Assembly: GCA_963824995.1 (NCBI GenBank)
Contig: CAWGRK010000009.1
Location: forward strand, 1 to 64,000
Origin: an uncultured Actinomycetes bacterium
Lineage (GTDB): Bacteria; Actinomycetota; Acidimicrobiia; Spongiisociales; DATADW01
DNA: 64,000 nt
Direction: 5' to 3'
Part shown: positions 1 through 64,000 of the stretch, piece by piece
Numbering within the stretch: the first letter of the stretch is position 1
Layout of the letters: each line of letters begins with the position of its first letter
Program-made: the position numbers and the translations under genes
The notes under the pieces: model-generated
Databases searched by the model: none
What the model saw: only the letters and a program-made list of their open reading frames with translations
Told to the model about the DNA's origin: nothing

Positions 1-11
1 GGCGTTCTGGA

Positions 12-2343
<2,332 letters not shown>

Positions 2344-2418
2344 GAGTGTCCTTCCATCAGATTTGCAGCTTGCAAGTTACTAATGAAAGCGCACTATTCG
2401 AGACAGGTATTCCCGAGA

Positions 2419-2505
2419 GCGAAGACGGAAGACGGAAGTCGGAAGTGAGAACGACCAGGCAGTTCCCCATTTGTGTCCGCCGTCTGCCGTTGCCGCCTGC
2501 CGTCT
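2419..2505. repeat. Two heptamer tandem arrays in inverted orientation (AGACGGA-type and CCGTCTG-type)
   Basis: gaagacggaagacggaagtcggaagtgaga at 2421-2450 and ccgccgtctgccgttgccgcctgccgtct at about 2477-2505. Confidence 0.7.
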
Positions 2506-2530
2506 AGGTCGCTGCGAAGCAGCGACCGTT

Positions 2531-2552
2531 TGTCACACCCTCCCGATATGTT
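2531..2552 (+). promoter_or_regulatory. PafBC/RecA-NDp-like DNA-damage promoter (TGTCAC-N10-TATGTT), leaderless to ATG 2559
   Basis: tTGTCAC acccTcccga TATGTT has the spacing of the mycobacterial TGTCGG-N10-TANNNT motif; ATG lies 6 nt after the -10. Confidence 0.6.
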
Positions 2553-2558
2553 GTTCCT

Positions 2559-2687
2559 ATGAGCACCGAACGCACGAACACCGAAAACTTGTTCGCTTCG
2601 CAAGGTTTGGAGGCCACCGAGATCTTCTCGGGTGATGCCACGGCGTGCCCGCATTGCGCGGCGGGTGACACTGCGCTCGCCGCCTGA
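2559..2687 (+). CDS. 42-aa leaderless microprotein with CxxC and C-terminal -ALAA
   Basis: Manual translation MSTERTNTENLFASQGLEATEIFSGDATACPHCAAGDTALAA*; ATG sits at the predicted TSS; fills the gap before adnA; below the ORF-track length cutoff. Confidence 0.6.
   Translation: MSTERTNTENLFASQGLEATEIFSGDATACPHCAAGDTALAA
2582..2595. promoter_or_regulatory. Putative LexA (Gram-positive SOS) box CGAAA-ACTT-GTTCG
   Basis: One mismatch to CGAAC-N4-GTTCG; upstream of DNA-repair genes. Confidence 0.45.
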
Positions 2688-2699
2688 ACAGCCAGACGC

Positions 2700-2721
2700 T
2701 GCCGGCCCTCCTACCTACGCT
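2700..2721 (+). promoter_or_regulatory. PafBC/RecA-NDp-like promoter (TGCCGG-N10-TACGCT) of adnA, leaderless
   Basis: One mismatch to TGTCGG-N10-TANNNT; GTG start of adnA 7 nt after the -10. Confidence 0.6.
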
Positions 2722-2728
2722 TGATCCC

Positions 2729-5700
2729 GTGGCCGAGACTGCGAGAGAGTGGCGGGTCGGCCCGAGCGATTGGCCGCAGGCGGTGGCCGATGTCGAGGGC
2801 CCTCAGTTGGTGGTCGCCGGGCCGGGGACCGGGAAGACCGAGTTCCTCGTCCGCCGTGCCCTCCATCTCATACGAAGCGACATCGCTTCGCCCGACCAGG
2901 TCCTCGTGCTCACCTTCTCGCGGCGCGCCGCCGCCGAGTTGGGCCGCCGCATCGTCGGGGGCCTGGAGCGGTCGCATCCGGGCGCAGCCGCTTCGACGTT
3001 CCATTCGTTCAGTTACCGCCTTCTCGAGACCTACGCCCCCACAGCGCTCGGCTGGTCCGATATGCCCTCCCTCCTGACCGGGCCCGAGCAGGTGGCCCTG
3101 GTTGGCGAGCTGTTGCGAAGCGAAAGCCCCGATGGGTGGCCGCCGGCGCTGCGCGGCCTCCTCGGCACCCGGACCTTCGCCGAAGAGGTCACCGATTTCC
3201 TGCTCCGCTCCCGCGAGTTCCTCTTGGACGAAGCTGCACTCTCCGCGAGGTGCGCCGCCAACGAGGACTGGTCGGCACTCCCCTCGTTCGACAAGAAGTA
3301 CCGGAACGAACTGATCGGCCGTGGCCGGATCGACTACGGCACCCTGCTCGAGGCGGCGGTCGAGATCCTCCAGCGACCAGAGGTAAACACCGCGCTGGCC
3401 GAGCAGGACCGATATGTGCTCGTTGACGAGTACCAGGACACGACCACAGCCCAGGCGAGGATGCTGCAACTCCTCACCGCCGTTCACCGCCGGCTCACCG
3501 CAGCAGCCGATCCCTACCAGTCGGTTTACAGCTTCCGCGGCGCCGAACTCCAGAACGTGGCTCGGTTCACCACCGACTTCCGAGACAGTGAGGGGCGGCC
3601 CGCCAAAAGGCTGGTGCTCACCACGTCGTTCAGGGTGCCGGCGGAGATACTGGTTGCTGCCGAGCGGATCACGGCAGGCGGCGAGTTGCCCGGTGCGGCG
3701 GGGCCGGTGACCCCGGCGCCGCATGCCGGGAGGGTCGAGGCGTATCTCTTCGCCCAGCAATCCGAAGAGGCCGAATGGATTGCGCGTGAGGTGAACCGTC
3801 TCCACCTCATGGAGCGGATGCCGTTCGCCGCCATGGCGGTTCTGGTCAGGACGAAGAGGCGGTTCCTCCCCGAGTTGTCGCGCGCCCTCGATCGGAGTGG
3901 CATCCCCCACGATCCGCCCGATGCCCGCCTGGTCGATCAGGCGGCGGTGCGTGTCGTCTTCGATTGCGCCCTCGCCGCCCGCCACCAGAGGTCGTCCGCG
4001 CCCGGCCACGCCGCCGAAGCAGACCGTGCGATGCGACGACTTCTCCTCGGCCCTCTTTTCACGCTCCCTCTGGGGGTGGAGCGCGAGTTGTTGCGGGAAC
4101 GGGTCCGCTCGGGTCTCCCGTGGAGCGATGTCCTCAGGGCGAACCTGCCCGCCGGGGGCGCCCTGGCTGAACTCCTGGACGACCACTCCTGGCTCGACAT
4201 GCAGGCGGCCGAGGGCTTCTGGCACCTCTGGACCACCCTCCCCCAATTCGCCACAGCGGTGACCGACCCCGCCCGACGCGAGGAGAGGTCGGCTTGGGCG
4301 GCGTTCGCCCAGGCGCTGGAGCGGCAGGCGGATCGAGACCCCAAGCTCACCTTCGCCGCATATCTGGACCTCGCCGAGCAGGATGACTTCGAGGCGACGC
4401 CGCTTCTGAGCTATCGGCCCCATGGTGAGGACAGGCTCACCTTGACCACCCTTCATCAAGCGAAGGGACTCGAGTTCGATGTGGTGTTCCTCGCCGATGC
4501 GGTCGAGGGGGTCTTTCCGGACATGAGGCGCAGCCGGTCTCTACTCAGGCCCCATCTGCTCTCACCCGATCGCTCGGATGATCCCGCCGACGTGGTGCGG
4601 TTCCGGCTCCAAGAGGAGATGAGGCTCGCCTATACCGCCATGACCAGGGCGCGAACCCGTGTGGTGTGGACAGCGACCAGGGCTGGAATCGACGAGGGCG
4701 AGCGACGTCCCAGTCGTTTCCTCATCGCTGCCGGCGACCTCGATGACACCGATGCGGCGCTCTCACCTCCCCGACTCGGCCCGATCACGGTTGCCGAGCA
4801 CGAGGCCGTGCTCAGACGTCTTGTGCTCGATCCATCACGGCCTCCGTCGTCCCGCCTCGCGGCCGCTTCGGTGCTGGCCTCGGAGCCGCATTCCGGGATG
4901 CGACCCGCCACCGAGTTCGCCTTCGTCCGTCGTCCCGGGCCAGATACGGGACTGGTCCCGGAGGATCTCAGGCTCTCGCCCTCGCAGGCGGACTCCTACA
5001 GGCAGTGCCCCAGGAGATACGCCTTCGAGCGCCGCCTCGGAGTGGGCAACGAATCGTCGATCTACGCCGCATTCGGCACGCTGATCCACCTGGTACTCGA
5101 GCGGACCGAAGAAGCGGCATTGGAGGCGGGTCTCGCGCACGGGACCGTGGAGAGAGCGATGGAGGAACTCGATCGGCGCCTGGCCCGCCGTGGAGGGGGA
5201 CTTCGGTGCCGCAGCTTTCGCCGAGGCATGGAGGCGGAGGGCCGAGGTGCTGATCGAGTCGATGTACGCCAACTGGATCCGGCCGGGTGACTCGGTCGTC
5301 GCCAACGAGCGCTCGGTGGCACTGCGGATGGACGGAATCGATTGGATGGGGAGGATCGACCGGGTCGAGGCCATCGGACCGGGACGGCTGAGGTTGGTCG
5401 ACTACAAGACTTCAAAGTCTGCGCCGACCTATGGGGATGCCGCCGAGGCACTGCAGCTTGGCTTCTACCTGTTGGCGGCGCAGTCCGACCCGGCGATTTC
5501 CGCACTTGGCGAGCCGGTGGAAGCCGAGTTCTGGTATCCGGCAATTGACTCCCCGAAGAAGATCCGGCCATTCAATCCAGACAAGCTGGAATCAGTCGGT
5601 GCGCTGCTGACCGAGGCCGCCGACGGGATCAAATCTGAGAATTGGGGATACCGCGCCGGCCCCCATTGCCGGACTTGCCGGGTGAGGGTGGTTTGCCCGG

Positions 5701-5735
5701 CATGGCCCGAAGGTCGGGAGGCCTACGCCCGATGA
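2729..5735 (+). CDS. adnA: AdnA-like UvrD-family helicase-nuclease; frameshift near 5190
   Basis: AGPGTGKT, LVDEYQD, DPYQSVYSFRGA, TLHQAKGLEF, EEMRLAYTAMTRA; PD-(D/E)XK nuclease GRIDRV/LVDYKT with C..CxxC-x5-C continues in ORF 5190..5735. Confidence 0.88.
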
Positions 5736-8700
5736 CGAAGGAGTACTCCTTCACCCCGAGCACCGAGCAGGCGACGGTGATCAACCGGCCCATGGAACCG
5801 CTGAGGGTCGATGCCGGAGCAGGGACAGGCAAGACAGCAACGCTCGCCGGCAGGATCGTGCACCTGGTCGAGAGGGGCGAGGTCGAGCCAGAACAGGTGC
5901 TCGGCATCACCTTCACCAACAAGGCGGCGGGCGAGTTGGCGGATCGCATCCGGACCGCCCTGGGAGATGCCGTCGGTCCGGGCCGCGAGGTCGAGGTGCA
6001 CACCTATCACGGCTTTGCCGCCCGTCTTCTCGAGCAATACGGAGCGCTGGTGGGCGTGGAGAGCGATGCGCGGATCGTCACCCCCACATTTGCTCGTCAG
6101 TTGATGGAGGACGCCCTGGCCGGTGGCAGCTACCGGTTGCTCGACCTGACCAACCGTGCCTACACCGTGAACAAGCTCGCCAGGCTGGCCAGCCAACTCG
6201 GCGACAATCTCCTCACCCCCACCATGGCGATCAAGGCCGTTCCTGTCGAGACCGACGACATTTGGGACGAGCGGCGCGAGTTGCTCGAGACACTGGAGCG
6301 GTACTGGAGCGAGAAGACCCGGATGCGGGTGGTCGATTACGCCGACCTGATCGAGAGGGCGGCGAAGCTGGTCGAGGAGCATCCGGAAATCGCCAAGCGG
6401 GTGGCGGACCGCTACCGGGTCGTCCTGCTCGACGAGTACCAGGACACCAACCCGGCGCAGCGGGAGATGCTCCGGGGGTTGTTCGCCGGCGGGTACTCGG
6501 TGACGGCGGTCGGTGACCCAGACCAGACGATCTACGAGTGGCGTGGGGCCTCTCTGGAGAACTTCGCCGGGTTCCCCGGGCACTTCCCGCTCCCGGATGG
6601 CGGCGAGGCGGCGACGCTTCCCCTTACTCTCAACCGCCGCTCGGGGAGCGCCATCCTCGATCTGGCCAACGACGTCAGAGACAAGATCGACGAGCGCGCT
6701 CGAAAGCCGCTCCAGCCGGTGCCGGGGACCCCGCCCGGCGAGATAACCGTGAGTTGGTCGACCAACGCCATCGACGAGGCGGAGAAGATCGCAACCATCA
6801 TGAGATCGCTCCACGACGATGGAATCGCCTGGCGGGACATGGCGGTGCTCTTCCGTAAGAACAAGGACATCGCGATCGTCCACGACGCCCTCGAGGAGCA
6901 TGGGATCCCAGTCGAGGTGGCCAACCTGGGCGGACTGCTCGGCATCCCCGAGGTGGCCGATGTCCACGCCTGGCTACGCATCCTCGGTGACCCCGACGAG
7001 AGCCCCTCCTTGATGAGGATTCTCACGGGTAGCCGCTTCCGGCTGGGATTGGGCGACATCGCCCCATTGGCGCGGTGGGTCCGGGCGCATCGGCCGACTC
7101 CCTCATCCGAGGGCGAGCCCGAGGGACCGCTCCCCCCCGCCGGCTTGCTCGAGGCCGTGGATCATCTCGAGGAGATACAAGGCTTGCGCTCGGGTGCCAT
7201 CGAGTCGATCGGACAGTTCAGAGACCTGTTCCGGGACCTGATTCGGGCCGCTCAGGGTGAGAGCCTGGTCGAGTTGACGCGTCAGATCCTCGACAAGACC
7301 GGCGCCTGGCAGGAGGTCGAGGCGATGACAGACGCCCACAGGCTCTCGGCGCGGCTCAACCTCTACCGGTTCCTCGACCTCGCCGAGGAGTGGTCGCCGC
7401 TCGAGGGCCGTCCCTCGCTTCAGGCATTCCTCGACCACCTCACTTTGATGCTGGAGAACCAGACAGAGGAACTCGACACCGCCCGGCTCAGCGGCGAGGA
7501 CGCAGTGGCGTTGCTCACCGTCCACCGGGCCAAGGGACTCGAGTGGCCGGCCGTGTTCATCCCGGCGCTCTACGAGCGCAACTTCCCCAGCACGTCGGGG
7601 GGCTTCGACGACCCATACAAGTTCGCCTCCCTGCTCCCCTACCAGTTGCTGCTCGACTCCTCTTCACTCCCCCCCATCACCCCCGACATGGCCGAGAGAG
7701 ACCGCTCCAACCTGCTCCGGATCAGGCACGCGGCACAGGAATGGCGCGTCGCATATGTCGCCGTGACCAGGGCCAAACAACGTCTCCACATGAGCGGCGC
7801 CCACTGGTATGGGTCCCCCGAGCCGACCAAGAACTCGGTGAAACCGAGCCCGCTTTTTCTCCTGGGGTGCTCCCACGCCGGCGAAGACGGCACCGAACTG
7901 GTCGGAGCGCCGCCAGAGAGACCTCCCCTGCTCAGATATGACAAGGCCGTCGATGGCGCTCCCGACCCGGTGTTCCCAAATGGTTGGAACGATGGCTTGC
8001 GCGCCGTGATCGACGACAACCGATGGGCGGCAGACCGCGCCGCCGAGTTGGGCGTCACCGCGGCCTTCGACCACGACCTCGAGGAGTTCCAACAACGTCT
8101 CTTCAGGATCCCAGAGCCTGCCGTATCCGATGGACCACCCGGTCCGTCGCAGATGAGCGTCTCGTCGCTCGTCACCTATGCCGAATGCCCGCTCCGCTAC
8201 TACTGGTCGGCTGTCGACCGGCTCCCCCGGCGGCCGTCTGCGGCAGCGCGGCGAGGGGTCGACGTCCACCGGCGAATCGAACTGCACAACATGGGAGCGG
8301 TACCGCTCGACGATCGCGAGATCGACAACTACGACATCACCCCGGCCGACCTCGAGACCGGCGATCGGGCAAGCGACCCCTACGATTCCTTCCGCTCCTC
8401 GCGCTTCGCCACGGCTCGTCCCCTGCTGGTCGAGGCGCCCTTCGATCTCAGACTTGCCGATGGGACCATCGTCCGCGGCCGGATCGACGCGGTGTACGGC
8501 GACGACACCGCATGGGAGGTGGTGGATTTCAAGTCGGGCCGGCCTCGGTCGGACCCCGCCCGCCGCGTCCAACTCCAGGCGTACGCGGTGGCGGTTCGCG
8601 ACGAGGCTGTGGCACTCAAGCCCCCGAGCTCGCTTGCGGTGACCTTCGCCTATCTGGGCGATGGCCTGGTCGAGGTGACCGAGCAGGCCGACGACGAGTG

Positions 8701-8848
8701 GGTTGCCGAGGCGCGCCAGCGCATCGATCTGATCAACAAAGGCATCGCACAGGAGGTGTTCGACCCCATCCCGTCGGAGGCGTGCGCCTACTGCGACTTC
8801 CTCACTTTCTGCGAGGCGGGTCGGGCCTTCATGGCGGAAGCGGAATGA
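5732..8848 (+). CDS. adnB: AdnB-like UvrD-family helicase-nuclease
   Basis: AGAGTGKT, LLDEYQDTN, GDPDQTIYEWRGA, TVHRAKGLEW, YVAVTRAK, GRIDAV..VVDFKSG, CAYCDFLTFC; ATG overlaps the adnA stop (ATGA). Confidence 0.9.
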   Translation: MTKEYSFTPSTEQATVINRPMEPLRVDAGAGTGKTATLAGRIVHLVERGEVEPEQVLGITFTNKAAGELADRIRTALGDAVGPGREVEVHTYHGFAARLLEQYGALVGVESDARIVTPTFARQLMEDALAGGSYRLLDLTNRAYTVNKLARLASQLGDNLLTPTMAIKAVPVETDDIWDERRELLETLERYWSEKTRMRVVDYADLIERAAKLVEEHPEIAKRVADRYRVVLLDEYQDTNPAQREMLRGLFAGGYSVTAVGDPDQTIYEWRGASLENFAGFPGHFPLPDGGEAATLPLTLNRRSGSAILDLANDVRDKIDERARKPLQPVPGTPPGEITVSWSTNAIDEAEKIATIMRSLHDDGIAWRDMAVLFRKNKDIAIVHDALEEHGIPVEVANLGGLLGIPEVADVHAWLRILGDPDESPSLMRILTGSRFRLGLGDIAPLARWVRAHRPTPSSEGEPEGPLPPAGLLEAVDHLEEIQGLRSGAIESIGQFRDLFRDLIRAAQGESLVELTRQILDKTGAWQEVEAMTDAHRLSARLNLYRFLDLAEEWSPLEGRPSLQAFLDHLTLMLENQTEELDTARLSGEDAVALLTVHRAKGLEWPAVFIPALYERNFPSTSGGFDDPYKFASLLPYQLLLDSSSLPPITPDMAERDRSNLLRIRHAAQEWRVAYVAVTRAKQRLHMSGAHWYGSPEPTKNSVKPSPLFLLGCSHAGEDGTELVGAPPERPPLLRYDKAVDGAPDPVFPNGWNDGLRAVIDDNRWAADRAAELGVTAAFDHDLEEFQQRLFRIPEPAVSDGPPGPSQMSVSSLVTYAECPLRYYWSAVDRLPRRPSAAARRGVDVHRRIELHNMGAVPLDDREIDNYDITPADLETGDRASDPYDSFRSSRFATARPLLVEAPFDLRLADGTIVRGRIDAVYGDDTAWEVVDFKSGRPRSDPARRVQLQAYAVAVRDEAVALKPPSSLAVTFAYLGDGLVEVTEQADDEWVAEARQRIDLINKGIAQEVFDPIPSEACAYCDFLTFCEAGRAFMAEAE

Positions 8849-9453
8849 TCATCGTGGCCGCCGCCCTCGCCGGGGCGCTCGCCGGGTCGGCACCGTCGAT
8901 CGCGGTACACCTGACGTACCGCGCCCAGAGCGGAGCACCCGACCGGTCGATCAGACCGATGCTGTGGGCGGCGCTCGAGGTAGCCGGGGGCATGGTCGCC
9001 GCATTCGCCGGACGTCTGATCGCGGGCGACGTCGGCGGCCTGGTGGCCGGGTGCGCGGCGGTGCTCGCCGACATCACCGTGCCTTCGCTCTGGCCGAGGG
9101 AAGACGACCCACGAGCCTCTGCCGGCCCCGGCGGTGGGCTCGGTATGGCGGGCGGTGTCCTCGTCGTGTTGTGGCCAGTCGGAGCCCTGGTGTGGGCTGG
9201 CGCATTGACCCTCACCTACCGGATGACCCACACACTGTCGCGGGCGGTTGTCGCCAGCGCCCTGCTGCTGCTGGCGGTTGTGGCGGTCTGGGGCTGGTTT
9301 GGCCTGGCCAACTTCTGGGGCGTAGACCCCGGTCCCGGTGTGATGCTCGCCGTGCTCACGATGACGATGCTGCTCGGCTTCCGGTTTCTGCGCGACCCTC
9401 GAAGACCCGAGGAGACGACGCCAGACGCGGTCGGTTGGTCTACGCCCGAATAG
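8845..9453 (+). CDS. PlsY-like membrane protein with degenerate motifs
   Basis: Hydrophobic about 200 aa; LAGSAPS and GGGLGMAGGVL resemble PlsY segments; ATGA overlap with adnB. Confidence 0.5.
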   Translation: MIIVAAALAGALAGSAPSIAVHLTYRAQSGAPDRSIRPMLWAALEVAGGMVAAFAGRLIAGDVGGLVAGCAAVLADITVPSLWPREDDPRASAGPGGGLGMAGGVLVVLWPVGALVWAGALTLTYRMTHTLSRAVVASALLLLAVVAVWGWFGLANFWGVDPGPGVMLAVLTMTMLLGFRFLRDPRRPEETTPDAVGWSTPE

Positions 9454-9909
9454 TCACAGGACGCGGCCTTCGCGGACCTCGATCACCAGCGTCACCGGCC
9501 CTTCATTCACCATTCTCAGCCGCATGGTGGCGCCAAAGAGGCCGCTCGATGTGGTGACACCGCGGTGGCTGAGCCCATCCACCACCCCCTCGACGATCCC
9601 GGTTGCATCCTCAGGTTTGGCTGCTGCGTCCCATGACGGGCGCCGGCCCCTCCGCACTGCCCCCAAGAGCGTGAACTGGCTCACCACGAGAGCCGCCCCA
9701 CCGGTGTCGAGCAGGGACAGGTTCATCCTGCCCTGCTCGTCGGACATGATCCTGAGGTTGGCCAGTTTGTCGGCAAGAGCATCGGCGTCGGCGTCGCCGT
9801 CGCCGCGCTCCACGCCCACGAGCACCACAAGACCGGGGCCTATCTCGGCGATCGTCGCCCCGCCGACCTCGACCGCTGCCTCCGAGACGCACTGCACCAC
9901 GGCGCGCAT
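9454..9909 (-). CDS. dtd: D-aminoacyl-tRNA deacylase
   Basis: MRAVVQCVSEA, KLANLRI, SQFTL, NEGPVT motifs. Confidence 0.95.
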   Translation of the reverse strand: MRAVVQCVSEAAVEVGGATIAEIGPGLVVLVGVERGDGDADADALADKLANLRIMSDEQGRMNLSLLDTGGAALVVSQFTLLGAVRRGRRPSWDAAAKPEDATGIVEGVVDGLSHRGVTTSSGLFGATMRLRMVNEGPVTLVIEVREGRVL

Positions 9910-9942
9910 GGTGCGATGTTGCCACCGGCATACACTCATCGC

Positions 9943-12297
9943 ATGGTCGCCACGACGGACAGGGCACCGGGGAGACCCGTGCCCGAGCCGGGTTGGCCTG
10001 CCGAGGTGACAGACGCCACGGTATGCCTTGTCGATGCCTCCTCCGAGTTCGAGCACCGGCTGCTCGAGGCCTGGATCGATCGTCACCGACCAAGCAGGTC
10101 CCAGGTCGAGGTGATCGACCTGCCCTCCTCTCGCCGCCGCCGCTCTCTGCGGATTGACCCACGGCTCGAGGCGCGGCTGAACCGAGAGGACGATCCATGG
10201 CTGCTCCCGCTGCGGATCGCCTGGCTGCCCCCTCTCCGTCGAGGAAAGCGCACCGCCAGCATCATCGACGCCCTGAAGCTGGGTGATCCGAGGGACCCGG
10301 ACTTCCTCAGACAACGGGTCATCTATGCGCAGCACCCGGACAGGTGTGTGATCGTCGTTGCCGCGGCGGCGCGTGCCGCGAACATCCGCGCCGACCACTC
10401 CGAGGCTGTCGAACCCGAGCACCTCGACCGATACGTATCGAGACGCGCCCTGCTGGCACTGGAGCGGGCGGAGCGCCGGATCAGGGGCAACCGCTACAAG
10501 GTCCCCAAGTTCGTCATGGAGGACATCACGGGGCGTGGCTCGTTCCGGGACGAGTTGGTCCGGTTGGCCCCATCGGCGGGGATCGCTGCGGAGAGGGCGA
10601 TCGGACGCGGGGCGCGCTATTTGCGGGAGATCGCCGCCTCCCACAGCCCATTTCTGATCGACATCATCGCCAACGGCATCCACTGGCTCTACCGGCAGGG
10701 CTACGGGCGGATCGACTACGACACCGAGCAGTTCCGTCAGTTGTACCGGCTGAGCGAGGAGCAGCCGCTCGTCTTTCTCCCCTCCCACAAGTCCCAACTC
10801 GACCGGCTGTCACTCCAATACTCGCTGTGGGAGAACGACCTCCCGCCAAACCACACCGCCGGCGGGATCAACATGAACTTCTTCCCTGTGGGACCGCTGG
10901 TCCGAAGGACCGGCGTGTTCTTCATCAGGCGCAGCTTCAAGGACAACGCGATCTACAAGTGGGTTCTCCAGAGCTACCTCGACTACCTGGTCGAGAAGCG
11001 GTTCTCCATCGAGTTCTACATCGAAGGAGGGAGGTCGCGCTCGGGCAAACTGCTGCCCCCGCGTTTCGGTTTGCTCGCCTACCTCGTTGACTCTTGGCGG
11101 CGGGGCAAGAGCGAGGACATCTATCTCATCCCGACGTCGATCGCATACGACCAGATCCAGGATGTCGGCACTTACGCAGCCGAGCAGCGCGGTGCGGAGA
11201 AGAAGGCCGAGAGCCTCGGGTGGGCCCTGAGCGCCATGCGGCAGCTACGACGCCGCTACGGGGACATCTACATCAGGTTCGGTGAGCCGGTCTCGGTCGC
11301 CAAGGAGTTGTCCGGGGCGGAGCAGACCGCCGAAGGAGATATCGACCTGCGGAAGCTGGCCTTCGAAGTGATGGTGCGTATCAACCGGGTGACCCCGGTG
11401 ACCGCCGCCTCGCTGGTCACCACGACGTTGCTCTCGCTCCAGGACCGTGCCGCCACCTTGGACGAGATCACCACCGAGCTCGGCGAATTGGTCGCCGACG
11501 TGGAACAACGTGCCCTTCCCACCGCCGGGGTGCTCCGACTCGGAGAACCAGGTGAGGTTCGCAAGGTCCTCGAACTCCTTGCGGAGCACAACCTGGTCAC
11601 GAGCTTCACCGGAGCGACCGAGTCGCTGTACCTGATCACGCCCGACCAGCACATCGCTGCCGCCTTCTATCGCAACACGATCATCCACCACTTCGTCAAC
11701 GGGGCGATAGGCGAAGTCGCCCTCTTGGGTGCTGACGAAGCGGGACGCCCTGACGCAGTGTGGGAGGGCGCCCTCGAACTGCGCGACCTGCTCAAGTTCG
11801 AGTTCTTCTTCCCGCCCAAGGAGTCATTTCTCGAGGAGATCCGCCAGGACATCGAGCGTCAGGTGCCTGGATGGGAGAGCGCACTCGAGGACGATGTGTC
11901 GGTCGTCGGCACGGTAGATCGGATGGCACCGCTCCGGGCCCACTGGGTGCTTCGGCCATTCCTAGAGGCCTATCAGGTGGTCGCCGACGTGCTGGTTCGA
12001 CTCGGCGCCGGCGACGCCACCGAGGAGAAGCAGTTGCTCCAGGAGTGCCTGGCGCTGGGCAAGCAATACCGGATGCAGCGGCGCATCGCCGCCGAGGAGT
12101 CGGTGTCGCAACTGCTATTCGCCAACGGGCTCAAACTGGCGGCCAACCGGGGATTGACCGAGACCGGGCCCGGAGTTGCCGAGAGAAGGCTGGACTTCGC
12201 CCGTCAGCTCGCCGAGGCTCTCGACCGGGTGGACAGGATCGCGGCACTTGCGGCGGGAAGACGAACCCGAGCCTCCGGTTCCAGGTCGAGAACCTGA
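9943..12297 (+). CDS. plsB: Glycerol-3-phosphate 1-O-acyltransferase
   Basis: PSHKSQLD (HxxxxD), AGGINMNF, GVFFIRRSF, FYIEGGRSRSGKLLPP; TACACT -10 6 nt before ATG. Confidence 0.9.
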   Translation: MVATTDRAPGRPVPEPGWPAEVTDATVCLVDASSEFEHRLLEAWIDRHRPSRSQVEVIDLPSSRRRRSLRIDPRLEARLNREDDPWLLPLRIAWLPPLRRGKRTASIIDALKLGDPRDPDFLRQRVIYAQHPDRCVIVVAAAARAANIRADHSEAVEPEHLDRYVSRRALLALERAERRIRGNRYKVPKFVMEDITGRGSFRDELVRLAPSAGIAAERAIGRGARYLREIAASHSPFLIDIIANGIHWLYRQGYGRIDYDTEQFRQLYRLSEEQPLVFLPSHKSQLDRLSLQYSLWENDLPPNHTAGGINMNFFPVGPLVRRTGVFFIRRSFKDNAIYKWVLQSYLDYLVEKRFSIEFYIEGGRSRSGKLLPPRFGLLAYLVDSWRRGKSEDIYLIPTSIAYDQIQDVGTYAAEQRGAEKKAESLGWALSAMRQLRRRYGDIYIRFGEPVSVAKELSGAEQTAEGDIDLRKLAFEVMVRINRVTPVTAASLVTTTLLSLQDRAATLDEITTELGELVADVEQRALPTAGVLRLGEPGEVRKVLELLAEHNLVTSFTGATESLYLITPDQHIAAAFYRNTIIHHFVNGAIGEVALLGADEAGRPDAVWEGALELRDLLKFEFFFPPKESFLEEIRQDIERQVPGWESALEDDVSVVGTVDRMAPLRAHWVLRPFLEAYQVVADVLVRLGAGDATEEKQLLQECLALGKQYRMQRRIAAEESVSQLLFANGLKLAANRGLTETGPGVAERRLDFARQLAEALDRVDRIAALAAGRRTRASGSRSRT

Positions 12298-12349
12298 CTT
12301 CGGCAACCTGTGATCGAGCGCATCCGGTCTGGCTGATAGGGTCAGTCAC

Positions 12350-12733
12350 ATGCTCGACCAGGAACTAATGGAGCTTGCCCAAGACAAGAACTTCGCCGTT
12401 CTGAGCACTCTGATGTCGGACGGTCACCCCGCCACCCAGGTGATGTGGGTGGACGCCGACGAGGAGTCCATCCTGATCAACACCCAGGTGGACAGGCAGA
12501 AGTGGCGGAACGTCGAGAAGGATCCCAGGGTCACGGTGACGATCTGGGACCGCGACGACCCCTATCACTTCGCCGAGGTGCGCGGCCGCGTCACAGCCAC
12601 CATCGACGGGCAGGAGGCGCGGGACCACATCGATCACCTCTCGATGAAATACCACGGTCACGATTACACCAACCCGGTCACCGCTCCCCGGGTGGTGCTC
12701 CGCGTCACCCCGGAAAAGGTGATCTGGCACTGA
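12350..12733 (+). CDS. PPOX-class (probably F420-dependent) oxidoreductase
   Basis: FAVLSTLMSDGHPAT.VMWVD, KWRNVEKDPRVTV, EVRG. Confidence 0.9.
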   Translation: MLDQELMELAQDKNFAVLSTLMSDGHPATQVMWVDADEESILINTQVDRQKWRNVEKDPRVTVTIWDRDDPYHFAEVRGRVTATIDGQEARDHIDHLSMKYHGHDYTNPVTAPRVVLRVTPEKVIWH

Positions 12734-12744
12734 GAGAGCCTCAT

Positions 12745-13264
12745 GCCCAGTCGAACCATTGAGGATCTACTCGGCCACCTGTCGGATGGGCCGTTGTTGG
12801 CAACGGTGAGATCCTCGATCCCCTCCCCGGTCGAAGCCGCAGCCACGTTGCCGCCGACCCCAAGGTCGTCGGCACGAACCACGGTCACCGCAGCGCCAAG
12901 ACGGCGCTCGATCTCCTCTAGCGGCACGGTCAGCCTCACCACCTCGACCGAGATGGGAACAGAATTCGGACGGCTCGTCGAGGTCGGCTTGACCTTCGAT
13001 CGCCCCGGCGAACAGGAAGTCGTTCCACACCGACCGACAGGTAGTTGGAGACGACACCACCGAGGTTGGCGGCGAACACGCGGTCGCTGAGCGCTTGATA
13101 CGATTTCCGGGCCTCGAACCAGACCAGCCAATCGAGATCGATGGCTGCATACGACAGGCCGGCCTTCTCGAGATGTCCGCCATCTCCTCGACGACTGAGG
13201 TCTTCCCGGTGCCATAGGCGCCAGTGACGACCACTGCGGCGGGCAGCTGCGCTTCGATCCCCAT
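12745..13264 (-). pseudogene. Frameshifted small P-loop NTPase (kinase-like)
   Basis: VVVTGAYGTGKTS Walker A in ORF 12767..13264; VVRLTVPLEEIERRL continues in another frame. Confidence 0.5.
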
Positions 13265-13347
13265 CTAGGAGCCCACATACTGCCCGGGCAGTGTCGCTAG
13301 CTTCGCGCTGGGGAGCGCCCCATCAGGGGGCGCCGCTACGGAGGGAG

Positions 13348-14030
13348 ATGCCATGGCTTCGCGTGATGAAGTCGTCGCGCCGCATTTCGCTGCGCACGGC
13401 GATGCTGCTCGTCGCGGTGAGCGTGTTGGTTGCGGTGCCAACCGCGGTGCTCGCGGCACATGTTTTCGCAGACGTGCCTGACAGCAACACCTTCCACGAC
13501 GACATCGCCTGGCTCGCTGACAACGATGTCACACTGGGTTGTGTCCCGGACGGGAGTCTCTACTGCCCGAGCGAGTCGGTCACCCGGCAGCAGATGGCAG
13601 GTTTCATGCGCCGACTCGCGGCGACGTCCGGAGTCGCCGCGGTTCCAGGTGGAGGACTTCAGCGACAGTGTCGACATCACCTCGGACACGTTCGTCGAGC
13701 TGGGGAGGGTCACGGTCGATGCAAAGGGTGCTTCAGACGTAGCGCTCACCGCCCACGGATACCTGGAGAAGCCCGCCAGTGAGACTCTCCGCTACGAGAT
13801 GATCATTGCCCGCGATGGGTGCGACGGCGAGGTGGTGGGCGCCACCTTCCACCGCCCGCCAGATACGACGGGGATGGGCTTCTCCGCCTTCACCGTGTCG
13901 CTCACCGGATTCGATACCGGAATCTCGGGGAGTGTTCGACTACGTCTTCTGCGCCGCACAATTCGAGGATGGACCGGACGTCAGCATCGGCCAAAGGGGG
14001 CTGATCGCCACCTGGTCGCCGCAGCCCTGA
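13348..14030 (+). CDS. Secreted SLH-like domain protein, frameshifted
   Basis: Signal peptide then FADVPDSNTFHDDIAWLA..VTLGC..YCPSESVTRQQMAGFM; C-terminal beta-rich part spread over ORFs 13430..14038 and 13806..14030. Confidence 0.7.
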
Positions 14031-14035
14031 TCACC

Positions 14036-14130
14036 TAGCGGGCTGAACCCCCTTGGGCCGCCCGGCCGGGCCGGCGGGTGGGACCGGGTCCGGACGGGCG
14101 GCCGATCAGGGGGCCTTGTCAGCCGCGGGA
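14036..14130. terminator. Long GC-rich nested hairpin between convergent genes
   Basis: Arms ggctga/tcagcc, ccccct/aggggg and ggccgccc/gggcggcc. Confidence 0.4.
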
Positions 14131-14141
14131 GGCGACCGAGT

Positions 14142-14573
14142 TCAGCCGAGTTGGCCGCGCACCGCCCCACCGGGGAACTCAGCGGTGTGGACGTTGAAGT
14201 AATAGGCGGATGGGTTGGCGATGATGTCACCGATCAGAGCAGGGTCGACCCCGCTCACACATCCCGACAGGCTCCCACCGAAATCGACCACAGGTGGGCC
14301 ATTCACCCCTGCAACACCGGGATGGATGTGGTCGGCGACCACTGGTCCGATGTTGGATACCAGGACGATGAAGCACACCTGGCCCCTACCCTGGTGGAGG
14401 AAGATCCTGGCAGTCCCCGTTCCATCTGGGTCACCGGCCGGGACCTCGTTGGCTCCGCTGAGCGCAACGGTGAAGCTGCGCTCCCCGATGGTTGGTGGGG
14501 TGGCAGTCGCGGGAGCGGCGAGCACTCCCACCAGCAACAGGGCGGCGAGCCCGCCTCGGACAACACGGCGCAT
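14142..14573 (-). CDS. Secreted CHRD-domain protein
   Basis: LSGANEVPAGDPDGTG, HIH.GVAGVNGPPVV, YYFNVHTAEFPGGAVRGQL. Confidence 0.9.
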   Translation of the reverse strand: MRRVVRGGLAALLLVGVLAAPATATPPTIGERSFTVALSGANEVPAGDPDGTGTARIFLHQGRGQVCFIVLVSNIGPVVADHIHPGVAGVNGPPVVDFGGSLSGCVSGVDPALIGDIIANPSAYYFNVHTAEFPGGAVRGQLG

Positions 14574-14633
14574 GGAGGCCTCCTTCCCTCCCCCGATCAT
14601 CCAATACGCAGATCGGGTTGCTGCGGTTCTCGC

Positions 14634-15791
14634 TCAGTGCGTCAGCGTTACTCGCAACCGCCAGGTGGCGAGCGCCAGCAGCACGATGGCGAAGGCGAGG
14701 AGGACACCGAGTTGGGGCAGGATGTCCACGATGTTGCCATCGTTGCGAACCAGTTCGGCGAAGGCGTCCATCCCCCATGCGTGAGGCGTGAAGAGGGCCA
14801 CCGTCTGCAGCGTCGGTGAGAAGAGCTCGATGGGGAGCATGCAGCCCCCGAGCGCTGCGAGGCCGAGCCCGAGCATCACGCCGACTCCACCTGCCTGCTG
14901 GTCGTTCTGCAGCACGGCCCCCATCAGCAACCCGGCGCCCGCGCCGACGAGGGCGAAAGCGACGACGACGGCGAGCGCCCCGACGGGGTCACCCCAGTTC
15001 ACCTGGAAGAGCAGCAGGGTCGCCAACATGATGTAGGCGCCCTGGACGAACACGACGGCGAACCTCCCCATCGCCTCCCCGGCGACCACCTGGCTCATCG
15101 GGGTCGGCGTGGACAGCATCCGGGTGGCTACGCCGAATCTGCGGGTCTGGATGATCGCTGCCGAGCCGGTCAGTCCGGTGAGGAACATGAACAACAGGAG
15201 TTGGGACGAGGCGCCGAGGTCGAACTGGCCGAGGGTTGCGGGGAAGAGGGCGTCTCCCGTGGTGGTGGTCGTCACCTCGACGCCGGAGAACGACGCCGCC
15301 ATCGACTCTGCCTGCACGACCACCTGGTCGAAGCCGGTGCCGGTCTGCTCGGCGGCAAATGCCGCCGCCGTCACCACCGTGTTCTGATCGGACGCCGCGG
15401 CTGCCACCAGCGCCTGGAGTTGCGGCTGACCACCATCGGGGCGGCTGGTGAATAGGAGTTCCACCGGCTGTCCGTTCCTCAGGTCGGCGTCGTACCCGGC
15501 GGGGACGACCAGCCCGGCATCGACCTGACCCCGCTCGACTGCGTCGACCATGGCCTCATCGGAGTCGTAGCGGACCACCTCGACCTCCTCGGCGAGAGAG
15601 GTCACCAACTGCTCACCCAAGTCCCCGGCATCCTCCGCATACACGCCGAGGGCGGGGGCGAACCCTCCCCCGCCAAAGGCCAGCCCGATGACGAGGACGA
15701 TGGCCAGGGGAAAGATGAAGACGAAGAACAGGTTCCCCCGCTCCCTGATGAACCGGCGCAGGTTGACTCCGGCCAGCGCCAGTGCCTTCAC
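14634..15791 (-). CDS. ABC-2 type transporter permease
   Basis: N-terminal TM, extracellular domain, five C-terminal TMs, RMLSTP, LGGCMLP, TPHAW. Confidence 0.9.
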   Translation of the reverse strand: MKALALAGVNLRRFIRERGNLFFVFIFPLAIVLVIGLAFGGGGFAPALGVYAEDAGDLGEQLVTSLAEEVEVVRYDSDEAMVDAVERGQVDAGLVVPAGYDADLRNGQPVELLFTSRPDGGQPQLQALVAAAASDQNTVVTAAAFAAEQTGTGFDQVVVQAESMAASFSGVEVTTTTTGDALFPATLGQFDLGASSQLLLFMFLTGLTGSAAIIQTRRFGVATRMLSTPTPMSQVVAGEAMGRFAVVFVQGAYIMLATLLLFQVNWGDPVGALAVVVAFALVGAGAGLLMGAVLQNDQQAGGVGVMLGLGLAALGGCMLPIELFSPTLQTVALFTPHAWGMDAFAELVRNDGNIVDILPQLGVLLAFAIVLLALATWRLRVTLTH

Positions 15792-16957
15792 AGCGCCACC
15801 TTCCGGTAGAGCGTCACCGCGCCGATAGACCCGGTGACCAGGGCGAAGAGGAGGATCGCCCCGACGGCGGGGAGCACGGCGGCGGCACCCTCCGCCACGT
15901 TGTCGCCCAAACCCCGGATGAACCAGGCATTCGGGGTGAGCAGCGACAGATCGGCTAGGACTCCGCGCCTGGCGAACTGGAAGAACGACCCACCGAGCAG
16001 TCCGAGGGCCACCGCGACGATCCCCTGGAGGGCGCCCGCCTGCTCGACGGTCTTGGCGAACCCGGCAACCATCGACATGATCCCCACCGCCGCCAGCGAC
16101 AACGCCACCATCAGCAGGAAGGCGCCGAGGGGGTCACCCCAGTTGGCGCCGAGCAGCAGGGTCGTGGCTATTGCGAGCACGACAAGGCTGCTCAGACCGA
16201 AGATGAAACTGGTGAGCGCCTTTCCACCGACGATGGAGAAGCGGGAGATGGGTGCGGCGAGCAACCGGGCCATCGTTCCCTCCTCCTTCTCCTGGAGAAG
16301 CCCGGTGACACCGAACGAGACGGTGAAGAAGAGGAAGAACGTAGCCATCCCCGCGGCCAGATAAGTTGCCTGGTCGAGTTGACGCGTCTCGGCTTCCGAC
16401 TGCCCGATCGTTATCGACGGGGGCTGTTGCGCCGCCTCGGAAGCGAGACCGGCCAACTGGTCGGCGGCGACGCCACCCCCGCTCGCCACCAGCGCCACCG
16501 ACAGCTGGGTCGTTTCGATCCGTGCGGCCAGCGCATCGCCGATGGCTGCGGCGATGGCGGTGTTGGTGGGGGCGTCAACGTTGCCCACCACCGCGATCTC
16601 CGCCGACGTGCCCTCCTGGACCGCCGCAGTGAGGCCCTCAGGGAGCAGATAGAACGCATCCAGATCCCCATCATCCACGCTCTGCCGGGCCGCCGACTCC
16701 TCGAGGCCGGTGGTGATCTCCATGCCCAGTTCCTCGCCTGCCGCCTCGATCCCAGTGACCATCTGCTCCGCCACGACGCCGCCGTCGAGATCGACCACCC
16801 CGAGCGACGCCGAGAATTCACCTGCGACGGTGTTGCCGAAGATGAGATCGAAGACGAAGGCGAGCACCAGCGGGGCGACGAGGCCGAGGATGATGGCCGA
16901 GCGGTCCCTGATGCGCTGCCGCAGGTCCTTCCATGCGATGTCGAAGGTCGCCCGCAT
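15788..16957 (-). CDS. ABC-2 type transporter permease
   Basis: IAWKDLRQRIRD, EKEEGTMARLLAAP, GKAL, LGGSFF, TPNAW. Confidence 0.9.
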   Translation of the reverse strand: MRATFDIAWKDLRQRIRDRSAIILGLVAPLVLAFVFDLIFGNTVAGEFSASLGVVDLDGGVVAEQMVTGIEAAGEELGMEITTGLEESAARQSVDDGDLDAFYLLPEGLTAAVQEGTSAEIAVVGNVDAPTNTAIAAAIGDALAARIETTQLSVALVASGGGVAADQLAGLASEAAQQPPSITIGQSEAETRQLDQATYLAAGMATFFLFFTVSFGVTGLLQEKEEGTMARLLAAPISRFSIVGGKALTSFIFGLSSLVVLAIATTLLLGANWGDPLGAFLLMVALSLAAVGIMSMVAGFAKTVEQAGALQGIVAVALGLLGGSFFQFARRGVLADLSLLTPNAWFIRGLGDNVAEGAAAVLPAVGAILLFALVTGSIGAVTLYRKVAL

Positions 16958-16961
16958 TACA

Positions 16962-17903
16962 TCAGTCCCGGAGAGCCTTCCCGGTGAGGTGGAGGAAGAC
17001 CGCCTCGAGGTCGGGCTCTTCGATCTCGACACCACGCACGGTCACACCGGCCGCGGTGACCGTCGCCAACAGGGAGGGAAGGAGGCTGGTGGCCTCGACC
17101 GCCACCACCTGGATGTCGCCGTCACCGGCCGACACCCGGTCCACGCCGTCGAGAGCGCCGACGGCCTCGACCGCATCGTCGAGCCGGCCATCGGCGACCA
17201 GCCGGACTCGGTCTCTCTCGCCGACCATCGACACCAGTTCGCGCCGGGTTCCCTCCGCCTTTACCTGGCCCTGGTCGATTATCGCCACCCGGTCGCAGAG
17301 ACGCTCCGCCTCTTCCATGTAGTGCGTCGTGTAGAGCACGGCCATGCCTTCCCTGCTGAGGTGCTCGACGCTCTCGAGGATTGCGTTGCGCGATTGCGGA
17401 TCGACGCCGACCGTCGGCTCGTCGAGGATGAGGAGTTGTGGCTGGTGGAGCAGCCCGATCCCGATGTTGAGCCGGCGCTTCATCCCACCGCTGTACTCAT
17501 CGGTCTTGTCGCCCCTCCGATCGGTCAGGCCGATGACCTCGAGCACCTCTGCGACACGCCGCTCCAACTCGGGACCACGCATGCCGTAGAGGCGTCCGAA
17601 GAACACCAGGTTCTCCGCACCGGTCAGATCGGGGTAGACGGCCACCTCCTGGGGGACCAGGCCGATCGCCCCCTTGGCGCGCACGCTCCGGGTGGTCATG
17701 GGCTCGCCGGCCACGAACACTTCGCCGTCATCCCGCTCGAGCAGTCCGGCGATCATCGAGATCGTGGTGGTCTTGCCGGCTCCGTTCGGCCCGAGGAGCC
17801 CATACGTCTCACCGGAGTGGATCGTGAGGTCCACCCCGTCCACGGCCACGAGCTCGTCGAACCGTTTGCGCAGTCCGCGCGCCTCCAGCACCACTCCGGG
17901 CAT
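16962..17903 (-). CDS. ABC transporter ATP-binding protein
   Basis: GPNGAGKTT, YSGGMKRR, LILDEPT, TTHYMEEAE; AAGGAG RBS before ATG 17903. Confidence 0.95.
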   Translation of the reverse strand: MPGVVLEARGLRKRFDELVAVDGVDLTIHSGETYGLLGPNGAGKTTTISMIAGLLERDDGEVFVAGEPMTTRSVRAKGAIGLVPQEVAVYPDLTGAENLVFFGRLYGMRGPELERRVAEVLEVIGLTDRRGDKTDEYSGGMKRRLNIGIGLLHQPQLLILDEPTVGVDPQSRNAILESVEHLSREGMAVLYTTHYMEEAERLCDRVAIIDQGQVKAEGTRRELVSMVGERDRVRLVADGRLDDAVEAVGALDGVDRVSAGDGDIQVVAVEATSLLPSLLATVTAAGVTVRGVEIEEPDLEAVFLHLTGKALRD

Positions 17904-17983
17904 CGGCGACACTCCTTGAACCATCTCGGTCATGACTCTTGCACATCCCACCGCTGCCTAGAAAGCTTGAACCGGAGGCACTC

Positions 17984-18625
17984 CTGCGATTCATCGACCG
18001 TGTAGACGCGGGCAGGCGGCTCGGTGCCGCCCTCTCCCATATCGCCGCCGAACACCCCGTTGTGCTCGGCCTTCCCAGAGGTGGCGTGGTCGTCGCCGCT
18101 GAGGTGGCCGAGGCGCTCGACGCACCTCTCGATGTGATCGTGGTGCGGAAACTCGGAGTTCCGGGTCATGAGGAACTGGCCATGGGGGCTATGGCCGAGG
18201 GTGGGGCCATGGTGGTCAGCGATGATCTCGTGCGGCGTCTCGGCATCTCCAGGTCAGACCTCGATGCGGTCCGCAGGCGCGAGGAAACCGAGATGGCCAG
18301 GCGGCTCCGCGCCTTTCGCGGAGACCGTTCCGCTCTCGACGTGACAGGTCGGACGGTGATCGTGGTCGATGACGGCATCGCCACCGGATCGACGGCACGT
18401 GCTGCCCTCGAGGACGTTCGCCGGCGCCGCGCCTCCCGGGTCGTCCTCGCCGTCCCCGTGGGAGCCGACGAGTCGCTCACCACGATGCGGACGGCTGCCG
18501 ACGAGGTCGTCTCGCTGCTCCGCCCGAGGGAACTGTGGGCGGTTGGCCAGTGGTACCACGACTTTTCGCAGACCAGCGACGACGAGGTCGTCACCATCCT
18601 CGAACGGTTTGCGACCGCCGGCTAG
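17984..18625 (+). CDS. Phosphoribosyltransferase family protein (probable CTG start)
   Basis: RFIDRVDAGRRL, GLPRGG, VRKLGVPGHEELAMGA, VVDDGIATG, AVGQWY.DFSQTSD. Confidence 0.9.
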   Translation: MRFIDRVDAGRRLGAALSHIAAEHPVVLGLPRGGVVVAAEVAEALDAPLDVIVVRKLGVPGHEELAMGAMAEGGAMVVSDDLVRRLGISRSDLDAVRRREETEMARRLRAFRGDRSALDVTGRTVIVVDDGIATGSTARAALEDVRRRRASRVVLAVPVGADESLTTMRTAADEVVSLLRPRELWAVGQWYHDFSQTSDDEVVTILERFATAG

Positions 18626-20439
18626 GGGGTTGTTATCCGACCCTCCCCGCCTTCCGGGTATTCGGCTTCGGTGATCTGTCCGCCGAGGCCATCCTGGATG
18701 AAGTTGGAGAGCGCCTGCTGATAGCTGGCGCCAAGGATGACGAACTCCTCACCGGCCAGCGGATAGAAGTCGCCGCCCCTCGCCAGGAAGTCGATGGTTG
18801 AGACCACGAGCGGGTCACCGACCACCACCTCTCCTCCCTCGACGATGGGTGTTCCGTCGTCGAGCGTGGCGCTCACCACCCGAGATCCCGGGTCGACGAT
18901 GTTCCCCTCGTCGTCGAAGGTCATCGGAGGAAGCGCTGGGTCGTAGACGAAGCTGAAGCCCGATATCTGGGCAAAGCGACCGTCAGCGCCGGGGCTTCCA
19001 TCGGCGGGAACCTGGGACACCGCGTTCTCCAGGACCAGCTTGAACTGCTCGCGCTCCACCGAAGGCAGCACCGCCACGAAGTTGGGGAACGGGAGAATGC
19101 TGAAGGTGTCGAACTCGGTGATCGGGCCGGCCGGAATGATGCTGTTGTTGCGAATCCCCCCGCCGTTCTGCAGGGCGACATCGGGAAGCGGCGCTCCGAA
19201 CTCTTCGGCAAGCTGTTCGGCCTGCCACTTGAGCGAGTCGGCGACGAGGTTGCCCAGATTGGTCTCCTGGCTGCGCACGCCCGGGCTGCGTTGCCCGTCG
19301 AGATCCACCTCGGAGGTTCCTATCACCGTCTCCGCAAGTCCGGCAACGAACGCCGCCACCGGGTCGACGACCGCCGCCTGGACCTCGGGATCGGGAGCGA
19401 CCGCATCAGGGTTGCTGCCGCCAGCTACCCGGACCGGGCCGCTCACCCCCTCGTTCACCGACACCAACTTCCCCCCGCGGTCGAAGGTGGCCACCAGCCG
19501 TCCGACATATCGGTAGTCGCCTTGTCCGGTCACCAGCGGGATCGATCTGCCCAGGGCATCCTCGACGTACAAGGGATACGGCCCGAAGGGAACGTCACCT
19601 GGCACCAGGAGGTCGTCGTCGTTGGCGAGCACCTCGCTGCCGCCACCGGCAACCCAGAGGTCGACACCACGCAGCAGCGGAGCGAGCGCGAAGTCGTTAC
19701 TCAGGCCCTGGAGGTGGGGGGCGAAGATGATGATCTTGGCGCCTCGGTTCATCACCCTGTCGATCTCGGCTTGCACGGTGGTGACGAGGTCGGGATCTAC
19801 CACGACATCACGCGGGCTGGAGATGAAGGGGAGGTCAGGTGTGGTGGCGGCGACGATGCCGATCCTCCGGCCACGTTCCTCCACGACTGTGCTGCGGACG
19901 ATCGTGCCCTGGTCAGCGAGAGCATCGAGGCGGGGCTCGGCGCTGACATCGAGGTTGGCGCTGATGAACGGCGGTGAGTCGGCACCAAAGCTCTCGATGA
20001 AGTTGGCGAGCACGTCCGGCCCGAAGTCGAACTCGTGGTTTCCGATGGTGATGGCGTCGAGCCCGATGAGGTCGAGCGCAAGGGCGTCGTAATAGGGGAC
20101 ACCCTTCTCGAGGCTGGCCTGGAACTCGGGCCCGGCCAGGAAGTTGTCACCGGCGCTGAGCATCACCATGCCGCGGTTGGGCCGCCCGGAGAGCGCCTCT
20201 TGCTTGAGGTGGTCGGCAACGGTGGCGAACCTTGCCACGCCACCGAAGTCCTCGAGTCCGGTGCCGGCGTTGATGAGCTGGGACTCCGCGTCGTTGAAGT
20301 GGAGCAACGTGAGGGTGAAGTTCTTTTGTTGGGGCGGTGGCTGCTCCTCGGCGCCGACGGGTACTGCAGATGCCGCAAGGGCGGCCATTGCCGTCAACAA
20401 GATCGTCAGTCGCCAGCCGGCGAGGGATCGTCTCAGCAT
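18622..20439 (-). CDS. Secreted 5'-nucleotidase / metallophosphoesterase
   Basis: Signal peptide, LLHFND, AGDNF, GNHEFD, ETNLGNLVAD, NGGGIR, FLARGGD. Confidence 0.92.
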   Translation of the reverse strand: MLRRSLAGWRLTILLTAMAALAASAVPVGAEEQPPPQQKNFTLTLLHFNDAESQLINAGTGLEDFGGVARFATVADHLKQEALSGRPNRGMVMLSAGDNFLAGPEFQASLEKGVPYYDALALDLIGLDAITIGNHEFDFGPDVLANFIESFGADSPPFISANLDVSAEPRLDALADQGTIVRSTVVEERGRRIGIVAATTPDLPFISSPRDVVVDPDLVTTVQAEIDRVMNRGAKIIIFAPHLQGLSNDFALAPLLRGVDLWVAGGGSEVLANDDDLLVPGDVPFGPYPLYVEDALGRSIPLVTGQGDYRYVGRLVATFDRGGKLVSVNEGVSGPVRVAGGSNPDAVAPDPEVQAAVVDPVAAFVAGLAETVIGTSEVDLDGQRSPGVRSQETNLGNLVADSLKWQAEQLAEEFGAPLPDVALQNGGGIRNNSIIPAGPITEFDTFSILPFPNFVAVLPSVEREQFKLVLENAVSQVPADGSPGADGRFAQISGFSFVYDPALPPMTFDDEGNIVDPGSRVVSATLDDGTPIVEGGEVVVGDPLVVSTIDFLARGGDFYPLAGEEFVILGASYQQALSNFIQDGLGGQITEAEYPEGGEGRITTP

Positions 20440-20533
20440 GGGTGACTCCTCCATGACACGGGTCTGCCGAGGGTACCGCGCTCACAGAGAACTGGACCGT
20501 GAGGGCGGGTGCTTCCGCTGAATGAGTCGGAGC

Positions 20534-21931
20534 TCAGCCGGGAGTGACGGCAGCGAGCCGACCCGGGTCCCAAGTGGCCGGCTCCGAACAGCAGAACCAT
20601 GCCTCGGTGAGCTTGGGACCGGGGGGCGGGATTGGAGGAAGCGGTCCCAGCCGCCTACCGATCGCTGACCCCACCACGGTTCGGATCTCCTCCATCGTTT
20701 CGATGGGGTCGATCCCGTCGCCTGCCGCCCGATCTACGAGGCGGGCCAGATCGTGCTGCAACACGTCGAGCACAGGGTCTTCCGACGCCCAACGATGACC
20801 CAACTCCTCGGGGTGATAGCCCTGCAACCGGCGCTCGATCCCGGAGATGCCGAGAACCAGGCTCCCGTCGGGAATGAGCAGCCTGATCGTCAGTTGGATC
20901 GGATCGATCGCGCCCCACAGCAGATTGTCGTCGAGAAACTCGATCAGCGATGCCAGCGAGGCACGATCAGTCCAGGGCGTGAAGGGGAGCCAGGAGGGCC
21001 GCACCGCAATCCCAGCGCCCGACAGGATCCGGCAGGCCTCGGCCATGTCGGCGACGGTGTGTCCCTTGTCGAGGAGCGCCAGCGTGTGGTCATCGACGCA
21101 CTCGAACGCCGACACCACAAATAGCACGCCGAGCGCCCGGAACTCGCGCCAGAACTCGCGGTGCGCGATCACGTGTTCGACTTTTACGGTGACATCCCAG
21201 GTCAGATCGGGGAATGCAGAGTGTGCCTGGTTGAGGACCCGCCGGGCGTGGGCGGGCCCGTTGAGGAAATCGGGATCGCCGAGTGTGATGTGACGGGCTC
21301 CCATCGTCACGAGCTGCGCCACGTCCTCGAGGACGACCTCGGGCTGGACCACCCGGAACCGCCCGTCGTAAACGACCGGGATCGGGCAATGGGCGCACCG
21401 GTGCCTGCAGCCGTGGCTCGCCTCGACGTACCCGGCGAGTCGCAGATCGCCACCGACCGCCAGCCGAGCGTAACGGTCGAGCGGAGGGAGCGAGGAACGA
21501 TCGGGACGGAGGAACATCCCGTTGGAGATGTCGCGGACTATTTCGGGTTCTGGGCGCCCCCCATCCCCCAATTCGCCTCCCCAGGCGAGGAGACCGGGCA
21601 GGTACTCACCCACCAGCGCGCGGTCGGCAAGGGTCCCCACCGTCCTGTCGCTCCCCACGGCGGCGTACAACCCATAGAAGGCGATCGACACATCGGGGCG
21701 CTCAGCCCGCACTCTCCCGGCGACGGGCACCGCCAACCTCATCGCGGTGTGCATCGGGACCGAGAATGCGATCCCTTCGGCCCATCTCACGGCCCCTTCG
21801 TCGAACTCCTCTACAGACAGGTCGAGACAACGAACCTCATGACCCGCCGCCTTCAGGGCTGCAGCCGGCGAAGCCAGATGGAGCGGTTGATGTCCCAGCT
21901 CGTATGTGGATACCAGGAGAAGCCGGGCCAT
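20534..21931 (-). CDS. B12-binding radical SAM protein of the CUAEP/CCAEP-tail type (Cys form, WFCCSEP)
   Basis: N-terminal STYELGHQP and SVPMHTA, radical SAM motif CRHRCAHC, C-terminal PKLTEAWFCCSEP; TACCGT -10 6 nt before ATG. Confidence 0.85.
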   Translation of the reverse strand: MARLLLVSTYELGHQPLHLASPAAALKAAGHEVRCLDLSVEEFDEGAVRWAEGIAFSVPMHTAMRLAVPVAGRVRAERPDVSIAFYGLYAAVGSDRTVGTLADRALVGEYLPGLLAWGGELGDGGRPEPEIVRDISNGMFLRPDRSSLPPLDRYARLAVGGDLRLAGYVEASHGCRHRCAHCPIPVVYDGRFRVVQPEVVLEDVAQLVTMGARHITLGDPDFLNGPAHARRVLNQAHSAFPDLTWDVTVKVEHVIAHREFWREFRALGVLFVVSAFECVDDHTLALLDKGHTVADMAEACRILSGAGIAVRPSWLPFTPWTDRASLASLIEFLDDNLLWGAIDPIQLTIRLLIPDGSLVLGISGIERRLQGYHPEELGHRWASEDPVLDVLQHDLARLVDRAAGDGIDPIETMEEIRTVVGSAIGRRLGPLPPIPPPGPKLTEAWFCCSEPATWDPGRLAAVTPG

Positions 21932-21945
21932 GTGAGGACGGTACA

Positions 21946-21976
21946 AGACACGAGACGGAAGACGGAAGACGGAAGG
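21946..21976 (+). repeat. Heptamer tandem array (AGACGGA)n
   Basis: AGACACG AGACGGA AGACGGA AGACGGA AGG. Confidence 0.8.
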
Positions 21977-22011
21977 AGAGCCCCCGGCGCTGTCATCGGC
22001 GGTGCGCCGGT

Positions 22012-22055
22012 CACCCCCTCCGCTCGCCCTGCTCGCCTCCCCTCACCGGGGAGGC
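22012..22055. repeat. REP-like palindromic element
   Basis: caccccctccgctcgccctgctc followed by the hairpin gcctcccc-tcacc-ggggaggc. Confidence 0.55.
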
Positions 22056-22061
22056 TCATAA

Positions 22062-22745
22062 TCACTGCGCGAGCAGCATTACTAGACCTCCGTCGGCGAC
22101 CGAAGGCATGGCGAAGTCGAAGCGGTCGATGTCGAGACACAACTCGAGATCGTCCGGGTCGGCCCACGGCGCGGAAGCCAGGCGGCGGGCGCCCTCACCT
22201 TCGGCAGCTCTCCGCCTTACCTCAACCGGGTCCGCTGGCTCGCCGCATAGGAGCGACGAGATCAGGTCGGCGCAGGCCTCGTCCTCTTCTGCTGGTTCGA
22301 CGCCGTTCCACCCGGCAACCACCAGCGTCACTTCCGGATCGTCGGACAGGGCAGCGCCAGTGGCAGAAGCCACCACCAGAGAACCGGCCATGACCGGTTC
22401 CGCTCCTGAGCGGCGCGCTGCCAGCAACGACCGGGTCCCAGCGCTGGTGCGGAGCACAAGGGTCCGCCCGGCGAATGACCCGAGGCGCTGCACCTCGGCG
22501 GGCGAGTTGCCAAGGTCGAAGCCGTCTGGTCGGGCACCCCCTACCTCCCCGGCGAGCAACACGCCCGAGATGGAGGTGGCGAGTATCAGGGCTTCATCCA
22601 CATCGGCGGCGAGCACCACTCGATCCGCCCCGGCCCCGAGTGCGAAGGCTGCGGTTGTGAAGGCGCGGAAGACGTCGATCACCACCGTCGTACCTCGAGC
22701 CGTCGCCGCGCCGTCGAGGTATCTCAAGCGATTGGTGCGGGGCAT
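22062..22745 (-). CDS. 2-phosphosulfolactate phosphatase family (ComB-like)
   Basis: VVIDVFRAFTT, LAGEVGG..DGFDLGNSP, RTSAGT, EDEACA. Confidence 0.9.
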   Translation of the reverse strand: MPRTNRLRYLDGAATARGTTVVIDVFRAFTTAAFALGAGADRVVLAADVDEALILATSISGVLLAGEVGGARPDGFDLGNSPAEVQRLGSFAGRTLVLRTSAGTRSLLAARRSGAEPVMAGSLVVASATGAALSDDPEVTLVVAGWNGVEPAEEDEACADLISSLLCGEPADPVEVRRRAAEGEGARRLASAPWADPDDLELCLDIDRFDFAMPSVADGGLVMLLAQ

Positions 22746-22822
22746 GGGGGCGGCGAGTCTATGGGCGTCTGCTGCGACCGGTCCTCCTCCTGAATTGTGT
22801 GCCTGGCTAGCCTGCCCGACCC

Positions 22823-25168
22823 ATGGCCCCGCCGACCCCGAGTGGTCTCACCGAGGTCGAGGCCGCGGCGAGGCTCGGAGGCCGCCGGCGGCCGGCCTCG
22901 CGAACCGGACGCTCCTACGCATCGATCATCTGGGCGAACACCTTCAACCTGCCCAATGTGGTGCTCGGTGTGCTCGGCTTGGTGACGATCGCGGTCGGCG
23001 AGGCAGCCGATGCCCTCTTTCTCGGCATCGTCGTCCTCAATGCCGTACTCGGCTCGGTCCAGGAGATCAGGGCGAAGCACGCACTAGAGCGGCTCTCCGC
23101 TCTGATCCGGCCTTTCGCACGGGTGGTGCGATCCGGAGTGGAGCGCGAAGTCGCCGCGGCGGAGGTGGTGGTCGGGGACCTGGTTCGCCTCCAACCTGGT
23201 GACCAGGTGGTGGCGGACGGGACCGTGCTGTCAGAGGACCATCTCGAACTCGACGAATCCGTGCTCACTGGTGAATCGGAACCGGTACGGCGGACACCGG
23301 GTGAGGAGGTGAGATCGGGCTCCTTCGTCGTTGACGGAAGCGGGCTTGTCACGGTGACGGCGGTGGGAACCGACAGCTACGCCGAGCAGGTCGCTGGGAC
23401 CGCACGGGCGTTCCGCCACCCTGCTTCCCCCTTCCAACAGGGGCTCGGGCGGCTGATCCTCGCCCTCCTCGCCGTTGCCGTCCCGACCGCTCTCGTCCTC
23501 CTGCTCGCGTTGTGGTTGAGGGATGTCCCATTCCCGGAGGCGCTGCAGGCGCTGGTAGCTGCGGTTGCCGGGATGGTTCCAGAGGGCTTGATATTGCTGA
23601 CCTCTGTGGCCTACGTGACCGGTGCCCTCAAGATGTCACGCCGGGGCGTGCTCACCCAGCAGCTCAACGCCCTGGAGTCCCTGGCCTCGGCGGACACTCT
23701 GTGCCTCGACAAGACGGGAACGCTCACAGAGGGGAGGCTGAGGCTGGTGACCCTGGTCGCCGCCGTAGGGACCGACGAGTCGGAATTGGGAACCCTCCTT
23801 GGGCGCTACGCCGCCTCATCGTCGCTGCGCAACGCCACACTCGAGGCGATCGCCACCGCCCTGCCCCAGCCCGCCTCGCTCACCGAGAGCCAGATCCCAT
23901 TCTCGTCGCGCTGGAAGTGGAGCGCGATACGTCAGGACGGAGCCACCACCGTGATCGGTGCACCCGAGCTATTCCCCCTGGCAGACCTGGTGGACGAGGC
24001 GACAAATGAGAGTGCTCACGGCCGCCGGGTGCTGGCGGTGGCGGGGACGAGCGCCTCGCTCGACGGTGTCGATCCCATTACCGGGATGCCGCCCGACCTC
24101 ATCACGCTCGGGTTGGCGGTGTTCGGCGAGGAACTGCGGGGCGATGCCGATCAGACCGTTCGCTTCTTCAACGAGCAGGACGTGGAGTTGAAGGTCATCT
24201 CGGGTGACGCCCCGGCGACGGTGGCGGCGATCGCCTCCGATGTGGGCATCCAATCCTCGGCGCCTCCTCTCGATGGTCGCAAACTCCCCAAAGACGATGC
24301 CGAGATGATCTCGTTGCTGGAAAGGACCTCGGTCGTCGGCCGGATCACCCCCGAGGGGAAGAAGCGGGTGGTCGAAGGGTTGCGGAACGCCGGCCGTTAC
24401 GTGGGGATGGTCGGCGACGGCGTCAACGACGTCCCGGCGCTCAAGGCCAGCCAGGTAGCCATCGCTCAGGGAAGCGGCGCACAGATGGCACGCACCGTGG
24501 CCGACATGGTGCTGGTCAACGGTGAGTTCTCGGCGGTCCCACGGCTCGTCGGGGAGGGCAGGCAGATCCTGCGCAACCTGCAACGCGTGTCGAAGCTGTA
24601 CGCCACCAAGTGCCTGTTCACCGCTCTGCTCACGCTCACCGTCGGTCTCGCTCCGATCGCCTTCCCGCTACTCCCCCGCCAACTGACCCTGGCCAACCTC
24701 TTCACCACGGGCATCTCGGCCACGGTCCTGGCGCTGGCGCCGAGCAGAGGGCCTTGGAAGATGAACGACTACCTCCGCCAGGTCGCCGGATTCGCCATCA
24801 GGGCGGCAGCCGCTCTCGCACTCGGAGTTGGAGCGGCATACGTCACCGCCACCCTCAACGGGTACCCACTGGCAGCGGCGCGATCGGTGGCGACCACGGC
24901 CCTGGTGGCCGGATTCCTCCTCATCGTCTGGGTCCTCGAAGCTCAGCAGCGGCGCCGGGCGTTGTGGGTGGGCCTCTTCTGCCTGACGCTCCTGATCGCC
25001 TATCTGGCAGTGACCGCCATCCCCCTGGCCCAGCGGTTCTTCCAACTCGACCCGAGCCCGGCCGCGTTGTTGCTCGGGTTGGGCGGGATGCTGGTAACCG
25101 GTCTGGCGCTCCTAATCCTCGGCATCCGCCCGAGACTGGGAGACGAACCGGCCGCCGGCACCGCCTGA
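22823..25168 (+). CDS. Cation-transporting P-type ATPase (CtpE-like)
   Basis: LTGES, VPEGL, DKTGTLT, ISGD, GDGVND. Confidence 0.93.
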   Translation: MAPPTPSGLTEVEAAARLGGRRRPASRTGRSYASIIWANTFNLPNVVLGVLGLVTIAVGEAADALFLGIVVLNAVLGSVQEIRAKHALERLSALIRPFARVVRSGVEREVAAAEVVVGDLVRLQPGDQVVADGTVLSEDHLELDESVLTGESEPVRRTPGEEVRSGSFVVDGSGLVTVTAVGTDSYAEQVAGTARAFRHPASPFQQGLGRLILALLAVAVPTALVLLLALWLRDVPFPEALQALVAAVAGMVPEGLILLTSVAYVTGALKMSRRGVLTQQLNALESLASADTLCLDKTGTLTEGRLRLVTLVAAVGTDESELGTLLGRYAASSSLRNATLEAIATALPQPASLTESQIPFSSRWKWSAIRQDGATTVIGAPELFPLADLVDEATNESAHGRRVLAVAGTSASLDGVDPITGMPPDLITLGLAVFGEELRGDADQTVRFFNEQDVELKVISGDAPATVAAIASDVGIQSSAPPLDGRKLPKDDAEMISLLERTSVVGRITPEGKKRVVEGLRNAGRYVGMVGDGVNDVPALKASQVAIAQGSGAQMARTVADMVLVNGEFSAVPRLVGEGRQILRNLQRVSKLYATKCLFTALLTLTVGLAPIAFPLLPRQLTLANLFTTGISATVLALAPSRGPWKMNDYLRQVAGFAIRAAAALALGVGAAYVTATLNGYPLAAARSVATTALVAGFLLIVWVLEAQQRRRALWVGLFCLTLLIAYLAVTAIPLAQRFFQLDPSPAALLLGLGGMLVTGLALLILGIRPRLGDEPAAGTA

Positions 25169-25181
25169 CCACGATGTGATG

Positions 25182-25232
25182 CCAACCCTGGGTTGGAGAG
25201 CACCGCCTGGGTAGCTGCCAACCCTGGGTTGG
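25182..25232. repeat. Two identical perfect palindromes CCAACCC-T-GGGTTGG
   Basis: Copies at 25182-25196 and 25218-25232, between convergent stop codons. Confidence 0.85.
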
Positions 25233-25234
25233 TC

Positions 25235-25756
25235 TCAGTCGGGCTGCCAGGGACGGCTGAAATCGTCGGAGTAGGCGAAATCCCTCAGCGGTTTGCGGCC
25301 GCCGCCGGCGAAAGGACGGGTCGCCCCTTCCGGGTGGCCGATTGCTATGGCCCAGCGCACCCGGTGACCGCTGGGGAGACCGAGGACCTTGGCAGCGGTG
25401 GCGTCGTCGTGGAGCGTCACCGGGCAACTGCCTAGACCGCGGCCGGCGGCCGCCAGCATGATGTTCTGGGCGAGCCGTCCCTGGTCGAAGTCGTTGCCGC
25501 CGGGTAGCCGTACCAGCGCGACGGCAACCGGGGCGGCAAGGATCGGAGCGGCATACCGGCCGGCGGCGGCAAGTTCCTTCCGTCTCTCGGGCCTATCCAC
25601 GACCACGACCGCCCATGCCTGATCGTTCTTCGAACTGCCGGTCCACCGTCCGGCCTCCAACACCGCGGCGAGATCCTCGGTGCTCACCGGATCCGGGAGG
25701 AACGACCTGACTACGCGCAGCCGGCGGATCTGTTGGACAAGGTCGTCGGATGCCAT
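25235..25756 (-). CDS. Nitroreductase family protein
   Basis: RVVRSF...PV, AGRWTGSSKNDQAW, DQGRLAQNIMLAA..GLGSC, IAIGHP. Confidence 0.9.
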   Translation of the reverse strand: MASDDLVQQIRRLRVVRSFLPDPVSTEDLAAVLEAGRWTGSSKNDQAWAVVVVDRPERRKELAAAGRYAAPILAAPVAVALVRLPGGNDFDQGRLAQNIMLAAAGRGLGSCPVTLHDDATAAKVLGLPSGHRVRWAIAIGHPEGATRPFAGGGRKPLRDFAYSDDFSRPWQPD

Positions 25757-25769
25757 TGCTGTGACCTTC

Positions 25770-28502
25770 CTACTTGGGGTCGCCGGCCGCCTCGTCGGCC
25801 AGGACCGAGAGGATGCAGTCCACCCACTTCCTGACACGAGGGACGATGAGGTAGTCCGAGTGCACCTGGACGACAGGAAACGGTTGCCCCAAATGGTGCC
25901 ACCAGCGCCACGGGTCGGCTACCAAATCGTCTCCATCGGGCGATGACTTGTCGACCTCGTCCTCGCCGGTGAAGATGGCGTCGGCGATGGGGTCTGTCTC
26001 GCGGTAGAAGTTGCGCCAGACCGGTCTCGCCCCCCCGGCCCCCATCCGGCCGAGCAGCGAGCTGGCCCAACCCGGGTCGAAGGCGATGGTGAAGTACGGG
26101 CGGTAAAAGGTCGCCAGCGGGCTGCCGTGCGTGACGAGGACGCACCGACCGACCACGGGCCCCTCCAACGCGGTGAGGGTTGCCGCAGCCAGAACCGAGC
26201 CCTGGCTGTGCCCGGCGAGCAGCACCCGATGACCGTCCCTGGTGGCGGCGCGTACCCGTTGGGCGAGTTCGGGGACCGCCCGGTCGGCGTAGGTGGGCGG
26301 GGCCCAGGGGTGGAACCGACGTGGCCAGAAGGTTGCAACGTCCCACAGCGTCCCGATCCGCCGGCGAAGCCGCTCGTCGCTGTAGGCGCGCCGCACCAGG
26401 AGCATCGCACCCAGGGGCAGCGTGGTCACCACCCATCGCGAGGCGGTGGCGAGCCATGACCAACTCTCCGGAACCGCCTGGTCCGCCCATTGGTTGAGCG
26501 GTATCTGGTGGCGGAGGAGCCACCCAACCCCGGTGAGCAGGCCGAGCACGATGAGGCCGGCGAGGGCGGTGACCACCAGGTCGGCCGAGCGCGCCGCCGC
26601 CGCAACCGCCCTGAATCGGCGGACCGACCCCTCGATCCGCGCCGCCGCCCCATCCTCGACCGGCACGACGTCCTCATCGGCCGGGGCCGGTTCGCCGTCA
26701 TGCGGCACCGGGATGGCGCGCTGCTCGCCGACCAGCCTCACCCACAACGTCACAACCGCCGCCACCGTGAGCACCACGGCCGAAGCGAGCCCCACGGCGA
26801 GCCACTGGCCGCCCGGCGGGGTCCCGACGACGATCACCGGACCCTTGTTGCGGAGACTGACCGACACCGCCTCCAGCACCTCGGCACCGGCTCCAATCGC
26901 AGTCAACTCGGTGAGAGCCACCGTTTCGGGAAGAGTCAGCCCATCGGAAGTGAACAGTGCCTGCTCGATCTGCTCCGACGTGATCCTGTCAACGCCGGCG
27001 TCCTCCACCTCCTGCGCCAACTCGCGCGGTGAGCGATCACGGTCGAGCCAGTCGGAGACCAGGCCGGTCAACCCGGAGAGAGACCCGGCGAGCGTCGCCA
27101 GTCCGAGGACCGAGACCACCGCTGGGCCCATCCATCGGAACCCGATCCCGGGCACCGAATCGTGTTCGGCGAGCAGCACTCCCATCGCGGTGCCCAACAT
27201 GGCAACGGCGACGCCCAGGTAGGCGAGTTCTCCGGTGGCGACGCTGAGGACGGCCCCGGGAGCGAGCAGCCCGACGACCACCCAAAGCAGCTGACCGGCA
27301 CGCTCGCCCGCGCTTCGCCACAGGAAGGCGAGCAGTCCAACCACCGCCAGAGCGGCTAGGAGACGAAGAGAAGGGAAGATGGCGAGCGCCAGGCCAGCCA
27401 CCGTGATCGAGACCGCGGTCCAGTTGATCGCCCGCTCCCGTGGTCTCATCAGCACCTGGACCACGGCGACGACACCGATGATGGCGGCGGTGAGTGCCAG
27501 GACGACCATCGGCGCCCGACCGAAACCAGGTGCCGGCCCTACCTCGTTCGAGCCCGGCGATAACCAGGCGAGCACCGCGCCAGCCACGAGAAGCCCCGCC
27601 GGGACCCACCAAGCCAGCCTCTTGACCCACGGACCGAGATCGCGGTCGTCCCTCGGGCCCGGGCTGGCCCTCCAAGCGAGCAGGCATGCCGACGCCGCCA
27701 CGCTCATCGTCGCCACCACCACCACTGCCGCAGCTACGGCGCCGGCGACCGATCCGACAGCCCACCCGAACACCGCCCAACCGAGGAGCAGGGCGAGCGT
27801 CCCCAACGAAGCCCCGGCATGGAGGAGCGCCATGTCGCCACTGAGAGTCGGGCGGTACCAGAAGGACAGTTCGGCGGGGGTGGCGTCCTCCCCCGGCTCA
27901 TGGCCGACCATGTCGCTGAGGGCGTATTGCTCGAACTCCCTCCGGCTCCTCCGACCCAACATCGCCAGAAGTGCGAGAACTCCGAGAGGTGCAAGCAGCC
28001 CGATCACCATGCGCCGGCCCGGCGACGAGACAAGCAGTTCGTTCTCGAAGACCGCCAACCACCATCGGTCCTGCCGGCAGGCAGCCGAACCGCCACACTG
28101 ATAGGCGATGAGGTCGATGCCGATCACCGCTGCCCAGAGAACGTAGAGCAGCGAGAGCCCCATGCCTGCCACCCGCAGCAACCGGGTCTGCAGCCCGACC
28201 AGCCGCTGGTGGTGCGGTCGCTCAGCCAGCCAGCCGGCGACATTTACCAAGGCGAAGGGGAGGACGAGCAGCCACAGGGCCTGTGAGGCGCCTCGCGAGG
28301 TGAGACCGCCCCAGACGTATGCCTCGGTGGTGACATCGCCCGCAGGCTCCCGCGAGCGGTAGAAGCCGGCGATGTGGTCGCCCGCTACCCGCTCCACCTC
28401 GTTGGTACCGAGGAGATCGGAAGGAGTGGAGCCGCCCACCCCATGTACCAGGATGCGAGTCACCCCAGGGTTCGGCGGTCGGAATCCGGTGGGGTGGTCC
28501 AC
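25770..28502 (-). CDS. Large polytopic membrane protein with lipase-like GHSQG motif (uncharacterised)
   Basis: N-terminal VHGVGG and EAYVWGGLTS, many TM segments, C-terminal WDVATFWPR, LAGHSQGS, THGSP, TDPI, HSDY; start inferred at GTG 28502. Confidence 0.75.
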   Translation of the reverse strand: MDHPTGFRPPNPGVTRILVHGVGGSTPSDLLGTNEVERVAGDHIAGFYRSREPAGDVTTEAYVWGGLTSRGASQALWLLVLPFALVNVAGWLAERPHHQRLVGLQTRLLRVAGMGLSLLYVLWAAVIGIDLIAYQCGGSAACRQDRWWLAVFENELLVSSPGRRMVIGLLAPLGVLALLAMLGRRSRREFEQYALSDMVGHEPGEDATPAELSFWYRPTLSGDMALLHAGASLGTLALLLGWAVFGWAVGSVAGAVAAAVVVVATMSVAASACLLAWRASPGPRDDRDLGPWVKRLAWWVPAGLLVAGAVLAWLSPGSNEVGPAPGFGRAPMVVLALTAAIIGVVAVVQVLMRPRERAINWTAVSITVAGLALAIFPSLRLLAALAVVGLLAFLWRSAGERAGQLLWVVVGLLAPGAVLSVATGELAYLGVAVAMLGTAMGVLLAEHDSVPGIGFRWMGPAVVSVLGLATLAGSLSGLTGLVSDWLDRDRSPRELAQEVEDAGVDRITSEQIEQALFTSDGLTLPETVALTELTAIGAGAEVLEAVSVSLRNKGPVIVVGTPPGGQWLAVGLASAVVLTVAAVVTLWVRLVGEQRAIPVPHDGEPAPADEDVVPVEDGAAARIEGSVRRFRAVAAAARSADLVVTALAGLIVLGLLTGVGWLLRHQIPLNQWADQAVPESWSWLATASRWVVTTLPLGAMLLVRRAYSDERLRRRIGTLWDVATFWPRRFHPWAPPTYADRAVPELAQRVRAATRDGHRVLLAGHSQGSVLAAATLTALEGPVVGRCVLVTHGSPLATFYRPYFTIAFDPGWASSLLGRMGAGGARPVWRNFYRETDPIADAIFTGEDEVDKSSPDGDDLVADPWRWWHHLGQPFPVVQVHSDYLIVPRVRKWVDCILSVLADEAAGDPK

Positions 28503-28563
28503 GTCCGTCGAAGCTAGACGCCGTGGCCGACATCGACCGTTACCCTGATCCGGAGGTACGGGT

Positions 28564-29235
28564 GTGGACCGCACGATCCTGGTGATCGAGGATGACGCGT
28601 CGATCCGGGAGTTGATCGAACTCGGGTTGTCCGCCGCCGGTTTCGACGTGATCACCGCCGCAGACGGTTGGTCGGGTCTGGGGCGTTTCCGCGACGAAAG
28701 GCCCGATCTGGTCGTTCTAGACCTGATGCTCCCAGGTATCGGCGGACTCGAGGTGTGCCGGCAAATCCGGACCGTCTCGGTGGTGCCGATAGTGATGCTC
28801 ACCGCGCTCTCCGAAAGCAGCGACGTCGTCGCCGGGCTCGAGGCCGGTGCCGACGACTATGTGACCAAGCCGTTCGAACTTCCCGTCCTGGTGGCACGGG
28901 TGAGGGCCGCCCTCCGCCGCGTCGCGTTCACCGCCGAGGAACTCGAACTGGGCCCGGTGCGCGTCGACCTCGCCGGCCACACGGTGCGCCGGCACGGTGA
29001 GGAGGTGGTGTTGACCGCTACCGAGTTCCGGCTGCTCTGTGTCCTCGCCTCGGCGCCGGGGCGGGTTCTTACCAGGCAGGTTCTGCTCGACCAGGTCTGG
29101 GGTTACGACTATCTGGGCGACTCGCGGATGGTGGATGTAGCGGTCCAGCGCCTCCGGGCGAAGATCGAAACCGACCCGGGCCGCCCCGAGTTGATACAGA
29201 CGGTGCGGGGCGTCGGATACCGGGCGTCCCGTTGA
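28564..29235 (+). CDS. OmpR-family response regulator (MtrA/CseB-like)
   Basis: LVIEDD, LDLMLP, GADDYVTKPF, VWGYDYLGDSRMVDV, TVRGVGY. Confidence 0.95.
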   Translation: MDRTILVIEDDASIRELIELGLSAAGFDVITAADGWSGLGRFRDERPDLVVLDLMLPGIGGLEVCRQIRTVSVVPIVMLTALSESSDVVAGLEAGADDYVTKPFELPVLVARVRAALRRVAFTAEELELGPVRVDLAGHTVRRHGEEVVLTATEFRLLCVLASAPGRVLTRQVLLDQVWGYDYLGDSRMVDVAVQRLRAKIETDPGRPELIQTVRGVGYRASR

Positions 29236-30677
29236 CCCGGATGGGCTTCCGATCTCGGTTGGTGGTCACCGTCCTGGCGATGGTGGTCCTGGTCACGATC
29301 GCCCTCGGGGTGGCCTCCTCGGTGCTGGTGCGTCGCTCCCTCCGCTCTGACCTGGTCGGCTCGTCGACCGAGCAGGCCGGCTTTGTCATCGGGGTCCTCG
29401 CCCCGGAGCGGTTCGACGAGGACCCGACAGCCGAGGAGATCGCCGCCGGTCCCTTTCTCACCGATGTCAGGCTCGGTCCGGAGGATGGTCTGCTCGTGGA
29501 TCTGGAGGGGAGCGGTGACTTCTCGTCGGGCTTTGCCTTCACCGGTCCTCCGCCGGCCGACCTGGCGGCGCTGGTTGCCGACGGCCAGCTCGCATACGAA
29601 TGGACCGACATCGGCGGTGCCCCCTATCTGGCGGTCGGCGGGCAGTCCCCGGATGGCCCACCGATCTACCTCTACTACTCGGCGGCGTCGGTGGACGACG
29701 CCCTCACCGACCTGGTGATTGCGGAGGTGGTGGCTGGTGTCCTGTTGCTCGCCCTGGTCGGCATAGGGGTCGGAGCGCTGGCGCGGCGCGTGCTCACCCC
29801 GGTGGGAGCCACCGCCGACGCCGCCACCCGCATCGCTGCAGGAGACCTTTCGGCCCGGCTGACGGAGGGCCCGGGTGACGAATTGGGGCGAATGGTGACC
29901 GCCTTCAACCAGATGGCCGGCTCGCTCGAGGAGAGCATGGGCCAGTTGCAACGTTCCGGAGAGGCGCAGCGTCGGTTCGTCGCCGATGTCTCCCACGAAT
30001 TGCGCACCCCGCTGACCGCTCTCGTCAACGAGACGGCGCTTCTCGCCGACCACGCCGACGAACTCCCACCGGGCGACCGGAGGCTGGTGGACCTGCTCGA
30101 GGCGGACGTGGCGCGTATGCGGGTGCTGGTGGACGACCTGCTCGAGATATCCCGCATCGACGCCCACCCCTTGCAGCCCGAGATCGGCTCGCTCGATTTG
30201 CGCAAATTGGTGGCCCGGGTGGTCGAGATGCGGTCTCCCCAGGCGATCGTGAAGCTCCCCGCCGAGCCGGTCCCGGCGTCGGTGGATGCCGTCACCTTCG
30301 ACCGCATCCTGGGAAACCTGCTCGACAACGCAGCAGTTCACGGCGCTGCACCGGTTGAGGTGAGCTTGTCGTCGTTGGAGGGGATGATCCGCCTCACAGT
30401 CTCCGACAGCGGCCCCGGCGTCCCGCCCGATCAGTTGGAGCGGATCTTTGAGAGGTTCTCCAAACTCGACCCTTCTCGCTCCGGGTCGGGAACCGGCCTG
30501 GGCCTCTCGATAGCCCGTGACCATGCCCGCCGCCTCGGCGGCGACGTCGCCGCCAGGCCGCGGCCCGGAGGCGGGTTGGTCGTCGAAGTCAGCCTCCCTG
30601 TTGCCGAACCGTTACCCGACGGCGATGTGGCGGTGACGTACAGCCATCACCATGGTGGGACAGTCCTAGAGGAGTGA
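29232..30677 (+). CDS. HAMP-domain sensor histidine kinase
   Basis: Two TMs, HAMP, DVSHELRTPL, NLLDNA, DSGPG, GTGLGL. Confidence 0.95.
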   Translation: MTRMGFRSRLVVTVLAMVVLVTIALGVASSVLVRRSLRSDLVGSSTEQAGFVIGVLAPERFDEDPTAEEIAAGPFLTDVRLGPEDGLLVDLEGSGDFSSGFAFTGPPPADLAALVADGQLAYEWTDIGGAPYLAVGGQSPDGPPIYLYYSAASVDDALTDLVIAEVVAGVLLLALVGIGVGALARRVLTPVGATADAATRIAAGDLSARLTEGPGDELGRMVTAFNQMAGSLEESMGQLQRSGEAQRRFVADVSHELRTPLTALVNETALLADHADELPPGDRRLVDLLEADVARMRVLVDDLLEISRIDAHPLQPEIGSLDLRKLVARVVEMRSPQAIVKLPAEPVPASVDAVTFDRILGNLLDNAAVHGAAPVEVSLSSLEGMIRLTVSDSGPGVPPDQLERIFERFSKLDPSRSGSGTGLGLSIARDHARRLGGDVAARPRPGGGLVVEVSLPVAEPLPDGDVAVTYSHHHGGTVLEE

Positions 30678-30678
30678 C

Positions 30679-31632
30679 ATGAGAACAATCGGCACCCTGT
30701 TGATGGTGGCGCTACTGGCCGCCTGTGGAAACGGCGCCTCGCCGGTGGCGACCATCACAAGCCCGACCACCACCGAGGCGTTGCCGCCGTCCACCACATC
30801 GGCAAGCGAGCCGACCACGACCGCCGCCGGAACGCCCCCGACCACGGCCCCGGCCGACACGACCTCACCGCCGACCACGGCCGCCCCCGCCACGGCGCTC
30901 ACCGTGTTCTTCCTCTCCAACCAGGGAGGGAACGCCGCCCGCCAAGGCCCGTTCCTCATCCCGGTGCACCGAACCGTGGCTGCTACCCCCGGGTTGGCCC
31001 GGGCCGCGATCGAGGAGCTGCTCGGAGGCACCGAGCGCGACGAGGCAGCCGCCGGGATCGACACCGCGGTGCCCGAGACGACCCTGCTCCTCGGGGTGAG
31101 CATCACCGAGGGGGTGGCAACCGTCGACCTGACGCGGGACTTCGAGTCGGGCGGGGGGACCACTTCGATGTTCGCCCGGCTGGCCCAGTTGGTCTACACG
31201 GTGACCCAGTTCCCCACGGTCGATGCCGTCGAACTGCTGCTTGACGGAGAGCCGGTCGAGGTGTTCTCCGGCGAGGGGATCGTGATCGACGGCCCGCTCA
31301 CCAGGGATGCCTTCCTCGACTACGTGCCCCAGATCATGGTCGAGACGCCAGGATGGGACGGGGTGTTGGGCAACCCGGGCCGGATCGCCGGAATCGCCGC
31401 CGTCTTCGAGGCCGTCTTCCAGATCAGGCTCAGCGACGCCGCCGGTGAGGTGTTGTACGAGGACTTCGCCATGACGAGCGAGGGCCAGGGTTGGGGCAAC
31501 TTCGACACGACCATCGACTACTCGGTTGACGGGCCCCAGACCGGAACCCTCCGCGTCTGGGCTGACTCCCCCGAGGATGGCAGCGAGACGGGTGTCACCG
31601 AACTGCCGGTCGGACTTGCACCTGGGGGCTGA
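30679..31632 (+). CDS. GerMN + Gmad2-like lipoprotein
   Basis: Lipobox LAAC, Thr/Pro linker, ATVDL..FESGGG..RLAQLVYTVTQFPTV, AAVFEA..GWGNF. Confidence 0.85.
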   Translation: MRTIGTLLMVALLAACGNGASPVATITSPTTTEALPPSTTSASEPTTTAAGTPPTTAPADTTSPPTTAAPATALTVFFLSNQGGNAARQGPFLIPVHRTVAATPGLARAAIEELLGGTERDEAAAGIDTAVPETTLLLGVSITEGVATVDLTRDFESGGGTTSMFARLAQLVYTVTQFPTVDAVELLLDGEPVEVFSGEGIVIDGPLTRDAFLDYVPQIMVETPGWDGVLGNPGRIAGIAAVFEAVFQIRLSDAAGEVLYEDFAMTSEGQGWGNFDTTIDYSVDGPQTGTLRVWADSPEDGSETGVTELPVGLAPGG

Positions 31633-31635
31633 CGC

Positions 31636-31938
31636 TCAGAGGGCGGGGCGCACCATCTTCGCTTCTATGGACACGAGGAAGGAAGCCGGATCCGGGTCGA
31701 GAGCCTGCCGCTCCGGGCTCTGGTAGTAGCGCTCGACCGCTTCATCCCAGTCGCCATCGCCGTCGTAGGTGGTGAGCCACACAAAACGGTCCTCACCTTC
31801 GAGTATCCACGCCCCCTCGATACTGAATCCGTGAGCGGCCCGCGCCTCCACGACTTGCCGGAACGACTCGACGAACTCACCCATTCACCCAGGTTCGACC
31901 TGGTACATGCGGAACTGGGTCCGAGCGGCATCAGCCAT
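31636..31938 (-). pseudogene. NIPSNAP-family protein interrupted by an in-frame TGA at 31885-31887
   Basis: MADAARTQFRMYQVEPG*MGEFVE...FVWL..YYQSPER; RBS AGAGGAG upstream. Confidence 0.75.
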
Positions 31939-31979
31939 ATCGCGTCTCCTCTTTGGCTCGGTGGGCGATACTGCCAGGT

Positions 31980-34643
31980 TCAGCGCCGACGACGACGCAG
32001 GAGGCGGCCGATCGTGGCCTCCTCGTGGACCGGGACCTCGGTGACCGGCTCCGGTGGCGGAGGCGGCGGTGCCTTCGCCGCTGCGGTTGTGCCGCCCTGC
32101 GGCGTCCGGTCGGTGGTGAGGACCAGCCGGCGCAGGGCGACGTCGAGGCCGAACAGCGCCAAAGCCGCTGCAGCAAGCCACGGCCAGGTGTCCACCTGCG
32201 CACGGCCCCCGGCCGGTGCCCGGGCGAACGCCTCGGCGGGCGCCGGGTCCACCCTGCCACCGGTGGCCTCGGTGACCGTCGCGGCCAGGGCCGGATCAGG
32301 CTCGCGGAAGGCAAACTCCTCCTCGTAGCTCGACACCGCACCCGAACTCCCCATCACCCGGCCGCCATCCGCGCTCTCCACCGCGACCGACACCCAGTAG
32401 GCCCCCGGTCCGCGGAGGGGGAATGAGCCGCTGAAGGTGGTTGCATCGCTGCGCCGCAGGGAGAGCAGGGCGGTCTCTCCGTCGGGGAGACGGACGCGGG
32501 CGGTGCCGGCGGCGTCGAGCGGCACGTCACCGGCATCGAACGAGACTTGGAGCCGGCCACCGGTCGCCGTTACCTCGGGCGGGGTGTCGAGCCCGGCGGG
32601 AAGCACTTGGCGCAGCACGTCCCCCCAGAAGGTCACGTATCCATCCCACTCCACCCAGGCCGATGACCATCGGGTGGTTGCGTCGGATGTCCATGCGGTC
32701 ACCCGTCCCAGCCCTCTCTGCCAGGTGCTCAGTAGGGGATCGGCAGGACCGACCTCGAGGGCGGTGGAGGCCGTCGCCTTTGCCTTGGTGAGCACGTACC
32801 CGAAGAGAGCGGGCGCACGGGTCAATCCGTCGGTGACCGGCGATGGGGCGGCAAGCGCAGGCAGGAACTCGCCTTCCGAGGCCAGCGAGCGCGCCACCGT
32901 GAGGGTCTCCTCGACGAAGACCTCGGGCACCGCTTCGAGGTCTGTGCCGGGGTAGTAGCGACCCCCACCGACCTCGGACATCCGCTCCAGCGTGTTCCCG
33001 GCGCCCTCACCGGTCCCCAACACCGACAGCGTGATCCCGGCATCGGCGATCTCGCGGGCGATAGGCAACAACCCGGCCTCATTGGGGTCCCAGCCGTCGG
33101 TGAAGAGCACGATGTGGCGCAACCCGGCAGGCGCATCTCGCAGCTCCTCGAGTGCCGCGGTGAGCCCGTTGGCCAGTTCGGTGTCACCCTGGGGACTGAG
33201 CGTCGCCAACGCCGCCTCCACTTCGGTCTGATCCGGCCGCGGCCCGACCGGGAGTACCCACCGTGTGCCCGAACTGACGGCGACCACGCCAACTCTGTCC
33301 TCCGAGCTGAGTGCCTCGATCGCCAACTGGGCGCCGGCGCGGGAAATGTCGGTCTTGTTCACCCCGCCTTCGACGAATGTCTCGTCGCGGCAATGACAAG
33401 CCGCCATCGAGCCGGATGTGTCGATCACGAGCACCTCGGTCAGCGGCTGGCGTCTGATCAGGTCATCCGGGTTGCTCTGGACCGGGAGGAGTTCCTCGAG
33501 CTGGGTGTCCTGGTAGTCACCGAGGCCGTACGCCTGGTCTCCGCCGACTACGACCAGCCCGCGGCCGAGGTCCTCGACGAAACCACGCAGCGTTTCGGAG
33601 ACCTCGGGCGACGGAGCGGGCACATTGACCAGCACGGCGGCGTCATAGCGGAGCAGGGTCTCCGGGCCAGGTATGCCGCCGAGGACGTCCACCTCCAGGT
33701 TCCCCGCTTCGAGCCCATCGGCCAACTCGGCACCGTCCCCGGCGCGCCCCTCGACCACCGCCACCCGGGCGGGACCAAGCACCCTGGTGAGACCGACGGC
33801 CCTGTCGTTCTCGGGCCGAGTGTCGAACTCGGCGATGACCTCGGCGCTCACGGTCATGAAGCCCGGCTGGTCTGCCGGGACCTCGACCTCGACCTCGTTG
33901 CGCCCCGGCTGAAGCTCTACCGCCAGGCGCTGCTGCTCGCCACCGGCATCCACGACCAATTCAGCGGGGCCAGCCTCGGTGGACCTGACCGATATCGTCA
34001 GTGGCACCTGATCACCGCGCCTCGCCGTCGCCGGGGCCTCCACCCCGTCGAGCACGGCGTCTGCCGATCGGTCGCCCCTGACCGCCACGACATCCACTGC
34101 GATCCCTTCGGCGGCGAGTTCCTCGGCGACTGCACCGGCGTCCCCGGTCGTTGGCACGAGGTCGGAGAGCACCACCACCCGCCGCGATCCCTCGGTCGGC
34201 AACAGGGTCGCCGCGGCGCGCATCGCGGTGGCCAGGTCGGTGGCGCTGTCGTCCACCACTGTGCGGATCGACCCGGGTTGCCTCCCCGCGGCAAGCGGGG
34301 TATCCACCCTCGCCTCGGCGCCGAAAACCATGACACCTGAGCGGTCCTCGGGCCGTGCTCGCTCGAGGGCTTCTGCGATGTATGCCTCTTGCTCCTCGAT
34401 GGCACCGGCCCCGATCGACGCCGACCGATCTACGAGGAACAGCGTGGCGTGGGTGTCTACCGGCCTCGCCCAGACCGGTTGCGCCATGGCCGCGACGAGG
34501 AGCACCACCATTCCCACCCGGGCAGCCACCGCCCAGCGGTGCTGCCTGGCGGGGACCGACCTGCTCCCGCGACGGGCGGCGGTGACCACCACAAGCACTA
34601 CCAATGGGAGGGCGAGCAGCCACCAGGGCGAGCGAAGGGTCAC
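31980..34643 (-). CDS. Membrane-anchored double-VWA / glutamine-amidotransferase-like protein
   Basis: PWWLLAL, VDRSAS, LSD, LVVVGG..AYGLGDY..LEELLPV, IDTSGSM, FTDG, GLGRVTAWTSD, C-terminal TM. Confidence 0.85.
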   Translation of the reverse strand: MTLRSPWWLLALPLVVLVVVTAARRGSRSVPARQHRWAVAARVGMVVLLVAAMAQPVWARPVDTHATLFLVDRSASIGAGAIEEQEAYIAEALERARPEDRSGVMVFGAEARVDTPLAAGRQPGSIRTVVDDSATDLATAMRAAATLLPTEGSRRVVVLSDLVPTTGDAGAVAEELAAEGIAVDVVAVRGDRSADAVLDGVEAPATARRGDQVPLTISVRSTEAGPAELVVDAGGEQQRLAVELQPGRNEVEVEVPADQPGFMTVSAEVIAEFDTRPENDRAVGLTRVLGPARVAVVEGRAGDGAELADGLEAGNLEVDVLGGIPGPETLLRYDAAVLVNVPAPSPEVSETLRGFVEDLGRGLVVVGGDQAYGLGDYQDTQLEELLPVQSNPDDLIRRQPLTEVLVIDTSGSMAACHCRDETFVEGGVNKTDISRAGAQLAIEALSSEDRVGVVAVSSGTRWVLPVGPRPDQTEVEAALATLSPQGDTELANGLTAALEELRDAPAGLRHIVLFTDGWDPNEAGLLPIAREIADAGITLSVLGTGEGAGNTLERMSEVGGGRYYPGTDLEAVPEVFVEETLTVARSLASEGEFLPALAAPSPVTDGLTRAPALFGYVLTKAKATASTALEVGPADPLLSTWQRGLGRVTAWTSDATTRWSSAWVEWDGYVTFWGDVLRQVLPAGLDTPPEVTATGGRLQVSFDAGDVPLDAAGTARVRLPDGETALLSLRRSDATTFSGSFPLRGPGAYWVSVAVESADGGRVMGSSGAVSSYEEEFAFREPDPALAATVTEATGGRVDPAPAEAFARAPAGGRAQVDTWPWLAAAALALFGLDVALRRLVLTTDRTPQGGTTAAAKAPPPPPPEPVTEVPVHEEATIGRLLRRRRR

Positions 34644-36501
34644 CGTTCGCCCCGCCCGGCACCAACCAATATCTCCTCGGACGCCTCCCCGCTCACCGCC
34701 GTCGCACGGCGGCGTGGTCGGCGATGGCCCAGCAGCCACTCGGCAAGGGCGAGGAACAACAACGCACCGATGATCCAGGGTGCCCACTCGCGCACCAGCG
34801 AACCGGAAGTCACATCGGTACCGGGTGCCTCCACCGTGGAGATCTCACGCGTCGCACCCTCCGATTCCCCGGCGGCAAAACGGCGCACCACCACGGGCCC
34901 CGGCGCCTCCGAGGTATCCGCCCTCAGGTAGGTGACCCGGTAGACACCCGGGAGGTCGGTATCGGTGAAGAGATCCACCGTGCTACCGATGTCGCGCGAC
35001 TCCCCGTCGGGAAGAAGCACCCGGCTGGTCCCTCCAGGCGGAGGAACAAGGGTGATCGGAACTCCCGCCGTGTCGACCGCGGCATCGCCACCCACCCCGG
35101 TTCCCGACATCCACTCGAGCAGACGGGTTCCGAGGATCGGGTAGGCCACCTGGACCGGGAGATTGGAGTGGGCGACATCGAAAGTGAAGTAGACGACGCG
35201 CCTCCCGCCGACCTCGCCGAGGAGGACGAGGGGAACGTCGCCGGCGCGCACCAGGGGCAGCCAGCGAGGGGCGTCCACAACCTGCGCCTCCCCGACAACG
35301 GTCTCGCTGAGGTCCACCCCGTCGAGGAGCGGATCGCCGGGGCGTTGCCAGGTCACCGCCAGGTTCTGGGCCAACTCGACCACCTCGATCCCATCGGGCG
35401 GCTCGGCGGTCCTGATGACCCACGCCGGGCGGTCGAGCGAGGTCAATTCACCGCCATCCACCAGCAGCAGGTCGGCGTCCTCATCGCCGTCGGCGGAACG
35501 AAACCCGGGTGCGGCATCGACCAGTGCTTCGGTGAAGAACGAAGGTGCACCGGTGATCTCGACAACCTGTTCGGGCGCCGCTCCGATCACCAGCGCTGCC
35601 AGGTCATCGGCCGGCAGGGCGTCTTCAGCCTGTACGAGACGAGCGGTCACCACGTCTCCCGGCCCGGCCTCGAGGGGCACCGTGACCCGTCCCCGCTCCA
35701 TCGGCGCCAGTTCGAGTTCGCTGGTGCCGATCGGCAGGCCATCCACCTCGAGTTGCACCGAGGCGGTGCGCTCCCTCTGCGAGACGTTGGAGACCTCGAG
35801 GAAGGCCCGGGGGGTGCCGGCGGTGGACGACTCGGTCGAGAACGCCGTGATCGCCAGATTGTCACCGGTGTCGTCGAACACGATGTGCTCCGCCCCGACC
35901 ACGGGTTCCTCCAGCGTCGAGTCCGCAGGGCCACCGTCGCTGAATATCAGCATCCGGGTCGGGCGGTCCGGCGTCTCCAGCCCGCCGCGCCAGCCTGAGC
36001 GCGCCGTCCAGATCCTCCACCCCCCCACCGGCCTCGAGCGATGCCAGCGCCTCCTCCACCGCTTCGCGGTCCTGGGAGAAGGCCACCAGCACCCGAGGTG
36101 TCGGCCCGGCTTCCACAACCGATACGAGGTTGGCTTCGGAAACGTCGGCCGCAATCCCCGTCGCCTCCTCGACGGCCCTCGTCAACCGACCGGCCATCGC
36201 CATCGAGCCAGACGTGTCCACTACGAACACGGTGTGCGGGCCGAGCACCGTCTGTTGGAGGAAGAAGGGCCGCGCCAGGAGCAGGGCGAACATGGCCAGG
36301 ACTGCGAGTTGGGCGAGCAGCAGAGGGGTGGGGCGGAGCCGTTGCCACGGCACCGCCGACGACACCGGGTCGCCGACCTGATTCCACAGGTAGACACTCG
36401 AGACCGGAGTGCGTTGCCGCCGGCTCCTCAGCATGTAGAGCGCTATCAGAGGCACGGCCAGCGCGGCGACTCCGACGCGCGGCGGGTACCAGGAACCTCA
36501 C
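34640..36501 (-). CDS. BatA/VWA-domain membrane protein, frameshifted (near 36480 and 35990)
   Basis: LYMLR..R..VSS..LW, LLLAQL..LARP, VDTSGSM, FSDG, SNLP..AYPIL, C-terminal LAEW across three ORFs. Confidence 0.8.
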
Positions 36502-37367
36502 CGCAGCACCCCGGCACTTGCAAGTTGCCGCAGCGCCGCTTCCTCGGCCCCCACCACCGCAGGGACCATGAGGTGATCCATCCCCGAGCGCCGGGCTCTG
36601 CCCGCAACCGTGTCGAGGAACTCGTCGAGCCTTCGCTGGTAGGCGTCGAGAGCCTCGACCGATGCCGAGAACGGCAGCCGCACCCCGGTCTCACCGTCAA
36701 CCAGGTCGAGGTCACCCACCAGAGCCGGGTCCAGCTCTCCCTGGCCAAGCACTTGGAGCACCAACCCCCCGCCGGTGGCGCCGAGCTTGTCGATGGCCGG
36801 CTCCCATCCGGGGTCGAGCAGGTCCGAGACCAGAACCGTCAGGGCACGAGCCGCACCAGGGCTGCCGGAGCGAATGGCGGCGTCCTCGAGGGTGGCGGCA
36901 CCGCCTGGCTCGATCCCCTCGAGCCAGCGTTCGATCTGGGCCCACGACGAAAGGTGGCGGCCGAGGGGGCCCGTCATCGACCTGCCTCCGCGCGCTCCGC
37001 CAAGGGCGAGGGGTTGCACGCGGTCGCCGCCGGCGAGCGCCAGGTAGCCCACCATCGCCGAGAGACGGAGGGCCGTGTCGAACTTCCCCTCGTACGCCAT
37101 TGATGCCGAGGCGTCGATGACGAGCCTCAAGGTGAGCTCCTCCTCGGCCTGGTAGCGGCGGACCAGGATCACACCGAGGCGCGCCCAGAGTTGGTGGTCT
37201 ATCCGCCGGAAGTCGTCTCCCGGCGAGTACTCCCGGTAGTCGGCGAAGTCGAGGCTCTCCCCCAACCGCACCGACGAGTGCCTCCCCGACCACATCCCTC
37301 TGATGCGGCGGCGCGATACCAGTGCGAGCCGCTCGAGTCGGGCCCTCAGTGCGGGCTCGAGCAGCAC
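36498..37367 (-). CDS. DUF58 family protein
   Basis: GESLDFADYREYSPGDDFRRID, IDASASM, LVSDLL. Confidence 0.92.
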   Translation of the reverse strand: MLLEPALRARLERLALVSRRRIRGMWSGRHSSVRLGESLDFADYREYSPGDDFRRIDHQLWARLGVILVRRYQAEEELTLRLVIDASASMAYEGKFDTALRLSAMVGYLALAGGDRVQPLALGGARGGRSMTGPLGRHLSSWAQIERWLEGIEPGGAATLEDAAIRSGSPGAARALTVLVSDLLDPGWEPAIDKLGATGGGLVLQVLGQGELDPALVGDLDLVDGETGVRLPFSASVEALDAYQRRLDEFLDTVAGRARRSGMDHLMVPAVVGAEEAALRQLASAGVLR

Positions 37368-37398
37368 CTGAGCACCCCTGTGGAGATTGGGGCAGGGA

Positions 37399-38382
37399 TC
37401 ACGAGACGGGCCCGGGCGAAGGGTGGGCCGCCACAACGTCGGCGATGAGATCGTCGGCGGTGACCCCGTCGGCGACAGCCTCGTAGCCAAGGACGAGGCG
37501 ATGACGGAGCGCCGCTGGCGCCAGGCCGACCAGGTCCTCGGCGGCGAGGTTGGGGCGGCCACTGGTGAGGGCGCGGGCCTTGCCGCCTAGCACGAGCGCC
37601 TGCGCTCCCCGCGGGCTGGCGCCGTGGCGGACGTAGCGTCGCACCCGTTCCGGTGCGAGTTCACTCGCCGGATGGGTGGCAGACACCAGCGTGGCGGCGA
37701 ATTCGAGCAGGTGCGACGCGGCGGGCAACTCGCGCACCACCTCGCCCATCTCCAGCAGCGTCGGTCCGTCGGCTGACGGGTGTGCGGTGGCGTCGTGCCC
37801 GGTGGTGGTACGGCGGAGTATCTCGACCATGTCGGCTTTGTCCGGGAAGGGCACCAGGACCTTGAAGAGGAACCGGTCGAGTTGGGCCTCGGGGAGTGGA
37901 TAGGTGCCCTCCATCTCGATCGGGTTCTGGGTGGCCATCACCAGGAAGGGTCGTGGCAGCTTGTGAGTCTCACCGCCGAGGGTGATTCTTCGCTCCTGCA
38001 TCGCCTCGAGCAGCGCCGACTGGGTCTTTGGGGTGGCGCGGTTGACCTCATCGGCCAGGACCAGGTTGGCGAAGATCGGTCCCTCGTGGAATTCGAATCG
38101 GTTCTCGTGGAGAACCTTGGTACCCAGGATGTCCGCCGGCATCAGGTCGGGTGTGAACTGGACCCGCCCGAACGACACGTCGAGCGCCTGACCCAGCGTG
38201 GTGAGAAGCCGGGTTTTGCCCAACCCAGGGACACCTTCGAGCAGCACGTGCCCCTCGCAGAGCACAGCAAAGAGCACGGAGGTGACCAGATCGTCTTGTC
38301 CTACGATGACCTTGCCGACCTCGCTGCGTATCCCGTCGAGGGTTTCGGCGAACCGATCGGGCGTCATCTGCGAGACGGTCAT
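37399..38382 (-). CDS. moxR: MoxR-family AAA+ ATPase
   Basis: EGVPGLGKT, RVQFTPDLMPAD, DEVNRATPKTQSALLEAM, ATQNPIE.EGTYPLPEAQLDRF, GASPRG. Confidence 0.95.
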   Translation of the reverse strand: MTVSQMTPDRFAETLDGIRSEVGKVIVGQDDLVTSVLFAVLCEGHVLLEGVPGLGKTRLLTTLGQALDVSFGRVQFTPDLMPADILGTKVLHENRFEFHEGPIFANLVLADEVNRATPKTQSALLEAMQERRITLGGETHKLPRPFLVMATQNPIEMEGTYPLPEAQLDRFLFKVLVPFPDKADMVEILRRTTTGHDATAHPSADGPTLLEMGEVVRELPAASHLLEFAATLVSATHPASELAPERVRRYVRHGASPRGAQALVLGGKARALTSGRPNLAAEDLVGLAPAALRHRLVLGYEAVADGVTADDLIADVVAAHPSPGPVS

Positions 38383-39992
38383 TCGCCGGGCTCCAACTCG
38401 GTGAAGTAGGTCCGGACCAGGTCCCTGAGGGCGGGCGGGACCGTCAACGCATCCAACGCTTCGAGCGCGGCGCTCTGGTATTCGGCATAGCGCTCCGTAT
38501 AGGGCGCCAGCGGTACGTTCCTCATCCCCTCACCCTCGACCCGGCCCCTCAGTTCGCCGGGTTCGAGCCCCTCGAGTCGCACCCGCACCTCTTCGCCCTC
38601 CTCGAATCCAACCGGGTCGAACACGCTCACCCGGTCGGGTTCCTGTGCCGGGTCCTGGTCGCCGGTGCCACCCTGGACGGTGCCGTCGCCGCTGGCCGGG
38701 CTGGGGGTCCCCGGAACCTGCGAACCACCGGCACCCTGACCACCGCCGCCTCCACCCGCTCCCTGACCTTGCCCCTGCCCCTGACCCTGACCTGCCCCTT
38801 GACCCTGACCTTGGCCCTGACCTTCGCCCTGACCCTGACCTTGGCCCTCTCCCTGACCTTGGCCTTCGCCTTCGCCTTCGTCCTCGCCCTCGCCCTGACT
38901 CTCGCCCTCGGACTCACCGGTCCGCTGGCTATCCAAGCGCTCCTGTGCGTCGCGCACCGCCGAGCGGGCCTGCGATTGGGCCTCAGCCGCTGCCTCCTCA
39001 GCCGTCGCCCGATCCAATGAGTCGGCGGCGTCGCTCAGCGACTCCCCGGCGCCGGCACCACCCCGCCGAAGGTCGGCTGCCGCCCCTTCCAGTGCCTCGG
39101 CCAGATCCCCGTCGATCCCCTGGAAGTCCTCGGCGCGTTGCGCCAGCTCGTCCGCGGCCGTTTCAAGTTCGGCGGGAGTGAGCTCGTCCGCCCGGGAGGC
39201 AAGATCGCGCAACTGGTCGGCGGCGGTCTGCCCGTCGCCGAGCGGCTCCTGCTGGAGGCGACGCTCCATCCCCGCCAGCGCCGTCCGCCTCGCCAGTTCG
39301 GCGGGATCTGTCTGGGCGGCGAGCCTTTCGCGTGCTTCTCCGAGCCGCACCAGCGCCTCGTCGATGTCGGCCGACTCCCGCAGCCTGCGAGCCTCCTCCT
39401 CGAGCTGACGACGCACCTCTTCGGGAAGATCTGCCGCCTCGGCCTCGAGCCGCTGGGCCTCACGCTCGATAGCCTCGGATTGGCGGTTTCTCTCCTCTAG
39501 AGCCGCGTCGGCCGGTGATGGGATCAGCGCGAGTGCGAGGGCGGCAGCGACCCCGAGCGCAGCCAGCCAGGGCAGCGCTCCACCGGTGAAGACGGGTCCG
39601 AGCGCCGACGTGTCACGCCGCTCCGCCCATGCCGCCGCCGCCGCCACCTGTCTCCGCTCCGGGTCGTTGAGGTCGGGCCGCTCGACGAGCTCGAGGGCTG
39701 TTGAGACCCGGTCGTAACCACCGAGACGGCGGTCCACCTCGAGCGCCGCCCGACCCATGGAGGGGCGGCGCACCAAGGTCAGCAAGGCCACGATCAGCAG
39801 CGCCCCTGCCAAGACGGGGAGGGCAGCCAACTCGGCCCATGGCAGGATCACCATCCGGCCAACGGCAAAGACCGCCGCCGCTGCCACTGCGACCACCGCC
39901 ACCGTGGTGAGCAGCCGGATCCACAGCGCGGAGAACGTGAGCCGGCGTCGGGTCGCGACCAGGAGGGACCGGATCGAATCAGGCAGCGGCAT
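38379..39992 (-). CDS. Membrane-anchored coiled-coil protein with Gly/Gln repeat region
   Basis: N-terminal TMs, helical E/A/R-rich body, (GQ/GE)n tract, C-terminal VPPALRDLVRTYF. Confidence 0.8.
   Translation of the reverse strand: MPLPDSIRSLLVATRRRLTFSALWIRLLTTVAVVAVAAAAVFAVGRMVILPWAELAALPVLAGALLIVALLTLVRRPSMGRAALEVDRRLGGYDRVSTALELVERPDLNDPERRQVAAAAAWAERRDTSALGPVFTGGALPWLAALGVAAALALALIPSPADAALEERNRQSEAIEREAQRLEAEAADLPEEVRRQLEEEARRLRESADIDEALVRLGEARERLAAQTDPAELARRTALAGMERRLQQEPLGDGQTAADQLRDLASRADELTPAELETAADELAQRAEDFQGIDGDLAEALEGAAADLRRGGAGAGESLSDAADSLDRATAEEAAAEAQSQARSAVRDAQERLDSQRTGESEGESQGEGEDEGEGEGQGQGEGQGQGQGEGQGQGQGQGAGQGQGQGQGQGAGGGGGGQGAGGSQVPGTPSPASGDGTVQGGTGDQDPAQEPDRVSVFDPVGFEEGEEVRVRLEGLEPGELRGRVEGEGMRNVPLAPYTERYAEYQSAALEALDALTVPPALRDLVRTYFTELEPGE
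38735..38910 (-). repeat. Coding hexanucleotide repeat encoding GQGQGE
   Basis: Runs of ccctga/ccttgg/ccttcg on the + strand. Confidence 0.85.
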
Positions 39993-41007
39993 GCAACAGC
40001 TTCCTACTTCGTCTCGATGGGGCGGTCACGCGTCTCGTGGCGCCGAGGAGCGCCACCACCGAGATGGCCCCGTAAATGACAACCGTGCGGATCCAGACCG
40101 GGCCTCTCCTTGGGCGGAGCGGCGGAAGCTCCACCCCATCCACTCCGCCTAGCTCGTCATCACCAGGGACCACGATCTGGGGGGGTGCCACACCTCCGCC
40201 GGCAATCTCGGTGAAGGGCGAGAGCCCGGCGCGCAGCGAGAGCAGCGCGTTGGGCGGAGAGAAGACGGCTACCTCGTTCATCGGGTCGGCCTCGATCGGC
40301 TCCTCGACCGCAGAGACCATCCCGATGTAGGGGTTGATCCACGATGTATAGATCTCGCGTCCACCCACCGGGAAGAAGACTTCCTGGGAAGGTCGGAAGG
40401 CGATGATCTCCGCAGCCATCACGCCAAGGCTGAGAAAAGCGATGAGTGCCGTCAACGCATAGGCACCTGCCACCGCGCCACGGGTGCTGCGCGCCCTGGC
40501 CGAGACCCACAGGGAGATGCAGCCCAGGGCGAGGGCGGTCAAGAGGATCATGCCAAGCCCGGAAACCGCCTCGCGCAGCGAGACACCGCCGAAGAGGCTG
40601 GGCAGGGCGACGATCGGGGCGATCGCCACCAGCAGCAGGAGGACATAGGACATCGACGACAAGAGCTTTCCACGTACCACCTGGCCCGCGCTCAGTTGGC
40701 TGACCTGGAGCAGCGGGAGGGTGAGTCGCTCGCGCTCCCCGACGATGCTCAGCGCCACCCCCCCGGGAACGACCATGACGACACCGGTCATGAGGAGCAC
40801 CAGAAGAGACTCGAACATGAACCTCCCCATGGTTGCAGCGGCAACGAACGTCCCACCGGTACCGAACATGTTCTGAGCGACGAGGCGGGACAGTTGGTAC
40901 ACCAGATAGCCGAGCAACCCAACGGCGAGGATCCACAGCGTGAATAGGACTGCAGAACGGGGTCGCCGGAACCTCTCGGTGAGCTCTCGGCGGGCAACCG
41001 GGTTCAT
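39979..41007 (-). CDS. ABC transporter permease
   Basis: MNPVARREL, SIVGERERLTLPLLQVS, VVRGKL; multiple TMs. Confidence 0.88.
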   Translation of the reverse strand: MNPVARRELTERFRRPRSAVLFTLWILAVGLLGYLVYQLSRLVAQNMFGTGGTFVAAATMGRFMFESLLVLLMTGVVMVVPGGVALSIVGERERLTLPLLQVSQLSAGQVVRGKLLSSMSYVLLLLVAIAPIVALPSLFGGVSLREAVSGLGMILLTALALGCISLWVSARARSTRGAVAGAYALTALIAFLSLGVMAAEIIAFRPSQEVFFPVGGREIYTSWINPYIGMVSAVEEPIEADPMNEVAVFSPPNALLSLRAGLSPFTEIAGGGVAPPQIVVPGDDELGGVDGVELPPLRPRRGPVWIRTVVIYGAISVVALLGATRRVTAPSRRSRKLLHAAA

Positions 41008-41951
41008 GCCGGCTCAACTTCTGTCACACCGTCATCGGTGATCCGGAGGAACAGTTCTTCGAGGCCGGCGGACTCGACCCGCCATTCGGCCACGGCGATC
41101 CCGGCCTCGACCACCTCCCGCAACAGTGCAGCCGAGACCTCGCCGTCGCCACCGATCGTGAATCGGACCAGTCCCTGCTCCACCGAGAAGTCTGCGACCT
41201 CGGCGTGACCCCTGATCAGATCGTCGGCGCGGTCCACCTCGCTGTCGGGGAGGCGGGCCGTGACCCGTCTGCTCCCCACCAGGGCGGCTCGGATGTCGTC
41301 GATCGAGCCCTGGGAGATCACTTTTCCCTTGTCTACGACCGCAAGGTGGCTGCAGATCCCCTCCAACTCGGAGAGGATGTGCGAGGAGATCACGACGGTC
41401 TTGCCGATCCGGGCCAACTCGGCGATGAGTTGGCGAAGCTGGACCCGGGCCCGGGGGTCGAGACCCGATGCCGGCTCGTCGAGGATCAGGACCTGGGGGT
41501 CGTGGACGAGTGCCCGCGCCAGGGAGAGGCGCTGCTTCATGCCTCGGGAAAGCGTGTTGACGTCGGCACCGGCCTTGTCTTCGAGATCGACCAGAGCGAG
41601 CAGGTCGGTGACGAGCGCCGCTCTCGCCTCGGGACGCACCCCGTGGGCGGCAGCGAAGAAGTCGAGGTACTCGGACGAATCCAGGCTCTCGTAGACGCCG
41701 AATACGTCGGGCATCCAGCCGATCATCCGCCGGACCGACTTCGGATCGACCTCCGGATCGATCCCCCCAACCCGCACCGACCCGCCGTCGCGGGCGAGGA
41801 GACTCGACATGAGAAGCATGGCGGTGGTCTTCCCGGCTCCGTTCGGACCGACGATTCCCATCACCGCTCCGTCGGGGACGGCGAGGTTGGCGCCGTCGAG
41901 CGCTCTCACCTGGCCGTACCTCTTGTCGACGCCCTCCAACTCGATGATCAT
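41004..41951 (-). CDS. ABC transporter ATP-binding protein
   Basis: GPNGAGKTT, LSRGMKQR, LILDEPASGLDP, SSHILSEL. Confidence 0.95.
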   Translation of the reverse strand: MIIELEGVDKRYGQVRALDGANLAVPDGAVMGIVGPNGAGKTTAMLLMSSLLARDGGSVRVGGIDPEVDPKSVRRMIGWMPDVFGVYESLDSSEYLDFFAAAHGVRPEARAALVTDLLALVDLEDKAGADVNTLSRGMKQRLSLARALVHDPQVLILDEPASGLDPRARVQLRQLIAELARIGKTVVISSHILSELEGICSHLAVVDKGKVISQGSIDDIRAALVGSRRVTARLPDSEVDRADDLIRGHAEVADFSVEQGLVRFTIGGDGEVSAALLREVVEAGIAVAEWRVESAGLEELFLRITDDGVTEVEPA

Positions 41952-43972
41952 GCCCCCGTCGCCTCCCAACTGAGCAGGTGCTCATAGGGCAGGAACGGCC
42001 CGTTGAGCCGGCTCAGCCTCGCCATCACCTCGCCACCGGGTGAGAGCAGACCATCCGCAACGTCTTCGCCACGCTCGGGGCGCACCCATTCGCCCCGGTC
42101 CCAATCCCAGAGGTCGATCGCCTCCAGGCCACCGTCGAGGCGGAGACCGCCCACCCCTTCGGGGACCGTGTACCGCAGCGACAAGGTCCCGCCCTCGACG
42201 AAGAGGACCCCATCGGTTCGGTTGACGAATCCGGCGTCGTCCACGTCGATCACTTCTGGGAGGGCGGTCCCCAGTGCGGCGGTCTCGGCGTTGTCCAGGA
42301 AGAGCGGGAGGAGCAGCAGCGAGGGCCCGGACGCGGCTATGGACCGCTCGTCCACCTGCATCTCAGGTGCGAAGTCCTCGGTGAAGCCAAACACGTAGAA
42401 CCCGGCGAACACCTCAGGGGCGAAGATCGTCCCCGACGATGCCAGGGGATACACCCGGTCCCACATTGCGGGATCCTGGCCCTGGGCGGCGAGCACCGAG
42501 TCGGCCAGCGGGTTGCCGCCGAACCCGGAGACATCCGGAATGGCAAGCTCGATCACGTCCTCCTCGCCGGGCTCGAGCGGGTTGGATGCCGGCGTCGCCC
42601 ACCCCGGCCCCCCGGCGCCCCACGACCAGAACGTCATCTGGGAGTCGTTTCGCACCCGGACGGTGAGCATCCCGGCAGTGGTCTCCAACTCCACCGACGG
42701 CAACGCCACGTCCTCGCTCCACCTGGAGTCGACCGCCGCAACCCCGAGGCGGGGGAAGTCGAAGGCCAGGCTGTGACCGTCGCCTTCGCCCTCGACCAGC
42801 GACCCGGACGGTCCGAACCAGACTTCCTCGGGCAACGATGCGCCGAGCCAGCCATCGGGAAGGGTCATGATCCGCTCGCCCTCGCTACCCGATGCGAGCA
42901 TCACCACAGAGCCTCCGGTGGCGGTGTCGGCATCGGCGACGACGACCGAGGCGTGGCGGACCACTTCCTCCGAGACCCTGCTCCGGCCGGCCAGCCAGAA
43001 GCCGGCAACGGCGAGCACACTGATGACAGGGACGGTGACCCAAGCGAGCTCGGGGCGACCTATTCGACGGAGCACCAGGAGGTTGACCGGCCCGACGATG
43101 ACGGCATACCCCAAGATGGCCACAAGCAGCCATGAGATGTCGGGCACCAGCGCCTCGGAGGTGGCCATCGCCGCGGGGAGGAGGTTCGTGGCGGGTTGGG
43201 CGAACTGGTCCCGGCCGAGACCCGGAGTGGGCACATCGCGCAACAAACCCGCCCATGCCGGTGCCTCCAGACCGGAGATGCTCTCGATCGCGATGATCTC
43301 GCCGCGTCCCGAGCGCTGCATGGTCGAAGGGCCCAGCGGGGAGCCGGCGCCTGTGTCCAACTCGAGCGCCGAGAGGTCGCCGTCCTGACCTATCACCCGG
43401 CCACCGCGACGCACCCAGGAAACCACCCCCGAGTTCTCTCCCGAATCGAGTGCAGCCAGGTCACCGGGACCGGCGACGAGATACCCGAGCGGGCCGGGGT
43501 CGGATAGGTCGGAGGGAGCGATCTCGATCGGGATCACCGGCCTTCCCAACGGTGTGGAGCGCACCGATCCGAGGACCGCCGCCGTCTCCGGGGTTCCGAG
43601 CAGTCCCACGAGCAACTCGTCGTCGGGAACGGTGACGGTCACATCCTCGGAGACGATCTGGTCGCCTCCGTCTGAGACCAGCGACACCCTGATCCGGCCC
43701 CCGTCAGACGGCGGCATGTAGATCTCATAGACCTTCTCACCGCCACCGGGGACTTCCACGGGAAGCTGTCTGCTCAGCCCCTCCAACTGCACCACGATCT
43801 CGCCCACCAACAGCGCCGGGGATGTCACCTCGACCACGACGCGCACCGGCCTGTCCGGATGGATGTATCCGGAGATGCCAGCCGATGCAGCGACCGTGGC
43901 CATCGGGGCCGGTGGCTCCTCCCCCTGCATGAACAGGGCGGCGACAAGCAAGGGTGCAGCGAGTAGGCGCAC
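41948..43972 (-). CDS. Exported/membrane protein of the MoxR-ABC cluster
   Basis: Signal peptide, WVRRGG segment, central TM pair YAVIVGPVNLLVLRRIGRPELAWVTVP. Confidence 0.75.
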   Translation of the reverse strand: MRLLAAPLLVAALFMQGEEPPAPMATVAASAGISGYIHPDRPVRVVVEVTSPALLVGEIVVQLEGLSRQLPVEVPGGGEKVYEIYMPPSDGGRIRVSLVSDGGDQIVSEDVTVTVPDDELLVGLLGTPETAAVLGSVRSTPLGRPVIPIEIAPSDLSDPGPLGYLVAGPGDLAALDSGENSGVVSWVRRGGRVIGQDGDLSALELDTGAGSPLGPSTMQRSGRGEIIAIESISGLEAPAWAGLLRDVPTPGLGRDQFAQPATNLLPAAMATSEALVPDISWLLVAILGYAVIVGPVNLLVLRRIGRPELAWVTVPVISVLAVAGFWLAGRSRVSEEVVRHASVVVADADTATGGSVVMLASGSEGERIMTLPDGWLGASLPEEVWFGPSGSLVEGEGDGHSLAFDFPRLGVAAVDSRWSEDVALPSVELETTAGMLTVRVRNDSQMTFWSWGAGGPGWATPASNPLEPGEEDVIELAIPDVSGFGGNPLADSVLAAQGQDPAMWDRVYPLASSGTIFAPEVFAGFYVFGFTEDFAPEMQVDERSIAASGPSLLLLPLFLDNAETAALGTALPEVIDVDDAGFVNRTDGVLFVEGGTLSLRYTVPEGVGGLRLDGGLEAIDLWDWDRGEWVRPERGEDVADGLLSPGGEVMARLSRLNGPFLPYEHLLSWEATGA

Positions 43973-44069
43973 GTCGATCAGACGCCCGCCGGAGCCGGAG
44001 GGTTCCGGAGGCCCCCCTGGCCTTCAACCGACTCCGTGCCGGGTCGGGTTGGCGGGGCGGGCGGCGTGC

Positions 44070-45173
44070 TCATCCTGTGGTGTGCTGGGTCTCTCGCACC
44101 GCTTCGAGTGCATCACCGGCCACCAGGATCCCAATGACGTCATCGCCGTCCACAACCAGGAACGGACGCTTCTCTGAGAACTCCCCTTCGAGAACGCTCT
44201 CGAGGTCTTCTTCGGGTCCGATTATGTCGCCGGGTCCGATGCGGGTCATGACCGCAGCCACGGTCGTAGAACCCCTCTCCACCTCGGGGACCCGTCTGGC
44301 TGACGTGAGGCTGACCACGCCAACCGCCCGTCCCCAGGGATCGACCACGGCGTGGAGGTCGCCGGCGGTCTCACTTGCCAGGCCCAGCAACTCGTCTACG
44401 GGGAGCGCCGGCGACGCCGACCAGGACCGAGGCCCCATCGCCGCTCGAACGGTGGTCCCACGTCCCCGTTTCGCTCCCGCAGCGGGGCTCTCGGCCACCG
44501 AGGCAGCCTGCCAGAGGAAGACCCCGATGAACACGAGCCATAGACCCGTCAGCCCTCGGGCTATCCATATCCAGACACCGCCGGCCACGAGGAGAGTCGC
44601 CACGACGCGGCCGGAGATCGCCGCCACCCTGGTCGCCCGTCGCAGGCTCCCCGTCCACCGCCACACCACGGCTCGCAGCACCCGGCCGCCGTCCATCGGG
44701 AAACCGGGGAGCAGGTTGAAGAGGCCCAATCCCAGGTTGACCGCGCCCAGCCAGTCGAGGATGGAAACGACCAGCGCCGGCCCAGGCACCGTGGCGGCCG
44801 CACCGAGGAAGACGAGACCGAGCACCACCGAAGAGAGCGGGCCGACGACGGTGACCAGGAGCTCTTCTCGTGCCGAGCGCGGCTCTTCCTCCAATTGAGC
44901 GACCCCGCCGAACACGAAGAGTCGGATCGAGGAGACCCCGAGACCGAGCCGGCGGGCCATCGCCGAATGGCTGGCCTCGTGGACGACGACCCCTGCAAAG
45001 AAGAGCAGTGATGCCAGGACCGCGGCGCCCCAAAGCGCAGCCGATGACGAACCGGGGTTGGTGCGTTCGAATGTCGTCCTCAGGCTGAGGGTGATGAGCG
45101 CCGCGATCACGAACCAGGAGGGCGACAACACCACCGGGATGCCGAAGACGCGAAATGCGGTGGTTTGTGTCAT
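44070..45173 (-). CDS. Site-2 protease (M50) with CBS domains
   Basis: HEASH, FGGVA, FNLLPGFPMDGGR, C-terminal CBS-like pair. Confidence 0.92.
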   Translation of the reverse strand: MTQTTAFRVFGIPVVLSPSWFVIAALITLSLRTTFERTNPGSSSAALWGAAVLASLLFFAGVVVHEASHSAMARRLGLGVSSIRLFVFGGVAQLEEEPRSAREELLVTVVGPLSSVVLGLVFLGAAATVPGPALVVSILDWLGAVNLGLGLFNLLPGFPMDGGRVLRAVVWRWTGSLRRATRVAAISGRVVATLLVAGGVWIWIARGLTGLWLVFIGVFLWQAASVAESPAAGAKRGRGTTVRAAMGPRSWSASPALPVDELLGLASETAGDLHAVVDPWGRAVGVVSLTSARRVPEVERGSTTVAAVMTRIGPGDIIGPEEDLESVLEGEFSEKRPFLVVDGDDVIGILVAGDALEAVRETQHTTG

Positions 45174-45276
45174 GCGTGCCCGTCAACGGTAACGCCGTGT
45201 GGGGACTCTCCTGCGTCGAACCGGTTGGAGGCGACGGTACGTACAGCAGCGTGCTGCTCAAGGGAGGAACCCACAG

Positions 45277-45885
45277 ATGCGCAATATCCGGACCGTCATC
45301 CTCGCCGTCCTCGCGCTGGTACTCGCAGGCTGCGGCGGGGCCGCCACCGACACCACTACGGACGCCGGTGCCCAGGCGACCACCATCGCCGCCGACACAA
45401 CCGCAGCGGCTGACACCACGGCGGCTGCCGATACGACTGCGGCTCCCGACACGACCATGGCTGCCGATACGACGGCAACCTCGACCGACGACACCACCGA
45501 CGATTCGACAGATGACTCCACGGATGACTCGGCCGGGGCCTCCATGGAGATCGGGACGGCGGAGAGCGACCTCGGGACGATCCTGGTAGACGCCGATGGC
45601 CGGACGCTCTACGCCTTCCTCAACGACGCCGAGGGCGAGCCGACCTGCGCAGGCGACTGCGCAGAGTCATGGCCGGCGCTCACTGGCACGGCCTCGGCCG
45701 GAGAGGGTGTGGACGACTCGCTGCTCAGCACCGTCGAGGCGCTCGAGGGCGGGACGCAGGTGAAGTACGGAGACTGGCCGCTGTATTACTTCGCAGGCGA
45801 CGAAGCCGCCGGTGACGTCAACGGCCAAGGACTGGGTGACGTCTGGTTCGTGATCGACCCCGAAGGCGAGCCGATCGAGGGCTGA
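45277..45885 (+). CDS. Lipoprotein with Y-X4-D (Lipoprotein_15-type) repeats
   Basis: Lipobox LAGC, ADTTAA linker, GRTLYAF..D..C.GDCA.SWP, WPLYYFAGD..GDVNGQG..WFV; GGAGG RBS. Confidence 0.9.
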   Translation: MRNIRTVILAVLALVLAGCGGAATDTTTDAGAQATTIAADTTAAADTTAAADTTAAPDTTMAADTTATSTDDTTDDSTDDSTDDSAGASMEIGTAESDLGTILVDADGRTLYAFLNDAEGEPTCAGDCAESWPALTGTASAGEGVDDSLLSTVEALEGGTQVKYGDWPLYYFAGDEAAGDVNGQGLGDVWFVIDPEGEPIEG

Positions 45886-45899
45886 TCAACCGATCCGAG

Positions 45900-46532
45900 T
45901 CACTTCTTCGCCGACTCGTAATAGGGATCGTCGCCGGAGGCGTGGTCGGTCACATCGACCACGCCGACCAACTCGGGGATCGCCTCGAGCAGGATGCGCT
46001 CGATCCCGTGGCGGAGGGTGACCTGCGCCATGCCACATCCCTGGCAGCCCCCCATCATCTTCAGGTACACGGTGTCGTCCTCGACCGAGACCAGTTCGGC
46101 GGCGCCGCCGTGGGCGGCGATGGCAGGGTTGACCTGAAGCTCGAGGACCTGGCGCACCTGTTCGGCCAGCGGACCGCTCAGCTCGCCGGTGGGCACCGAG
46201 CCCATGGTCGGGCTACCTGGACGGTTGGGGTTGTCGATGGTCAGGCCCGGCGCCGCCGGGTCGGCGGACATCGCCAGAGTGGCGCCTGCCAGCTTGCTCG
46301 TGTCGTCGGCGGGGATCACCACCGCAAGCCCGTCGTGACGTTCGATGATGTCGTCGGTGCGGGCGTCGCTCAGCGGTATGAAGGACAATTCGTATGCAAA
46401 CGCAGGCCACTTGATACCGGTGACCTCGATCGCCAGGGCCAGTTCACCGTCCTCGTCGCCCTCCTCGGACATGACATCGCGGACAAAGGCGGTCGCCTCG
46501 TCGGTGAGGGTGAGGACGGTCTCGTCGGCCAT
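45900..46532 (-). CDS. nfuA: Fe-S biogenesis protein NfuA-like
   Basis: Degenerate A-type domain plus NifU domain NPAIAAHGG, GGCQGCGMA..TL..GIE, DVTDH..G.DPYY. Confidence 0.9.
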   Translation of the reverse strand: MADETVLTLTDEATAFVRDVMSEEGDEDGELALAIEVTGIKWPAFAYELSFIPLSDARTDDIIERHDGLAVVIPADDTSKLAGATLAMSADPAAPGLTIDNPNRPGSPTMGSVPTGELSGPLAEQVRQVLELQVNPAIAAHGGAAELVSVEDDTVYLKMMGGCQGCGMAQVTLRHGIERILLEAIPELVGVVDVTDHASGDDPYYESAKK

Positions 46533-46613
46533 TGGAGAGGATGCTAACGGCCGGGAAGTGGATAGTCATGAGAGACAGTCCAAACAGCCCCCGAGGCCGA
46601 CCATCATGGCGGG

Positions 46614-47838
46614 GTGCCCACTGCCCTCCTCGTCCTCCCCACCACGGCCTACCGGGTGAGCGACTACCTCGACGCCGCCGCCTCGCTCGGTGTCGAGGTG
46701 GCGATTGCCTCCGAGGAGGACCAGGCGCTCGCCGACAGGATGGGTGAGCAATTCCTCCGCATCGATCTCCACCGCCCGGAATGGTCGGCAGAGCGAATCG
46801 TGGAGCGAGCGCATAGCCAGGCGATCGATGCCATCGTCCCGGTGGACGACCAGGGTGTCCTCGTCGCCGCGCTGGCTGCCCGACGGCTCGGGCTGGCCCA
46901 CAACCCCCCGGATGCGGTGGCCCTGACGCGGAACAAGGCGGGTATGCGGCGCGCCATGAAGCTCGAAGGAGTGCCTCAACCCGACTTCAGGGTGGTTGGG
47001 GGCGGAGACGACGCGGCTGCCCTAGCCGCCGAGATCGGCCTCCCTGTGGTGATCAAGCCGCTCTCGCTCAACGCCAGTCGCGGGGTCATCCGGGTTGACG
47101 ATCCGGCGGCGGTGACGGTGACAGCCGAGAGGGTACGCCGGATAGTCGCCGTGGCCGGCGGGAACCCCCAAGAGCCCATCCTGGTAGAGGAGTACGTCCC
47201 CGGCATCGAGGTGGCGGTGGAGGGGTTGCTGCGCCATGGCGAGCTGGAGGCGCTCGCCGTGTTCGACAAGCCTGACCCACTCGTTGGGCCGTACTTCGAG
47301 GAGACGATGTTCGTCACCCCTTCGCGGCTCCACCCCGAGATGGTGGACGAAGTGCTGGCGGTGACCCGGATGGCGGTGAACGCCCTCGGACTGCTCGAGG
47401 GTCCCATTCACGCCGAACTCCGCGTCGACGGGAGCACGGTTCGACTCATCGAGGTCGCCGCCCGGCCGATCGGGGGCCTCTGTGCCCGTTCGCTCCGCTT
47501 CGGGATGATGGGCACGAGTCTGGAAACGGTCTTGTTGCGGCACGCCCTCGATCTCCCTGTCGCCGGTGTGCACCGCTCGCTGCGCGCCGCCGGTGTGCTG
47601 ATGATCAGGATCCCGCGGGCCGGACGATTGATCGAGGTGGACGGTGTCGACGATGCCCTCGGCATCGAGGGGATCACGGGGGTGGAGTTGTCGGTGTCCA
47701 CCGGTACCTACCTGATGCCGGTTCCCGATGGGGGTCGGTACCTGGGCTTTGTGTTCGCCTCGGCAGGCAGCCCTGTCGAGGTCGAGGAGGCGCTGCGAGC
47801 CGCCGATGACCTGATCGTCGGTTCGGATCGAGGGCTGA
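46614..47838 (+). CDS. ATP-grasp domain protein (ORF runs on to 48182, probably through a 1-nt insertion near 47820)
   Basis: RNKAGMR, PVVIKP..ASRGV, VEEYVPGIEVAVEG, GPIHAELR, IEVAARPIGG; removing one G gives ...VVRIEG* ending at 47838. Confidence 0.85.
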
Positions 47839-47839
47839 G

Positions 47840-48036
47840 CTCAGTGTTGGCCCGTGGGGGGGACGACCCCCCCTACCGCCCCGCCTGCCCACAGTGCGCT
47901 GGCTGTCACTGGGGAAGGCGGAGCGCGTCTCTCGGAACTCTCAGTGTTGGCCCGTTGGAGGGACGACCCCACCGCCGACCCGCAGTGCGCTCGCTGTCAC
48001 TGGGGAAGGCGGAAGCGCGTCGCTCGAACTCTCAGT
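47840..48036. repeat. Tandem repeat of about 90-100 bp (two units plus start of a third) with a GGGGGGGACGACCCCCCC hairpin
   Basis: Units begin ctcagtgttggcccgt at 47840 and 47940 and share cagtgcgct.gctgtcactggggaaggcgga; third ctcagt at 48031. Confidence 0.85.
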
Positions 48037-49150
48037 CGAGTGGCGTCTCGAGGGCCGGGCTACGGCGAGGACCCCATCTGCGGAACACGGTACGACGCTG
48101 TCCGGGGGCGGAGCGGTCCGAGGTCCAGGGGGCGTACGGCGCCATGGTCAACTCGGCGAGCGAGAGAAGCACCGTGTCGTAGTTGACGCGCCACCCGGCG
48201 AACGACGCCCAGGCGGCATCCCGATCCTCTCGCAGCGGGACACCCGCAGCGGCCAGGGTGTCGATGGCCTCGTCGAACTCGGCGCGTGTGATGCTCACCG
48301 GGTCGCCCGGTGATGGGTCTGGGTCGAAGGCGATCCCGAAGAAGGCGGCGACGTGACGGAAGGCGATGTAGCCGGCGCGCAGGCAGATGTCGGCGGAGGG
48401 ATCGTGGGGGATGTCGAGCGCGGCGTTTATCAGTGCAGCCGTGTCGAGCACCGCGCCCCCGGCAGTGATCCACGAACGATCCGGCTGAGGTGAGCGGAAA
48501 AAGACCAGCGGGGGGTAAGAGGTGTGGGTCTCGTCCACCTCGGCGAACCAGCGCTCCCAGTCGTCCCAGAGGGCTTCATACGAATCCGCCCAGCCGATGC
48601 GGTGGAACCGGAGCAGCAACTCGACCGCCGATGGAGGGCTTCCCGCCCGGACCTCGAGAAGGGCCACTTCCCGCTCCCGCCGGCTGAAGGCGTTGTACAT
48701 GGTGGGCAGGTAACTGATGAGCAGGGCGATGATGCCAAGACCCGCCGTCGCCTCGGCGAATGCGAGGACGTGGTCAACGACAGACTCGGCACGGACAAAC
48801 CCCAGAGTGAGTAGCGAGGAGCCGCTGATCGAGAAAGCCTCGAATGCGGTCCTGCCCCCGAGCGCCCAGAACATGAGGGTGAATCCCATTGCGACCGTGA
48901 ACGCCCAGGCGAAGGGAAGAAGCACCAGGCTGACCGGCGCATAGAGAGCCATGACACGATCGCGAGCCACGTACTCACGCCGCTCGGAGGCGAGCAGACG
49001 GAAGAGCCTGCCAGTGGTGAAAAACACGGCTCTGGTGAGCACGTTCACGTCGCCACGGGGCAGCACCACGGTCCGCACCACGGCCAGAAAGCCCCAACCG
49101 GCGACCAATAGGCCACCGATGAACGTCACCACTCGCAAGGCGGTCATCAC
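48032..49150 (-). CDS. Membrane protein with ion-channel-like pore segment
   Basis: TMs flanking FSISGSSLLTLGF; ISYLPTMYNAFSRRE; cytoplasmic ETHTSYPPLVFFRSPQP..SW. Confidence 0.7.
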   Translation of the reverse strand: MMTALRVVTFIGGLLVAGWGFLAVVRTVVLPRGDVNVLTRAVFFTTGRLFRLLASERREYVARDRVMALYAPVSLVLLPFAWAFTVAMGFTLMFWALGGRTAFEAFSISGSSLLTLGFVRAESVVDHVLAFAEATAGLGIIALLISYLPTMYNAFSRREREVALLEVRAGSPPSAVELLLRFHRIGWADSYEALWDDWERWFAEVDETHTSYPPLVFFRSPQPDRSWITAGGAVLDTAALINAALDIPHDPSADICLRAGYIAFRHVAAFFGIAFDPDPSPGDPVSITRAEFDEAIDTLAAAGVPLREDRDAAWASFAGWRVNYDTVLLSLAELTMAPYAPWTSDRSAPGQRRTVFRRWGPRRSPALETPLD

Positions 49151-49196
49151 CGGGCGGGGACGCTAATCGGGATAACGGGCCTGCCAGGATGGATGG

Positions 49197-50728
49197 ATGG
49201 ACATGGCGCGTTCCTCTGGGGTCCTGCTCCACCTCACCAGCCTCCCCGGACCCGACGGGATCGGTGACCTCGGACCTGCAGCCTTCGAGTGGGTAGACAG
49301 GCTGGCCAGCACCGGGTGCCGCTACTGGCAGATCCTGCCTCTCGGACCGACAGGCTACGGGGACTCGCCCTATCAGTGCTTCTCTGCCTTCGCCGGCAAC
49401 GCATATGTGGTCGCATCGCAACCGCTGCTGGAGGAGGGGCTGCTCGTGCCGTCGGACCTGGGCGACCGCCCCCAGTTCTCGCCCCACCACGTCGACTATG
49501 GCCGGGTGATTCCCTGGAAGCTCGATCTGCTCGACCGCGCTTTCGATCGGTTCGTCCCAGACGACGAATACGCCGCATTCCGCCGGTCCGAGGCGGCATG
49601 GCTCGACGACTTCGCCCTGTTCATGGCGCTCAAGGACCAGTACGGCGGCCGCCCCTGGGTGGACTGGCCGGCGCCGCTGCGCGACCGCCACCCAGGGCAG
49701 TTGGAGCGGGCGATGGACGCCTACCGGGTGGAGGTGGAGCGTCACGCCTTCCGGCAGTGGCTCTTCCACCGGCAGTGGGGTGAAGTCCGCCGGCGCGCCC
49801 ATCGACGCGGGGCTGCTGGTGATCGGCGACATCCCGATCTTCGTCGCCCACGACTCGGCCGACGTCTGGGCCAACCGGGACCTGTTCCTTCTCGACGAAC
49901 ACGGACGGCCGACCGTGGTGGCCGGGGTGCCTCCCGACTACTTCTCGCCGACTGGTCAGCTTTGGGGCAACCCGCTCTACGACTGGGACCGGCATCGTCA
50001 CGACCGGCTATCAGTGGTGGATCGGGCGGCTGCAATCGGGCTCTCGCTGGTGGACCTGGTCCGACTCGACCACTTCCGCGGATTCGCCGGCTACTGGGAG
50101 ATCCCGGCCGACGCCGAGACGGCAATCGCCGGCCGCTGGGTACCCGGACCCGGAGCCGACGTTCCTCGAGCGCGTGCGAGGCGGCTGGGGCGACCTCCCC
50201 CTCATCGCCGAGGACCTCGGCGAGATAACCCCGGACGTCCACGCGCTGCGCGACCGCTTCGAGCTACCCGGGATGCGCATCCTCCAGTTCGCCTTCGACG
50301 AGCGACATGAGCAACCCCTTCCTTCCCCACAACTACGCCAGCGGAGCGTCGTCTACACCGGCACCCACGACAACGACACCACCTGGGGTTGGTGGACCAC
50401 CGCCCCCGACAACGAGCGGCGGATGGCGATGGACTACCTGGGGTCGGACGGGACCGACATCGCATGGGACCTGATCCGCGCCGGTTGGCGCTCACCCGCC
50501 GCGGTGGCGGTGGCGCCACTCCAGGACGTCCTCGACCTGGGCACTGAGGCGCGGATGAACTTCCCAAGCCGGCCCGCAGGCAACTGGCGTTGGCGGGTCG
50601 GAGTGCCCCCGCTGCCCGAAGCCCTTTGGGAGCGACTGTCGGAACTCAACGCCGAGACGGGGCGAGTGATCGATACGCGATTAGCCGGCCTGGCCGCGCC
50701 CGCCGGAGATTGGCGGCCGTCGAGTTGA
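49197..50728 (+). CDS. malQ: 4-alpha-glucanotransferase (amylomaltase), frameshifted
   Basis: RSSGVLLHLTSLPG, WQILPLGPTG.GDSPY, IGDIPIFVAHDSADVW, GQLWGNPLY, RLDHFRGF, IAEDLG, YTGTHDNDT across three ORFs. Confidence 0.93.
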
Positions 50729-50741
50729 TTCCGAACCAGGT

Positions 50742-51581
50742 TCAGGCCTTGGCCACCAATTCGTCGGCGACGTCGGGGACCGCCCGGTACAGATCGCGAC
50801 GGCGGCCGCTGATAGTCGCCACCAGGGGGTCGCTCCGGCAGTTGGAGCGGTGCCGTGTGCACATCCGAGTACGGGATCTGAGCGAGCAGGTGAGAGATGC
50901 AGTTGAGCCGCGCCCGTCGCTTGTCGTCGGCCTCCACTGTGTACCACGGCGCTTCTGGGATGTCGGTGTGGACGAACATCTCGTCCTTTGCCCGCGAGTA
51001 CTCGACCCATCGAGTGCGCGACTCGAGGTCCATCGGGGACAGCTTCCAACTCCTCATCGGATCGTTCATCCTCGAGGCGAAGCGGCGCTCCTGCTCCTCG
51101 TCGCTCACCGAGAACCAGTACTTGATCAGCCGTATCCCGTCCTCGACCAGCATCCGCTCGAAGACGGGGCACTGGTGGAGGAAGCGGCGGTACTCGTCTG
51201 GCGTGCAGAACCCCATCACCCGCTCCACTCCAGCGCGGTTGTACCAACTGCGATCGAGGAGGACTATTTCCCCGGCGGCGGGGAGGTGGGAAACGTACCG
51301 CTGGAAGTACCACTGGGAGCGTTCCCGCTCGGTGGGGGCGGGTAGTGCGACGATGCGCGCCGACCGCGGGTTGAGATACTCGGCGATCCTCTTGATGACA
51401 CCACCCTTGCCGGCAGCGTCGCGGCCCTCGAAGACCACCACCACGCGATCGCCTTCCTGGCGCACCGACTCCTTGAGCTTGACCAGCTCGGCCTGCAGGT
51501 CGAGGAAGAGCCGCGCTCGTAGGCTTTCTTGGGGAGCTTGGTGTGGTGGGCATGCTTGGTGCTTGCATCGTCCTTGGCCAT
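50742..51581 (-). CDS. ppk2: Polyphosphate kinase 2, frameshifted near both ends
   Basis: FEGRDAAGKGG, QWYFQRY, DRSWYNRAGVERVMGFC, WKLSPMD, DKRRARLNCI; N-terminus MAKDD..KLPKKAYE and C-terminus ..ELVAKA* lie in other frames. Confidence 0.93.
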
Positions 51582-51655
51582 GTGCGTGGCCAATCTGGGG
51601 AACCGCCGATTCGGCTCGGAGGATGTGCCTCCGCCTGGTACGTAGCATCCGATGT

Positions 51656-52947
51656 GTGCCGCCGCGACTGCTCGGGCTCTGCGCCGTTCTGCTCCTGGCC
51701 ATGGCCTGCTCCGCTTCGGATTCGAACGGGACGACCGTGGCCGGGACCGAAACCCAGACCACCACGGCTGGTGCCGCCACCACCATCGAAACAGCCACCA
51801 CCGTCGCTGGCACGGCGACCACTGCCGGAGCGGCGGGTGGAGACACCGACGGTGGTCTCTTGATCCTGGACGGATCGGGCAATGTTGTCGTGCAGACACC
51901 GGATGGGAGCGGGTCGAACCAGATCACCGACGACGCCGGTCCCGATCAGGTCTATCTCCAACCCACATGGTCGCCGGCCGGCGACCGGGTTGTGGTGACA
52001 TCCCTCACGGCCGAGGGCTCCACCATCCTGGTGGTGCCTCTCGATGGCGAACCGATCCCGACCGCTACAGACTTCGCACCGTTCTTTACCAATGGAGCCC
52101 GGCAGGCGATCACGTCGCCTTCCTGGGAACCCCCGAGCAAGGTGGCATCACGCTGGGGGTGCTCGATGCCGCCGCGGGAACTATTGAAACGATCGACACC
52201 GGGCAGCCCTACTACTTCCATTGGTCGTCCGATGGCTCCCGGCTCGCTGCCCACGTCGGCTCGGACCGGCTCGATCTGATCGACCCCGCCACCGGGGATG
52301 TGACGCCTCTGGGGCAGATTCGGGCAGTTTCCAGGCTCCGGAATGGCATCCCGACGGGGCCCGGTTGGTCGCGGTGCTCCACGGTGAGGCCGGCGGAATC
52401 AACGCCGCCTACTCGGCGCAGGGAATCAGCCAGCGCCTGGCTGTCATTGAAGTCGCCTCAGGTAGGTCGAGGAGCTTGCCGTCGTCGAGGGTGCCGTCGC
52501 TTCGCAGGTGGCGCCGGGTGGCGACCGCATCGCTTACAACGTCGCCCGGGCCCGAGGGAGGCGAGGTCTGGGTGACCGACTTCTCAGGTGGTCGCCCCCA
52601 GAGGGTGGCGCGGGGCACTGTGGTGGCTTTGCAGTGGAGTCCCGACGGCGATCGCCTGCTGATGCTCCGACTGGCTCCCGACAACGTTGCCCCGGTCGTG
52701 CCAATCGTCTGGGGCGGGAGCGGTCCGACCGAGTTCCCCGGATCACCCCCGACACGGGCGTTTCTCAGCGAGTACCTGCCGTTCTGGGAGCAGTACAGCC
52801 GTGGGTTGACGCTCTGGTCTCCCGACGGGGGAGGCGTTCGCGTACCCCGCCGCCGGTACTGACGGCGACCGGATCATGGTCCAGCCGATCGACGCCACCG
52901 AGCCCATGGACGCCGGGGCGGGCAGCGTGGTCGCCTGGTCACCCTGA
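51656..52947 (+). CDS. TolB-like beta-propeller lipoprotein, multiply frameshifted
   Basis: Lipobox AMAC, Thr-rich linker, repeated WSP(D/A)G motifs across several ORFs. Confidence 0.7.
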
Positions 52948-52972
52948 TCTCTACCCTCGGGGCCGCCGCGGT

Positions 52973-54294
52973 GTGGGGGACGAAGACCTGGAAGACGACA
53001 GCAAAGGAGCCGCAAACGGAACGACCCTTCGGGTCGGCATCCGTCCGCTGGTGGATTTCATCCACACCGAGGCAGCGGGTGGCGTCGTCTTGCTCGCTGC
53101 CACCCTCGTGGCACTTCTCCTAGCCAACTCCCCGTGGAGCGAGGCATACCAGTCGTTCTGGCACACGCCTTTCTCGATCGAAGCAGGGCCGCTGCACCTG
53201 AGCCTCGACCTCCAGGAGGTGGTCAACGACGGGCTCATGGCCGTCTTCTTCTTCGTCGTCGGGTTGGAGATCAAGCGCGAGCTGGTCGCCGGGCACCTGT
53301 CGCGAGGCGCCAGGCGGCGCTGCCCGCGATCGCCGCCGTCGGCGGGATGGTGGTGCCGGCGCTGCTCTACATGGCCGTCAACGCCGGCGGGCACCGGCAG
53401 CGCGCGGGTGGGGCGTCCCGATGGCGACCGACATCGCCTTCGCGGTCGGCGTGCTGGCGCTGCTCGGCGACCGCGTCCCGGCGTCGCTCAAGGTGCTCCT
53501 GCTCGCCCTCGCCATCGTCGACGACATCGGCGCCATCGCTCGTGATCGCCCTCTTCTACAGCGACGACGTGCACCTCGGCTGGGCTGCGGCCGCGGCCGC
53601 GCTGGTGGCGGCGAGGCGTTGATGCGATCGCTCGGCGTGCGGTGGTGGCCTGCCTACGCCGGGGCCGGGGTGGCGGCGTGGCTGCTCCGCGTTGGAGAGC
53701 GGGATCCACGCCACCATCGCCGGTGTCACCCTCGGCCTGATGGCACCCACGCAGCCGGCACGGCGGAGCGACATGATCGACGAGTACGAGCTCACCGACC
53801 TGTCGACGCCTCGGGCCGCCAGACAGACGGCGGTCGCCGCCCGTGAATCGGTCTCGGTCGTCGAGTGGCTGGAGCACGGACTCCATCCGTGGACAAGCTT
53901 CGTGATCCTCCCCATTTTCGCCCTGGCGAATGCTGGCATCCCGTTGAGCAGCGAAACGCTCGAGGGAGCAGCCGGGTCCCCGATCACACTCGGCGTGATA
54001 CTCGGTTTGGTGGTCGGAAAGACGGTGGGGATCACGGCCTTCGCCTGGCTGGCAGTGCGTACCCGGGCCGGCGAGTTGCCGGAAGGCGCAACGTGGCCGG
54101 CGATCACGGGAGTGGCGGCCGTGGCGGGGATCGGGTTCACCGTCGCCATCTTCATCGCCGGTCTCGCATTCGAGGACCCCGGGATGCAGGACCTGGCGAA
54201 GATCGGAATCCTCGGCGGCTCCCTGCTCGCCGCGGTGCTCGGAGCACTTCTCCTCCGCTTACCGGGCCGGACAGAGCCATTTCCCGAAGACTGA
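52973..54294 (+). CDS. nhaA: Na+/H+ antiporter NhaA, multiply frameshifted
   Basis: [70 protein letters not shown]. Confidence 0.92.
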
Positions 54295-54297
54295 CCC

Positions 54298-55168
54298 TCA
54301 CCCCGCCGTCATCCCGGCCACCGATTTCGAGCGCCGCACCCAGCGGCACCGCCAGTCGGTCCATGTCCGCCCACGGGTCACCATCCGCCATTCTCGGTCC
54401 GATGGTGCCAACCCGCCACCGATCGGGCTTGCTCCTCCCGATTTCACCCCAGGTCATAGGCACCGCCACCGGGGCGCGCGGCTTTGGGCGGACCGACCAT
54501 GGGCACACCCCTGATTGGGCGTACCGGTTGCGGAGCCAGTCGATGAACACCCTGCCCTCGCGCTTGGCGATACGGAACTCCGTGGTCAGACGGTCGGGGT
54601 GCCGCGCCGCCAGGGCGGTGGCGATGGCCCTTGCGGTCTCCCCCACCTGCTCGATGGTCGCCTCCGGGACCAGCGGCACGACGACGTGGTAGCCCTTCGA
54701 CCCCGTGGTCATCGGCAGACCGGCGAGCCGTAACTCCCCGAGGATCTCCTCTACCCGCCGTGCCGCCCAACGGGCCGCGACCACGTCGCCTTCGGGTGGG
54801 TCGAGGTCGAAGATCATCCGGTCGGGCCGGTCCAGTGAGGGTGTGCGGCTCGTCCAGACATGGAAGGTCACGGTCCCTTGGTTGGCCAGGTAGACCAGTC
54901 CGTCTCCGTCGTTGACCACGGGGTGCTCCACCGTTCCCTCCTCCTTGGGGACCACGACCCGCTCGATCGACTCTGGGAAGTAGTCGGCGGCGTTCTTCTG
55001 GAAGAAGCCCTGCTGGCCGATGCCGTTGGGGTACCGCTCGAGCGTGAGCGGCCGGCCCTTGGCATGGGGAACCATCAGCGGGGCAACCGCCTCGTAATAG
55101 CCGACCAGGTCGCCCTTGGTGATCCCGTCCTCGGGGAACAGCACCTTTTCGGGGTTGCTCACCTCCAT
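54298..55168 (-). CDS. Stand-alone LigD-type primase-polymerase domain protein
   Basis: SNPEKVLFP..GITKGDL..YY, RYPNG....FFQK, FDLDP, TTGSKGYH, FIDWLRN, WSVR; the 3' end is uncertain (ORF runs to 54152, overlapping nhaA). Confidence 0.9.
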
Positions 55169-55196
55169 GGGACGATTCTGCCCAAGCGGCGGCCGG

Positions 55197-55640
55197 CTAC
55201 GACGGATCGAAGCGGACCCGGCGTCCCCTCCGCTCCAGTTCCTCGACGAGAGCCGCCTCGCTGAAACCCGCGAGGTCGATCGACCAGTCACGCTCTCTCG
55301 GCGGCGGAGCCACCTCGATGAGCCCGGCGACCCGGTCGCGAAGGGTGCGGGCCCATGCCCGCCCTTTGGCACCGGCCTCGAGACTGAGGGTGCCGTCCGA
55401 GTTGGCGCGGTAGACCCTGGCCTCCATCTGAGGATTGGCACGCGATCCGCGCTCCCCGTACACGAGGAGGACCGACCCGGCGGGCACATCCTGGATGCCG
55501 CCGACGGCGACGAAGTCGCCCTCGAAGGCCCACCCCGTATCGAGCGAGCCGTCCACGTTGGTGACCACCTTCGCCCAATTCTTGTGTCGCTCGTCGCCGA
55601 TCAGCGGCACCTCGACCGGGATGAGGACGGCTTCGTCCAT
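55197..55640 (-). CDS. Hypothetical protein (147 aa)
   Basis: Protein-like ORF MDEAVLIPV..HKNWAKVVTNVD..GWAFEGDF..; TACAGT -10 7 nt before ATG. Confidence 0.7.
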   Translation of the reverse strand: MDEAVLIPVEVPLIGDERHKNWAKVVTNVDGSLDTGWAFEGDFVAVGGIQDVPAGSVLLVYGERGSRANPQMEARVYRANSDGTLSLEAGAKGRAWARTLRDRVAGLIEVAPPPRERDWSIDLAGFSEAALVEELERRGRRVRFDPS

Positions 55641-55655
55641 GCCTACGACTGTAAG

Positions 55656-55680
55656 GAAGCGGACGGCGGATGTCCGCTTC
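55656..55680. promoter_or_regulatory. Perfect 9-bp inverted repeat GAAGCGGAC-N7-GTCCGCTTC between divergent promoters
   Basis: Arms at 55656-55664 and 55672-55680. Confidence 0.55.
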
Positions 55681-55699
55681 ATGTGGCAACCTCGGCGCG

Positions 55700-56626
55700 G
55701 TGGATCCCGGATCGAGCACTTACGAACTGGCGGGGCGGGGGCTCCTGATCGGAACCTGCAGCTGGACCGATCCGACGCTGACCGGCAACACGTCGTTCTA
55801 CCCCCGCAAGGAGATGACGGCAGAGGAGCGGCTTCGCCACTATGCAGACCACTTTCCCATCGCCGAAGTCGATTCCACCTACTACGCACCGCCCAGCGAG
55901 ATGACCGCCGGGCTTTGGGTGGATCGCACACCCGACGGTTTCACCTTCGACATCAAGGCATTCCGGCTGATGACCCAGCATCCGACGCCGCTGTCGTCGC
56001 TTTGGAAGGACTTCAGGGAGAAGATCCCCGAAGAGGCGAAAGAGAAGAAGAACATCTACGTCCGCGACCTGCCGCGGGAACTGCAGGCGGAGGCGTTCTC
56101 CCGCTTCTCGGAGGCGCTGCTACCGCTCCACTCTTCGGGCAAGCTGGGTCTGATCCTGTTCCAGCTACCCCCGTACGTGTACCCCAACCGGGGGAGCTTT
56201 GGCTATCTCAAGTGGGCCGCTGCGCAACTTCCCGACTACCGGATCGCCGTCGAGTTCCGCCAGGGAAAATGGATGGACGAGGAGCACCGCGAGGACACGC
56301 TCTCCTTCCTCGACCGCCACGGCATGACCTACGTCGCCGTGGACGAGCCGCAGGGATTCAAGAGCTCGGTGCCTGCGATAGCCGCTGCCACCTCCGACGT
56401 CGCCGAGGTCCGCTTCCACGGCCGCAACGCCGAGACCTGGGAGGCAAAGGGAATCTCCGCCGCCGAGCGCTTCAAGTACGACTACCAGCGCCCCGAGATG
56501 GAGGAGTGGCTCCCCCGGATCGAAGCCCTCCAGGAGCGGGCCAAGGAAACCCACCTCCTGATGAACAACTGCTACGCCGACTACGGGATCCGCTCCGCTC
56601 AACTCCTGGCCGGTCTGTTGGGCTGA
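55700..56626 (+). CDS. DUF72 family protein
   Basis: IGTCSW, EVDSTYY, FTFDIKA, LFQLPP, AVEFR, VAVDEP, RFHGRN, YDY, MNN. Confidence 0.92.
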   Translation: MDPGSSTYELAGRGLLIGTCSWTDPTLTGNTSFYPRKEMTAEERLRHYADHFPIAEVDSTYYAPPSEMTAGLWVDRTPDGFTFDIKAFRLMTQHPTPLSSLWKDFREKIPEEAKEKKNIYVRDLPRELQAEAFSRFSEALLPLHSSGKLGLILFQLPPYVYPNRGSFGYLKWAAAQLPDYRIAVEFRQGKWMDEEHREDTLSFLDRHGMTYVAVDEPQGFKSSVPAIAAATSDVAEVRFHGRNAETWEAKGISAAERFKYDYQRPEMEEWLPRIEALQERAKETHLLMNNCYADYGIRSAQLLAGLLG

Positions 56627-56674
56627 CACGGAAGACGGCAGACGGCGGACGGCAGACGGCAGACGGCAGCCAGA
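56626..56674 (+). repeat. Heptamer tandem array (AGACGGC)n
   Basis: ACACGGA AGACGGC AGACGGC GGACGGC AGACGGC AGACGGC AGCCAGA. Confidence 0.85.
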
Positions 56675-56693
56675 AATTCCCAGGAAACGGTTC

Positions 56694-56800
56694 ACTCCCA
56701 AAGGTGCGCTGACCCAGGGGCGAGCACCGTTGGGAGTACGGCAGCTCCCCTACCCGCTGCTCCGCAGCGGGGTCCTTCCCACCTGGGGGGACGGAGCAGA
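56694..56800. repeat. Cluster of hairpins / REP-like element
   Basis: ACTCCCAA..TTGGGAGT (56694-56737), CCCGCTGC-tcc-GCAGCGGG (56753-56771), gtccttcc..gggggac. Confidence 0.6.
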
Positions 56801-56846
56801 ATCCGCCTTCTGTCCTGACACTTGCTGCCCGCTACGGTCGAACTCC

Positions 56847-58872
56847 ATGGCGAGACGACTCACTCCAGAGGCTCTATGGGCGATCCCCCGGGTGGGGCCT
56901 CCGGTAGCCGCCCGTGATGGTTCCTTCCTCGTGGTCCCGGTGACCACCGCCGACATCGAGGCGAACAAGTCGACCACGCGGTTGTGGCGAGTGCCGGCAG
57001 GCGACGGCGAACCGGAGCCCATCACCTCGGCGGATGCGAGCGCTTCTAGCCCAGTGATCAGCCCGGACGGCGCCAACCTCGCCTTCGTCCGCAAGGACGA
57101 TGCTGGCGACACCCAGATGTGGGTGCTCTCGTTGCGCGGTGGCGAGGCGCGCCGGGTAACCGACCTTCCGCTCGGCGTGATCGGAGCCAAGTGGCTTCCC
57201 GACAGCTCCGGGCTCGTGGTACTTGCCGAGGTCTACCGCGAGGCCTTGTCGCTCGACGCGGCCCGTGAGCATCGCAAGTCGTTGGAGGAGGGCTCGGTCA
57301 AGGCGCACGTCACCGAGGATCGCACTTATCGGTTCTGGGACGTCTGGCTCACCGAGGGAAAGGTCCCTCATCTCTTCCGCGTACCGGTGGAAGGCGGTGC
57401 AGCCGTCGATTTGATGCCCGACTCGAAGAGGTGGTGGCAATTTCCCTCCACCGATGACCCGATGGCGGACTTCGATGTCGCTCCCGATGGCTCCGAGGTC
57501 GCATTTGCCGCCGACACGTCCGAGCCTCCCCACTTCGAGCCGCGCTGGGCGATCTTCACGCTGCCCGTGGAGGGCGGCGCGGTGCAATGCCTCACCCCGG
57601 ACCACACCGGTCACGACTTGCGTCCCCGTTACTCACCCGACGGCGCTCATCTCGTTTTCGGCATGCAGCGCAACCTCCAGTTCTATGCCGACCGGGTGAG
57701 GCTGGTGGCCATCGACCGCTCCACCGGCACCGAAGTCGTGCTCACCGAGGACTGGGACGCGTCGGCCACAACGTGGGAGTTCGAGCCTGGCGGCACGCTC
57801 GTGCTCGCTGCCGAGGACTCGGGGCGTCAGAGTCTGTATCGAATCGGTGTCGAGGTCGGCGAGCCGGTCCTGCTGGTCGAGGGAGGCACGCTGTCCGACC
57901 CGGTGCCGGTCGCCGAGAAGGAGGGCTATGTCCATCACCAGAGTCTCTCCGAGCCACCCGAGGTCGCCCGCTACAGCGAGGGAGGATTGCGTCGGCTGAC
58001 GTCGTTCACCTCCGAGGCGCTCGAGGGCATCGAGTTGGGGGAGGTCGAGGAGATGGAAGTCACCGGGTCGGGGGATGACCCGATCCAGGTCTATCTGGTG
58101 AAGCCGCCGTGGGAGCCCGCCAACGGTCCTCTGCCCCTCATCCACCTCGTCCACGGCGGCCCCCACGGGACCTTCGGCGACGCCTGGCACAACCGGTGGA
58201 ACGCCCACGTTTTCGCCGCCCCCGGACGGGCGGTGGCGCTGGTCAACTTCCATGGTTCAACCGGGTTCGGCGAGGCTTTCACCTCCTCGATACACGGTGC
58301 CTGGGGCGAGCACCCCACGGCCGACGTCCTCGCTGTCACCGACGACCTGATTGAGCGCGGTGTGGCGGATCCCGACCGCATGGCACTTGCGGGCGGCTCG
58401 TACGGTGGATACCTGACCTGCTGGATCACCGGGTCAACCGACCGGTTCACCTGCGCCGTGGCCCATGCCGCCGTAACCGACCTGCCTGCGATGTATGCCT
58501 CGGACTGGACCACCGATACCCGAACTTGCCTTTGGCGCCTTCCCGTGGGAGGACCTCGAGCGGGTAAACCGATGGAGTCCTTTCGCCCAGTCGGCCACGG
58601 TCGGGACGCCGACCCTCGTTGTCCACGGTGAACTCGATCTGCGGGTACCCGTGACCCAGGGACTTGCCTGGTACGGGATGCTCAAGGCCAGAGGGGTCGA
58701 GGCCCGACTGGTCCACTATCCGGACGAGAACCACTGGATCCTCAAGCCACAAAACTCGCTCCACTGGTACGGCGAGGTGCTGGGATGGCTAGACCGGCAC
58801 CTAGGAGCTCAGGCGGAAGACGGAAAGCGGAAGACGGAAGGCGGACTCTCCGGTCCTGCACACTCTGGCTAG
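56847..58872 (+). CDS. S9 family (prolyl oligopeptidase-like) serine peptidase, frameshift near 58520
   Basis: Propeller repeats, VHGGPH, NFHGSTGFG, GGSYGG nucleophile, HGELDLRVP, YPDENHW. Confidence 0.93.
58811..58845 (+). repeat. Heptamer tandem array (AGACGGA-type)
   Basis: AGGCGGA AGACGGA AAGCGGA AGACGGA AGGCGGA. Confidence 0.75.
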
Positions 58873-58962
58873 AGCGGTGGTCTGTCGGCGTTCATTGCCA
58901 GGCAATTGCCGTGACGATTCAGCACCCACCGTTGCAAGTTTTGCCGAAGATTTGGATCGCGT

Positions 58963-59530
58963 TCACCCATTGAGTGGGTCGTGGCTGTACTCGGGATACC
59001 AGCCGCGATAGCCCAAGAGCCGGCCCAATGCCGCCAGCGGAATGAACATCGCTGTTTGAACCGCGGGCGGGGGACTGGCGAGTTGCAGCTCGTCTTCGAA
59101 CTCCCGCATCAGCACAGCGAGGTGGAGCGGATTTGGGAAGCCCCTTGCGGTTGGTCTTACCGTCGGCCGCCAGACCGAAGAAGGTCTCGAAGAACATTTC
59201 GGTCCGAAGTGCCGGTCTGAATTCGCCCAACACGTGGACGTCCTCCTCCCCGGCGTTCCACCAGACATGCGAATGGCCGGGAGGTATCACGGCTACGTCC
59301 CCGGGCGACAGAACACGCTCCTCATCATCGATGGCGAGCGTGAGCGTTCCCGAAAGCACCTCGAATCGCTCTTCCTGATTCGGATGGACGTGAGCTGCGG
59401 CGACATGTCCGCCGGGCTTAGCGAATAGATCGCCCTGGAGAAGTTGGCCCTGCGTGTCGCCGGCCACTTTCCGCCAGATCAGCCTTTCTCCGGTCACAGG
59501 GTGCTCGAGAACTTCTCCGGGCTTTGCCAT
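58963..59530 (-). CDS. Cupin domain protein, frameshift near 59135
   Basis: HPVTGE, HVHPNQEERFEVLSG, IPPGHSHVWWN; C-terminus PNPLHLAVL in ORF 58963..59268; GGAGAGGAGG RBS. Confidence 0.85.
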
Positions 59531-59583
59531 GGCCTCCTCTCCCTTGGTGGTCCGGACGCTACGGGTGCACCAGCACGTGATCT

Positions 59584-59601
59584 ATCCCAGGAATCTGGGA
59601 T
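59584..59601. promoter_or_regulatory. Inverted repeat ATCCCAG-N4-CTGGGAT, candidate operator
   Basis: Perfect 7-bp arms between the divergent cupin and LuxR genes. Confidence 0.6.
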
Positions 59602-59615
59602 TCTCGGTCGTGTCG

Positions 59616-60754
59616 ATGGGCGGCCTGTCAGAATGGCTCGGTGACACTGGTTGGTCTCGAGCACCGCAGACGCTTTCTGCGGCTGCTCCATCAGAACCTG
59701 GACCTTGCCGCCTTCTTCGCGGCGGCCGATCAAGCCCTTGCAGGACTGATCGAGTTCGACAGTTCATGCTGGCTCAGCCTCGACCCTTCCACCCTGCTGC
59801 CCACCAGTCACTTCACCCGGGCGATCGAGAGCGACCACTTGATGGAGCTGGCAGCCAACGAGTTCCTCCAGATGATGTGAACAAGTTCGCCGACCTGGCC
59901 CGTGCTGCCCACCCGGTGGGGATTCTCAGCGAGGCCACAGCGGGCCGTCCAGAACGAAGCTCCCGCTTCGTCAACGTGCTCAAACCGTACGGCTATGGAG
60001 AGGGAGACGAGTTGAGGGCGGCCTTTCTCGATGGCGTGTCGGTGTGGGGTTGTGCAGTCATCCATCGTCGTCAAGGTCTGTTCGACAACCGTGACGCCGA
60101 ACTCGTCGCTGATGTGAGCACCTACATCGGGGAGGGAATCCGCAGGGCCATCCTCGTCACCGCACTCACAACCGACACCTGGGCCCGATTCCCCGGGCCT
60201 CATCCTCCTCCGCAGCGACAATTCGGTTGAGAGAATGACGCCTGCCGCCAGGCGTTGGCCGGGCGATCTGCTCGACACGACCGGTGACTCCTCCGCCGTG
60301 CCTCTCGGTGGTTATCAGTCTCGCCAGCAAGGCTCGAATGGTTGTGGACGGGGCCATCGACGAGGTGGCGAAGGTTCGTGTGCCCAGACGGAACGGCGGG
60401 TGGTTCCTGATGCACGCCTCGCTGCTCACAGGTGACTCAGAAGGCCCTGTCGCGGCGTTGATCTCTCCGGCGACTCAGCCGGAGATCTCGACCCTGATCG
60501 TCGAGGCCTACGGGCTCTCGAAACGCGAACGGGAGGTCGCCCGGCTCGTCTTTGCCGGTCTCGCCACGCAGGAAATCGCCGACGCCCTCCACGTCTCCTC
60601 GTACACGGTTCAGGATCACCTCAAGGCCATCTTCGCCAAGGTCGGAGTCCACAGTCGGCGCGAGCTGGTAGCACAGGTCTTTCTCCAGCACTATGCGCCA
60701 AGGCTCGAGACCGGCGCCCCGGTCGGTTCCAACGGCTGGTTCGCTGCGACATAG
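59616..60754 (+). CDS. LuxR-type HTH regulator with N-terminal sensor domain, multiply frameshifted
   Basis: CWLSLDPSTLLPTS, GDELRAAF..WG, AYGLSKREREVARLV..GLATQEIA..LHVSSYTVQDHLKAIFAKVGVHSRREL; start uncertain. Confidence 0.8.
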
Positions 60755-60758
60755 GCCG

Positions 60759-60839
60759 GAGGTTGATTCCCAAAAGGTCGTCTTACCCTCCAGTTGAGGC
60801 TAAGACGATTTTGTCATTCCGGTGGGTGGCTTCAACCTC
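60759..60839. other. Nested stem-loop element (possible structured RNA or terminator)
   Basis: GAGGTTGA/TCAACCTC, CAAAA/TTTTG, TCGTCTTA/TAAGACGA and CCTC/GAGG pairings. Confidence 0.5.
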
Positions 60840-60868
60840 GTGTAGAGCGTTAAGCAATGGGCGAATGC

Positions 60869-60903
60869 TCGTACTTCTGACTTCCGACTTCCGCCCTCCG
60901 ACT
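60869..60903 (-). repeat. Heptamer tandem array (AGTCGGA-type on the minus strand)
   Basis: Minus strand reads AGTCGGA GGGCGGA AGTCGGA AGTCAGA AGTACGA. Confidence 0.75.
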
Positions 60904-60905
60904 AG

Positions 60906-61546
60906 TCAGACGGCCATCACCGCCAGCAGCGTTCCCTCCCGAATACGAACTGACGCGACAGGTAGGAGGAACTGGTTGCTCACCCCCCAGGTGGACCCCG
61001 GGTCAATCCTCGCATCGGATAGTTCCCACCGCAGTCCCTCGGTAGTCACCCCCTCGGCGACACCGTGGAAAGGAAGCAGGGAAACCAGAGCCCCGACCGA
61101 GCCGTGGAGCCGGTTTGCGCTATGTATGACCACCGATCTCGCCCCGGCGACCAGCCACTCGATCTCCATTCCGGCGTGGGTGGGCGCGGTGAGTAGGAGC
61201 GCATTTGCCAGCGTGTGATCCAGCCTGCCGCCGCGCCCACCAACCACCACAACACGATCGGCATCAGCGCGGTGCGCCGCGCCTAGGGCGAGTTCGAGGT
61301 CGGTTGCGTCCTTGTCTTCCGGGTGGCGCTCGACAGCCGCCCCGGCATAGCCGCCAAGTCCTGCGGCGACACCGAATCGAGATCGCCTATGACCAGATCC
61401 ACCTTCAACCCGAGGTCGAGGGCAAGTTCCAGCCCCGAGTCAGCAGCAATCACCAAGGCGGGGCCGGGCAGATCCTCGATGACATCCCCGGGCACCGGGT
61501 CGCCGCCGGCGAAGATCACGACAGTGGTACCGCCCTCGGTGGTCAC
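60906..61546 (-). CDS. thiN: Thiamine pyrophosphokinase, frameshifted
   Basis: IAADSG, IGDLDS, GGRLDHTLAN, GVTTEGLRWEL, GVSN. Confidence 0.9.
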
Positions 61547-62802
61547 ATCGTTGCTGCCAGGCGGCGGGCGTAGTAGCTAGCCCATGGTCCGGTTGGGGAG
61601 TCCATCCGGTAGGAGCGGGCTGCTTCTAAGAGGAGTGTCACCAACCGGGGTCGATCGAGCCATGCTCCAACTTCGCCACGAAGTGCCTCGAGGGCATGGT
61701 CGGCGTACCACAGCGCCCACTCCGGGTCGTCGTCTCCTACCGCTTCGACGTGGGCCTGCTTGGTATCGGAGAGGATCCGCTCAATCCGCTCCTCAGCGGA
61801 GAGCGGGGGTGGGGAAGTCCCGTATACCTCGGGGTTGGCGCACGCCGGCATCCTCTCCCCCGCCAGACCGGCTAGGAGATTCTCCATGGCGAGCTCGCTC
61901 ATCCGGGCGCGGGTGGTGACAGAGGCGCTACCGATGTGCGGGACGATCACGCAGTTGTCCATCTCGAGCAAAGGGTCGGCCGGATCGATCGGCTCCGGAT
62001 CGGTCACATCGAGCCCGGCGGCGGCGATGACGCCGGACCCGAGCGCCTCGGCAAGCGCACTCTGATCCACCAGACCACCGCGCGCCACGTTGACCAGGAC
62101 CGCACTTGGCTTCATCAGAGCCAGCGCCTCCCGGTCGATAACGTGCCGGGTCGCTTGATTGAGCGGCGCGGTGAGGACGACATGGTCGGCGACGGAGAGC
62201 ATCTCGTCGAGTGGGAGCCGACGGGCACCTAGCTCGAGCTCTGCCTCGGGGCGCGGGTTCGGACCGGTGTAGACGATTTCCATGCCGAATCCGAGCGCAC
62301 GACGTCCCACGGCCCGGCCGATCCGCCCCATACCGACAACGCCGAGCACGGTGTGGTGCAGATCGTTTCCGAGCAGGAGATCGGGGGCCCAGCGCTGCCA
62401 CTCACGCGCAGCCACCATCCGGGCACCCTCGACGAGGCGGCGACCCGCCGCGAGGAGCAACCCGATGGCGGTGTCGGCGGTGGTGTCGGTGAGGACATCT
62501 GGGGTGTAGCCCACGGGTATGCCTCGCATCGTGCAGGCGGCGAGGTCGATGTTGTCCAATCCGACTGCTACCTGGGATATCACCCGCAGACGAGTCGCCG
62601 ATTCGAGGAATGGGGCATCGATCGGATCGGAGAGCATGGACAGCAGACCGTCAGCGGCTTGCACCGAGGTTCTGACCCGATCCGCCGGCATTGGGCCATC
62701 GCCGTCCCACACCTCGACGACCGCAACGTCCTCCAAAGGGCGGAGGGAGACGCCCCATGGCCTCCTGGTGACAAGTACGACCGGCGGTGCGACCACGGTC
62801 AC
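61543..62802 (-). CDS. D-2-hydroxyacid (glyoxylate/D-glycerate) dehydrogenase with extra C-terminal domain
   Basis: VGLDNID, TPDVLTDTTAD, GMGRIG, NVARG, GLDVTDPEP, PHIGSA, plus about 90 extra residues. Confidence 0.9.
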   Translation of the reverse strand: MTVVAPPVVLVTRRPWGVSLRPLEDVAVVEVWDGDGPMPADRVRTSVQAADGLLSMLSDPIDAPFLESATRLRVISQVAVGLDNIDLAACTMRGIPVGYTPDVLTDTTADTAIGLLLAAGRRLVEGARMVAAREWQRWAPDLLLGNDLHHTVLGVVGMGRIGRAVGRRALGFGMEIVYTGPNPRPEAELELGARRLPLDEMLSVADHVVLTAPLNQATRHVIDREALALMKPSAVLVNVARGGLVDQSALAEALGSGVIAAAGLDVTDPEPIDPADPLLEMDNCVIVPHIGSASVTTRARMSELAMENLLAGLAGERMPACANPEVYGTSPPPLSAEERIERILSDTKQAHVEAVGDDDPEWALWYADHALEALRGEVGAWLDRPRLVTLLLEAARSYRMDSPTGPWASYYARRLAATM

Positions 62803-62824
62803 CCCTCCGATGAGGCTGAGTTGC

Positions 62825-63415
62825 TCAGGCGGTCGCTATCCCACCTAGGTCGGATACCTGCTTCTGGGCGCTCCTCACCGCGAAGGAGGTAGCGATGATC
62901 ACGACCCCCCAGACGATGAGCCAGATGCCGAGAATCCAGACGAGGGTGACAACCGACATTCCTGGCCAGGCGAGCACAACCCCCCCGGCAATCACGCTGA
63001 GGACCCCTCCAAAGATCGCCCAGCCTCGAGCGGGAGTCGTGTGGTCGCCGATGGCATCCACCGTCCTGATGATGCCGGCGACGACCCAGTAGATCCCGAG
63101 CAGCAAAGCCAGGCTGACGATGGTCACGCCGATGTTCCGCAGCGACCACAACCCGACGATGATCGAAAGAACACCGAGCAGAGCGGACATCACCCTCATC
63201 CCGCCCGATTCACCCGGGCGAAACACCGCCACTATCTCGAAGATGCCCGCCACCAATAGCTGTATTCCGAAGAGGACGGCGATGGTGACGACGGTCGCCT
63301 CGGGCCATACGAGCACCATGATCCCGAGGATCAGAGTGAGGATCCCGTAGAACAACACCCATCCCCAACTCCTGGCCAGGCCCTGCAGGGTGTCGGTGTC
63401 AGAACTGTATGTCAT
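62825..63415 (-). CDS. HdeD/DUF308 family membrane protein
   Basis: WGWVLFYGILTLILG..WP repeated TM hairpins; GGAGG RBS. Confidence 0.88.
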   Translation of the reverse strand: MTYSSDTDTLQGLARSWGWVLFYGILTLILGIMVLVWPEATVVTIAVLFGIQLLVAGIFEIVAVFRPGESGGMRVMSALLGVLSIIVGLWSLRNIGVTIVSLALLLGIYWVVAGIIRTVDAIGDHTTPARGWAIFGGVLSVIAGGVVLAWPGMSVVTLVWILGIWLIVWGVVIIATSFAVRSAQKQVSDLGGIATA

Positions 63416-63478
63416 TCGCTCGTCCTCCCTCGAGTCGCGGTCATGCTACGACTTCGATCCGCCGGCGCATGGTCAAGC

Positions 63479-64000
63479 TCAGCTGCGGGGTACCTCGTTC
63501 CAGGGGAGGTCTTTGTCGCCCCGGGGCTCGCCTGGAAGGCCGAGGACCCGCTCCCCGAGGATGTTCCGCATGATCTCCGACGTTCCGCCCTCGATCGAGT
63601 TGGCCCTCGCCCTGAGGAAGTTGCGCTGCGGACTGAAGGCCCCGATTCCCGCCCGCTCGGGTCGCCCGAAGTCGTAGCCCTTGGGGTAGAGGAGTCCCTC
63701 GGCGCCGAGCAGCGACATGGTGAATTCCGTGATCCGCTTGTTGAGTTCGGCCCAGTGGAGCTTCGATGTCGAGCCCTCGGGTCCGGGTGTCCCCCGCCGC
63801 CGGTTCTCGTTGGCGCGGAGGTTGGTGAGCCGTAGGACCTCTGCCTCGATCCAGAGAGCGGTCAGTTCGTCGCGGCGCGCCGCGTCGGTGTGGCCCCTCT
63901 CTTTCCAGGCGGCTACTGCGGCCGTGATCGCTCCGGACCCGCGAGGCTGCACCACCGACCCGATGGCGACACGCTCGTTCATGAGTGTCGTCATCGAAAC
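63479..64000 (-). CDS. Acyl-CoA dehydrogenase (C-terminal part, runs off the window)
   Basis: TTLMNER, PGPEGS..KL, RARANSIEGGTSEIMRNILGERVLGLP. Confidence 0.92.
   Translation of the reverse strand, partial: VSMTTLMNERVAIGSVVQPRGSGAITAAVAAWKERGHTDAARRDELTALWIEAEVLRLTNLRANENRRRGTPGPEGSTSKLHWAELNKRITEFTMSLLGAEGLLYPKGYDFGRPERAGIGAFSPQRNFLRARANSIEGGTSEIMRNILGERVLGLPGEPRGDKDLPWNEVPRS

Follow-up and report, generated by a model that had tools for sequence, protein, structure and literature searches.

AdnAB is the actinobacterial counterpart of RecBCD and AddAB, and adnAB expression is a textbook read-out of the mycobacterial PafBC damage response. In reports on mycobacteria, adnA is described as exclusively PafBC-dependent (PMC8682763), PafBC as activated by ssDNA (PMC11804915), and the promoters it serves as conforming to the consensus tGTCgg(N10)tA(N3)T, with read-out of the GTC triplet (PMC8635444). 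Short leaderless ORFs that form the first cistron of an operon and regulate it have also been described in mycobacteria (bioRxiv 10.1101/834739, PMC4633059; Shell et al. 2015), the polycysteine attenuators being one such group (Canestrari et al.). Our literature search found no work on PafBC in Acidimicrobiia, and no small protein encoded by the host that partners or regulates AdnAB. Proteins that are induced by damage and limited by a protease include SulA, which is degraded by Lon, and DinI. E. coli RecN is described as a damage-induced protein limited by ClpXP (PMC10714372).

A 64,000-nt stretch of DNA from a member of the Acidimicrobiia (hereinafter referred to as the window) was compared with 21 related Acidimicrobiia loci, designated by L numbers. 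The initial annotation had proposed a 42-codon ORF with an ATG 6 nt after the -10 element of a TGTCAC-N10-TATGTT promoter, co-directional with and directly before adnA and divergent from lon; the ORF, the promoter and both orientations were confirmed in the window (Table 1).

Table 1. Positions of the features of the adnAB locus in the window.
Feature	Positions	Strand	Remarks
lon gene, divergent	12-2343	-	three frame pieces in the window: 544-2343, 305-652, 12-308
Perfect 9-bp hairpin	2507-2527	+	arms 2507-2515 / 2519-2527, loop GAA; inverted repeat, 100% complementary
PafBC-type hybrid promoter	2531-2552	+	-26 element TGTCAC 2531-2536, 10-nt spacer, -10 element TATGTT 2547-2552
Microprotein gene	2559-2687	+	42 codons plus TGA; ATG at the predicted transcription start
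Codons of C30-P-H-C33, single CxxC knuckle	2646-2657	+	
Codons of L40-A41-A42, ssrA-like tail	2676-2684	+	
Spacer, microprotein stop to adnA GTG	2688-2728	+	41 nt, without Shine-Dalgarno-like 4-mer
adnA-like gene, UvrD-type motor and PD-(D/E)XK nuclease	2729-5735	+	two frames in the window: 2729-5290, 5190-5735
adnB-like gene, UvrD-type helicase and PD-(D/E)XK/Cas4-like nuclease	5642-8848	+	

The short ORF is a protein-coding gene under purifying selection and not a chance frame. ATG 2559 is the first start codon downstream of an in-frame TAG (2505-2507), and the 42 codons up to the TGA at 2685-2687 read MSTERTNTENLFASQGLEATEIFSGDATACPHCAAGDTALAA. Homologues were present in relatives and differed mainly by synonymous changes, as would be expected if the ORF were conserved, and dN/dS was below 1 in the five closest pairs: 0.086 for the window and L007 (9 synonymous and 3 nonsynonymous differences), 0.111 for L008 and L009, 0.149 for L003 and L004, 0.153 for L006 and L020, and 0.235 for L005 and L013. 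Higher values of 0.35-0.58 were obtained for the distant pairs window-L003, window-L004, L007-L003 and window-L005, in part because of saturated dS and a variable linker. Length changes between clades comprised whole codons. Further, across the 10 intact copies compared, the microprotein frame alone was free of stops throughout, and a stop interrupted each of the five other frames in one copy or more; the copy in L002 was broken by two 1-base deletions. The opposite reading, that there is no gene and that a chance open frame in the 5' region of adnA owes its conservation to a DNA or RNA element, appears very improbable. Open frames are common in DNA of 67% G+C, none of the three antisense frames has a stop across the ORF in the window, and most records leave the microprotein unannotated, all of which would suit it. 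It is contradicted by the mostly synonymous substitutions, the whole-codon indels, the single frame kept open in 10/10 copies and a start codon fixed at 6-7 nt from the -10 element; moreover, the folded microprotein mRNA was no more stable than shuffled sequences (z = -0.44), and Rfam gave no match at the gathering score or at E <= 1.

The promoter in front of the ORF has the form of the published PafBC DNA-damage type, and the start codon falls where transcription is expected to begin. A GTC triplet near -26, an N10 spacer and a tA(N3)T -10 element are present and a -35 element is absent, as in mycobacterial PafBC (RecA-NDp) promoters. The downstream operon is likewise adnAB, whose dependence on PafBC is described for M. 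smegmatis and M. tuberculosis. Two differences were evident. The -26 element is TGTCAC or TGTCAT instead of TGTCGG, only the GTC triplet being common, and the first product is a microprotein instead of a repair enzyme. A generic sigma-70 (-35/-10) scan called no promoter at this site, as expected because the promoter is without a -35 element. The pattern TGTCAY-N10-TANNNT matched the window only here on both strands, with an expectation of 0.03 in 100 shuffles, three of which reached one match. In the related loci it gave 35 matches, spread over 20 of the 21; each was on the strand of the genes, and they were placed only before peptide genes, adnA or a stand-alone nuclease gene; L012 and L014 carried a TGTCCC variant of the -26 element. 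The distance from the -10 element to the start codon was 6-7 nt at every site before one of these genes. Since the ATG in the window follows the -10 element by 6 nt (2553-2558), the microprotein mRNA should be leaderless, its start being placed by promoter spacing. Genes for PafB and PafC were absent from the 64-kb window.

The genes that follow have the architecture of AdnAB, with two tandem subunits each consisting of a UvrD-type motor and a C-terminal PD-(D/E)XK nuclease. The names AdnA and AdnB rest on this architecture because no NCBIfam model for either subunit scored above cut-off. In L001, which is 98% identical, adnA is one intact frame encoding a 1001-residue protein. The Cys motifs that had been assumed for AdnA were found as four invariant Cys (C760, C980, C983 and C989) in the nuclease domain of the relatives. 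The lon neighbourhood, which had been put forward as part of the locus, did not hold as a conserved feature: it was limited to the window's own clade (window, L001 and L004), and outside this clade the upstream gene was a stand-alone nuclease gene, a glutamate dehydrogenase gene, a DUF488 gene or another. A functional link to lon was rejected because the adjacency is confined to one clade. The lon gene itself is intact in L004 and L001 (777-788 residues). The possibility that the microprotein is a split-off N-terminus of AdnA was also rejected, as AdnA starts align without extension in loci that have no peptide.

The predicted synteny with adnAB was borne out by tblastn searches and ORF listing. 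Homologues lay directly before adnA in 11 of the 21 related loci (L001-L009, L013 and L020), 24-66 nt from it, and in each of these 11 loci the short form was linked to adnA or to a RecB-type nuclease gene. The single sequence retrieved only one homologue, 93% identical, from 5.8 billion proteins, and a profile search of the same proteins returned 11 matches of 38-71 residues, all ending in [LI]AA; the source-named ones among them were labelled "hypothetical protein". The three phmmer matches among 1.84 billion representatives comprised the 93%-identical homologue, a 289-residue frameshift fusion (P0002) and a 758-residue repeat protein (P0003), the last of which was taken as a chance match. 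A profile search for fused forms among proteins of 112-2000 residues returned P0002 only, a negative that is weak evidence there, and tblastn found no microprotein match in the phage and plasmid collections. As far as the protein searches and the 21 related loci reach, the family appears confined to Acidimicrobiia.

In the AdnA tree, eight loci without the peptide formed one clade (support 99/99), and the peptide-bearing loci fell, opposite it, into three deep lineages, a distribution for which one gain or one loss would be enough. In the eight peptide-less loci, the PafBC-type promoter lies directly before a leaderless adnA. The existence of this sister clade implies that the peptide is dispensable for AdnAB as such. 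L016 and L017 carried leaderless small ORFs in the microprotein slot that lack Cys; hhalign detected no resemblance to the family (probability 3% and 0.3%).

Residues M1, G16, C30, C33, A41 and A42 were invariant. All family members shared G16, the CxxC knuckle and an Ala-Ala end preceded by L, I, V or M, and all were acidic (pI 4.0-5.0, net charge -2 to -9). After the stand-alone RecB-type nuclease gene, some loci had a 63-residue paralogue that carries two CxxC motifs and an AA end, its start overlapping the nuclease gene stop in L008 and L009; in L006 and L020 this long form had its own promoter and was not beside adnA. The alignment of the short forms matched the 63-residue form with an hhalign probability of 85% (E 5.9e-6).

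The initial annotation knew of no described family, and the database searches agreed with it. Nothing was found above the Pfam or NCBIfam cut-offs or at a significant E-value in Pfam, NCBIfam, PHROGs or PADLOC. Most matches in Pfam, NCBIfam and PHROGs had E >= 0.003, and two Pfam matches of the L006 long form (2.5e-4 and 7.3e-4) were below the cut-offs. The best Pfam match of the window peptide, Zn_ribbon_PaaD (E 0.079), scored 13 bits where the cut-off is 27. The sub-threshold zinc-ribbon and Lar-like matches were set aside as generic knuckle similarity. A profile search of the PDB gave generic knuckles only (best E 0.0035), the ESM Atlas gave no named neighbour (scores <= 0.89), and nothing on the family was found in the literature. 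The microprotein was therefore judged to represent an undescribed small-protein family. A RiPP or cofactor precursor was considered and rejected, as genes for modifying enzymes were absent nearby.

C30 and C33 were invariant in 16/16 short forms and 4/4 long forms. A lone CxxC cannot by itself bind zinc in the usual four-ligand mode, and the window peptide has one CxxC and one His in place of the two knuckles and four ligands of a zinc ribbon; no curated zinc-ribbon model scored above its cut-off, the long forms included. The paralogue resembles small zinc-ribbon proteins (Elf1/ELOF1-like, ZifS, Lar-like) in its two CxxC motifs about 20 residues apart and its predicted helix plus short strands, but no match to these proteins was significant and the window form has one knuckle only. 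AlphaFold2 models were of low confidence for the short form (pLDDT 61) and the long form (pLDDT 64). The best Foldseek matches of the long-form model were Elf1-type zinc ribbons (E >= 0.2), which were not used as evidence because of the low confidence of the model.

The retention of the CxxC and of the terminal AA, both of which had been named as features to be checked, was complete in the 16 short forms. The window peptide ends in TALAA. The AA end was found in all 20 family members, preceded by L or I in 16/16 short forms and by L, V or M in 4/4 long forms, and the tail codons varied synonymously (CTC/CTG/CTA, GCC/GCT/GCA, GCC/GCG). As controls, none of the 151 long ORFs in the window and the loci ended in [LIVM]AA and four ended in AA; among 1399 small ORFs of 30-70 aa, 21 had an AA end, and 11 of those 21 had a CxxC. 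Residues 38-42 were unstructured in the AlphaFold2 model. M. tuberculosis ClpX is described as binding VAA better than GAA or AAA, and VDD hardly (bioRxiv 10.1101/491043), and the E. coli degron optimum as [L/F/Y/W]-[L/A/R]-L-A-A (PMC10862746). With a terminal Ala-Ala and a hydrophobic antepenultimate residue, the tail has the sequence features of an ssrA-like degron according to rules drawn from the tags of other bacteria. A hydrophobic-Ala-Ala end on a damage- or stress-linked protein is, from the accounts cited, shared with RecN, other SOS ClpXP substrates and M. tuberculosis RsdA (VAA degron), whose lifetime is described as limited by ClpXP; such turnover is putative for the microprotein. 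The known substrates are large proteins or cleavage-exposed fragments with known functions, whereas the microprotein has 40-49 residues, of which the tail makes up roughly one in ten.

The position of the ORF also allows a role in cis. None of AGGA, GGAG and GAGG occurred within 20 nt of the adnA start in 9 of the 11 peptide-bearing sequences, so the small ORF may also serve adnA translation in cis. The spacer contains a -10-like TACGCT (2716-2721) 7 nt before the GTG, with TGCCGG (2700-2705) 10 nt upstream of it, and 12 of 14 sequences have a TANNNT hexamer 6-11 nt upstream of the adnA start (chance 0.0044 per position). With such a hexamer, adnA may be transcribed from a promoter of its own and could do without the small ORF. 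A GGAGG/CCUCC pairing between ORF and spacer is possible, and RNAalifold on four sequences gave three compensated pairs, too few to count.

On a purely cis-acting account, the small ORF would be a uORF that brings ribosomes to, or regulates access to, the adnA start lacking a Shine-Dalgarno; the peptide would have no job and the degron-like tail would serve clean disposal. Such an account fits the place of the ORF as first cistron of a predicted leaderless transcript just before adnA, the missing 4-mer, the possible ORF-spacer pairing, the leaderless position held by adnA itself in the peptide-less clade, the unrelated small ORFs in the same slot in L016 and L017, and the mycobacterial first-cistron small ORFs noted above, which likewise lie at the transcription start before an actinobacterial operon. 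However, the peptide sequence is under strong amino-acid constraint (dN/dS 0.09-0.24 in close pairs) and G16, C30, C33, A41 and A42 do not vary even between lineages with only 50-60% identity in AdnA. The homologous 63-residue form is no uORF of adnA at all, given its overlap with the nuclease stop or its own promoter elsewhere, and the mRNA does not exceed shuffled sequences in stability. The comparison with mycobacteria also differs in that the peptide is conserved over deep lineages and has a paralogue elsewhere in the genome; compared with the polycysteine attenuators, it has two Cys two residues apart and no run of Cys codons, and the genes downstream are adnA and adnB, with no link to cysteine metabolism. 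As a complete explanation we thus consider a cis-acting uORF unlikely, and roles in cis and in trans are not exclusive. Even if the peptide were a cis-acting uORF only, the locus would be a clean example of a leaderless operon gaining or losing its leading cistron.

On balance we favour an explanation that joins both roles, and it is probably correct as a whole: a damage-induced leaderless first cistron encoding a degron-tailed microprotein that acts on resection, together with delivery of ribosomes to adnA in cis. DNA damage would cause PafBC to turn on a leaderless transcript carrying the microprotein first, then adnA and adnB. The peptide would fold as an N-terminal helix and a zinc knuckle, and a second knuckle from another copy or from a partner would complete the metal site. 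Its exposed ssrA-like tail would direct it to ClpXP, so that the peptide is present only during promoter firing. In trans it would serve AdnAB or the RecB-type nuclease as a transient accessory factor or brake, which is the weakest step, and in cis its translation would bring ribosomes to the adnA start, usually without a Shine-Dalgarno. Zinc binding, turnover by ClpXP and any effect on AdnAB are thus putative.

In a bolder form of this explanation, which we hold to be rather doubtful, the microprotein would be produced in parallel with AdnAB and would regulate double-strand-break resection while ensuring its own destruction. The helix and zinc knuckle would dock on a PD-(D/E)XK module, either of AdnA or of the stand-alone RecB-type nuclease, the two-knuckle paralogue serving the latter, and would restrain or direct cutting until ClpXP removes the peptide through its ssrA-like tail. 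If true, resection would have a time window set by a protease. We know of no host-genome-encoded control layer of that kind for AdnAB, AddAB or RecBCD.

The peptide might instead be a damage-induced factor acting in trans on a target other than AdnAB, i.e. a checkpoint or cell-cycle inhibitor, an acidic ssDNA mimic feeding back on PafBC, or a ClpXP decoy stabilising other substrates during repair; this is quite unlikely in our view. The acidity of all members, the described activation of PafBC by ssDNA, the known theme of damage-induced and protease-limited proteins such as RecN, and the long forms of L006 and L020 away from adnA are compatible with it. The linkage of the short form to adnA or a RecB-type nuclease gene in 11/11 loci speaks against it. 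In addition, most division inhibitors outside E. coli have a membrane segment, and the microprotein has none. In the favoured explanation, by which the microprotein acts on resection, the family is a straightforward example, open to experiment, of a DNA-repair microprotein timed by a protease. The locus also extends the PafBC-type promoter architecture with predicted leaderless starts to the little-studied class Acidimicrobiia, and adds a small-protein family mostly missed by gene callers.

The hairpin upstream of the promoter ends 3 nt before the TGTCAC element. It may be an insulating terminator or a protein-binding palindrome. The hairpin is not kept in L004, its loop has a one-base change in L003, and its arms show compensating changes in L007.

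The microprotein seen in the initial annotation directly before adnA was borne out as an ORF of 42 codons, encoding MSTERTNTENLFASQGLEATEIFSGDATACPHCAAGDTALAA, and its ATG is the sole start codon from the preceding in-frame stop up to the ATG itself (Table). The two genes that follow were named adnA and adnB because a tandem helicase-nuclease pair is the architecture of AdnA/AdnB. In the window, lon and adnA are split into frame pieces and several other ORFs carry partial Pfam matches, but both genes were unbroken in locus L001, which is 98% identical; the split genes and partial ORFs are probably assembly indels, with real gene decay as the less favored alternative. A gene with a LigD primase-polymerase domain, part of non-homologous end joining, was also present in the window.

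Coordinates of features in the window and in related loci (L-numbers).
Feature	Locus	Position	Strand	Remark
Lon protease gene	window	12-2343	-	Pfam; divergent; three frame pieces (544-2343, 305-652, 12-308)
Direct repeats, AGACGGA-type	window	2416-2443		between lon and hairpin
Direct repeats, GCCG[TC]CTGCCGT	window	2479-2503		complementary to the AGACGGA-type repeats
In-frame stop	window	2505-2507	+	
Perfect 9-bp GC-rich hairpin	window	2507-2527		ends 3 nt before TGTCAC
TGTCAC	window	2531-2536	+	ten bases before TATGTT
TATGTT	window	2547-2552	+	six bases before ATG
Microprotein ORF	window	2559-2687	+	ATG 2559, TGA 2685-2687
GGAGG / CCUCC	window	2609-2613 / 2707-2711	+	predicted pairing, ORF with adnA spacer
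TGCCGG, N10, TACGCT (2716-2721), 7 nt, adnA GTG	window	2700-2728	+	possible adnA promoter
adnA-like, UvrD-type helicase and PD-(D/E)XK nuclease	window	2729-5735	+	Pfam; two frame pieces (2729-5290, 5190-5735)
adnB-like, UvrD-type helicase and PD-(D/E)XK nuclease	window	starts 5642	+	Pfam; tandem with adnA-like
Glyco_hydro_77, partial	window	49197-50228		Pfam
Na+/H+ antiporter, partial	window	53692-54294		Pfam
LigD primase-polymerase domain gene	window	54152-55489	-	
Stand-alone nuclease	L001	365-1196		
Stand-alone nuclease	L005	3958-4774		
Stand-alone nuclease	L009	148-964		
Identical translated stretches	L005	2241-2318, 2934-3011, 3627-3704	-	spaced 693 nt
63-residue paralogue	L009	961-1152		
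63-residue paralogue	L008	1063-1254		
63-residue paralogue	L006	1218-1409		
63-residue paralogue	L020	764-955		
Bax1-I family gene	L006	1482-2198		downstream of paralogue
Leaderless small ORF	L016	3838-3981		47 codons; ends SAA
Leaderless small ORF	L017	3783-3968		61 codons; ends RAA
adnA and adnB in a single open frame	L004	3962-10135		2057 codons

To examine conservation, 21 related loci were retrieved with the AdnA-like protein, each belonging to Acidimicrobiia or to an unclassified actinobacterial metagenome-assembled genome. Homologues lay immediately 5' of adnA in 11 of them (L001-L009, L013, and L020), the L001 product being identical to that of the window. The L002 copy carried two single-base deletions, and this locus was frameshifted in many other places. 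The neighboring lon gene, included in the initial description, was adjacent only within the clade of the window (genes mapped for the window, L001, and L004). By the Nei-Gojobori method, dN/dS among the five most similar pairs was 0.086 (window-L007; 9 synonymous and 3 non-synonymous differences), 0.111 (L008-L009), 0.149 (L003-L004), 0.153 (L006-L020), and 0.235 (L005-L013); values of 0.35-0.58 were obtained in more distant pairs, where dS was close to saturation. Copies differed in length by whole codons, and only the peptide frame was open in all 10 intact copies, each of the other five frames being stopped in at least one. A profile built from the 10 copies and searched against 5.8 billion proteins gave 11 matches of 38-71 residues, all terminating in [LI]AA, and those whose source was named were annotated as "hypothetical protein". 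M1, G16, C30, C33, A41, and A42 were invariant in an alignment of 16 sequences, so that both the CxxC motif and the terminal Ala-Ala were kept. The ORF is thus a genuine microprotein gene that stands first, ahead of adnAB, is conserved, and has mostly escaped annotation.

No known family was matched above threshold in Pfam, NCBIfam, PHROG, PADLOC, or PDB, in agreement with the initial view that the protein belongs to no described family. No Rfam family was found at the region, no copies were found in phage and plasmid collections, and no description of such a protein was found in the literature; a fused form was not found either, which is weak as a negative. The known kinds that the microprotein most resembles are damage-induced protease-limited small proteins and leaderless first-cistron ORFs.

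The motif TGTCAY-N10-TANNNT occurred once in the 64 kb on both strands (0.03 expected), and this match was located directly upstream of the microprotein ATG. In Mycobacterium smegmatis, the in vivo PafBC motif is reported as tGTCgg(N10)tA(N3)T, in which tA(N3)T is the SigA -10 element, promoters of this type are without a -35 element, and PafB reads the GTC triplet, which is described as conserved across actinobacteria (PMC8635444). In M. smegmatis and M. tuberculosis, adnA is reported to depend exclusively on PafBC (PMC8682763). The triplet, spacer length, and -10 hexamer of the window promoter all agreed with the PafBC motif. Across the related loci, 35 matches were found in 20 of 21, always on the gene strand, preceding the peptide gene, adnA in loci without the peptide, a stand-alone PD-(D/E)XK nuclease gene, or a long paralogue of the microprotein in L006; a TGTCGT variant took the place of the usual motif at the L020 long paralogue, and a TGTCCC variant preceded adnA of L012 and L014. 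The distance from the -10 hexamer to the start codon was 6 or 7 nt at all of these sites, which puts the start codon at the expected +1. Judged by its sequence, the microprotein promoter is of the PafBC type, as the initial annotation of a damage promoter had implied, and the mRNA should be leaderless; damage induction and PafBC binding would be expected at this site. No pafBC gene was identified in the window, and a scan of the window with the tested form of the PafBC-type motif gave no match near the LigD-domain gene.

The hairpin upstream of the promoter showed compensating changes in its arms in L007 and was missing in L004. Its role could be that of an insulating terminator that remains from the ancestral nuclease-peptide arrangement, or that of a palindrome for a regulator. 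The repeat stretch of the window (2416-2505) was unconserved, with other repeats in L007.

The stand-alone nuclease (Cas4/AddB-like, approximately 250-290 residues) was preceded by a PafBC-type promoter in 16 of 21 loci, with its start codon again in the leaderless position. Its gene was located upstream of the adnAB cluster, sometimes with lon or a glutamate dehydrogenase gene intervening, and in the genome of the window it would lie just past the left edge. Upstream of the nuclease gene in L005, three identical translated stretches suggest a tandem repeat of approximately 0.7 kb.

The ssrA-like tail proposed in the initial annotation proved to be conserved; all 20 family members (16 short and 4 long) had Ala-Ala at the C-terminus, with L, I, V, or M as the antepenultimate residue. 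The last three codons changed synonymously between lineages, and the constraint therefore acts on the protein. Among long ORFs of the window and loci, taken as a control, 4 of 151 ended in AA and none in [LIVM]AA; among the small ORFs (30-70 aa), 21 of 1399 ended in AA, 11 of which also contained CxxC. ClpX of M. tuberculosis is reported to bind and unfold VAA substrates better than GAA or AAA, and VDD was hardly bound (bioRxiv 10.1101/491043). Among short C-terminal degrons of Escherichia coli, the ssrA-like ones are described as the strongest, with the optimum [L/F/Y/W]-[L/A/R]-L-A-A, terminal Ala-Ala by itself being insufficient (PMC10862746). The window tail, TALAA, agreed with the final four positions of this optimum. 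By analogy, also with the E. coli SOS protein RecN, cleared by ClpXP via its C-terminus (PMC10714372), the microprotein may be degraded by ClpXP. Pupylation is a reported removal route of many mycobacterial repair proteins (PMC6789036); the window microprotein is not pupylatable because it contains no lysine.

The short form was acidic (pI 4.0-5.0), and its AlphaFold2 model comprised a helix at residues 3-14 with the remainder as coil (pLDDT 61; residues 38-42 below 50). The 63-residue long form, ending in [LVM]AA, matched the short form across its first 37 residues (hhalign probability 85%, E 5.9e-6), followed by approximately 20 extra residues, a second CxxC, and the tail. The long form follows the stand-alone nuclease gene in L008 and L009, its ATG overlapping the nuclease stop, an arrangement indicative of translational coupling; the copies of L006 and L020 are each preceded by a PafBC-type promoter of their own. 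The long-form model contained a helix and four short strands (pLDDT 64) and gave no significant fold match, its zinc-ribbon matches reaching E 0.2 at best. The family looks like a zinc ribbon that has lost one knuckle in the short form, in which case the short form would bind metal only as a dimer or together with a partner.

A maximum-likelihood AdnA tree was constructed from 17 of 21 sequences, leaving out L002, L004, L007, and L020 (frameshifted, fused, or truncated). The eight loci without the peptide formed one clade (support 99/99), and the peptide-bearing loci formed three deep lineages on the opposite side. A single gain or a single loss would suffice for this distribution, and the microprotein is therefore old yet dispensable.

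No Shine-Dalgarno-like 4-mer preceded adnA in 9 of 11 peptide-bearing sequences (gap of 24-41 nt), which fits translational coupling or re-initiation; L006 and L020 had GGAG at -10 of adnA (gap of 63-66 nt). In 12 of 14 sequences, the adnA start was preceded at 6-11 nt by TANNNT, a hexamer expected by chance at 0.0044 per position. The stretch at the window adnA start differed by one base from a second PafBC-type promoter, its upstream hexamer being unconserved in relatives; adnA may thus have its own leaderless promoter, active or relic. The overall mRNA fold was no more stable than shuffled sequence. The GGAGG/CCUCC pairing was predicted from a set of four sequences from two lineages, and both sides were altered jointly in L003 and L004 (GCAGG and CCUGC).

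In the slot before adnA, L016 and L017 had leaderless small ORFs that lacked Cys and showed no detectable similarity to family members; these ORFs may be members that diverged strongly, or may have come to fill the slot independently. The single adnA-adnB frame of L004 could be a fusion or the product of an assembly indel that deleted the adnA stop.
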